Assembly (NCBI RefSeq): GCF_001194135.2
Contig: NC_068995.1
Coordinates: 36,341,773-36,394,681 of the forward strand
Length of the DNA stretch: 52,909 bases
DNA from: Octopus bimaculoides
Taxonomy: Eukaryota
Reading direction: 5' to 3'
Shown: positions 1 through 52,909 of the stretch, in pieces
How positions within the stretch are numbered: position 1 is the stretch's first letter
Layout: each line of letters opens with the position of its first letter
Program-made: the position numbers and the translations under genes
Notes under the pieces: model-generated
Databases searched by the model: none
What the model saw: the letters and a program-made list of their open reading frames with translations, nothing else
Told to the model about the DNA's origin: nothing

Positions 1-114
<114 letters not shown>

Positions 115-330
115 CCTTTTGTACTATAGGCACAAGGCCATAAATTTTGGGGATGGGGGTTAATCAATTACATTGACCCCAATGCATAAATGGTGCTTAT
201 TTCATTGAACCTGAAAGGAGAAAGATATAGGCAACTTTGGTGGAATTTGAACTCAAAATGTAAATATAGATGAAATGTTGCAAAGCATTTTGTCTGATAT
301 GCTAAGAATTCTGCCAGTTCACTGCTTTAA
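115..330 (-). mobile_element. tRNA-derived SINE, family A (GAGCTGGCAGAA head, CCTTTCATCCTTTC...GGGGTC core), old copy
   Basis: Reverse complement aligns to the copies at 49415-50040 and 40190-40400; B-box-like GAGTTCAAATTCC. Confidence 0.75.
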
Positions 331-456
331 AAATAATAATAATAGTAAGACAAACACTTACAACAAAATAAAACATTAGTTTGACAAAGTTATGTTAATA
401 TATGAACACAAGTTAGTCTTCACCAGGAAGATTTAACTCCTTCCCACAAACAGACA

Positions 457-975
457 AAGTGGCTGAGTTCCTTTCAAGTGTTGGGCCTCATGGAGGCAAA
501 GTGGCTGAGCTCCTGGGCCTCATGGAGGCAGAGTGGCTGAGTTCCTTTCGAGTGCTGGGCCTCATGGAGGCAAGGTGGCCGAGCTCCTGGGCTTCATGGA
601 GGGAGAGTGGCTGAGTTCCTTTCGAGCGCTGGGCCTCATGGAGGCAAGGTGGTTGAGTTCCTTTCGAGCATTGGGCCTCAAGGAGGAATGACCAATACCT
701 TTGGCCATTATGTCATGCTTGAGAAGAAGACCTATGAAGCTGAGCAAAATCTCAGTCAGGGCAAATACCAGTGTCTTGCAAATGGCACCCATGCTGGTGG
801 CATGTAAAAGCACCCATTACACTCTCAGAGTGGTTGGCATTAGGAAGGGCGTCCAGCTGTAGAAAACCATGCCAAATCAGACTGGAGTCTGATGTAGCCT
901 TCCAGTGTGCCAGCCTGGTCAAACCGTCCAACCCATGCCAGCATGGACAACGGACATTAAATGACGATGATGATC
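457..975 (+). mobile_element. RTE LINE 3' end with an internal 42/32-bp tandem array and (GAT)n tail
   Basis: Array at 457-686, then the shared tail AAAAGCACCC...GGCATTAGGAAGGGC...AACCCATGC...GATGATGAT; a related inverted copy lies at 37021-37352. Confidence 0.75.
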
Positions 976-1202
976 AGGACGTGATTTTTCTAAGCAGTTC
1001 AGAGTAATGCAGGAGATTGTATTACTTGACAACAAATTTCCAAAGCTGTGATATTTAATCTATAAAGTCACTGTGAGTCAAAAAATGTAAATTGAAATTT
1101 CATATGATAAATCCTCGTTCAGTTTCAATGACATTTGGTTGTAGTTTTTGTTGTTGTTGGGTTGGGTTGCTTCTGGTAAAGTATTTTACCTAATATTTTT
1201 TA

Positions 1203-1350
1203 GGGAAGACATAGCTGTACAGTTAAGAAGAAGTTTGCTTCACAAACCATGAAGTTCCAGCTTCTGTCCTGCTGCACAGAATCTTCAACTACAGCCCCTG
1301 GCTAAGCGAAACCCTGTGAATGGATTTGGTAGACAGAAACTGAAAAAATA
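1203..1350 (+). mobile_element. tRNA-derived SINE, family B (OK-like), 5' part, followed by (GT)n
   Basis: Matches 33237-33402 (GGATTTGGTAGACAGAAACTGAAA); TG microsatellite to about 1490. Confidence 0.65.
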
Positions 1351-1616
1351 GCCTGTCATATATGTGTGTGTGAGAGAGAGAGTGTGTGTGTGTGTGTGTG
1401 AGTGTGTATGTGTAAGTGTGTGTGTGTGTGTGTGTAAGTGGGGGTGAGTGTGTGGGGGGAGGGGGGAGAGTGGATGTGTGTGTGATTGTGTATATCGTTA
1501 TCTCCATGTCATGATAACACACTTTAGTTATAAATAAGCCTCAGTCATGTAACAAGTGGTGTTTGTTTCCAATATTTTTATGAAAGCATGTCTAGCCATG
1601 TGGAAATAAAATAATA

Positions 1617-1830
1617 GTTTCAAATTTTGGCACAAGGTCAGCAATTTTGGGGGAAGGGTTAAGTCAATTACATTGACCCCAGTGCTTAACTGATACTTAT
1701 TTCAGCAACCCTGAAAGGATGAAAGGCAAAGTTGATCCCGGCAGAATTTGAACTCAGAACGCAAAGATGGATGAAATGTCACTAAGCATTGTGCCTGGCA
1801 TGCTAACGATTCTGTCAGTTAGCCATCTTT
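1617..1830 (-). mobile_element. SINE family A
   Basis: Plus strand CCCTGAAAGGATGAAAGGCAAAGTTGA and GAATTTGAACTCAGAAC are the reverse of the family core and B box. Confidence 0.8.
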
Positions 1831-2009
1831 GGAGAAATAAAATAATATCTTGCTAAGAAACAGATAACAGTCGGTGACAGGGAGGGCACCAGGTCTCAGA
1901 AAATCTACTGCAAAGAATTCCATTTAACCCATGCAAGCATGGGTAAGTAGGTGTTAAAACAAAGACAATGATGATGATAGTGATGACAAAAATTTTGATG
2001 ATATGTGCT

Positions 2010-2200
2010 GCTTGATTATTGACAGCCAGTGTTGGTTTGTTTACATCTCTGTAAATTAGTAGTTCATCAAAAAGAGAGTGATAGAATAAATACCAGACTT
2101 CAAAGTATGTGCTGGAGTTTGATATGAAAGAAACTCTTCAAGACAGTATCCCAACATGGCAATGGTCCAATGAATGAAGCAAGTAAAAGAATAAGAGAAT
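2010..2200 (+). mobile_element. SINE family B, 3' remnant
   Basis: CCAGTGTTGGTTTGTTTACATC...CCAACATGGC...GAAGCAAGTAAAAGA matches the 3' half of 33589-33733. Confidence 0.55.
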
Positions 2201-2434
2201 AAATGTTGTTACTGTCTGTGTTTATTTACCAATGGTATGTTGTTCATGCCGTTGCTATCGTTGTCGTTGTTGCTGTTCACATCTAGGTCTTCCCTGATCA
2301 GGAGGATCTGTGATGAAAAGCTTTCCAGTCTATACACCTATATATGCATACATAGGTGTGTATATATGTATATTTATATCTGTTTGTGTACGTGTGTGTA
2401 TACACACACACACACACATATACATGAGCACAGG

Positions 2435-2612
2435 TGTTGGTATCACATAAAAAGCACCCGTATACTCTGTAGAATGGTTAACATTAGGAAGGGCATCCAG
2501 CTGTAGAAATCATGCCAGAACAGACAAAGGAGCCTGGTGCAGTCCCCAGCCTCACCAGCTCTGGTCAAACCATCCAACCCATTCCAGCATGGAAAAGATA
2601 ATGATGATGATG
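2435..2612 (+). mobile_element. RTE 3' tail
   Basis: AAAAGCACCC...CATTAGGAAGGGCATCCAGCTGTAGAAA...(GAT)n. Confidence 0.75.
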
Positions 2613-2919
2613 ACACACGCACACACATAATCTCCGTCTATAACAGTCTGCTACTCTCCATTCACCTTCACCCTATAACTGCCATTTTGAACTTCTTTCC
2701 AGCTACTCCCACCCTTATATAATGTGGGGAAACAATGTATGTCCCTATAGCAAGACACATGTTCTTGCCTTTCCCTCGTAGTTTACATCCCCCTACCTTC
2801 CCCTAACAGCTGACTTAAAGTTAACTATCTTGCTCTCAATCAAATAATCAATGGAGCTTTATCTTTTTCTTGTCTGTTTCCTGTCTTGCAAGTTACGTGG
2901 TGACCTCAACAGTGCCTGA

Positions 2920-3118
2920 GGCACACAAAAAGCAGCCAGTGCACACTGTAAAGTGGCTGGCATTAAGACACCATCCAGCCGTAAAAACCAAGCCAAAGCT
3001 GATATTTCAGCTTGGCATAGCTCTGCAGCTTGCCAGATCCTGTCAAATTCTCCAACCCATGTCACATGTCAGCATGGAAAACGGATGTTAAATGGTGATG
3101 GTGATGGTGATGATGATA
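2920..3118 (+). mobile_element. RTE 3' tail
   Basis: Degenerate copy of the same tail ending GGATGTTAAATGGTGATGGTGAT. Confidence 0.7.
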
Positions 3119-4009
3119 ATATGTATATGCATATATCCATATTTATATTGGAAAAAAATGAATAGAAGTGGCTTTTCTGGTAATTTTTCTCCTTCAAGTT
3201 TATAAGTTTACAAATGGTGATTCAAATATANNNNNNNNNNNNNNNNNNNNNNNNNNNNNNNNNNNNNNNNNNNNNNNNNNNNNNNNNNNNNNNNNNNNNN
3301 NNNNNNNNNNNNNNNNNNNNNNNNNNNNNNNNNNNNNNNNNNNNNNNNNNNNNNNNNNNNNNNNNNNNNNNNNNNNNNNNNNNNNNNNNNNNNNNNNNNN
3401 NNNNNNNNNNNNNNNNNNNNNNNNNNNNNNNNNNNNNNNNNNNNNNNNNNNNNNNNNNNNNNNNNNNNNNNNNNNNNNNNNNNNNNNNNNNNNNNNNNNN
3501 NNNNNNNNNNNNNNNNNNNNNNNNNNNNNNNNNNNNNNNNNNNNNNNNNNNNNNNNNNNNNNNNNNNNNNNNNNNNNNNNNNNNNNNNNNNNNNNNNNNN
3601 NNNNNNNNNNNNNNNNNNNNNNNNNNNNNNNNNNNNNNNNNNNNNNNNNNNNNNNNNNNNNNNNNNNNNNNNNNNNNNNNNNNNNNNNNNNNNNNNNNNN
3701 NNNNNNNNNNNNNNNNNNNNNNNNNNNNNNNNNNNNNNNNNNNNNNNNNNNNNNNNNNNNNNNNNNNNNNNNNNNNNNNNNNNNNNNNNNNNNNNNNNNN
3801 NNNNNNNNNNNNNNNNNNNNNNNNNNNNNNNNNNNNNNNNNNNNNNNNNNNNNNNNNNNNNNNNNNNNNNNNNNNNNNNNNNNNNNNNNNNNNNNNNNNN
3901 NNNNNNNNNNNNCATGCAACTCCATTTCATTGAACAATTGTTCAATTAAATGGAGTTGCATGAAACGATCGTACTGCATTACCTCTGGATATCCTTGTTG
4001 CTTATTCTG

Positions 4010-4043
<34 letters not shown>

Positions 4044-4902
4044 GTGTGTGTATACATCCCCTTAACTCCTATGTTATGTATGCTCTCACAATACCAACTA
4101 GTCTCTATCTACTCTCATGTATTTACTACTCTGTCTTTCCCCTACCCTGTTCTGTACTCTTTGAAGGCCTTCCACTCATATCTACCTCACTTTCTCTTCA
4201 AAGATGGAATTAGTAATTTCTGTCATCTTTCGCCATAGATTTTCCTTGATACTTCAACAATGGAACTGCTAATTGATATTATCTTTTATTAAAGATTTCC
4301 TTAATTCTTTGATCATGAAACTACCAACCACTATTACCTTTTTACTTTGGGCACTTCTTAGTTCTTCAATGAACTGGTAACTACAAATATCTTTGATTAA
4401 GGATATTCTTTATTTCTCTTTCTCTCTCTCGAATGATGGAATATTTGAAATCTCTACTCAGTAACATATGCTCCATATGCTTTCTGGTTCTAGAAACAGC
4501 TGTAAGAGACTATGTATTTACTATAACTACTCTGTACAATCTTTAGATTAGAAATTAAATGCTTTAAAGTGATACAACAGGTTTTGCTTGTTTATCTTTC
4601 TTCCTAATATATATGTATATATGTATATATATATATGTACATATATACATAAATATATATACACATGCGTGTAAACACACACACACACACACATGGAAGT
4701 CAGTTCATTAATGATTACAACTACATACTTGTTAATTAATGTGGAGACTAGATGATGAAATTGCAATTTTTACCACATTTATTGCACAGTTGCCATTTTT
4801 CTGCTTAGATTTATTTTATGCTTCTAAGAATTGATTTTTTTTGTACATAAAAGTATTAATTAATAAGTCATTACCAATGAAGGCACAGCATGTAAATTTG
4901 TT

Positions 4903-6228
4903 GGTCAATATAAAGATCTTCACCCGTGAACAAAGAAAAATAATAAACCAGCCTGCTGGGTGCTAACAAGTTTGTAGAAAACGAACATGAAAAAAATTTT
5001 TTGCACTAACGACCCTATTGGGGGGGGGGGGAAGAGGACTTTCGGAAAATTCACAAGATCCGATTTTCCCGTCATAACTTTCGGTAAAATGGATATATAT
5101 TGATTTTTTTTTTTTAACGGAATCCCACGTTTTTGGTTATGGAGGATGCGATTCTGAAAGACAAAATTTCAAAAATCGCATTTTCAAAATTAATTCATGT
5201 GAAATAGACAAAACAACTGTCCATTTTCACTTTTGGACAGCAGGATGGTTGGTGGGGAGGGGATCTTGGGTTGGAGTTTTTCATAAAAAATCTAAAATTA
5301 AAATTTGAATTTGTGTTTATTTTTTCCATATTCTTAATNNNNNNNNNNNNNNNNNNNNNNNNNNNNNNNNNNNNNNNNNNNNNNNNNNNNNNNNNNNNNN
5401 NNNNNNNNNNNNNNNNNNNNNNNNNNNNNNNNNNNNNNNNNNNNNNNNNNNNNNNNNNNNNNNNNNNNNNNNNNNNNNNNNNNNNNNNNNNNNNNNNNNN
5501 NNNNNNNNNNNNNNNNNNNNNNNNNNNNNNNNNNNNNNNNNNNNNNNNNNNNNNNNNNNNNNNNNNNNNNNNNNNNNNNNNNNNNNNNNNNNNNNNNNNN
5601 NNNNNNNNNNNNNNNNNNNNNNNNNNNNNNNNNNNNNNNNNNNNNNNNNNNNNNNNNNNNNNNNNNNNNNNNNNNNNNNNNNNNNNNNNNNNNNNNNNNN
5701 NNNNNNNNNNNNNNNNNNNNNNNNNNNNNNNNNNNNNNNNNNNNNNNNNNNNNNNNNNNNNNNNNNNNNNNNNNNNNNNNNNNNNNNNNNNNNNNNNNNN
5801 NNNNNNNNNNNNNNNNNNNNNNNNNNNNNNNNNNNNNNNNNNNNNNNNNNNNNNNNNNNNNNNNNNNNNNNNNNNNNNNNNNNNNNNNNNNNNNNNNNNN
5901 NNAAATGAACTGGGAGGAGGGTATGCGTTGAGCAGGGGGTTGAAATTTTGAAAATGTGATTTTTGAAATTTTCTTTTTCAGAATTGGATCCTCCATAACC
6001 AAAAACATGGGATTCCATTAAAAAAAAAATATCAATATATATCCATTTTACCGAAAGTTATGACGGAAAAATTGGATCTTGTGAATTTTCTGAAAGTACT
6101 CCCTGCCCAACGGGTCATTAGCGCAAATTCTTTTTTCCATATTCGTTTTCTATATACTTGTTAACACCCAGCAGGCAGGTTTATTATTTTTTTTCTTTTG
6201 TTCACAGGAGAAGATCTTTATATTGACC
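4903..6228. mobile_element. Non-autonomous DNA transposon with about 290-bp TIRs (Merlin- or MULE-like), centre lost in an assembly gap
   Basis: GGTCAATATAAAGATCTT...AAGATCTTTATATTGACC; inverted similarity across 4903-5195 and 5940-6228; 8-bp flanks AATTTGTT/AATTTGTC. Confidence 0.75.
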
Positions 6229-6303
6229 AATTTGTCTAGACACTACAGCTAACTTATAAATTGTGTTTGATTTAAATAGAATGTACAGCATATTTTCTTT
6301 GTA

Positions 6304-6470
6304 CAAGGGGGTGCTGAAAAGTTCCTGGCTTTGGATAAAAGAAAATACAGGAGAATCAGTTAATTATGATTTTATTCAACATATTCCTCTCTCAGATTCA
6401 CATTTATTGCAGTGGTCCTTCAGGTTTTCTAAGCCCTGTAAAAAAATTTGGAAGTTTGGGCCTCCATTGA
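6304..6470 (+). mobile_element. mariner 5' end remnant
   Basis: TA|CAAGGGGGTGCTGAAAAGTTCCTGGCTTT resembles a typical mariner TIR start; no transposase follows. Confidence 0.55.
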
Positions 6471-7204
6471 TGACAAGTTTGCTCTATCAGGGTTGATTTT
6501 AGGCTAAATAACAACAAAATTATGGTCCTTAGTGAAAATCGTGCTTGTGAAAAGATCAATGGGGTGGGTGGGAGTGAAATTTCCGAGGCTTCCACCTCAC
6601 CCCACCCCATTTTTCAAACCCCAAAAAGGGTTTTGTAGCATATTAGGAGGTCACAGGAATTCATTCAATGGAGAAAAAAAAAAAAAAAAAAATTTCCAAT
6701 GATTCCGAACCAAAACAAAGAATTTGCAGCATATTAGGAGATCAGGATACTTGATTCCACACAAAAAATCCAAGTTTTTGTTTTCTTAGTGAAAATCGTG
6801 CGGGTGTTAATATAGAAGTTTACCTTAATTATGCTTTAATATTTCATAGAGCTCAGTGCAGCATAATTTGCAGCCATATTTGTTATTGGGATATGGTGGA
6901 GCCCTTTGAATAATGCCTCATGTAATTCCAAATTGAATGTTATTGCCAAATTTTTGAAGATAATGAGGTGCTAGTGGCTTTGTGTCAGTGTTTAAACTAG
7001 GATAAATGATTATATAATCTAGCTTTGAAGTCACATGATATGCTGCTTATGTGGGTGAAGATGTTAGTATTGATTATTATCGTACATCTGTAAACTATAT
7101 TATTTATGAAACAGGCACTTCCAAGTGGACAAAAGCTTTCTACTCCCCGTCGCCTAACAATCAAGTTCCTATATTTGGGATACCTTTGATTTTGTATCTA
7201 AAAT

Positions 7205-7930
7205 CAACAACTTTTTTAAGCGCCAAGGCCGTATTGAGAACTGTTTCTTCCTTATATCCCAATATTGACCACAATGAAAGGGTAGAAGCATGCATGGATG
7301 CTTTTGAAAAGCAGTCAAACAAAAGTATTCCATCAAATTTACCCTGTAGATTATTGAGGTTTGTGTTAGAAAGTAACACAATGAAGTTTAGACAAAGATT
7401 TTATCACCAGACAAAGGGTTGCGCCATGGGTACCCCCATGGCAGTTAATTTCGCTAATGTCTTCATGACGAAATTCGAGACAGTTACTGAAGACATTCAA
7501 ATCCCTTCATGGTCATGAACCAATACTCTGGTTGTGGTTCATTGACGACATATTTTTTGTCTGGGAAGGATCACAGGATAGTTTAATGAACTTCTTGCAT
7601 TTCTGTGACTGTTATGCTAGAAACTAGCGTTGAATTTTTGGACACAAAAGTCAAATTTTCTGGAGGCAGAATAGTGACAGAGTTATTTTGCAAGCCAACG
7701 TCATCCCACATATATCTCCACCGCCGCTCCGATCATCCACATCATCTTATTCGGTCAAATCCAAAATCCTAATTTTTGAGGATAAAACGGTTTTGTACTG
7801 ACATAGGGGATTACTGGAAACATGCAAATGCTTTTGTATGTCATTATGTCAAACACGGTTACAATGAATCACAATTAAAGGAAATAGCAAATAAAATAGC
7901 TAAGATTAGCAAAGATAGTCAAACCTACAT
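7205..7930 (+). pseudogene. Penelope-like element reverse transcriptase fragment, disrupted
   Basis: LYPNIDH, GCAMGTPMAVNFANVFM, WFIDDIFFVW (YxDD equivalent), HPHHL and FLRIKRFC in shifting frames with stops. Confidence 0.85.
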
Positions 7931-7959
7931 GCATAATTTTAGCAAACACAATACAATGT

Positions 7960-8246
7960 CAGGTATGCACACTGACATTACTCATCCATCGGAGCATACT
8001 GGCTTCATTCCTTGCAAGCTTACGCATGTCTTCAGTAGTCACGGCCCATGTTTCACTGCCATGTAGCATGACTCATACAGTCTACCTTTTACTCTGAGTG
8101 AGAGGCCCTTTGTCACCAGCAGAGGTAAGAGCTCTCTGAACTTTGCCCAGGCTATTCTTATTCTAGCAGCTACACTTTCAGTGCACCCACCCCCACTACT
8201 GACTTGGTCACCTAGGTAACGGAAGCTATCAACTACTTCTAGTTTT
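7960..8246 (-). mobile_element. RTE LINE RT C-terminal fragment
   Basis: Minus strand reads KLEVVDSFRYLGDQVSSGGGCTESVAARIRIAWAKFRELLPLLVTKGLSLRVKGRLY, then after a frameshift LHGSETWAVT...ASMLRWM. Confidence 0.9.
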
Positions 8247-9063
8247 AGTTTGTATTGAAAGGAATTCTTTGGGGTTTGGATAATTCACCTTTGGAAACAT
8301 GGGTGTTTCATTCAACATGCTTAAACAACCCTTATTCAGGGACCTTTTGAGTAGGATGGGCTACTCAACCTGAAGAAAATTCTAACTGAGTCCCACTTGC
8401 AATGTCATGCACTGTTTATCTTGATATGAGATCACCATGTCATGCACATATGGTTGTGATGCATGTGCCTGGTGTATCCTTATCAGATGGGTAGTCATGA
8501 TTGGTATACTGGGCTGTGTATATTTTACCCCAGTGTCACTTTGATGGCATGCACTACTCTCTCATTCAGTAATAATAATAATAATAAAATGAACTAAATA
8601 AAAAAATACTGTTACAATTGATAATAATGATAGTAATATCAGTGTGACCCCAGGAAGAATAGTAATGATAACATTGCAAACGACCGTGCGGAAGGAGAGG
8701 TGACAAGAATGTATCCGTTAGTACATCACATGGTCGATACAAATAAAATATGAAAAGGGATAAATGTAAGTGCCAGAAGGAAAAGACAGACACAGCTGGA
8801 AAAATTTTGATATGTCAACTTGTGTGTCTGTGTGTGCGACATATAAACATAATAACAGACAGGCCATCATGTATACAAAGTGTGTGTACAAACATGGATG
8901 TATGCGTGTGCGATAAGTACAGAGCATAGAAAGAGTCTATAATAACGTTAGAAGAATGTTTAGACACAAGGATGATGAATACTAGTTCATAGTCAAGGTA
9001 CACAGTAGCTGAAGTGCTGTATCTAGAAGTTGAGGCTGCAATGCAGAGCTGGGGAGAGGCACA

Positions 9064-9615
9064 TGTTGTATAAGAAGTTGTGGCTACGATGCAGAGCCGG
9101 TCTCTTGTTACAGAAGGTTGTATTTGCTGTTGACCATTGTGAAGTATTTCACAAACAGTGTTAAGATAGAACCTGCGCGAGTGTTGGTGGTTGTTGTGTA
9201 CGTAGCAAGAAGTTGTTGACGTTAAGAAGATAGAGGTAACAAAGATGGAGATTAACGTATGCTGTTGCCGAGTGTTGTGTCGTCGTTGGAACTGGCTGTG
9301 CTCTGTGATCAGTGGCTAGACCTCAAAAAGTCTGAGAGAGTGTGAAGCTAGAGTTTTATAGCGTACTGCCGGCTCACTATAAGTTTAGAAAAGACTGTCT
9401 CACGTGATCTTATCAGAAGGCTGCGATTGGTTGGGTTGCATCTTGGCGCGCAATAGAGCAGGTGACAAATTGCGCTAATACCAACCAATCAGAGTAGTGG
9501 ACATAACAGGGTCCAAAGGTGCGGCCGAAGACTAGCTGTTATTTACTACGTCCGTATTTATGTATATATAACAGAGAGAGAGAGAGAGACTTTCCCTAAG
9601 TCGCTCGCTACAACA
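9064..9615 (-). mobile_element. LTR-like segment (candidate solo LTR)
   Basis: Ends TGTTGTA...TACAACA (7-bp inverted termini); minus-strand CCAAT (9425-9430) and TATAAAA (9354-9360); no TSD or PBS found. Confidence 0.4.
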
Positions 9616-11430
9616 CCAATAAAGTGATAATAATGAAAGTTAGAAATCTGAATCATAAGCCTGATTATAATTACATTGATCCCTAGTAAATCTTTGTTAA
9701 TCACCCAATGAGAGCAGCCTGCGTGACAACGATAATATTGATATAGAATTAAATTACCTACGAGGCTGGTGACCCGTGGAAGCGAGGTCTGGAGAAAAGG
9801 GGTAGGGGAATGGTCCGCAGAAGATCAAGGTTGAGTTCCAAAGGAGTAAGATAGAAAAAAAAAACAATAAAAAGGTAAAGTTAAGTGTAACTCAGCAACA
9901 GTAATCCCAAGATAAAGAAAAAAAAACCCACTGAATCAATTTGGCTCTTCAACTTATTCGTTTAAAAAATTTGCTGATGTACCCATTTCCCCTCTTCAAC
10001 TCATCCCAAGTGCCTTAGAAATTGGCAGATAACCTGTCATTAGGAAAGGTTTTTTCTCCTTTCATCTTTATATCATCCTTGGCATTTAATACTTGTGTAG
10101 TTTAACCTGACTTAAAAAGATGTGAGATCGTTTAAAAGTATCAAATTGACTTTTCATAAGAAATTAAAGTTTTGTTTTTGTTCCTAATAATCATCCTAGC
10201 GTACAAGAATAAATCAAAACGCAAACGAGTTTGTTATTTACCAAAAAAGGACTATATTATGACAGTAACTATAATAATATTAACTTGAAATTCACTGGAC
10301 ACCTACTTTTATATTATTCCTCTATCATAAACACATCAGATATTTTTTATAACCATATAAGATCTTCCTTGATATAAAACAGAAATTGATGTTTTCAGTA
10401 ATGTTATTGTTACACACACACACAAAAAGTAGCTTATATTTCTAACTTGATTTGATAACATTTAGTTAGCGAGAGGGAAATCTATAAGCAAGCAACAATT
10501 ACTTTACACGTGTTCAGTTTAATGTCAATCATTGGATTTTCCCCAAATATATTTTTAGTGTGTCTCAGGGTTAACACTCGTTTTATTTACTCATACTATG
10601 TGACCTGGAAATAGCGATTTTAACATGAATAAAAAGTAAAGAAAAAAATTAGATGCAGAAATATATTTGAGATTTGGGTCCAGATGGACTATATGTAATC
10701 TGAACCTTTCCCCCCTTGTTTTATTTTTTTTTTTTACGGAATCCCACGTTTTAGGCTATGGAGATTCCGATTCTAAAAAAAGATTTTCAAAAATCTCAAN
10801 NNNNNNNNNNNNNNNNNNNNNNNNNNNNNNNNNNNNNNNNNNNNNNNNNNNNNNNNNNNNNNNNNNNNNNNNNNNNNNNNNNNNNNNNNNNNNNNNNNNN
10901 NNNNNNNNNNNNNNNNNNNNNNNNNNNNNNNNNNNNNNNNNNNNNNNNNNNNNNNNNNNNNNNNNNNNNNNNNNNNNNNNNNNNNNNNNNNNNNNNNNNN
11001 NNNNNNNNNNNNNNNNNNNNNNNNNNNNNNNNNNNNNNNNNNNNNNNNNNNNNNNNNNNNNNNNNNNNNNNNNNNNNNNNNNNNNNNNNNNNNNNNNNNN
11101 NNNNNNNNNNNNNNNNNNNNNNNNNNNNNNNNNNNNNNNNNNNNNNNNNNNNNNNNNNNNNNNNNNNNNNNNNNNNNNNNNNNNNNNNNNNNNNNNNNNN
11201 NNNNNNNNNNNNNNNNNNNNNNNNNNNNNNNNNNNNNNNNNNNNNNNNNNNNNNNNNNNNNNNNNNNNNNNNNNNNNNNNNNNNNNNNNNNNNNNNNNNN
11301 NNNNNNNNNNNNNNNNNNNNNNNNNNNNNNNNNNNNNNNNNNNNNGAGCGAAGTAAACCTAGGATCCGAGAAAACTGGTTCTGTTTATGTTTTTTCTTTC
11401 TAAATATTAAAAGAATGTTAGTGAATAATA

Positions 11431-11890
11431 CAGTACGGGACCAATTATCCGGCAAGCTTGGGACCGGAAGTGTCCCGGATTTCTGGATTTTCCGGTTTTC
11501 TGGAGGCAGTCTAAATATATACTTAAAATATAAAATAAACTGTGAAAAGTAAAGAGCTAAATTGTATTTAACAGATTCAAATAAATACACCTCTAAAGCA
11601 GGACCACTTTAAGTTCTTAAAATATATCATAAAAAAGCAAAAAAAAAAAAAGAAAAAAACTTGATTTTATTTCACAGGTACAAATTAATACAATTCTAAA
11701 GCAGAATATGTTTTAATCTTTATCAATCCATTAAAAAAAGTAAGGAACAAAACTATTTTTAACGCACCACATACAAATTAATCAACTTAAAAACGGGGTC
11801 TGTTTACTGAGTCCACTGTACAGCACATTGAACTGCATTGCAAAGTATTCCTGATTTCTGGAAGCCAGATGAAAAAAGCTTCGGTACTGT
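11431..11890. mobile_element. pogo/Tigger-like MITE
   Basis: TA|CAGTACGGGACCAATTATCCGG left end; internal sequence recurs at 33740-34045; right end degenerate. Confidence 0.6.
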
Positions 11891-12199
11891 GCATTGTTTT
11901 GTTTCTACGTGTATTGAATTTACGTTCAAACAAGGGGAGGGTAATCAGAAATAACGAGGATTACTAGTTTAACTGCCACCATAAAAACTAATTTATTTAT
12001 AAATCATCTTAGATGTTGACATGTTGAGAACATAAAAGGTAGAGTAATCTCCCTTGTATTTAAAACATTTAAATTATTCAATGTTTTATTCTCAATGTAG
12101 CTATTTAAAAATTTTATTTTATTTATATTTTATTTCTGAATGATGATATTTAAAAAAAAATCTAATCGAAACTAACCCAATGATTGTACAAACGGTTAA

Positions 12200-12303
12200 C
12201 AATTAAAATGCTGTTCGTTTGACGACCCGTAACTTCTTAGATACCGTTGCCATACGGTAGACTAATATAAGCAAGTCAAACAAATGGAGGATTTATCTGT
12301 GTG
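12200..12303 (+). promoter_or_regulatory. Candidate promoter and first exon (ATG at 12284, donor TG|GTAAGT after 12303)
   Basis: Non-repetitive, CpG-retaining DNA; ACAAATGG start context; consensus donor. No transcript evidence. Confidence 0.35.
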
Positions 12304-12831
12304 GTAAGTTATGCAAGTAATTTCTATTGATTTATCTAATTGTTAGGCATTTTAATTTCGAATGAAGCTAAATTTTAGTTTGTACACGTGAAATTCTTGT
12401 AAGAACTCTATTTATCTTAGTGAATCGCCTTTGCGTTTTGTACTATTCGTGTCTGTTGTACAGACTGCTTTACAGCACAATAAAACGAGGGAGCTTCACT
12501 GAAACAAGTTTTCTCCCCCTGAAGTTGACGTTTCAAATATTTTCTCTTGTTTGCTCATTTCTTTTTTCCCTTTAAATAATATATGTAAATATAACGTTCT
12601 ATATATATGCACAGCGTTATATGGAGACCGCTAAATTCAATCTCTGTTCCTTGGTTTTATTATATTACCGATTACTTATTGAGCTTTATCAACGATGTTA
12701 CAAGGAGGACTTAAGTCGCTCTCAGAATCCTCATATTTCAAACTCTTTTTACCTGAAATTTTTAACGTTTTTCTCAAACGACACATAACGTTTCCCTTTT
12801 TTTTTTAAAATTTTTAATATCTTGTATAAGA

Positions 12832-13215
12832 GTTGTTGGCACTCCGTCGCTTACGACGTCGAGGGTTCCAGTTGATCCGATCAACGGAACAGCCTGCTCG
12901 TGAAATTAACGTGCAAGTGGCTGAGCACTCCACACACACACACACGTGTACCCTTAACGTATTTCTCGGGGATATTCAGCGTGACACAGTGTGACAAGGC
13001 TGACCCTTTGAATTACAGGCACAACAGAATCAGGAAGTAAGAGTGAGAGAAAGTTGTTGTGAAATAGTACAGTAGAGTTCGCCACCTCTGCCGGAGCCTC
13101 GTGGAGCTTTAGGTGTTTTCACTCAATAAACACTCACAACGCCCGGTCTGGGAATCGAAACTGCGATCCTATGACCGCGAGTCCGCTATCCTAACCACTG
13201 GGCCATTGCGCCTCC
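12832..13215 (-). mobile_element. Full-length tRNA-derived SINE, family C (OR-like), young
   Basis: A box TGGCCCAGTGG, B box GTTTCGATTCC, (AAC) tail; TSD TG(T/C)ATAAGAGT; closely similar to 18880-19260. Confidence 0.92.
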
Positions 13216-14309
13216 ACTGCATAAGAGTAGTAATTTAATATTCCGACACTTAGAATGGCAAAGCATAGCACTTGATTCTGCATTGTTTCGTCATCGCCGT
13301 TGTAAAGCTCGAAAAGAAAAAAAAACAAAAAAACTTTTCTCCTGTTCCTTCAATGTTATTCACACACGCACGTACTTGCCGCCACTTGCAGCTTTTCAAT
13401 TACGATCTCAGCCAGCCTTATTTGAACTAAATCACATTTTTGTATTTATTTTTTAAAAAATCATTATTTATTTTTTGAAATCATTAAAATTTTTTTAAAG
13501 CACGTTTTGTAGAAAAAGAAAAGCAAAACAAATAAACTGTTCCACTTTTCCTCTCTTCGGGACATAACTGGGTTAGCGCCGTACTAATTTGTCTGTGTGT
13601 GTGTGTGTATNNNNNNNNNNNNNNNNNNNNNNNNNNNNNNNNNNNNNNNNNNNNNNNNGGGGGGGGGTTATTTTTCCATTACGTTATTATTATTTTTTGT
13701 TTTGGTAGAAAAGAAAACCTAAAAAAAAAAACACACCATATTTTAACCCCCTTAATCTCCATTGTCATTATATTTAAGATGTCAACAGTTATATTTCATA
13801 TGTTTTAACTGTTTTCTCTTCCTGCTAAAGTAGATGTTCACTTTTTACTAATAAATGTTCTGACTTAGATTTTATTCTGCCATAGCTGATTTTTATGTCA
13901 TGTGTGTATATGTATGTATGTAGTGTATGTGTATATACACACACACTACATACTAATTACACATCACAATTTTTTTTTCTAGTTTCATGTAGATATATGT
14001 GAGTATGTCCTATGTACGCGCCCTATAATTTTTTTTTTTTTAAACATAAATTCCGATAAAATTGTAATCTACTCCTTCTGAAAGGTATTTGTTAAGAATT
14101 TCACTAAAAGAAACATACCCATTTTTCTGAGAGTTTTGAGTAAACAAAGTCGATTCGTATGAACTATCCAAAATTCCTCACCTTAGAAAAAAATTTTCAC
14201 AACAAATTTCGATATGAATATAATCTACAACACCTGAAATGTATTTTAATAAAATTTCATTATAAATATCCATTTTTCTGAAAGGTATGAGGAAACAAAG
14301 TCTAGAGGT

Positions 14310-14413
14310 GACACGTGTGTATCTACCTATCTATATATCTACCTACCTGTCTATATATCTATATATATCTACCTATCTATCTATATATCTACCTACTTAT
14401 CTATCTACCTATA
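14310..14413. repeat. (CTAT/CTAC)n microsatellite
   Basis: Imperfect tetranucleotide array running into a gap. Confidence 0.9.
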
Positions 14414-15099
14414 NNNNNNNNNNNNNNNNNNNNNNNNNNNNNNNNNNNNNNNNNNNNNNNNNNNNNNNNNNNNNNNNNNNNNNNNNNNNNNNNNNNNNNN
14501 NNNNNNNNNNNNNNNNNNNNNNNNNNNNNNNNNNNNNNNNNNNNNNNNNNNNNNNNNNNNNNNNNNNNNNNNNNNNNNNNNNNNNNNNNNNNNNNNNNNN
14601 NNNNNNNNNNNATATATATATCGAAAGAATCCTTACACCCTTTGGCATTCTTTCGATATTGCTATTTTCCCGTCTATTATGTTATATGCTCTTGTAGTTA
14701 TCAAATGATTATAACGTCCTATATCTGAAATAACATCATAATTGTAAAGGGAACGAGAGTCGATAATATAGCCCATAATTGACTGTTAGGGTACAATGTT
14801 AACCACTTGATTGGCCTTGAGAGCAATTCTCTACGAAACCATTGGTGTTCTCAGACAGCATTATATTTTAGAGGCCACGTTTTATCCACTAAGTATTTAG
14901 GAACAGACGGCCGGGTTTTGAGGTAGGGGCGGTTTGTTATTATATGTGATTGCCGAGAGACTTATGCAGGAAAATATGTTATCCACTTGACGCTACTGCA
15001 GTTGGAAATGTTTATCTCAAAAAATCACTCACAGACATTGGCATTAGTTCGTGTGCACAGACATAAATGCGCGCGCGTATTTACTACACACGCACCTTT

Positions 15100-15290
15100 T
15101 ATTTCTTTCAGTCATTGGACTGCGGCCATGTTGGGGCATCGCCTTGAGGGTTTTTAGTCAAAGAAGTCGACCCCAGTACTTACTTTTCTAAATTCGATAC
15201 TTATTGTATCAGTCTCCTTTGCCGAGCCCCTAGCTTACAAGGTCGCAAACAAACCAACACCAGTTATCAAGCGGTGGTAGGGGACCACTT
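15100..15290 (-). mobile_element. SINE family B, 3' part
   Basis: Reverse of ...GGGGTCGAC...GGCGATGCCCCAACATGGCCGCAGTCCAATGACTGAAAGAAATAA. Confidence 0.75.
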
Positions 15291-15624
15291 CTAACAGTAC
15301 AAAAAGCACATATGCATATATATATATATATATACCCTAATAGCGTATGTATTGTTGATTTTTTAAGAATTTTATGAACTTGGAAGAAAACGTGAATTTT
15401 TTTTTCCAATAATATATCTCGAAGGACACAAATAAAGCTATCAACGACAGCATGTAAATACTGAATGGAAAAACTCTTTTGGATAGCAACATTTGAAGAT
15501 TTCAATATTCTCTATCCAAAAGGTTTTCTTTTTCAATCCAATATTTACAAGCTATAGCTTTGTAGTCTTAAACATATACTATTCCAATACACACACACGT
15601 GGTGTTTGTGTGTGTGTGTGTGTT

Positions 15625-15810
15625 TATCCCCCAACCAACTCTTGACAACTGGTTTCTTCATGCCCATGTAACTTAGCAGTTCATCAATAGGTATCAATAG
15701 CATAAGTTCCAGACTTAAAATACAATTTCTGGGGGTGATTTATTCAACTAAAACTCAAGGTAGTGCTATAGCATGGCCACAGTTCAGTGACTGAAACAAG
15801 AAAAAGATAT
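15625..15810 (+). mobile_element. SINE family B, 3' part
   Basis: TTGACAACTGG...GTAACTTAGCAGTTC...GCATGGCCACAGTTCAGTGACTGAAACAAG. Confidence 0.7.
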
Positions 15811-16200
15811 ATGCCATCTTTTGATATTCATCTGCCATGCTGGCATTGATTCGATAGATTTACAGGATTCAACAAACTGGAGAACTACATTGAACTCCAG
15901 TGATCATACCAAAACAATTATTGGGGCTTATTGCAATCTTCTGGGTTGGATCCTGTCAAACCGTCCAACCCATGCTAACAGAAGACGGGCCTAAAATGAT
16001 TATACATACATATACATATATATATATAAACTTCTTTGAAACTGGTGGGTCTCATTTTTGAAATGGAGTTGAGAAACTAACTAAGACTTTCAAAGATTTG
16101 TCACAAGTCTCTTAATAACCCTTTCGTTACCAACCTGGCTGAAACCGGCTCTGGAAACCTTAGTCACAATTTATGTTCCTAACACTAGCTGAATGGTAAC

Positions 16201-17361
16201 TCAGTGTTCAAACTTATTTCCACCTTCTTCCAAACACTTTCTTATTCAGGTGACACAAGATCTTTGCAAATTTCTGAGCATAGTTATTACCTTTTATCAT
16301 GGCATCAATTTCTTGTGTGATGTTACCTTTTAGCACTTGTAATGTTAGCATCTTGGTCTTTTAGCATAAAACCACTGATTTAAGATGTCCCCATAAGAAA
16401 AAATCTAAAGGACTTAAATCCAGAGATCTTGGTGGCCGTTCAACTGGTCCTCGACGTCCAATCCATTTTCTTGGAAATATATTGTCCAAAAAACTGTGCA
16501 CATCTTTCGTATAATGTGGCGGAGCCCCCCCCCATCCTGTTGAAACCACATATTTCTTCAAACTGCTAATGGTACGTCATCTAGACAAGACATAAGGAAG
16601 GTTTTTAACAAATGAAGGTATGACTCATCCGTTACTGTGTTTGGGAAGAAATAAGGAACAATTATCGTACTTCCCCATATAGCCACCCACACCATAATCC
16701 TGTATAGGACGTGCACATCTTCAATCAACCAAGGATTTTCTGCCAACCCATACAATGAATTACGTCTGTTAACTGAACCGTTTAAGTAAAATATTGCTTT
16801 GTCACTGTATAGAACATACTTTTTCCATTTGTACAAACCACTGACAATACTCTACATGATGATCCATGTCATCCCCATGTAACTTATGTAGTAATCACAC
16901 TTTATATGGATGAAAATGATAGCGAGACAAAATGCGGCCAATGGAACGCCCAGGTACACCTGTTTCTTGTGAAACTTTTCTTAATGACTTTTGTGTGCTT
17001 CCTTCCGCATGTCTGCATCCCCGTGCAGATGTTTCAGAATCAGTTGCAGTTCTTCCACTGCAGGGCTGGTCAGAGACACTTCTCGTTTCTTGAAAATGAA
17101 TAAAAGTTTTGCTGACAGTTCTTTGTTGTAATTGGTTGCCTATTCAGGTACTTAGCATTAGAAATATTTGCCACCGAGCATGAGCTGGCACCGTCCTTTG
17201 CATACAGAGGCACAAATTCTACTCTTTCTGAAATTGTCAGCATTTCTGCCATGGCTACCATTCTGAAGATAAAAAAATGATAATTAAATGGTCAAAATCA
17301 TGTTAAAGATAAATACATTTTTTAAAATTTCTCTATGAGTCCAGATTTTTGCACCACCCTG
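16201..17361 (-). mobile_element. Tc1/mariner DD41D (rosa/Visitor-type) transposon, pseudogenised, 3' TIR missing
   Basis: 5' TIR CAGGGTGGTGCAAAAATCTGG; YSDKAIF, FQQDG(frameshift)APPH...WIGRRG...PPRSLDLSPLDFFLWGHLK with 41 residues between catalytic D2 and D3. Confidence 0.9.
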
Positions 17362-18159
17362 TGTATGTGTATGTATATATATATATATTTGAAGATAAGC
17401 AANNNNNNNNNNNNNNNNNNNNNNNNNNNNNNNNNNNNNNNNNNNNNNNNNNNNNNNNNNNNNNNNNNNNNNNNNNNNNNNNNNNNNNNNNNNNNNNNNN
17501 NNNNNNNNNNNNNNNNNNNNNNNNNNNNNNNNNNNNNNNNNNNNNNNNNNNNNNNNNNNNNNNNNNNNNNNNNNNNNNNNNNNNNNNNNNNNNNNNNNNN
17601 NNNNNNNNNNNNNNNNNNNNNNNNNNNNNNNNNNNNNNNNNNNNNNNNNNNNNNNNNNNNNNNNNNNNNNNNNNNNNNNNNNNNNNNNNNNNNNNNNNNN
17701 NNNNNNNNNNNNNNNNNNNNNNNNNNNNNNNNNNNNNNNNNNNNNNNNNNNNNNNNNNNNNNNNNNNNNNNNNNNNNNNNNNNNNNNNNNNNNNNNNNNN
17801 NNNNNNNNNNNNNNNNNNNNNNNNNNNNNNNNNNNNNNNNNNNNNNNNNNNNNNNNNNNNNNNNNNNNNNNNNNNNNNNNNNNNNNNNNNNNNNNNNNNN
17901 NNNNNNNNNNNNNNNNNNNNNNNNNNNNNNNNNNNNNNNNNNNNNNNNNNNNNNNNNNNNNNNNNNNNNNNNNNNNNNNNNNNNNNNNNNNNNNNNNNNN
18001 NNNNNNNNNNNNNNNNNNNNNNNNNNNNNNNNNNNNNNNNNNNNNNNNNNNNNNNNNNNNNNNNNNNNNNNNNNNNNNNNNNNNNNNNNNNNNNNNNNNN
18101 NNNNNNNNNNNNNNNNNNNNNNNNNCCTCCCTTGACCAGTTACAGAGATGTATACATAT

Positions 18160-18505
18160 TACCAGTGTTGCCTTCTAGCACTTGTGCTGGTGGCACGTGA
18201 GAAAATCATTCGAGCGAGATCGTTGCCAGTGCCGCTGGACTGGCTCCCATGCAGGTGGCACGTAAAAAACACCTTTTTGAGTGTGGCCGTTGCCAGTACT
18301 GTGTGACTGGCCCTCATGCCGGTGGCACATAAAAGCACCCACTACACTCTCGGAGTGGTTGGCGTTAGGAAGAGCAACAAGCTGTAGAAACTCTGTCAGA
18401 TCGGATTGGAGCTTGGTGCAGCCTTCTGGCTTGCCAGTCCTCAGTCAAATCGTCCAACCCATGCTAGCATGGAAAGCAGACGTTAAACGATGATGATGAT
18501 GATGA

Positions 18506-18508
<3 letters not shown>
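18160..18508 (+). mobile_element. RTE 3' UTR/tail with internal tandem units
   Basis: Repeated TTGCCAGT...GGTGGCAC(G/A)TAAAA units, then the canonical tail and (GAT)n. Confidence 0.85.
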
Positions 18509-18546
<38 letters not shown>

Positions 18547-18879
18547 TATATACACACACACACACACACTAGCTTAAAAGCCACACTCTGTATGAACTTT
18601 TACCTAGCTCCTCTGGAGGGCTAAAATAGACCTGCAACCCAAAACTAAGAGAGCTAAATAGCATGATTATAATATATCTATAATGACTATTTAGCATTGA
18701 AAGACATATTATGAGGTTCAAAAGTGTGTATGTTGAATAAATATCAGAAGGCATGTTTTTTGTTAAAAAAAAAAAATCATTTATTTTGAATTGTTGATAA
18801 GTTCTAAGCAAAAGGATCATATAAACATTAATTTGTATGTTTGTATGAGAATGTTGAAAAGAGTGTAATGCACTGGTGT

Positions 18880-19260
18880 GGAGGCACAATGGCCAAGTGG
18901 TTAGGGCAGCGGACTCGCGGTCATAGGATCGCGGTTTTGATTCCCAGACCGGGCATTGTGAGTGTTTATTGAGCGAAAACACCTAAAGCTCTACGAGGCT
19001 CTGGCAGGGGATGGTGGCGAACCCTGCTGTACTCTTCCACCACAACTTTCTCTCACTCTTTCTTCCTGTTTCTGTTGTGCCTGTGATTCAAAGGGTCAGT
19101 CTTGTCACTGTGTCACGTTGAATATCCCTGAGAACTACGTTAAGGGTACACGTGTCTGTGGAGTGCTCAGCCACTTGCACATTAATTTCATGAGCAGGCT
19201 GTTCCGTTGATAGGATCAACTGGAACCCTCGACGTTGTAAGCGACGGAGTGCCAACAACA
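18880..19260 (+). mobile_element. Full-length tRNA-derived SINE, family C
   Basis: GGAGGCACAATGGCCAAGTGG head; AATGCACTGGT duplicated at 18867-18877 and 19262-19272. Confidence 0.92.
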
Positions 19261-19269
19261 AAATGCACT

Positions 19270-19700
19270 GGTAGAATGAGGTACATGCGAGATATGGATT
19301 AATTTACATGACTTACTAGGTATTTAACCATGGTGGTTAAACGAGGAACAATATAAAAGAAGCATAGTAGATAAGGGTGATGTTGATTTTAGAGAGGTAG
19401 AATCAGCAACTCTCCAAGGTGGATGTGAATATAGAAGCGGTAATGCACTGTAGTAAAAGTTGTTCCATTGCTGTCAGAGCTGCAACTGGTTTAGCTCTTT
19501 CAAAATACTGCTGGGCAGAAATTGATACTTGTATTACTACATTGCCAACTTTGACTGGCTAGCATCTGCCAAAGCACAATTGAGTATAGCCACAGCAACA
19601 AAATAGTTCCTTCATGTCTTACTACGACTATATGCCCCAGTGGTGTTTGATCAGAGGTTAGAGATAGATGAGAATTAATTCTGTAATGCAATCATTCATT
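19270..19700 (-). mobile_element. Possible old CR1/L2-clade LINE 3' remnant
   Basis: Minus-strand YRFYIHIHLGEL resembles the FYRYxxGxCSxEL motif at the end of such ORF2s; heavily decayed. Confidence 0.3.
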
Positions 19701-20064
19701 TGTTCCAGTCCCAAGTTGAATTCCAACTGTTGGCCAATTTGTCCCAAAGTTCTTTATCTTGATGTAAAATTAACAAAGTGAATGTCTTTTATCTCTGCTT
19801 TGATCTCTGATGTTATCTGACAAACACCAACCGAGATGGCATGAATCAGCCAAGCTTTACCTGCTAGAAATAGCAACCCAAATGCTTTTAAATCAGATCC
19901 CAATGCTGAATGTTCAAGAACCAAATGAAGGGCAGATTTTCAATCTTGGGATCATCCTGATTCAAAAAAAGGTATAACATGTCTGTAGAGCAAATGTAGT
20001 CTAAAATTCAGGGGTCCCAGATGGACAAAGTTTCGCTTTTATTATTGTAGATAGAAGATATATG

Positions 20065-20215
20065 TATCTTTTACTTGTTTCAGTAATGCTGGGGCACTAC
20101 TTTGAAGAGTTTTTAATTGAATGAACTGACCCTAGTACTTTTTTTTATGAAGTCTGGTACATGTTCTATCAGTTTTTTTTTGCCAAACTGCTAAGTTACA
20201 GGGATTGTAAATATA
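20065..20215 (-). mobile_element. SINE family B, 3' remnant
   Basis: TTTTACTTGTTTCAGT...ATGCTGGGGCAC...GCTAAGTTACAGGG. Confidence 0.6.
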
Positions 20216-20371
20216 GTGGNNNNNNNNNNNNNNNNNNNNNNNNNNNNNNNNNNNNNNNNNNNNNNNNNNNNNNNNNNNNNNNNNNNNNNNNNNNNNNNNN
20301 NNNNNNNNNNNNNNNNNNNNNNNNNNNNNNNNNNNNNNNNNNNNNNNNNNNNNNNNNNNNNNNNNNNNNNN

Positions 20372-20406
<35 letters not shown>

Positions 20407-20416
20407 ATGTACAAAC

Positions 20417-21447
20417 AAAGTGTCCCCAAAATATGTATACACACTTTAAACAATTGTAAAGTCGGTGTTTATTAAAATACATTTCATTTAAAAAATTTAA
20501 TAGAATCTACGTACATTATTTTATTGTTTTATCAATGCCTGTTTTCAAACTGACATCTGTTCTGGTCCAGGTACTGCTGACAGTACGAAGCAATGGAGTC
20601 ACAATCAAAACAATTCATTTGGTATTTGTGTGCATTCAAGTTCAATGGCTGCTCTCAAATCAGTGACTGTTGCAGGTTTCATAGCATAGACTTTGTCTTT
20701 TAGGTATCCCCATAAAAAAAAGTCTAGTTGTGTGATGTCTGGTGAATGTAGAGGGTATTCAATAAAACCCCTTCGTCCAATCCACCTGTTTGGTAAGATC
20801 TCATCAAGTAAGGATCTGACATTGCGATGGTAGTGTGGGGATGCCCCATTTTGCTGAAAATAAAACTCCTATCTTCAAAGTCTTCTCTAATGCTTGGCAT
20901 GGCAGACTGTTGCAGCAAGTTTAAGTAAACGTGACCAGTCACAGTAGCGTAAGAAAAAAAAATGGTCCAATTTATCCTTTTGATGATAAGCCACACCACA
21001 CTGTAACTCCTGGTAAATTAACATGGTGTTCCACCATAACATGTGGATTCTCAGGCCCCCAGTAGGTGCAATTGTGGCAGTTAATTGAGCAATTTAATTT
21101 GAATGTGGCCTCATCATTCCACACTATCTTTGTTGGAAAGTGTGCATCTTCTAGACATCGTGCCAAGTACCACTCACAATACTGCACTCTTCGGTCTAGA
21201 TCATCGTCATTAATAGCATGGACTAATCTTGGAATGTAGCTTTTCCATTGACAACGCTTGAAAATGCGTTGGACAGACGATTTTGAAATACCTACTTTAC
21301 GACTTGCTTGCCGCACAGATTTTCTTGGACTTTGGTGATATGTTTTCAGCACTCCTTCTTGCTTTGTGGGGGTTGTCAATGTTCATGGTCTTTCGGAATG
21401 CTTCTCGTGGACATTCTGAACAGTTCTATCTGCTTCAAACTTATCTC
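20417..21447 (-). mobile_element. Second DD41D Tc1/mariner relic, 5'-truncated
   Basis: [10 protein letters not shown] (HTH), [17 protein letters not shown]...WIGRRGF...[16 protein letters not shown] (41-residue spacing; D2 changed to N); 3' TIR CAAAGTGTCCCCAAAA at 20417. Confidence 0.9.
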
Positions 21448-21450
21448 TAA

Positions 21451-21620
21451 CCCTTTAGTGTTCAAACTGGACAAAATTAATTCCCCTTTAGTTGTTCAAG
21501 CTGGCCAAATCCGGCCGTATCCAACTGCTCTTCAAAATTAATAAAAAAAGAAACAAATCATGTTATTGAATTCTCATGGCTTTGAGATAATGCAAGATGA
21601 AGCCTTTCCCACCTTTATTC
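21451..21620 (+). mobile_element. TTAA-type (piggyBac-like) end, possibly the left end of the adjacent piggyBac
   Basis: CTAA|CCCTTTAGTGTTCAAAC start; GAGATAATGCAAGAT etc. align loosely to the TTAA MITEs at 35632 and 45490. Confidence 0.5.
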
Positions 21621-21703
21621 AAGTATAAATACTGTAAAATTATTTAGACCACATGGTTCTTTCAACACCTGAAGAGAAGTCTGTACCTTAGTTTTTAATG
21701 AAA

Positions 21704-23346
21704 TGGCGTCAGCAAGTAGCAATTCCAACTGTGAAAGTTTTACTCTTGAAGATATAGAAAATATAAACGCAAATGAGTATTTTGTCTCCGGACGATTCTG
21801 ATATTGATATTAGTGAATAGTTGTCAGACGAGGAAGATTTTGAGAACAAAAGTGATGAAAATGATATTGTAAACATAGCAACATGGTCAAGATTACAACA
21901 CCAATCACTATTCCTGATTTCATAGGAAACACTGGTCCACAACACAATTTACCTCCTGATGCTCAACCATTGGACTATCTATTTTTATTTTTACCAGAAA
22001 GTTTTTTTGAAAATGTTACAGAGGAAACAAACAAATATGCACAACATATAATTTCTATTCACGAAAGAAATGATCCACTATGGCAGCCAACTTATACTGC
22101 GGAAATGAGAGCGTTTTTCACAATCAATATTATGTTTGGTGTTAAACAGCTTCCTCGACTGTGGAACTACTGGAGTCCTGATATAAAGTATGGTGATCCG
22201 TATATCTCAAGTATAATGTCAAAGATGAGGTATTCGAAAATATCTCAGTATTTACATTTAATTGATTCTGCTAATGCCCCCAGCAAAAACGACCCAAACT
22301 ACAATCCCCTGTACAAAGTACGTCCTGTAATTGATTTACTCCTTAATAGTTATAAAACTGTGTATCTACCTGGGAAAAATCTCAGTGTAGATGAAGCCAT
22401 GATAGGCTATAAGGGCAGAGTACATTTTCAGCAGTACATGCCTGCCAAACCCACTAAATGGGGGATCAAGATATGGGATGTTTGTGAATCAGACACTGGA
22501 TACTGTGTAAACTTTGATGTTTACACAGGTAAAAAATATAATGGAAACAAACCATATGGATTGGGACATGATGTAGTATGGTCTCTTACTGAACCGTTTT
22601 ACCACAGATCTGACACCTCTATTTTGACAGTTTTTTTTTTTTTCTTCAGTGACTTTGGCAGAAAATCTTACACGTGCAGTACTGTTATGGGCAACTGTAA
22701 AGGTTTACTCTGTGAAATGAAAACAAAATTTTAAAAAAAGAGGGGGCATTTTACAAATGCAAAAAGAAAATTTTTTAGTTATTGCTTTCAAAGACAAAAG
22801 ATAGATTTTATTTCTATCTCCTAATGAACAACCTGGTGTTGGCGCTGAGGGGAAACCCTAGTGAATATTTGTTATAACAAATATATGGGTGGGGTTGATA
22901 AATCTGACCAATATCTGGCACATTACCCAGTTGGTTAACCTGGGAAGAAATGGTGGAGGTACATTTAGTGGTTTTTAGTTAATTTAACTATAGTTAATTC
23001 ATATATTGTATATGTAAAAAGCCACAAGGTACCTCCGCCACCAAAGAACTACACCCATTTGAAATTTTGGGTTGACATCGCATCTCAGTTACTTGAGGGC
23101 TTTTCTTTGAGAAAGCACAGAACTGGGAGAAAAGCAAAATTAACTGAGGTGGATGTCAACAAAGAAAATATTGACTTTCATAAAGTCGAAAAGATAAATG
23201 GAAGAAAAAAATGTTTGCTGTGTTTGCTACAAAAAAGAAAAACTGCAAAAGGGTATCAGATTGAGACTTCGTATATGTGTTCCTTTTGCAAAGTACCCTT
23301 GTGTCAAGGGTTCTTTGGGCAGTTTCATGACAGAAATATGTCATAA
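21704..23346 (+). pseudogene. piggyBac (PGBD4-like, DDE_Tnp_1_7) transposase pseudogene
   Basis: Acidic N-terminus; YKVRPVID, NLSVDEAMIGYKGR, YMPAKPTKWGIKIW, VDKSDQ, KKWWRYI; C-terminal Cys-rich domain; stops and frameshifts. Confidence 0.93.
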
Positions 23347-24134
23347 CTATATTATTTTGTAACTATATTATATTATCATATATTCCTTTTCATTTTATTA
23401 TAAAAATATGTGAAATTAAGAAATACATATTAATTTTCAGTATGTTATTTCAAATGTGCTTGTGACATATTTTAACTTTTAATGGTAATTTCAGTGCAGT
23501 TTACCATGGAGAAAAATTGTTGCTTATAGTAAAAGCACCTTATCTACTCAGTGTCACCCTCTATTGAACTCCTTGACATGTTTCTGGATCTTTATTATTC
23601 CTCAGTTGAAGATACTAAATAGAGATAACCCTGACTGATTTGTGTGTGTTCAGGTGTGTATCATTCAGCATGTATACATGGAAATGTATACAGTAGAAAA
23701 CAAAAAATATGCTTTCAAACAAAAAAAAAATCTTGTATTTTTCCATACAAATGCTGCTCTATCAGTCTTGCCATTGTAAATACAGAAAACTGGTAAGATT
23801 GGTCTATTAGAAACCTGTAACCAACAAGACTGTTGCTTACAAAACAATTAAAAAAACTATGTAAGCAATACCGAAGAATTGAAAATATTTGCTAAGATAT
23901 TACCAACAATAAGTTAGTGCTAAAAATAACTGGTGGATCTCTGCCCAGTTAAATTATTTCAGCCAATGGGTATGGGCATTGTATAGTATTTAAGTGTATG
24001 ATAGGTTAATAAAGTAGTGATTGGATGAATAGGTACAGAGATGGTGATATTAAGGTGGAAACTGGGTTTGGAGACGAGAAAATTTTCAGCTGATCTAAAT
24101 TTTTGGAAAATAAGTCAAAGCAGTTAAGAATGGA

Positions 24135-25390
24135 TCTTTACTTTAAAGCCAGCTGATGAAAGCAATGAATATGTTTCAATCTTGTGAGATTTCATCAGCG
24201 AAGCCTATTTACCTCAATTGGATAGTCATCTTAGTGAGACAACTTCTCTTGCAGTTGACTTATTAAAGAAAAGGGTATTGGTGGTGTCCTGTCCAAGCAC
24301 AAACTTAAACTGCATCCTATCTGTTTCTAATTAGCTGTGTTATAACTCTTTCTGCCCCTTTCATAAAATGATCCGTCAATTTGGTATTTCTGTTGTTACT
24401 CCTTTCTGGAGAATCTCCTTTGCCCTTGAAGCAGTCTGTGACACTGCTGTTATGTTGGTCATTGGCAATAACATCTATTTGTATTACTTGATTGACAGTG
24501 TGAGTGACTAGAACAAGTCCTACTTTGCCAGACAGTCAGAGCATCTCTGTGATTATTCCTGATAGTTCCTCTGATTTCCCTTCTTTCATACCAATAATGA
24601 CCCTTTCATCCATATAGCTGATAGTCCCTTTCTTTTGCACTCATTCTTTTCATTTAGTAATCTCTCATAGTAATATTCCCATGCCTTTTTCTCTACTTGC
24701 ATCATTGAGGTTATGTTTATTGCTGTCATTACCTACACATTTCACAATTCAGAGTTCTTTGTACTTCTGGTCCTGAACTTTGCCAAACCTTTACCTTTAA
24801 CTTCTTTTTTATTGCCTTTTATTATCCTTTGCTCCCCTTTTCATACATCTTGCCCATTTTTTTCCGGTAGGCTTTTATAGCTCTGCCTACTAAACCATTC
24901 TTCCAGCATGTCACTCTCTGTGTGGCTGAAACTTGCTCCATTCATGGATCTTGTTTGTGGCTCTCATCAGGTTGTCTCTAAGAGACTCCCAATTATCCTC
25001 TGTGTCACAGTTTTCTAACTTGTTTACCATTTCATTATAGACATCTCGTAGTACTTCTTTCCTTCTCCAGATTGTCTTCTGTCTCTGAATCTATCTAGCT
25101 CTAATCCTGATGTTTCTAACCACTAGTTTGTGTGGCACTGGAGAAATAGTCAATATTCACAACCAGCTGTCTATTCTGTTTCTTGGTGTGTTTGTATTAG
25201 TTGATCAGGTAGTTCATGGGCATTCTAATAATACTGAACTTGTATCAGAGAATTCCACAGGTTTTTATTGATTTTGTAACTTAGATTTCACATCATGAAC
25301 TGGGTATATTTTATCTTGATACTACCACTAGAGAGACTATTTGTCTGGATTAAAACATGTCCTTTCTACACTGTATCAGTTTCAATTCAG
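24135..25390 (-). mobile_element. Old RTE LINE fragment (EN end to RT start)
   Basis: Minus strand DNWESLRDNL, AWEYYYERLLNEKNE, SGIITEML, CFKGKGD, ERVITQLIR parallel the younger copy at 40790-41896. Confidence 0.85.
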
Positions 25391-25923
25391 AAATAATAAT
25401 CGAGTGAAGAATGAGATGTAATGAACATCACATTACTTCTACTGGAATAGATAGGATATGTTGTAACTATTTGATTCAGTTTTTACTTTTTTTTTGTGTG
25501 TGTGTGTGTGGTGGTGTGGGTTACTCCCTTCACACAGGTCAGGGACCATATTTCACTAGTATGTTTCATTTTTGGCATGATTTCAACAAAATAGGCTTCC
25601 ATGCACAAGTTTAATCCAAGGCTATGGTAGAATACACTTATCCAAGCATAGAAATATATTGTGAACTTTTATTACACTGCAGCTATGTCTGCAATTTCAT
25701 GTTGTGTGGGTAGAGTATGGCAATGCAAGTGTGTTCATTTACTTATTTGCCTAGTCTGTTGTGATTTACTCAGAGGCTCATGTAATGGTCATTTTATAGT
25801 ATAATACATAAGGTAGATTTAGTTAATGGGAGATTATCATGATATATCATAGGTAGAGGTAACCTGACACTGAAATTAAACCTTGAGAAGAAACTTGTTG
25901 CAACTGTTTTATATATATATTGA

Positions 25924-26615
25924 CAATCTATTCCATCTCAATCACAAATTTTTTAATTAATTTTTTCTAACTAAACAGTTTGAAACTTTGAATACTGGTA
26001 GAATTTCTCACATAGAAAATGGTTTACTCTGAATAGTTTTGACAAAATTTCGTATTTTAGAAGTTATTTCGTGTTAAAGTTGTTGTATTTGGGTAATTTC
26101 AACCAATCAACGACGTGTATTCAGTTGAAGAAAGCTACTGCTGTTTACGATAGTAATTGAAGAGGAACAACTTGCAGGTCATCTCTACTAAATGTCACCA
26201 CTCTGTTCTATTCATATGGCAAATTGCATTCCCTAGTCTTTCCCTCCCTTCTACACTATCAACTAGCAACCAACAAGTGAACTTGTCACTGCCACTGCAA
26301 TTACTGTATTTTCTCGTGTATAAGCCACTATTTGTTTTGTTTTACCTTCATATTTTGATAATGTTATATTTTATCTACTAAAGACTTTCATATTGACGAA
26401 ATGTGTTTGTTGTTGATTTCAGTAAAATAAAATCATGACAATAACAATACCAAATACAACTTTAATACAAAATAACTTCCAAAATACAAAATTTTATCAA
26501 AAACATTCAGAATAAACTGTGTTCTATGTGAGAATTCTACCAGTATTCAAAGTTCCAAACTGTTAATTTTTAAAAAAATCAATTAAAAAATCTGAGATTG
26601 AGATGGAATAGATCC
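25924..26615. mobile_element. Long-TIR MITE (GGATCT...AGATCC family)
   Basis: About 230-bp inverted arms (ATCTATTCCATCTCAATC / GATTGAGATGGAATAGATCC); flanks ATATATTGA/ATATATTGT; arms similar to 50357-51147. Confidence 0.8.
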
Positions 26616-26641
26616 ATATATTGTTACTAAGGTCTGTTTAA

Positions 26642-26837
26642 ACTGTTTAGTATTCAGATTATTGTTTAAATGTAATGCTTTATTCATTCACATTGTTTTG
26701 AATTAATCATGAAATATGTGGTAGTTTACTTTTAGAATGACATTGTAGAGTAGCTGTGAGGAGCCAGATTTGGTCAGTTTGAACATAAAGCAGATAGAAT
26801 ATTTTGTCCGGATATGACCAGTTTAAATGCTAAAGAG
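26642..26837 (-). mobile_element. TTAA MITE (piggyBac-like)
   Basis: TTAA on both sides; ...TTTAAATGCTAAAGAG|TTAA; aligns to 45490-45710. Confidence 0.75.
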
Positions 26838-28275
26838 TTAATGTTGGTCTGGATCATATAGAAGTTACATTGAATTTAAAACGACATTGTAGTGATCTTT
26901 AATGCATTTAGGTCAATGGTTCTCAACCATGGTCCAAATGGCCCTCATGGGGAGGGGCAGGATCAAGCTAAGATTTTATTATTAAAATTTATCTGCAACT
27001 CTTTAAGGCAGTGCCCCAGCATGACTGCAGTCTGAAACATAAAAGATTAAAAAAATACTTGTACGATACTAAAAATATTTTAACAGAGTATTGTAGTTCG
27101 CTTGAAGCATTGTGTATTGTTTGTAAAGAATAAAAAGCTTAGAAAGGTATAACAATGCACTATAGAACAAAAAATGGACTATATACCTGTTGTAACTTGG
27201 TTATCTATAGTCCGATGATATTTCGGAATTAGAATTTCTTCTTCAGATCTTATTTGCTGGAGTCTTAATACAATTCCTAATGATATTTAATTATAAAAAT
27301 GTAATGGTATTTTATTAAAATTTCAATTGGCTGTAGAGGTCCATCTGAGTAAAATAGGAATCATAGGGGTCCACAGAANNNNNNNNNNNNNNNNNNNNNN
27401 NNNNNNNNNNNNNNNNNNNNNNNNNNNNNNNNNNNNNNNNNNNNNNNNNNNNNNNNNNNNNNNNNNNNNNNNNNNNNNNNNNNNNNNNNNNNNNNNNNNN
27501 NNNNNNNNNNNNNNNNNNNNNNNNNNNNNNNNNNNNNNNNNNNNNNNNNNNNNNNNNNNNNNNNNNNNNNNNNNNNNNNNNNNNNNNNNNNNNNNNNNNN
27601 NNNNNNNNNNNNNNNNNNNNNNNNNNNNNNNNNNNNNNNNNNNNNNNNNNNNNNNNNNNNNNNNNNNNNNNNNNNNNNNNNNNNNNNNNNNNNNNNNNNN
27701 NNNNNNNNNNNNNNNNNNNNNNNNNNNNNNNNNNNNNNNNNNNNNNNNNNNNNNNNNNNNNNNNNNNNNNNNNNNNNNNNNNNNNNNNNNNNNNNNNNNN
27801 NNNNNNNNNNNNNNNNNNNNNNNNNNNNNNNNNNNNNNNNNNNNNNNNNNNNNNNNNNNNNNNNNNNNNNNNNNNNNNNNNNNNNNNNNNNNNNNNNNNN
27901 NNNNNNNNNNNNNNNNNNNNNNNNNNNNNNNNNNNNNNNNNNNNNNNNNNNNNNNNNNNNNNNNNNNNNNNNNNNNNNNNNNNNNNNNNNNNNNNNNNNN
28001 NNNNNNNNNNNNNNNNNNNNNNNNNNNNNNNNNNNNNNNNNNNNNNNNNNNNNNNNNNNNNNNNNNNNNNNNNNNNNNNNNNNNNNNNNNNNNNNNNNNN
28101 NNNNNNNNNNNNNNNNNNNNNNNNNNNNNNNNNNNNNNNNNNNNNNNNNNNNNNNNNNNNNNNNNNNNNNNNNNNNNNNNNNNNNNNNNNNNNNNNNNNN
28201 NNNNNNNNNNNNNNNNNNNNNNNNNNNNNNNNNNNNNNNNNNNNNNNNNNNNNNNNNNNNNNNNNNNNNNNNNNA

Positions 28276-28722
28276 CTTTCAGAGAGAGAGAGAGAGAGAG
28301 AGAGAAAGGGAGAGAGAAAGAGAGTAAGAGAGAGAGAGAGAGAGAGAGAGATGTATATGTATACATATACATGTATATGTACACCATTTCGATACTGTAA
28401 TGACAGATACTTTCAGAGAGAGAGAGAGAGAGAGAGAGAAAGGGAGAGAGAAAGAGAGTAAGAGAGAGAGAGAGAGAGAGAGAGATGTATATGTATACAT
28501 ATAGATGTACACGTATATGTATATGTATACATATAGATGTACACGTATATGTATATATATATAGATCTATACATACATGTATATGTATACATATGTGTAG
28601 ATGTATATATATATATAGATGTACATGTAATATGTACACATATATACATATATACATGCATACAGATATCTATACATATATACACCCATCACACACACAT
28701 ACACATGCACACAAACACACAC
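28276..28722. repeat. Compound (GA)n/(TA,TG,CA)n array with a duplicated block of about 133 bp
   Basis: ACTTTCAGAGAG...AAAGGGAGAGAGAAAGAGAGTAAG...ATGTATATGTATACATATA occurs twice. Confidence 0.9.
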
Positions 28723-28982
28723 ATTAGTCATTTGTTTTCTTATCCAAAACTACGTCAAAAGTACTGAATGGATCTTTANNNNNNNNNNNNNNNNNNNNNN
28801 NNNNNNNNNNNNNNNNNNNNNNNNNNNNNNNNNNNNNNNNNNNNNNNNNNNNNNNNNNNNNNNNNNNNNNNNNNNNNNNNNNNNNNNNNNNNNNNNNNNN
28901 NNNNNNNNNNNNNNNNNNNNNNNNNNNNNNNNNNNNNNNNNNNNNNNNNNNNNNNNNNNNNNNNNNNNNNNNNNNNNNNNNG

Positions 28983-29320
28983 GAAGAGCCCTGCTTCTCA
29001 CATGGACAACTGTATGTTGGCTGCTCAAGAGTGGGCAGCAACAAAAAACCTATTTGTATATGCTCCACAAGGGAAAACAAGGAACATAGTTTACAATGAG
29101 GTGTTATAATCACAACAGCAAGAAAGTATGTACATGATCACCTTCTTTTACGAAACTTCATTGACTTTCATATATTTATATTGATACACATATATATACG
29201 TGTGTTTGGGTGCGTGTGTGTATATACATCTCTATATATAAAGATGATGCGTAGTCTAGACGGCGTTTTTAGATTTCATTAATTCTCTTTAACCCGGGCA
29301 ACGCCGGGTATTTCTGCTAG
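28983..29320 (+). mobile_element. Helitron 3' end (Pif1-like helicase C-terminus plus terminal hairpin and CTAG)
   Basis: EEPCFSHGQLYVGCSRVG/NLFVYAPQGKTRNIVYNEVL* with one frameshift; hairpin CCCGG-GCAACG-CCGGG at 29293-29308; CTAG at 29317-29320 followed by T. Confidence 0.92.
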
Positions 29321-29574
29321 TATATATATAAAATTGAATTGGATGCACAACACTCCACCCATAAAGGACAGTCGCAGGAGGGGTTGTACTGAATGAAGAC
29401 TAATGCCAAATCCATCTTACGTTTCTTTCATAGATTATTATCTCAACTAACACTGCAGAATTCCTGAAGTAGATCCAGTGGAAATATGCCCCAACCATGG
29501 ATGAAATCAGGTAGCCCAAGCTGTAAACATGCTTTATTCAACACATTGACAAATACCCATTAATCCCCAAAATT

Positions 29575-29822
29575 GCATCATCATCATTGTTTAACATCCA
29601 TTTTCCATGCTGGCATGGGTTGGAGGTCTGGAGTGCCAGTGACTGCACCAGGCTCCAATCTGATCTGGCAGTATTTCTACAGCCTGCATGCCCTTCCTAA
29701 TGCCAACCACTCCAAAAGTGTAGTAGGTGCTTTTTACGTGCCACCAGCACAGGAGCCAATCAGGTGGCCTGGCATTGATCACATTCGGATGGTGCTTTTT
29801 ACGTGCCACCGGCATGGGAGCC
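29575..29822 (-). mobile_element. RTE 3' tail
   Basis: (CAT)n, TTTAACATCC...CCCTTCCTAATGCCAACCACTC...GTGCTTTTTACGTGCCACC. Confidence 0.8.
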
Positions 29823-29874
29823 AAGTATATATAAAACATCATATGGGTCGTATCTAATTATTTTTTATGTAATA

Positions 29875-30240
29875 GGTGCAGACATGGCTGTGCGATTAAA
29901 GAGTTTGCTTCCCAACTACATAGTTTTAGGTTCAGTTCCAGTGTGTCATACCTTGGGCAAGTGTCTTCTACTATAACCTCAGGCCAACCAATGCTTTGTG
30001 AGTGAATTTGGTAGGCGGAGACTGTGTGGAAGACCATTTCTGTATGTGTGTCTGTATGCCCTACCTGCACCCACTGCTTGACAACCAGTGTTGGTTTGTT
30101 TGCATTCCTGTTAACTTAGTGGTTTTGGCAAAGGAGGCTGACAGAATAAGTATGGAACTCAAAATAAAACAATTACTGGGGTCAATTTGTTTGACTAAAC
30201 CCGTTGGTGTAGTGCTCCAGCATGGCTGCAGTACATGTAA
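29875..30240 (+). mobile_element. SINE family B, near full length
   Basis: tRNA-like head, ACCTTGGGCAAGTGTCTTCTACTATA (CORE-like), 3' GTGCTCCAGCATGGC. Confidence 0.85.
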
Positions 30241-30776
30241 AATATAATACAAAGTAGAGTATGGTCAACCATAGTTATTATGTCGACGACAAATGGACAA
30301 ATTATAAATTTGATGCCAGCAGAATTTATATTCATAATATAAAAAGCTGAAGCTAGATAGTATGGAAATACCCTTCGTAATCTAGACTCGTTCACTCATT
30401 CTAATGATTACTGTCCTCTGCAATTTCCATAAAACTAGATCTACGAGACACTTGCTCTCCCACATCACAACACCAGTAATCTTTCATCCATCAAAAGCAA
30501 TGTTGCTCTTGATATTATTATTAAGGTCTTTTATCAAGTCTGGCATGAGATCTACTAGTCATTCACTCAACGCCGTAATACATATTGTTTTACATATGCT
30601 ATACATATCTCAATGTATCACTGTATCAATCAGTGTTGGATAATGTTATATATATATATACACACATGCATACTGGTCATAATGCGATTCCTTGCAGTGT
30701 TTTACCTTTTAAGTGATGCCACTCAGCTGGCTAAGACCATATGCATGCGTGTGTATATATATATATATATATATGT

Positions 30777-31404
30777 AAAAGCACCCACTACACTCTCTGA
30801 GTGGTTGGCGCTAGGAAGGGCATCCAGCTGTAGAAACTCTGCCAAATTAGATTGGAGCCTGGTGTAGCCATCCGGTTGCACCAGTCCTCAGTCAAATCGT
30901 CCAACCCATGCTAGCATGGAAAGCGGACGTTAAACGATGATGATGATGATGATATATATATATGGCTGTTTTTTTATAGGCATCCAGCTGTAGAAACCAT
31001 GCCAAATCAGACTGGAACCTGATGCAGCCCTCTTGCTTACCAGTTCCAGTCTAACCCATACTAGCATGGAAAGCAGACATTAAATGATGATGATATATAT
31101 ATATATCTCAAAATACTGAACCTTACAAAGGAGGTGAAAGAGGACCAAGATATGTGGCACATTACTGTGCTGTACTCGAGAAGACTTCCCCTGCCCACTA
31201 CAGCAGAATTGAGATCCTAAAACAGAGGTACCTCGTAAAAGGCACCCTATACACTCTGTAAAGTTCTTGGCATTAGGAAGGGCATCCAGCTGTAGAAACC
31301 AAACCAAACCAGACTATGGAACCATGTGCGGCCCCTGGACTTGCCAGTTCCTGTCTGCTATTCAGTTCATGATAACATGGAAAATGGATGTTAAATGATG
31401 ATGA
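30777..31404 (+). mobile_element. Three tandemly stacked RTE 3' tails (about 30777-30952, 30978-31093, 31225-31404)
   Basis: Each has GCATCCAGCTGTAGAAAC...CATGGAAA...GTTAAA(C/T)GATGATG. Confidence 0.85.
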
Positions 31405-33236
31405 ATTTATATGAAAATTAATTTACTTTGAAACATCAAATATACTCCTTATCCTTAAGCTGTAAAAGACCAGTAATTTTTTATTCTTTTATTTTGTATA
31501 TTGATAATTTAGGTATTACAAGATTTAAGTTCTCCATCTACTGCTCATCTCTTGCATAAAAAGTTTCTTGCCTGACTACCTCATTGCAGAGTGCATTGAC
31601 AGGGGTGCTCTATTGACATCATACTCAATCGGTTCTATGTTTTTAGTTATGTTTTTCACTTAATTTTTCTCTTCTGTACATCAATAACAGCTGTTACTTC
31701 TTATCACACACACACACACACACATGCATGCATGTGATAATTCACTTCATGCAACCTAAATACCTCATTCTACACATGCATTGCTTTAAAACAGCAATCT
31801 CCCAAAACGTCCACCACTCCATTCATGAGGACATGACAAACTAGTTTCCTTCAGCAGCACCAAGACACAACCCCTAACCTTTTCGCTTCTCAAGGAATGC
31901 CATTCCAATACTTTTCTGTTAGTAATAAATGGTCATTGCAACACGGTATTTTGGCCCATGTGGTAACTTCCAAATGATCTTGATCTGCTAGAAATAACAT
32001 CCCTCCTCCAATTCAACTCACATCCACCTCCGCATCATAATCATCACCAGTTCAATGTCCACTTTTCCTTGCTTGCACGGGTCAGATGGAGTTTAATTAG
32101 GCAGCTTTTCCCTGGACAACCCTAATCTGTTTTTCATTTTTTCCTAAATTTAAATCATTGAGCCTTATTTGTCCCGTGCTTCTGAGTCTAAGGAACTTGT
32201 CCATAAACCCTTTTTTCACATAATCATTAAACTTACAGAGGAATTCAGATTTTTCTATAATTTTTTCAATTTTCTTCATGAGCTAGAAATGGTGTTGGTA
32301 AAATAAAAGCATAATAGACCGAAAATCTTATACGATTCAGCCAAGCAAAATTAACATACACATTCTCTAAAATGCAAGAAAGAAAGAAAATAATTTAGGA
32401 AATCTTTCTCTTAATCACATGTTTCCCTGCTGGCTTGTTTGAATGGTAGCATCTTGCCACTTGTTGAAGCCTGTTTACTTTATACAGTATCTCAAGTGTC
32501 TGTTTGCATGAAAGGAAAAAATAACTTTGAAAATCCTCATGTTTGAATATGTCTATAGATAAACTGAATTTTTATCCTTGCACTTTGTGTTGTGAAGTTG
32601 GCGGTAATTGAGCATAGCTATGTCAAAGGCTGTATGTGACCATGACCATCCCAACATTTTTCTGGTGTAGTGTACTTTGAACAATACTTTCCATTGTGTC
32701 CTTAAAAACAAAGGTAAAAAAACAGTAGGGTGTAATTTGAGGGGCATTTGGTTGCTATTTCCAGCAATTTGTACAACTATGTAGAAATCTCTCTTGCCAG
32801 TTTGTTCAATGAATGTTCTATATGATATGAGAAGGCAGCATTACCCTCTCTAAAAACATGAGCAATTAAAGTTCTTAACCTAATAGTTTAATATCTTGGT
32901 CAATTGATTGGTTCATCCTAATCTTTGATAATTTACAGTTATAATAAACACCGCTGTTCTGTGTCATCCCTCCACTTCCCTTCTTTTTGTGCCTCTGAAT
33001 TTGATGGGCCCATATCTGGAATATTTAAAAACTAAACTTTTGTGCTGCTAAGTTTTCGCCATATATTTAATTCGAAAATATTAGTTCCTTATATATGTGC
33101 AAGATATCAAGTTGAAGATATTATCACATGTCAGTGTGTGACTTTAGTTCTTTGTCTATGGCGTATATTCATGTGGTTAAAAAGTTCACTTTGCAGCAAT
33201 GTGGTAGTGAGTGTGATGAAGTTTATCATATAAATA

Positions 33237-33733
33237 TACACAGCATGAGTGGCTGTGTAATAAGTAGCTTGCTCACCAACCACATCGTTCCGGGTTCATT
33301 CTCACTGCGTGGCACCTTGGGCAAGTGTCTTCTACTATAGCCTCGGGCCGACCAAAGCCTTGTGAGTGGATTTGGTAGACGGAAACTGAAAGAAGCCCAT
33401 CGTATATATATATATATATATATATATATATNNNNNNNNNNNNNNNNNNNNNNNNNNNNNNNNNNNNNNNNNNNNNNNNNNNNNNNNNNNNNNNNNNNNN
33501 NNNNNNNNNNNNNNNNNNNNNNNNNNNNNNNNNNNNNNNNNNNNNNNNNNNNNNNNNNNNNNNNNNNNNNNNNNNNNNNNNNNNNNNNCCCGTAACTTAG
33601 CGGTTCGACAAAAGAGACCGTTAGAAATAAGTACTAGGCATCCAAAGAATAAGTCCTGGGGTCGATTTGCTCGACTAAAGGCGGTGCTCCAGCATGGCCA
33701 CAGTCAAATGACTGAAACAAGTAAAAGAGTAAA
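33237..33733 (+). mobile_element. SINE family B, young, microsatellite centre in a gap
   Basis: GGCTGTGTAATAAG...CCGGGTTCATTCTC...CACCTTGGGCAAGTG; 3' part resumes after the gap. Confidence 0.88.
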
Positions 33734-33739
33734 AGAGCA

Positions 33740-34045
33740 TTAGATGGAATATCCAGTAAGCTTCGGACTGGAAGTGTCCCAGATTTCTGGAGATAATCTA
33801 AATATATACTTATAAAATAACCTATGAAAAGTAAAGAACTAAACTGTATTTAGCAGATTCAAATTGATACACTTCTAAAGCAGGGTCTGATAATGACTAA
33901 TTCACTAAAAATTCTTAAAATATATCATGCTGTACCATGTATACAATATAATGGTTATAGGATGAAAGTTAAATAAAGAAAAGCAAAGAACATGATTTTG
34001 TTTAACAGATGCAGGTTTAAATTAATACAGTTCTAAATCAGAGTA
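33740..34045. mobile_element. Second copy of the pogo/Tigger-like MITE at 11431
   Basis: GGAAGTGTCCC(A/G)GATTTCTGGA...CTAAATATATACTT...GAAAAGTAAAGA...CAGATTCAAAT...CTAAAGCAGG shared. Confidence 0.7.
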
Positions 34046-34765
34046 TGTTTATCACTTTCAGACCGGGGCCGCTTTGTCGAACATTACTCTATACTTTGGC
34101 ACCTGAGTAAATAAAATAATAAATAGTGGTATATACAGCTCGAGAGTAAAAATTGCAGGTAAACTAATGGACAAAATCACACACTATTTCGAAGAATAAC
34201 AATAATAGGCCTATCTCTCAAACTACTGTATTTGTTCACCCAAATTGCTAATTTCCTCATCTCTTTCACCAGTTTGTCCGAATCGCTTTCATTGCTGGTG
34301 TAAGTATAAACTCTTCATCCGAAGAATAAATATTATCAATTTCCTCAACTGCAAAGAGTCTAGGGCCTTGCTCATTTACAAGATGAAGAGCTGGGTTCAT
34401 CACATTTGTTTCATCACAATTTTTTTTTGTATGGGTATGATTAAAAGCAAAAGTAAACAACATCTATGGGGGAAAACCCATTAACCATTAAAACATACTT
34501 AACTACAAAGCTGCAACTAATTTTAGTACTGATCTAATTTTAGTATTTTATCTTTTTCTACATGCGGTGCTCATTACCACTATGACATTTAAGCTGTTCC
34601 TGCTATAGCACTAACACAGCTTGACAGGGTTTATCTTTAGAAATCCACTTGCAAAAATTAAAAGAAGGTAACTATTTTCAACACCCCATGTATAAATTAA
34701 CCAACTCCAAAAATAGCATCTGTTGACTCAATACAGGGTACAGTATATTGCATGGTATTGCTTAG

Positions 34766-35430
34766 TCATCATTATCATCACCATTGTTTAACATCCGTTT
34801 TCCATGCTGGCATGGGTTAGACAGTTTGACAGGAGCTTGCCTGACAGATTCCTGTGTGTGTGTTTTGGTATGGTTTTTACGGCTAGATACCCTTCCCAAC
34901 ACTAGCCACCCCGCAGAGTGGACTGTGTGCTTTTTACATAGCGCCAGCACTGGCAGGATCACCAAATAACTTGCAAGACAAAAATCCTTTGAAAGGAGAG
35001 AGGGCATTGGAGGAGTTTGATCTTGTGTTAGATGATGAAAGGTTTGAGTGCAACAGAGACAAAAACAGGTGTCTTGCCGAGAGGAGTTACATGGTTACCC
35101 AGCCAGAGGGAAGAACAAGAGAAAGAGAGATAATATGAACACAAGCTTAAATGCTATGAGTAGAACAGAATTCAATGTATTAGTTCTTACTGCTCAGTAT
35201 TTTTGGATTTCTAGGAATTCCAGATTTCAAAGCAGTGTTCCAGCATGGTCACAGTCCAGCAACTGAAACAAATCATAAAAGATATGAAGCGTCGTCATCA
35301 TCATTGTTTAACATTTGGCCTTCCATACTGACATGGGTTAGATGGCTTAACAGAAGCCTACACCAGATTACTGTGTCTGTTTTGGCAGAGTTTCCATGGC
35401 TAGATGCCCTTCCTAACACCAACCACCCAG
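34766..35430 (-). mobile_element. Two RTE 3' tail copies (about 34766-35150 and 35299-35430) with a SINE remnant between
   Basis: (CAT)n-TTTAACAT...GGCTAGAT(A/G)CCCTTCC in both. Confidence 0.7.
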
Positions 35431-35631
35431 CATAGTTTGAGAAATAGAACATTAATTTCTATATCCTGTATTTTAAATTACATGGAGATGATTCTATTGA
35501 AACAAACAGCCTGGTATGTGATTCCTTAATCTGATATTGTGGTTCTGTTTCAAGATATTGTGGTTCTGTTATCAATATCACAGTTAATTCTTAGCTCCAA
35601 GTCAGCCCTGATCAAGCAGATATTTGATTAA

Positions 35632-35847
35632 GCCTTTGGGATTTAAAGCAGCCATATCCAGCCCCAATTTTTTATCAGTTTCATCTTTGGATCAACCAGA
35701 TCTGGCCTTTCACACCTACTCTACAATGTCATTTTAAAAATAAACAATCCCATCATTAAAATCTCAAATCTATGAGGTAATTCATGATCAATTCAAAACA
35801 GTGAAAATAATCGTTACTTTTGACCAAGTAATCTGAATGCTAAAGGG
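35632..35847 (+). mobile_element. TTAA MITE
   Basis: TTAA|GCCTTTGGGATTTAAA...AATCTGAATGCTAAAGGG|TTCA. Confidence 0.75.
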
Positions 35848-35954
35848 TTCAAAAGTGATCCTGTCAAGATCATCCTGACTTTTTTTTTTCTCCAAGAATC
35901 CTATGTTCATGACTTTATTCCTTTTTTAACACACTAATCTCCAGTTTAAGAGAG

Positions 35955-36247
35955 ATTTATTGAGCGAGATCGTTGCCAGTGCCCCTGGACTGGCTCTTGT
36001 GCGGGTGGCACATAAAATACACCATTCTGAGCGTGGCCGTTGCCAGTACCGCCTGACTGGCCTTCATGCGGGTGACACGGAAAAGCACCCACTACACTGG
36101 TTGGCGTTAGGAAGGGCATCCAGCTGTAGAAACTCTGCCAAATCAGATTGGAGCCTGGTGTTGCCATCCGGTTTCATCAGTCCTCAGTCAAATCGTCCAA
36201 CCCATGCTAGCATGGAAAGCGGACGTTAAACGATGATGATGATGATG
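35955..36247 (+). mobile_element. Young RTE 3' UTR/tail
   Basis: Nearly identical to 43300-43600. Confidence 0.88.
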
Positions 36248-37020
36248 TCAAGCAACCATTCTGAGGCTGCCTCATTTGGCTTATAAAGTAATCTATATTT
36301 TGTGGCATAAGATCCCTCAGTCATTGCCTATTTTTCTTATTTTATTCAAGAATTAATTTTGAAGATAAGCACAAAGTCTTGAATTTGGGTGAGAGGACAC
36401 AGTTAAATATATCATACTAGTACTTATTTTAACAAAAAACTTCAGAAGGACGACAAGCAAATTTGTAAAGAGCTGTAAGTAAATACCAAAAGCATTTGCT
36501 CAACACTTTGCTTCTTCTAATGCATTTCACAGATAATGGCTTTTATTTTGATGTGTGCAATATGTGTAGTTGGGGGGAGTGTGGCACTGTAACATTTTGA
36601 GAAATTGGAAAGTGTTGTCGTAGAGATATGGGGTGGGATAAGTAATATTCGAGAGGAAATGAATATAATGGCCTCTTTCTGTGTGACAGGATTATGGATA
36701 AGTAGGGGTAGGTAAAACATAGAAGGTCATGTGGAAGTAGAATAATATTTTAATTTGATTGCAATGTCGTTGTTTAACCTCGGGTTAACCCTTTCTGAGG
36801 AAGACCTTATAATCAAAGGCGCTCGAACCACGTCCATCTTATTTTTATTTCAGACATAGGAAATTTTGGCTGCCATTTTCAGCAGGTTGTGTGACCACAT
36901 ATAGACTCCTGTTTTATTTAAAGCAATAATAGATATGCATCAACCACCATCAGATCAGCATCAACTTTGATTTATGATATAAACCAATACATTGCATTAC
37001 TTGGTATTCCTCCTCCTCAT

Positions 37021-37352
37021 CATCATCACCATCATTTAGCATCCATTGTCTGTACTGGCATAGGTTGGATGGTTTGACCAGGGTTGGCAAGCTGGAAGGC
37101 TGCACCAGACTCCAGTCTGATTGGCATGGGTTCTACAGCTGGGTGCCCTTTCTAATGCCAACTACTCCGTGAGTGTAATGGGTGCTTTTATGTGCCACCA
37201 GCATGGGTGCCATTTGTGTGACACTGGTATCTGCCATGACTGCAATTTTACTTGGCTTGATGAGTCTTCTTCTCAATCATGATATAATGCTGAAGGTCTC
37301 GGTCATTGCCTCGATGAGGCCCAACATTCAAAAGGAACTCAGCCACTTTGCT
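37021..37352 (-). mobile_element. RTE 3' end, same variant as 457-975 but with one repeat unit
   Basis: Reverse of CAAAGTGGCTGAGTTCCTTTTGAATGTTGGGCCTC...ATGACC...TTGAGAAGAAGAC. Confidence 0.8.
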
Positions 37353-37706
37353 TTTAGTATATGACTAGAGATGTTTGCCTCGCCTTAATGTTTGTTGTCC
37401 TCTTTAACAATTATATATATATATATATATATNNNNNNNNNNNNNNNNNNNNNNNNNNNNNNNNNNNNNNNNNNNNNNNNNNNNNNNNNNNNNNNNNNNN
37501 NNNNNNNNNNNNNNNNNNNNNNNNNNNNNNNNNNNNNNNNNNNNNNNNNNNNNNNNNNNNNNNNNNNNNNNNNNNNNNNNNNNNNNNNNNNNNNNNNNNN
37601 NNNNNNNNNNNNNNNNNNNNNNNNNNNNNNNNNNNNNNNNNNNNNNNNNNNNNNNNNNNNNNNNNNNNNNNNNNNNNNNNNNNNNNNNNNNNNNNNNNNN
37701 NNNNNN

Positions 37707-37747
<41 letters not shown>

Positions 37748-37779
37748 TAACAAAGTGTTGGCGCAAAACAGTATATATG

Positions 37780-38150
37780 TATAATCACAATTTAGGTTAG
37801 TTGAAATATGTTTGTCATGTATTTCACTGCAGTTACCATGGAGAAAAAAAATCTCTCTTATGGTAAAAAGGTGTGAAAACACCCAGTTCGTTCAGTGTCA
37901 CCACCTCTTAGGAATCTCAGACATCGATGTTTCGAGTTTATTGACTCTTGTCAATGAAATATACCTAAAAGAGGTGAGTTTGAATGAACTAAATAAAGCT
38001 TGTAGCTTTATGTATCATTCAGCCTACATGTTGACTGATTTGTGCTAGTGGATCGCCTGACTGAGAAAAATGACGAAGTGATGGTGCAAAGCAGTGTTTA
38101 CGTATAATCACAATTTAGGTTAGTTGTAATGTTTGTCACATATTTCAACT
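37780..38150 (+). mobile_element. Remnant similar to the sequence 3' of the piggyBac ORF (23480-23680)
   Basis: Shared TTACCATGGAGAAAAA, CAGTGTCACC, TGTATCATTCAGC; TATAATCACAATTTAGGTTAGTTG repeated near 37780 and 38103. Confidence 0.5.
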
Positions 38151-38211
38151 GTTAAAGGCAAATTTTTATATATAAATATATATATATATATANNNNNNNN
38201 NNNNNNNNNNN

Positions 38212-39420
38212 TAATTAACGCACTTTTTTGCAAAAATAAAAATAAACTTTAGTGGGTATGTAAATTACATGAGTAGATTGTTTCCAGAATTAAAAAAAAA
38301 ATTTTTTTGTTGAGAAAAGACGTACAAAACAAACATTTGTACCAGAAGTCGATTCATTTAATGTCAGAATAGGTTTTTACAGAAAAAATAATGGCTTAAA
38401 TATGAAGTTGACTTTTATTTATGCTGGGCGGTATAATACTTACTTTTTCTGTATAAATTTACTAAAACCATTAAATGGTTAACTACTTTTTGACGTTCAT
38501 GCTGGTAATCACGGTCCGGGCCATATTTTACATTGCTTGGAGTTTCTACCTATTGCAATAGAGCACCATTGACATACATAATGGTATTGACATTCCTGAC
38601 AGAAAAAAAATGTAATGATATGGATAATCTTGATTGTATGTTTTATTTTTGTCTGTTTATTACTAAGCACAGTTTTAAGTTTGTCACTGATTATGCCAAT
38701 TTCGAACATTGGCTCTATTGCCTTGTTCAAATACATATTCAACATATTTAATTTCTCCTTCACAGTAAACGATTCATAAGTTCTGCCCATACTGACAATA
38801 ACGGTAATGACAAATTTTAAAGTTTGCTTAACATTTTATAATTGTGAAAGGGATTAAAATTTTGATACTCTGTATCAAAGGTTCCGACAAGAATAAGCAG
38901 AAAAGAATTGTTTACATAATCAGTTTGATCGGTCACCTTCCTTTGTCAGTTGAGTAAAGTGTCATCCAAGCTGATGTTTATTGGTAATTTGCAACACCTG
39001 TTCATATTTATCATCTTTGTTTTTGTTGGTAATTCTTATCAACAACTTTTCTTGTGGTCGTGATTTGAGAAGACATACAGCAGTATGCTAAAGATCGGAC
39101 ATAATCTCTTGTGGGCAAGAAATGTAAAACAAAGTTTATTATAAACAACACAAACACTTTGCAATTTAATAACTTTCAATGTGATACCTGTTAAACAGAA
39201 ATTATTTTTATTTAATGAAAATTTAATAAAATCTGATCATAAGTAAGTGAAATTATGCTAAATACAACTAAATTGAAAACCTTTTACCCTTGGCTATATC
39301 AGCAATTCTGAAAACTTTTGGGTGCGAATTTTACATGAGTAGAAACTTTTTCTAACAAATTATATCCTGAAAATCACCTGCACAAATTACATAGGTGCAC
39401 AATCTACATGGGTTTTTATG
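38212..39420 (-). mobile_element. pogo-like (Brinker-DBD type) transposon deletion derivative
   Basis: Minus strand MGRTYESFTVKEKLNM/EYVFEQGNRA (frameshifted) at 38790-38700; pogo-like end ...AATCTACATGGGTTTTTATG cut by an RTE tail at 39421. Confidence 0.6.
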
Positions 39421-39647
39421 TTGCCAGTACCGTCTGACTGACCTTCGTGCTGGTGGCACATAAAAGCACCCTTTACACTCTCTGAGTGGTTGGCGTTAGG
39501 AAGGGCATCCAGCTGTAGAAACTCTGCCAAATCAGATTGGAGCCTGGTGTAGCCATCTGGTTTCACCAGTCCTCAGTCAAATCGTTCAACCCATGCTAGC
39601 ATGGAAAGCAGACGTTAAACGATGATGATGATGATGATGATGATGAT
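39421..39647 (+). mobile_element. Young RTE 3' tail just upstream of the first coding exon
   Basis: Canonical tail and (GAT)n. Confidence 0.88.
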
Positions 39648-39775
39648 ATGGTATATATATATAACCAGGCAATACTTCATGCAAACAGTAACAGAATTAT
39701 TATTTTGTAATGTTCGATACATATTGTTAATTAAATTTTCTCTTGTTTTGTAGAAACTTGCAAATCTGAAGAAGA

Positions 39776-39853
39776 ATGTGTGCTGCTGTGACTTATTCTC
39801 CAGGAGATGTTGTTTGGGCAAAAGTCCCTCGCTATCCATGGTGGCCTGCAGAG
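39776..39853 (+). CDS. PWWP-domain protein, coding exon 1 (MCAAVTYSPGDVVWAKVPRYPWWPAE)
   Basis: Literal PGDVVWAK..YPWWPA motif; acceptor TTTTGTAG before 39754; in-frame TGA at 39767 upstream of the ATG; donor GAG|GTAAAC, phase 0. Confidence 0.93.
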
Positions 39854-40189
39854 GTAAACTATGCTTCAATAGAATATGTTGCCTAAAATGTTGCATGTTA
39901 TTTTCTTTTTTTCCTTTGTTTGCTAAGATCAGAAATACTCTACACCAATTAATCCAAGTTACAAGTTGAAAACGCTCTCATTGGCAGTTAGTGATTCTTC
40001 ATCATCATCATCTTTTAACGTCCTTCTTCCATGCTAGCATTTATACTTAAATAAAGTAAATTACCAACTTGATCATCTGCCTTGAAAACAGAGGTACCTT
40101 TACAACATCAATGAATTTAGGGTGACAGACATAACCTGAAAATATCACTCAATGTTAAGAGTTGTTGTTGTCATTTATAACAGTATGAA

Positions 40190-40400
40190 GGTGGTGAGCT
40201 GGCAGAATTGTTAGAGAATGAGAAAAAACGCTCTGTAATATTTTTTCCAACTCATTATGTTCTGAGTTCAAATTCTGCTGAGGTCAACTTTGCTTTTTCA
40301 TTCTTTCAGGATCAATTAAACAAGTACCAGTTGAGTTTTGGGGCCATCATAATTGACTAACCCCTTCCCTAAAAAAATTGCTGACCTTCCAAAATTTTAA
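40190..40400 (+). mobile_element. SINE family A (intronic)
   Basis: GGTGAGCTGGCAGAATTGTTAG...GAGTTCAAATTCTGCTGAGGTCAACTTTGC. Confidence 0.8.
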
Positions 40401-40579
40401 AGCAATTATGACAATATGATAGATGTTGATGGCAAGAATGTTGATATCTAATTCAGAAGCTTGTTTTAAAACGCCAGTTCTGGTTCTGCTCTAAGTCAGT
40501 CATAACGAAACAGGGAAAGATAGGGCTTTAAGCATTTCAGAAGTTGCTCTTTGTTCTCCTCCCTACTCTGCAAGACTGA

Positions 40580-40602
40580 TGGATGCCATCTCTCTCTCTC
40601 TA

Positions 40603-40688
<86 letters not shown>
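40580..40688. repeat. (CT)n microsatellite
   Basis: Direct observation. Confidence 0.97.
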
Positions 40689-40693
<5 letters not shown>

Positions 40694-40789
40694 GCTTCAT
40701 TCTGATTTTATTCACCATACTTTGAGCTGTGCTGGTAATAGCGGGCTGACTTGGTGCTTCATCTTGAGTAACTAATTCAGCTGAGTCTC

Positions 40790-41896
40790 ATTTATTTCTT
40801 GTATTTATGGCTACTTATAAAAGCCAAAACCTTCGCAGGTGAAGAATGTGCCTCGCAACATATGCTTGTAGTTAGCGACTTCAGGGTCAGGGCTAAATGG
40901 ATGCCCAGTAGGCGATCAGCATGGGGGAGAAGGGTCTGGAAGCTTAAGGGTACTTTTGGCAAAATAGAGGGGAGATATAGCATCACATGATGTGGAAGAC
41001 AGCTGGGGGTTGCTATGGGACAACCTGCTGAGGTCCACTGACCAGATCTGTGGTTGGTGCAAAGTCTCCTCTTGACCCAAGATAACGTGGTGGTGGAACA
41101 ATGTTGTTGATAAGGCCATTAGAGAAAAGAAACACGCTTGGAAAGACTGGAAGAACGGTGGTAGCAGGGAATTGTATCAGACTGCCAGAAGGGAAGCTAG
41201 GAGTCAGGTTTATTTAGCCAGAGGGGAAGCAGATAAGAAAATTTTGGCTGTTCTGCACCATGAGGATCAAAGACTTGAGGTATTTCGTGTTGCAAGACAG
41301 TGTGTGAGAGAGAATCGTGATGTCGTAGGAGAGAAATGTGTTCGCATGAATGATGGTTCACTTGCACTAAACGAGGCTGCAAAGAGAGAGGTTTGGAGAT
41401 GCCACTATGAAAGGTTGCTAAATAAAGAGAATGAATGGGAGAAAGAGAATCTGCCGGATGCCGACAGAGGCACCAGCTATCTGAAGTGACAGTGCCTTGG
41501 TAGATAAAGCAATTAAGCATATGCAAACAGAGAAAGCCCCTGACCCATCAGGAATCACCACAGAGATGCTCATAATATCTGGCGGTGTCAGCTATAGCCT
41601 AGTCACCAATATAGTTAACCAGGTGATACATGAAGGAGTCATACCCAATGACTGGTGTAGCAGAACCATAGTCAACTGCTACAAAGGTAAAGGTGACGCT
41701 TTAGATACAAATGATTACAGAGGTATCAAGTTGTTGGATCAGGTAATGAAGGTCACTGAGAGGGTCATAGCCCAACTAATTAGGGAGAGAGTCAGTTTAG
41801 ATGAGATGCAGTTTGGGTTCGTGCCAGGGAAATGCACCACTGATGCTATATCTCTGGTAAGACAGCTGCAGGAGAAATACCTAGCCAAAGATAAAC
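40790..41896 (+). mobile_element. RTE LINE ORF fragment (EN end to RT), intronic, disrupted
   Basis: KTFAGEECASQHMLVVSDF, YERLLNKENEW, KAPDPSGITTEML, YKGKGDALD..YRGIKLL, MQFGFVPGKCTTDAI; stops and frameshifts. Confidence 0.93.
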
Positions 41897-41904
41897 CTCT
41901 GTCC

Positions 41905-42245
41905 CACTATTTGGTACCTTAGGCAAATGACTTCTGCTATAGCCTCAGGCCAACTAAAATTTTGTGAGTAGATTTGTTAAATGGAAACTGAAAGAAACCC
42001 AATGTGTATGTGTGTGTGTGTTTGTCCTTCTTTGTCTTGACATCATGTAATAGATGTAAATTATTGTCCCTGTCATGCAAGCAGTGTCATTGATTTCCAA
42101 TACTCTGCAAGAACATATATGACCATGGGGATGTATTAACTTGCTTGGAAACAGGTGAGAGTTGGTGACTGGAAGAATGGCATCTAGCTGAAGAAAACAA
42201 CTTGACTCAAAGTCCAACCCATGCAAGCATGGAAAAGTGGACATG
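41905..42245 (+). mobile_element. SINE family B head joined to an RTE-like tail, old
   Basis: ACCTTAGGCAAATGACTTCTGCTATAGCC...GGAAACTGAAAGAAACCC; ends CCAACCCATGCAAGCATGGAAAAGTGGACAT. Confidence 0.65.
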
Positions 42246-42436
42246 AATGAATATTATCATTTTAATGTTCACTTTCCTATGCTTTGCCTGGGTCAGACAA
42301 AATTTATTGGTAGATTTTTATACATTGACATACATACACAGATACACACATACACAAAGTTAATAGTTACAATTTTGTATTTTATTTTATATATCTGTTT
42401 TGATACATGACCTGTAAACTGTTTTTATTTAAACAG

Positions 42437-42522
42437 GTTGTAGCCCAGGAAGACTGTAAAATTGTTGATCATGGGAAGAAAAATCCTATAGCTTATATCA
42501 CTTTTCCATGTGAAGATGCTTA
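42437..42522 (+). CDS. PWWP-domain protein, coding exon 2 (VVAQEDCKIVDHGKKNPIAYITFPCEDA-)
   Basis: Acceptor TTTATTTAAACAG|, donor TA|GTAAGT; phase 0 to 2; continues the PWWP beta-strands in frame. Confidence 0.88.
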
Positions 42523-42839
42523 GTAAGTATTTGATATTATGTTTGATTAGTCTTTAGTTTAGTATATTTTCAGCAAAAATAATTTCTACCATATCTTGTG
42601 GTATACAAGCCAAATTTTTTAATCCAAAATTTACAGTCAAAAATAAAAGTTGACTTTTACACCAAGTCTACTTTTGAGGACCAAAAATTCCATTTGAAAT
42701 ACAGCAGTATTTGGAGGAATACTTATGTTTCAAGGTTTACACTATGTACTACATTAACTTGTATGCTAGAAAATGTGGTTCTTCTCTTTTATTTGTTAAA
42801 ATTGAACTGGCTTGGTTGAACTTTGGGTTTTGTAATTCC

Positions 42840-42935
42840 AACACAGATAAGGATACACATCACATCACAGATAAAGATTCACATCACACACAGATAAAGA
42901 TACATATCACATCACAGATAAGGATACACATCATA
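42840..42935. repeat. Minisatellite of about 24 bp, about 4 units (ACAGATAA(G/A)GATACACATCACATC)
   Basis: Direct observation. Confidence 0.85.
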
Positions 42936-43138
42936 GAAGGACAGAATGGACTAAGTGGAGCAGGAGGAGACTTGTGGAATAGAAGAGTTGCTGAAGAAGT
43001 CACAGATGTGTGACGAAAGATTTTCAGACAATGGACATAAAATAAAATAAGAACAAGTGAAGAACAAATATATAGTGACAGGAAAAAGAAAAATGACCAT
43101 CCCAAAATATAACAATATTATATTATAATATTTCATAC

Positions 43139-43600
43139 CTCACCGAGGCGATGACTACGGACCGAGACCTTTGGAAATGGGCTGTGCGTGAGAAGACCCG
43201 GCAAGCCAAGTAAGATCGTTGCCAGTGCCCCTGGACTGGTTCTTGTGCGGGTGGCACATGAGATGCACCATTTTGAGCGTGGCCGTTGCCAGTACCGCCT
43301 GACTGGCTCCTGTAGGATTTTCGAGCGAGATCGTTGCCAGTGCCCCTGGACTGGCTTGTGCGGGTGGCACATAAAAGACACCATTTCGAGCGTGGCCGTT
43401 TTCGTGCGGGTGACACGTAAAAGCACCCACTACACTCTCTGAGTGGTTGGCGTTAGGAAGGGCATCCAGCTGTAGAAACTCTGCCAAATCAGACTGGAGC
43501 CTGGTGTTGCCATCCGGTTTCACCAGTCCTCAGTCAAATCGTCCAACCCATGCTAGCATGGAAAGCGGACGTTAAACGATGATGATGATGATGATGATGA
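43139..43600 (+). mobile_element. Young 5'-truncated RTE (ORF end LTEAMTTDRDLWKWAVREKTRQAK*, 3' UTR, (GAT)n)
   Basis: ORF C-terminus joined to the tail shows that the abundant tails are RTE 3' ends. Confidence 0.9.
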
Positions 43601-43649
43601 TATTATATTATGCTATATTAGATTATAATATAATATTATACTACTTATT

Positions 43650-44110
43650 TAGATGCGCTAATCTTGACTCTGCCTATGGATGAGGAGAGTTGTATCAAGA
43701 AGTGTCAGTCTCTAATTGTGGAGAGAATGTGTGGAAGATGTGAAATGAAGTGGTGAGAAAGGATCTTCAAATGTTGGGCCTCACAGAGGAGATTACAAGG
43801 GACCGAGACTCCTGGCAGTTTGCTGTGCTTGAGAAGACATGTCAAACTAAGTAAAATTGTGGTTGTCCTTGCATACAGGCATGTCTCTTGCATCCCGCTA
43901 CAGCTGAGTGATCCTAATCATGCAGGCTTGTAAAAAGCACCCTGTGCTGGTGTTGCATAAAAGCACTAAGTACACTTTGTAAAGTGGTTGGCGTTAGGAA
44001 GAGTATCCAGTTGTAGAAACCATGCCAAAACAGGCACGTAGCTCATCTGGCCAGCCCCTGTCACACTGCCCAACCCATGCCAGCATGGAAAATGGATGGT
44101 AAATGATTAT
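43650..44110 (+). mobile_element. Older RTE 3' end
   Basis: MDEESCIKKCQSLIVE...EVVRKDLQMLGLTEEITRDRDSWQFAVLEKTCQTK* plus tail. Confidence 0.85.
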
Positions 44111-44383
44111 GATATAATATTTCATAACATTGTTCATGATGATGATATGAAATAATATAATGTAATATAATATTCAATGTAGATTTTTATGCTTATTTCT
44201 GAAATCATAGCATAAAGTAATGGAATCGTTTAAATTATTCAAAGACTGTTCTTTTATAATTTCTGTAATGACTTTCAACCAGTTTCTCTAAACTATTTAA
44301 ATTGTAGTTCCTCATAGTTGTTAGGTTATAGCTGCACGTGCATGCACACACACACACACCATTCAGTAGGTTCAATTCGTCAA

Positions 44384-44596
44384 CCCTTTTGATTTTTAAA
44401 CCGATCACATCCAGCGCAAACATTCTACCTGTTTTATGTTCAAACCACCAGTCAGATCCAGATTCTCATGCTTACCTACCATATCATTTCTAAAATTAAA
44501 CAACCACATGGAAGAAATTTTGAAGCTACAAAATAATGCAAAACAATGTCAATAAATAACTATTACATTTGATAGAGTAACCTCAATGTTAAAAGA
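44384..44596 (+). mobile_element. TTAA MITE
   Basis: TCAA|CCCTTTTGATTTTTAAACCG...AATGTTAAAAGA|TTAA. Confidence 0.7.
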
Positions 44597-45489
44597 TTAA
44601 TCTGACAGGACAGAGAAACTTGTAACAGGTTTATTTTCCTGGATTTATTCTGTAAAATTTGTACATTTCTTCAGAACCTGAAAATGTTTGTTTACCAAAC
44701 GAAAGAGCTCTTAACCATTCCACCATCTTGCTTGTGACATTCTTATATGTAGATAATTGTTCTATTTTCCATGTAAAATTCCTAGAGAGAATGAAATATT
44801 TTCAGTTCCCTTAGCACAAATGTTATTTGATATAATGTTTGTAAGTTATTTTCGTGTTTATTGGGTTGAAATACAGTATTTATTTTCAAAACATTTTACT
44901 CCCTCACCAAAAAGAATTCAGTTCGTTACCCTTTACTTGTGATACTATATATCAGGCATGTGCCATCAGTAATTACTCAGAGTAGGCAGTTGGTGATGTT
45001 TATGTAGTAAAACACGCAAAAAAAATAAGCAAAACACTGGCATGCGACTGAGTTGGAGGCAGAATTACTTCTGCCTTTATAGCACTTAAAGAAAATGTTA
45101 TAGGAATGTACACAGCATGTGTACTACAGCAGTACTATGCGTAGTTTTACTGAGATTGAACAGCAGAGGCAAATTATGCCAACCTAAGCTACAAAAAAAT
45201 TAAATATTTTGCATTTTATGCATAGTATTCAGAGTAACCTTCATAATTTTATTGAATTAGGTGCATATGTTGCTATAAAAGTAAAATGTAACTATTCAGG
45301 GTAGGCATTGCCTATCTTGCCTACCCAGGTGGCACGTCCCTACTATATACCTGTATCACTATCACTTTCTGCTGATTTTTTTTCTTTATTTGTTTTACTT
45401 TTTTACACTTTTCAAGTCTACAGTAAAAGACCTGACTTGAAATTTCTTCTAGAAATAGTTATGGTGAAATATCTAATCTTTTCTCTTAA

Positions 45490-45710
45490 CCCACTAGCAT
45501 TCAGATTAATTTATCAAATGTAATGCTTATTTATTTACATTATTTTGAATTGATCATGCATTATCTTGTAGCTTTGAGATTTTGATGATCTCATCATTTA
45601 CTTTTAGAATGACATTGGTAGGGTAGACATGAGAAGCCAGATCTGGCCAGTTTGAACATAAAACAAATAGAATATTTTGACTGGTTGTGGCTGGTTTAAA
45701 TGCTAAAGGA
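45490..45710 (-). mobile_element. TTAA MITE, best-preserved copy
   Basis: TTAA|CCCACTAGCATT...AATGCTAAAGGA|TTAA. Confidence 0.85.
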
Positions 45711-45869
45711 TTAAACACATTTTATACTACTGACAAGTTTTGCAGTCAGCTTACTTATTACATTGTAGCTATTAAGGCTAACGTGAATAGCTGCGGTCTT
45801 CATTGATATATTGTAAAATATTTAATCTAGGGACATTAATTATGTTAGAGGAATTTTGAGAAGAGAAGT

Positions 45870-46030
45870 TGGTTACGTGAACTCCAGTGTTCAACTAAAA
45901 CTTATTTTATTGACCCTGGAAGGATGAAAGGAAATTGGCCTTGGTGGAATTTAAATTCCAAATGCGAAGAGCTGAAAGAAATGTCGCTAAGCATTTATCC
46001 AGCATAGTAACAATTCTACTAGCTTGCACT
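45870..46030 (-). mobile_element. SINE family A
   Basis: GACCCTGGAAGGATGAAAGG...GGAATTTAAATTCC. Confidence 0.7.
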
Positions 46031-46241
46031 TTCTTTAGAGGAATTAATAATGCAGAAATATAATTGTTTAGGCTGCTTAAATTTTAGATTTTAACTTCCA
46101 TGAAAGTATTTTTATCTTGGCTAAAGATCAATTACAAAAGTTAGCACATTTAGCAGATGGTGGTAAGAAACACCAACTCTAAAGTAAAAATACAATATTC
46201 AGAACTTTATAACTCACTGTTTATTTAGTATTATATAATCA

Positions 46242-46420
46242 TCCTCATCATTTAACATCATGTTGGTATGAGTTGAATGGTTTAATAGGAACCGACAAGC
46301 TCCAGTATCTGCCTTGGCTTAGTTTCGAGTTGGATACCCTTCCTAATGCCAACCACTTAACAGAGTGTACTGGGTGCTTTTCTTTTTGTAGCACTGGCAC
46401 TTGTGCGGTTACCAAGTATT
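46242..46420 (-). mobile_element. RTE 3' tail
   Basis: CCCTTCCTAATGCCAACCACTT...GGGTGCTTT. Confidence 0.7.
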
Positions 46421-46857
46421 CATAAGACAAGATTCCCCCCCCCCCCCCAGCAACTGAGTGGGGTGTAGTAGTATTGAAGGATGTGAAAACATGACAGTTT
46501 AAATAGTTTAGGACTGTCGACTTATTCTTTTATTCCTATGGAATCAGTTCAGAAATGACACATGTTCACAAGATATATCACCCCTGGTTTAAGGTAAGTT
46601 TGTAGATCATCTCTAAGCATTCGTTTTTTACCTATTTTTACCCCTTGTCTGCCCACTCAAGTCCACAGGCCAGGTTGGTCATTTGTTTATCTATTAGTAA
46701 ATACCTGGGAAGATGCCTATATCTCGGCCATGACACATGGCCCAGTAATAGTTTCAGCTAACAGATTAGTTGACTAACAGATGTCATTTAAGTAATCAGT
46801 CATTTTTATGTAACATACTGCACTTGTCACTGAGCCCATTTGCTATGTGACTAGTGA

Positions 46858-47065
46858 AAAGCAGTGAACCGGCACAATCGTTAGCTTGTCGAACAAAATG
46901 TTTAACAGCATTTCTTCTGGCTTATTAGTTTCTGAGGTTAAATTCTGCTGAGGATGACTCTGCCTTTCACTTTCTTGGGCTCTAAAATAAAGTAGCTGTT
47001 GAGCACTGGGCTCAATGTAACTGACTTCCCCCTCTCCTCAAAATTGCTAGCCTTGTACCAAAATT
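46858..47065 (+). mobile_element. SINE family A
   Basis: GCAGTGAACCGGCACAATCGTTAGC...CTGAGGTTAAATTCTGCTGAGG...CTTGTACCAAAATTTGAAAC. Confidence 0.75.
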
Positions 47066-47122
47066 TGAAACTGTTATGTGACTGGCGTGTAAAAGTTATT
47101 ATTTATTTACTTTTTATTCCAG

Positions 47123-47193
47123 TGATATTATTCGTTCTGAATCTAATATCATGCCATTTAATACAGAACACAAGAAGAACTACATAAAGAAAG
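47123..47193 (+). CDS. PWWP-domain protein, coding exon 3 (-Y DIIRSESNIMPFNTEHKKNYIKK G-)
   Basis: Strong acceptor TTTACTTTTTATTCCAG|, donor AAG|GTAAGA; phase 2 to 1 completes TA+T=Tyr and links exons 2 and 4 in frame. Confidence 0.85.
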
Positions 47194-47213
47194 GTAAGAC
47201 TTTACGTCTACAA

Positions 47214-47583
47214 TAATGTTTCCCAACCTATTTTCCCCCTATGCCCCACCATAACTTTCCAAAAAAATGTATGCCCCACCAGTGGTTGGAAAAAAAGAAC
47301 TTTATCTTTAAAATTTTATGATTATATACTTTCTTTAAAGAAATGTCCACACTAGAGCATTAGAGTAGCACTATACTGTAACAAACAGTCTTCACACAAT
47401 ATGCTTCGCTGGAGAGATTGGTTTGGCTAGGCTGAGTGTAGGTGTAGTATGTCTGCTGTGAAAAAAAGATTTTCACAATTCCATGTCCCACTTAAAAGAA
47501 AAAAGAAAGTTTGGATCCCATCCCCAACCCTAGTTTTCCCAGGTTCCACCAGTAGGGTGTACGCCCCACATTAGGAATCACTG
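47214..47583. mobile_element. hAT (Charlie-like) MITE
   Basis: TAATGTTTCCCAACC...TTAGGAATCACTG; 8-bp flanks GTCTACAA/GTCTATAG resemble the NTCTAGAN target. Confidence 0.55.
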
Positions 47584-48093
47584 GTCTATAGCCATCCTTC
47601 CTTGTAATGTATTATTAAAATAACCAGACATCATAAAACTGACATAGGCTTACAAGCTCAACCATTAAATTTTTTTTTTTTTTCCGAACGATAATGATTC
47701 ACAAACCTAATACTCGACTTTGGTTTCTCGTAATTTTAGGCATACGAGAGATAAATCTATATCCTAGTATAAACAGGGTGTAGACTAATTGATAGTGTGT
47801 TGATAGTGTTGATAGCCTTCTTCACAAGAGAAATGTTCATTGATTTTACAATGGTGAATTATACTATCTGATATTTCTGTTAGATGGTCTTGATCAATGC
47901 AGTAGCAGTGACAGGTGACACATGATCAATTCCTTGCTTGTCCCCTGTATTTGTGCTTCTCCAGTTTACTTCTTCTTAACATCATTAATAAAAGGGGAAA
48001 AATAAAATAATTTTTCCCCTATTTATATTGTGTATCATTTTTTTTTTTTGGCTTTATCTATTATAATTCTTTGTATTTTATTTTTCTTTCCAG

Positions 48094-49058
48094 GTGAAAA
48101 TCTGCCAAATGATTTGAGTCAAAGATTCCTAATGGCTCTAAAATGTGCTCAAAAAGCTGCCAAGGACAACACTGATGTTACACACAAAAAAAGCTCATCA
48201 GTTAAGAATCCAACTGACTCTATATTTAATAGTTCCTTCAACAGTAAGTCATCTGTTGCTGGTAGTTCACACAACCAAGCAGATTTACTTCCTGACAGTC
48301 CTCCGGCTACATCAGGTGCCACCAGCACTATTACTAGTTACACAAATGAGACCAGTGACCATTTGAAGTATACCTGTAGCCAGTGTAACTTTTCTACTTG
48401 TCGGCTAAATTTGATGTTAATTCACTATAAACCTGAAGAAAATGTACTCCGTTGTCCTAGTCTGCCTGACTCTTTTGTGGCAAATGCTGACAACCGTAAG
48501 CGTCGAATGCTTGAGAATGATGCATATCTGAGAAGCCAACACTTCAAGGCCCCACGTCGCATGAACACACCAGAAGTCACCAGTCGTGTTCCTTGTTATG
48601 CCCGGAAACCAGCCTCACCTCCACCTCAGAAGGCCTTACCTACCACAGTTCATGACAGAGGTAGTTGCTATATGTTCCATGATGAACCCATCCGACAGCC
48701 AGCACATAAACCCAGCTTTTCATACCGGTCACTTCAGAAAAAAAAAGATAACTCCTCTTGCATGGGAGAAAATGAAAACTCCAAACGCAGTATTAATTCT
48801 TTTACACAACCAAAGACTTATACCAAACTGAAGTCATCGAAGGATCAAAGAAATGGTGTATTGTCTATTGGCAACACAGAGAGAAGAAAAGAGTTCCAGA
48901 TGAAGCCAAGTTATGATACTAGCACTCCTTTGGAAAATAAACTAGAACGGCCAACTAGAAAACCTCACTCCAGTGGTGAGAAAAGATCCAATGGGGAGAA
49001 AGATGAGAAGGAAGAGGAAACAGCAACAAGGAAGAAACTTCTTTATTCTGAAAAGTAA
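48094..49058 (+). CDS. PWWP-domain protein, large exon 4 (PWWP C-terminal helix, Ser/Thr-rich linker, C2H2-like motif, basic low-complexity region)
   Basis: 965-nt open frame in AT-rich DNA; acceptor TTTTTCTTTCCAG|, phase 1; ends at TAA 49056-49058 or at donor |GTAATG after 49054. Confidence 0.9.
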
Positions 49059-49414
49059 TGCTGGAATTTGACATCTTTGAGTCTTTTATTGTTGTATTGA
49101 TTAGGTTGCCATGTAAACTTATGTGAAAATGGTTCTGTATATTCAGGTTCACTGATACTTCACTTGTAGCTAGAAATATATTTGTCTCTATCAAAAACAT
49201 TGTATGAAAGATAGTGTAGATGACGATTGAATGAATGAATGAATGAATGAAATAAGAAATGATTACCATGTTGTATGAATGTTAATAACTGACTAGAGTC
49301 TAATGAAATAGTACACCATCTGTTGTTTGTTTTCTGAAGATTAATCATTGATTTTGTTTTAGTGATTGAATGGTGTAATAGAATGCATTGTTCAAAGACA
49401 CCTTTATCTTTATT

Positions 49415-50040
49415 AAGCTGGCAAGCTCACAGAAGCATTAGCGCGCTGGACGAAATGCTTAGCAGTATTTCATCCATTGCTACATTGTGAGTTCAAATTC
49501 TGCTGTGGTCAACTTTGCCTTTCATCCATTCGGGGGTCAATAAAATAAGTACCAGTTGAACACTGTGGTCAATGCAATCAACTCGTCCCTCTTCCCCAAA
49601 ATTGCTGCCCTTGTGGCAAAATTTGAAACCATTATTTTCATCATTAAGCTGGAGAGCTGGCAGAACCATTAGCACACTGGATAAAATGCTTGGTGGTATT
49701 CCGCTTGTCGGTATGTTCTGAGTTCAAATTCCGTGGAGGTTGACTTTGCCTTTCATCCTTTCAGGTTCAATAAATTAAGTACTAGTGAAACACTCGGGTT
49801 GATGTAATCAACTAGGCCCCTCTTGCAAAATTTCAGACCTTGTGCCTTTAGTAGAAAGGATTATTATTGTTCATTTTGTCCATCCTTGTTCTCAGTTCAA
49901 ATTCTGCCAAGGTCAACTTTCCTTTCATCCTTTCAGGGTCAATGAAATAAATAGCAGTTATGCACTGGGGATCAATGTAATCAACTAGCCCCCTCCCCTC
50001 AAATTTCAGGCCTTGTTCCTATAGTAGAAAGGATTCTTAT
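49415..50040 (+). mobile_element. Three head-to-tail SINE family A copies
   Basis: GAGTTCAAATTC...TTTGCCTTTCATCC...CTTGTG/TTC cores near 49490, 49720 and 49895. Confidence 0.85.
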
Positions 50041-51680
50041 TACCTCTGCCTTAGCGAAGGCAGAGGTGTTGTTTGCAGTCGTGTTTGTTTGTTTGTCCAT
50101 GGACAAGATGCTGGATGGATTCGGATGAAACTTTCAGAGATGTTTGGCCTCGTGACTGGCAAAACTGATTAGATTTTGGGATCGATCCGGTACTGGACAA
50201 GGATTCTGGATTATTTGCTATGTTTACTTACATGATTATGATCTTACATTCACTTTCAAGTCTTTCTCAATTATCTACCTTTTTGCTGTTTCCGATGTTT
50301 TATTTTTGTTTCTCTATTATTAATTTTATTCGCATCTCTATCTTAGTAGAAATTGAGGATCTTTACCTTTTGACTGGCAGATCGAAAAATTTATTGTTTG
50401 TAACTAAACACTTTCAAACATCGTATACTGGTAGAATGTGTCACTTAAAACCTCTTTTATTCTGTAAAATTCATTATTTTCGAAGTTATTTCGTGTTAAG
50501 TTGTCGTTTTCAGTAATTTCAACCAATCAATGACATTGATTGAGCTGAATAAAATTACTGTTGTTGTTTGTCAACAACAACTTCCGGCAGTGTATATTTC
50601 GTTTGTCACTGTTATTTATGACATATTTCATCTCGGTTATGTTTGTATGAATAAACGAGTGTATCTGCAGCATGTTTACTTCATGGCACCATTTCTACTG
50701 CTTTTAGTTTTTTTTTTCCTGCTTTTCAGCTACTATTTTCGGAAAGACTTTTTTGCCCCTCCCCCCTCCAATTTCTTCATTTTTCACTTTTTTCCGTAAC
50801 TCTAACCCTAAAATCCCAACCCTAACCCTAACCCCCTAAAGCTAAAGCCAGTACAAATGCATAAATGATGTCATAAATAACAGTGACAAACGAAATACAC
50901 ACCACTGATAGTTGTTGTTGACAAACAACGGCAGTAATTTTATTCAGCTGAATACACGTCATTGTTTGGTTGAAATTACCGAAACATGACTACTTTAACA
51001 CGAAATAACTTTAAAAATATAAACTTTTCTCAACAACACTAGAGTAAAAGATGTTTTATATGACACATTCTACCAGTGTCCGAAGTTTGAAAGTGTTTAG
51101 TTACAAAAAATTAATTTCTCGATTTGCCGTTCAAAGGGAAAAGATCCAAAATTGATGGATAAAGAAATCAAACTACCTATAGACGGCAGCAAAACCGTTC
51201 AGAAATGAAATAACACTAACATATTTTCATAATATATATATTATGCATACATATTAACACTTAACAGTATACTTACATATATACATACATCTATACGTTG
51301 ATCTAAAACAACAGGAATACCAAAGGAAGGCTGGAATTTAAGAGAAGAGAAAACCAAAAGGTCTCATGCTATTTATTTAAAAATTCTTGAGTAGAACTTA
51401 TTACCTCCGCCTTTGAAACTATTTTGGATGGTGAATTTGTTAACTTTGGCTTCTATTATATAAGGATAAACCATTTATTACTGTTACTAAGTTTTCTACA
51501 ATCACCTTCACATTTCCATGACTACCATTGAGAGCGGTCGGGTTCATGTTTAGTATTCTCGTTTGTGACAGCTGTTGAGTTTATTTCAGATATTCTCATT
51601 TTAAAAATCATGTCGCTAATCGTTGAGAGGATGTTAGTGTTGCCTTGGTGGAGGTTTTCACTCTCTGCGTGCTCTTGTTG
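50038..51680 (+). mobile_element. Helentron-associated (HINE-like) element(s) with a nested MITE
   Basis: 5' hairpin ACCTCTGCC-TTAGCGAA-GGCAGAGGT; 3' GCCTTGGTGGAGGTTTTCACTCTCTGCGTGCTCTTGTT; a second TTATTACCTCCGCC near 51400. Confidence 0.55.
50357..51147. mobile_element. Long-TIR MITE (GGATCT...AGATCC family) with a (CCCTAA)n core
   Basis: About 285-bp inverted arms; 8-bp flanks GAAATTGA/AAAATTGA; CTAACCCTAA repeats at about 50803-50837. Confidence 0.85.
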
Positions 51681-51789
51681 TTATTATTAGTGTGGTTAAT
51701 GCCTTACTTGTGACACAGTTCAGTGCCTGTAGTAAAATAGGATCATTTACCCACTCATCTGTTGTATGTGTATATTCATAATCAAGTAT

Positions 51790-51825
51790 TTTCAATGTCT
51801 TTGCCCCCCTCTCTCTCTTTCTCTA

Positions 51826-51874
<49 letters not shown>
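51790..51874. repeat. (CT)n(TA)n microsatellite
   Basis: Direct observation. Confidence 0.9.
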
Positions 51875-51876
<2 letters not shown>

Positions 51877-52581
51877 TGTGTACTATTCCATGTGGTAAGA
51901 TCAACAAAAAAAGTACCCCATCTGGTGAGAGATAAATATTATTTAATAAACACAGTGTATGTTTTTATGTGTTACTATTAGTTTCATGTAGTGAAAGCAT
52001 GCCAGACAGTATTTTTTAACATGTCTGGTGTCTCAGCACAATCTTCAGGCCCTGCACACCTGGCATAACAAACTAAAAATTGGACAATAAGATGTGAGAA
52101 GGAAATAGATATAAAAGGTCCAGAAAATGGAAAATAAAATAAAACGAAGCAAAATGGTGGGATGGGGAAATTAGAATTATTTCCCCTTTAATTGTTAAAA
52201 AATACTGTCTGGCATGTTCTCATCACATGAAACTAATAGTAACACATAAAAACATATTGTGTTTATCAAATAATATATATAGTGCAAATAATGATTATTT
52301 CATTGGTTAGTAGATATAAGCACTAATCAGCAAATAGTTTGTTGAAATTATAAACAAAGCCCAGTGGCTTATTTAAAAGCTCAAAGGACTGTGTGTTTCT
52401 TACTGAGGCACTTATTGTAACATTGGTGCTCCAGAAATTTTTGCATAAATGAGCCAAAAATGTTATGAGCACATTGTCGGCATATAGAGTAGATGTTCTC
52501 TTATGACCTACATAAAACTGCAATTAACATATTTTGTGGTAACATCTGCTGAAATATATTGAGAATAAATGTTCAAATCAT

Positions 52582-52909
52582 TCATCATCATCATCATCGT
52601 TTAACGTCCGCTTTCCATGCTAGCATGGTTTGGACAATTTGACTGAGGACTGGTGAAACCGGATGGCAACACCAGGCTCCAATCTAATTTGGCAGAGTTT
52701 CTACAGCTGGATGCCCTTCCTAACGCCAACCACTCAGAGAGTGTAGTGGGTGCTTTTACGTGTCACCCGCACTAAAACGGCCACGCTCGAAATGGTGTCT
52801 TTTATGTGCCACCTGCACAAGCCAGTCCAGGGGCACTGGCAACGATCTCACTCGAAAATCCTACGGGAGCCAGTCAGGCGGTACTGGCAACGGCCACGCT
52901 CAAAATGGT
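52582..52909 (-). mobile_element. Young RTE 3' UTR/tail running off the window
   Basis: Reverse complement differs from 43267-43590 at about 8 positions by eye. Confidence 0.92.

Follow-up and report, generated by a model that had tools for sequence, protein, structure and literature searches.

Which gene lies in the final quarter of this 52,909-nucleotide stretch of Octopus bimaculoides DNA (hereafter the window), where does it end, and to which family of chromatin readers does its product belong? An initial annotation had proposed a gene of four exons on the forward strand, encoding a PWWP domain followed by a Cys/His motif. We find it very probable that LOC106879584, a gene of the PWWP3A/MUM1(EXPAND1)-like family with twelve coding exons, has the first four of them at positions 39776-49054 of the window. 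LOC106879584 had been annotated before, though not characterised, and represents a known family in a form modified in its lineage. The window contains the following parts of it:

39754..39775, + strand: probably 5'-UTR, at the start of the exon that holds coding exon 1; judged so from sequence and translation
39776..39853, + strand: coding exon 1 (78 nt; residues 1-26; PWWP motif YPWWPAE; donor GTAAAC; phase 0)
42437..42522, + strand: coding exon 2 (86 nt; residues 27-55, in part; beta2-beta3 region of the first PWWP domain, with cage residue F49 and E52)
47123..47193, + strand: coding exon 3 (71 nt; remainder of the barrel of that domain and start of its helical part)
48094..49054, + strand: coding exon 4 (961 nt; residues 79-399, in part)
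49055..49058, + strand: 5' splice site of exon 4, GTAA, previously read as the third base of the Lys399 codon and a TAA stop
49055..52909, + strand: first 3.85 kb of intron 4 (~5.8 kb in total), which runs past the window end at 52909

The exons themselves are as first proposed. All four have canonical AG acceptors and GT donors and join in phases 0/2/1 into the predicted 1200 nt (including TAA), and the resulting peptide is identical at 399 of 399 positions to residues 1-399 of the RefSeq protein XP_052829231.1 (LOC106879584, O. bimaculoides, 'uncharacterized protein', 659 aa). As the product is also conserved in other cephalopods (95% identity in O. vulgaris, 74% in Argonauta hians and 60% in Acanthosepion pharaonis), the four-exon model cannot be a product of chance. 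Upstream, an AG acceptor (39752-39753) precedes the probable 5'-UTR part at 39754, and an in-frame TGA (39767-39769) lies 9 nt 5' of the ATG at 39776; there may be a non-coding exon further upstream. Within exon 4, the first PWWP domain ends at ~48182 and is followed by a linker rich in Ser and Thr, then by a degenerate finger and, last, by a basic linker.

The proposed 3' end did not hold. The window matches GCA_001194135.2 CM046615.1 with 100% identity, and on this chromosome-level assembly there is a unique GT-AG solution with 12 coding exons and 659 aa, of which the window carries the first four only. Exon 4 stops at 49054, and the TAA read as the stop codon (49056-49058) overlaps its donor (GAAAA|GTAATG). 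Coding exon 5 lies at window-equivalent positions 54858-54961, ~1.95 kb beyond the window end, and exons 5-12 (eight exons, window-equivalent 54858-65584) encode the 260 residues missing from the 399-aa product, which include another PWWP domain and the acidic tail. Nor is the gene hidden, as had been supposed, since RefSeq and UniProt carry annotations of it from four cephalopod genomes. We found no paper on LOC106879584 in a literature search on the locus names, and an Rfam scan of the window gave no match.

Could the 399-aa product nonetheless be genuine? If intron 4 were retained, or polyadenylation occurred within it, an isoform consisting of the first PWWP domain, the finger and the basic linker would exist beside the 659-aa form; an unused exon-4 donor does bring the frame at once to TAA, and several isoforms with differing N- or C-termini are annotated in O. 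vulgaris. We nevertheless consider such an isoform unlikely. None of the full-length annotated models of O. bimaculoides, O. sinensis, O. vulgaris, Argonauta and Acanthosepion stops at residue 399, and the cephalopod orthologue models all continue past exon 4 (…LLYSEK|KN(S/T)DS…). Moreover, where a phase-2 exon has AA as its last bases and the donor reads GTAA, AAG-TAA arises automatically, and the stop therefore requires no selection. It is also not conserved, since the same read-through in an octopod fragment (P0009) gives …SEKYVGI without a stop.

In the full protein of 659 aa, then, the parts follow in the order PWWP1 (residues 1-108), Ser/Thr-rich linker, finger (171-199), basic linker, short acidic Ser-rich stretch, PWWP2 and tail. 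The N-terminal PWWP domain, as originally called, is confirmed by Pfam (PF00855, 48.1 bits in the window product against a cut-off of 25.6; 79.4 bits over two stretches in the full protein), with AlphaFold and Foldseek in agreement. Modelled over residues 1-229 from an alignment of 30 sequences, PWWP1 has pLDDT values of 70-93 across residues 1-108, with strands at 12-15, 23-28, 45-49, 54-58 and 64-66 and helices at 72-80 and 84-110, and the model thus confidently predicts the fold of the superfamily, a five-stranded beta-barrel followed by helices. (A model of a full 660-aa orthologue built on a three-sequence alignment had a mean pLDDT of 31 and was discarded; a PWWP1 profile search, which returned mostly nameless single-exon fragments of 57-60 aa, was used only to deepen the folding alignment.) Foldseek returned 103 PDB matches at E <= 0.001, the best 50 of these 103 all being PWWP domains, with TM scores, by target length, of up to 0.65. 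By alignment, the three aromatic cage residues stand at conserved positions: Y20/W23/F49, the residues initially suggested, are in register with Y233/W236/F266 of NSD2 PWWP1 and with F/W/W of DNMT3B. W23 and F49 are invariant across 22 relatives. E52, an invariant residue, is in register with the Asp in the WFGD motif of DNMT3B.

The Cys/His motif behind PWWP1 had been described as an atypical zinc finger, and it is indeed a finger of degenerate C2H2 type:

48369..48455, + strand: degenerate C2H2-type finger YTCSQCNFSTCRLNLMLIHYKPEENVLRC (residues 171-199)

The finger keeps C173-x2-C176-x12-H189, with E193 in place of the fourth ligand, and departs from the classical pattern of four ligands (C-x2-4-C-x12-H-x3-5-H). 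At H+4, all five cephalopod sequences have Glu, and 29 distinct non-cephalopod finger sequences have His (26) or Cys (3), giving in the latter C-x2-C-x12-H-x3-H/C. In a deep profile, positions ~6-200 align with insect proteins, and the consensus of the finger there is Y-x-C-x2-C-x-F-x3-RLNVIVLH-x-K-x-H. By these alignments, the octopus finger is homologous to a bona fide C2H2 finger at the same place in its relatives, and it may possibly bind zinc with C199, which is invariant in cephalopods, or E193 as a substitute ligand. No Pfam zinc-finger family matched the Cys/His motif significantly, and readings of it as a zf-HIT or POGZ-type finger were rejected at 12-14 bits against cut-offs of 24.7-27 (24.7 for zf-HIT). 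The best PDB resemblance of the finger, to the fingers of ZHX1, was not significant, and AlphaFold gave it a beta-beta-alpha pattern at a pLDDT of only ~50-55. The basic, Lys/Arg-rich linker behind the finger has a pI of 9.9, calculated over residues 201-399.

The family of the protein, which the initial annotation had considered unassignable, emerges from the half encoded beyond the window. PWWP2 (~436-535, pI 9.5) matches the Pfam model MUM1-like_PWWP (PF20884) with 40.5 bits (cut-off 27.7), over residues ~443-473 and beyond, outside the window; inside the window the same model reaches 14.3 bits only. The best PDB match of the PWWP2 profile is human MUM1 (3PMI; E 4.3e-11, 46 bits), followed by NSD2 (36.6 bits), and its cage positions are conserved (Y450/W453/F474). 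On this basis LOC106879584 can be assigned to the PWWP3A/MUM1-like family, the link to vertebrate MUM1 being drawn from Pfam models and one PDB match. A deep profile search recovered 82 relatives, with no vertebrate protein among those whose names were looked up; those with names, from molluscs, brachiopods and nemerteans, have an N-terminal PWWP, a MUM1-like PWWP and a C-terminal PWP3A-B_C module (PF20886), and two relatives are named 'PWWP domain-containing DNA repair factor 3A-like' and 'MUM1L1' by NCBI. The earlier suggestion of an invertebrate-restricted reader does not fit a family in which vertebrate PWWP3A/B gave the Pfam modules their names, and an amphioxus protein with PF20886 was found with a profile of the C-terminal module. 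That PWP3A-B_C search, aimed at a second cephalopod gene, returned two amphioxus proteins only and missed its own query sequences, and it is too insensitive to count for or against such a gene. Among the relatives in these searches, the front end of PWWP plus C2H2 finger was found in protostomes only.

By sequence comparison, cephalopods differ from these relatives in two respects: the fourth zinc ligand is lost, and PWP3A-B_C is undetectable, its place being taken by another conserved, acidic tail (pI 4.1). Three cephalopod proteins had no Pfam match to PWP3A-B_C, a local HMM of the module matched ~45 relatives and zero cephalopod proteins, and the same HMM found nothing (best E 3.9) when run against the locus and the next 10 kb downstream, translated in all six frames. 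In the tail, VMPEIWIPS was considered as a remnant of the YVMDVWIPEA of the module and is unsupported, hhalign aligning tail and module over 18 columns only (probability 0.6%, E 0.1). That LOC106879584 is a cephalopod-specific paralogue or decaying copy and not the orthologue of the lophotrochozoan PWWP3A-like gene, with a canonical PWP3A-B_C copy elsewhere in cephalopod genomes, would account for the undetectable module and the lost ligand, yet it is about as unlikely as the short isoform. The intact frame and the strong conservation, between octopus and cuttlefish, of both PWWP domains, finger region and tail (identity of 60-95%, with 300 columns invariant) argue against decay, and in the deep search, made with the cephalopod profile, this was the only cephalopod cluster, besides two short fragments (P0010 and P0011, matching in the C-terminal half only).

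The product of LOC106879584 is likely a nuclear chromatin-binding protein, the family suggesting its nuclear role, ligand specificity and bivalency. The cages of PWWP1 (Y20/W23/F49) and PWWP2 (Y450/W453/F474) would take up methylated histone lysine, most plausibly H3K36me2/3, and the basic linker and basic surface of PWWP2 would contact DNA. One molecule could in this way bind one nucleosome, or two neighbouring ones, bivalently and would serve as a scaffold, as has been proposed for vertebrate MUM1. PWWP domains bind peptides weakly, and sequence does not predict which ones they prefer; the PWWP domain of human MUM1 weakly bound H3K36me3 and H3K36me2 peptides, with Kd values of 0.1 and 0.4 mM (PMC3119473). 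According to PMC12045991, citing Huen 2010, PWWP3A is reportedly recruited by 53BP1 to damage sites, where it relaxes chromatin, and in that account 53BP1-dependent recruitment to DNA damage is known for the human protein only. A survey of the histone-mark machinery of cephalopods leaves PWWP proteins unmentioned (PMC9476566), and the gene adds to these animals one more uncharacterised, predicted methyl-lysine reader.

Tentatively, an ancestral protostome layout of PWWP, C2H2 finger, MUM1-like PWWP and PWP3A-B_C may have been remodelled in cephalopods; in that case both cages were kept and a new, conserved acidic tail evolved, while the end module and the fourth ligand of the finger were given up. 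If so, the result would be a lineage-specific double reader of methyl-lysine with a set of partners unlike that of vertebrate MUM1. For the evolution of chromatin readers, three points are perhaps of interest to specialists, none surprising enough to alter current views: lophotrochozoan MUM1-like proteins have two caged PWWP domains, the PWWP-plus-finger front end is kept in insects, and the end module is undetectable in cephalopods. The analysis further defines a protostome-wide, wholly uncharacterised PWWP plus C2H2 family that includes Drosophila genes. It also provides two cautions for gene modelling: a phase-2 exon end next to a GTAA donor creates a stop, which can make a truncated model look complete, and the edge of a window can conceal the domains that decide a family.

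Among known proteins, NSD2/NSD3 PWWP1, DNMT3B and the MSH6 PWWP are the best profile and structural matches to octopus PWWP1, with the cage in register, but the likeness is at the level of the domain only (overall identity 14-25%), and the octopus protein lacks their SET, methyltransferase or MutS parts. With vertebrate PWWP3A (MUM1/EXPAND1) and PWWP3B (MUM1L1) the cephalopod protein shares a MUM1-like PWWP in the C-terminal half, long disordered linkers and a similar length, at ~660-710 aa with the human protein as reference. It differs from them in adding a canonical N-terminal PWWP and a C2H2-derived finger, and in its undetectable PWP3A-B_C; the N-terminal Pfam models of PWWP3A/B had no match at E <= 1 over residues 1-399.

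The best non-cephalopod matches (E 1e-35 to 1e-12, in two matched stretches) are lophotrochozoan PWWP3A-like/MUM1L1 proteins from Lingula (XP_013384163), Argopecten (XP_069138182), Haliotis (XP_046583869), Mytilus (XP_052101172), Lottia (XP_009044062) and a nemertean (XP_064618862), which share the order of N-terminal PWWP, long linker and MUM1-like PWWP. Unlike the cephalopod proteins, these relatives carry a detectable PWP3A-B_C (36-48 bits); in a Tegillarca protein (P0014) it scores 26.9 bits, just below the cut-off of 27.0. The finger motif is absent from the bivalve and gastropod members examined; the Lingula protein has a finger at the same place as octopus, but intact (C-x2-C-x12-H-x3-C). 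Insect PWWP plus C2H2 proteins, all uncharacterised (Drosophila willistoni GK25409, D. erecta LOC6550349, Bemisia LOC109042115 and Gryllus GBIM_01969), likewise have an N-terminal PWWP and then a single finger (consensus Y-x-C-x2-C-x-F-x3-R-L-N-V-I-V-L-H). They differ from octopus in their length of 1,200-2,400 aa, their canonical H-x3-H finger and their lack of conservation at Y20, and a second PWWP is undetectable in most, whereas the Gryllus protein still has one, in degenerate form, along with the end module.

The gene initially placed at 39754-49058 and described as hidden proved to be annotated already. Homology search returned three cephalopod clusters of 594-692-aa proteins, which are 95% (Octopus vulgaris), 74% (Argonauta hians) and 60% (Acanthosepion pharaonis) identical to the window product. 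The O. vulgaris cluster includes O. bimaculoides XP_052829231.1 (LOC106879584, "uncharacterized protein", 659 aa), together with O. sinensis LOC115220427 (660 aa) and an older UniProt entry, A0A0L8G2V9 (485 aa). The 399-aa peptide first read from the window is identical to residues 1-399 of the O. bimaculoides proteins (399/399), and window positions 29776-52909 are 100% identical to CM046615.1 of GCA_001194135.2 (the locus L001 below, where window coordinate = L001 + 29775). The gene is therefore not hidden, as it is present in both RefSeq (LOC106879584) and UniProt. Beyond its 3' end and outside the window lies an opposite-strand gene for a SAXO1-2 (PF05217) protein (L001 43140-45809, minus strand), which could act as a synteny anchor in orthology comparisons.

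The four exons of the initial annotation are exact, every internal boundary having AG as acceptor and GT as donor; at 78, 86, 71 and 965 nt, and joined in phases 0/2/1, they add up to 1200 nt, which translate into the quoted peptide of 399 aa and a closing TAA. An in-frame TGA lies 9 nt 5' of the ATG at 39776, and a polypyrimidine tract and AG finish at 39753, which accounts for the start coordinate of 39754. At 33% G+C the window is AT-rich, as eukaryotic DNA, and its twelve N gaps all lie upstream of 38212. A single GT/AG solution on L001 reproduces XP_052829231.1 with 12 coding exons, of which the following bear on the 3' end:

48094-49054, plus strand: exon 4
54858-54961 (window-equivalent, ~1.95 kb past the window end), plus strand: exon 5
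65584 (window-equivalent), plus strand: end of exon 12, the last coding exon

The proposed PWWP domain was borne out by Pfam, which matched residues 10-101 (48.1 bits against a cut-off of 25.6) and, in the full protein, placed a second PWWP domain (PWWP2) at ~436-535 that also passes MUM1-like_PWWP (40.5 bits against 27.7). When residues 1-229 were modelled with AlphaFold from a 30-sequence alignment, the N-terminal domain (PWWP1, residues 1-108) formed five strands and two helices at pLDDT 70-93. Foldseek found 103 matches to this domain in the PDB at E <= 0.001, and the best 50 of the 103 were all PWWP domains (NSD2 and NSD3 PWWP1, BRPF1-3, DNMT3B), with TM <= 0.65 by target length. PWWP1 and PWWP2 are 31% identical (E 4e-11), and the placement of introns was compared between the units that encode them:

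L001 10001-35809: the PWWP-coding units, exons 1-3 and exons 6-8

The first two introns are equivalent in both units, a phase-0 intron two residues past the motif WP being followed by an 86-nt exon; the third exons differ by 4 nt (71 nt and 67 nt, respectively). Because of the equivalent introns and the 31% identity, the pair hints at an origin by internal (intragenic) duplication, although ancient introns common to PWWP domains could give the same placement without one, and the two histories would look the same.

In a PWWP1 profile of 18 relatives, octopus Y20/W23/F49 align with Y233/W236/F266 of NSD2 and with F/W/W of DNMT3B, residues known to form the aromatic cages of those domains; the Asp of the DNMT3B motif WFGD aligns with the family-invariant E52. 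Across 22 relatives W22, W23, P24, F49 and E52 are invariant, and Y20, which insects do not conserve, is retained by most lophotrochozoans. The putative cage initially assigned to Y20, W23 and F49 is therefore correct in position, in register with those of NSD2 and DNMT3B. The equivalent positions in PWWP2 are Y450, W453 and F474. Equivalents have been described in HDGF2 (Y18/W21/F44) and BRPF1 (Y1096/Y1099/F1147) (PMC3119473).

The TAA that closed the initial reading is not the end of the gene but coincides with the exon-4 splice donor, the protein continuing to 659 aa. Exon 4 ends GAAAA/GTAATG, with the donor at 49055, and use of this donor leaves the codon for Lys399 to be finished by the first base of exon 5. 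Since a phase-2 exon ending in AA and followed by GTAA always reads AAG-TAA, the splice site itself produces the apparent stop. All cephalopod orthologues continue beyond it (LLYSEK-KN(S/T)DS), and tblastn with residues 400-659 found no match anywhere inside the window. A retained-intron isoform that yields the 399-aa product would use the same TAA, but we consider it very improbable, as the stop arises automatically from the splice site, the same read-through in P0009 (a genomic fragment from another octopod) gives SEKYVGI and is stop-free, and no full-length annotated model among the cephalopod species examined terminates at residue 399.

The window also carries several repeats and transposon-like ORFs. 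Two copies of a dispersed element form a 328-nt inverted pair, 98% complementary, at 43267-43594 (intron 2) and 52582-52909 (intron 4), flanking coding exons 3 and 4; a partial third copy (93%) lies just 5' of exon 1 (39444-39637), and older copies are at 18199-18553, 35954-36247 and 41431-41740. If paired in the pre-mRNA, the intronic inverted copies could form an ADAR substrate or favor back-splicing. A 141-aa ORF in intron 1 (41497-41922, plus strand) resembles reverse transcriptase weakly (PF00078, 21.6 bits where the cut-off is 29.6) and is probably a decayed retroelement. Simple or tandem repeats occupy 1-114, which is (AAT)38, 458-686 (a 74-nt unit, 2.8 copies, 92% matches) and 49714-50041 in intron 4 (a 173-nt unit x 1.9). 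In addition, a piggyBac-type transposase ORF fragment (PF13843, 165 bits) adjoins an ORF with Tc1/mariner-like helix-turn-helix matches that are weak and all under Pfam cut-offs:

21883-22734, plus strand: piggyBac-type ORF (Pfam)
20972-21379, minus strand: Tc1/mariner-like ORF (Pfam)

The "atypical zinc finger" of the initial annotation holds in so far as a C2H2-derived motif is present at residues 171-199 (YTCSQCNFSTCRLNLMLIHYKPEENVLRC); its fourth ligand is gone and no Pfam finger model is significant on it. The closest PDB resemblance, to the C2H2 fingers of ZHX1, is likewise not significant. In a deep profile search ~30 longer proteins align over profile positions ~6-200, each with one canonical finger in the same place (consensus Y-x-C-x2-C-x-F-x3-R-L-N-V-I-V-L-H-x-K-x-H). 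Four positions past the first His, distinct non-cephalopod finger sequences carry His (26/29) or Cys (3/29), whereas all five cephalopod sequences carry Glu. Because a homologous finger is canonical and Glu stands at a His/Cys ligand position, the cephalopod motif is, as judged from these alignments, a derived form of the C2H2 finger in which the fourth ligand was lost. Among cephalopods Cys199 is invariant and might, speculatively, substitute as a zinc ligand. AlphaFold shows a beta-beta-alpha pattern here, at a pLDDT of only ~50-55.

The deep search started from a profile of three cephalopod orthologues and covered 1.84 billion representative proteins; the 82 relatives that it returned at E <= 0.001 form two groups. 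The lophotrochozoan proteins (600-1,240 aa; Lingula, Argopecten, Haliotis, Tegillarca, Sinanodonta, Mytilus, Lottia and the nemerteans Lineus and Tubulanus) usually comprise an N-terminal PWWP, a MUM1-like PWWP and PWP3A-B_C (PF20886), with one part missing or under the Pfam cut-off in some models; in the Lingula protein all three are present together with a fourth part, an intact finger (C-x2-C-x12-H-x3-C). Two are named "PWWP domain-containing DNA repair factor 3A-like" and "MUM1L1" by NCBI. The insect proteins (1,200-2,400 aa, all uncharacterised; Drosophila, Bemisia and Gryllus, handles P0021, P0023, P0031 and P0053) share the front end, an N-terminal PWWP and a single canonical C2H2 finger, and in Gryllus a degenerate second PWWP (2099-2200) and a PWP3A-B_C-like end are kept as well.

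Pfam gave no PF20886 match in the three cephalopod proteins scanned, and a local HMM of PWP3A-B_C scored ~45 relatives; it found neither a cephalopod protein nor a match in the six-frame translation of L001, with 10 kb of downstream sequence included (best E 3.9). A low-sensitivity search for a further cephalopod gene with the module, which missed even its own query sequences, returned only two amphioxus proteins. Thus one family-specific module, present in relatives, was sought and not found in cephalopods. The cephalopod tail was considered as a remnant of it and rejected, as the profile-profile match spans only 18 columns (VMPEIWIPS against YVMDVWIPE) at a probability of 0.6%.

That the protein could not be assigned to the MUM1 family is true of the window fragment, as the PWWP1 profile favors NSD2, DNMT3B and MSH6 over MUM1 (22.8 bits), but not of the whole protein: the best solved match of the PWWP2 profile is human MUM1 (3PMI, E 4.3e-11, 46 bits), followed by NSD2 (36.6 bits). 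Judged by PWWP2 and overall layout, the gene is filed as a MUM1-like family member with a lineage-specific C-terminus. Charge is distributed along the protein as listed:

Residues 1-108: PWWP1, pI 6.7 (neutral)
Residues 201-399: linker with RKRR, KKK, RRK and RKK clusters, pI 9.9
Residues 400-435: stretch ahead of PWWP2, pI 4.1
Residues 436-535: PWWP2, pI 9.5
Residues 536-659: tail, pI 4.1

PWWP readers as a class, and MUM1 especially, suggest by analogy that the protein would most likely be a nuclear, bivalent reader of methyl-lysine and DNA with a chromatin scaffold role. The human MUM1 PWWP binds weakly to H3K36me3 (Kd 0.1 mM) and H3K36me2 (Kd 0.4 mM) peptides (PMC3119473), and PWWP3A is reported to be brought in by 53BP1 to relax chromatin (PMC12045991). 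The gene in RefSeq and UniProt, its domains in Pfam and relatives bearing PWWP3A-like names are already known; what is new is modest: the window fragment is now read correctly, the finger is traced to its origin, losses specific to cephalopods are described, and an uncharacterised insect family is linked to the gene. We rate the product of LOC106879584 as an uncharacterised, lineage-modified member of a known protein family.
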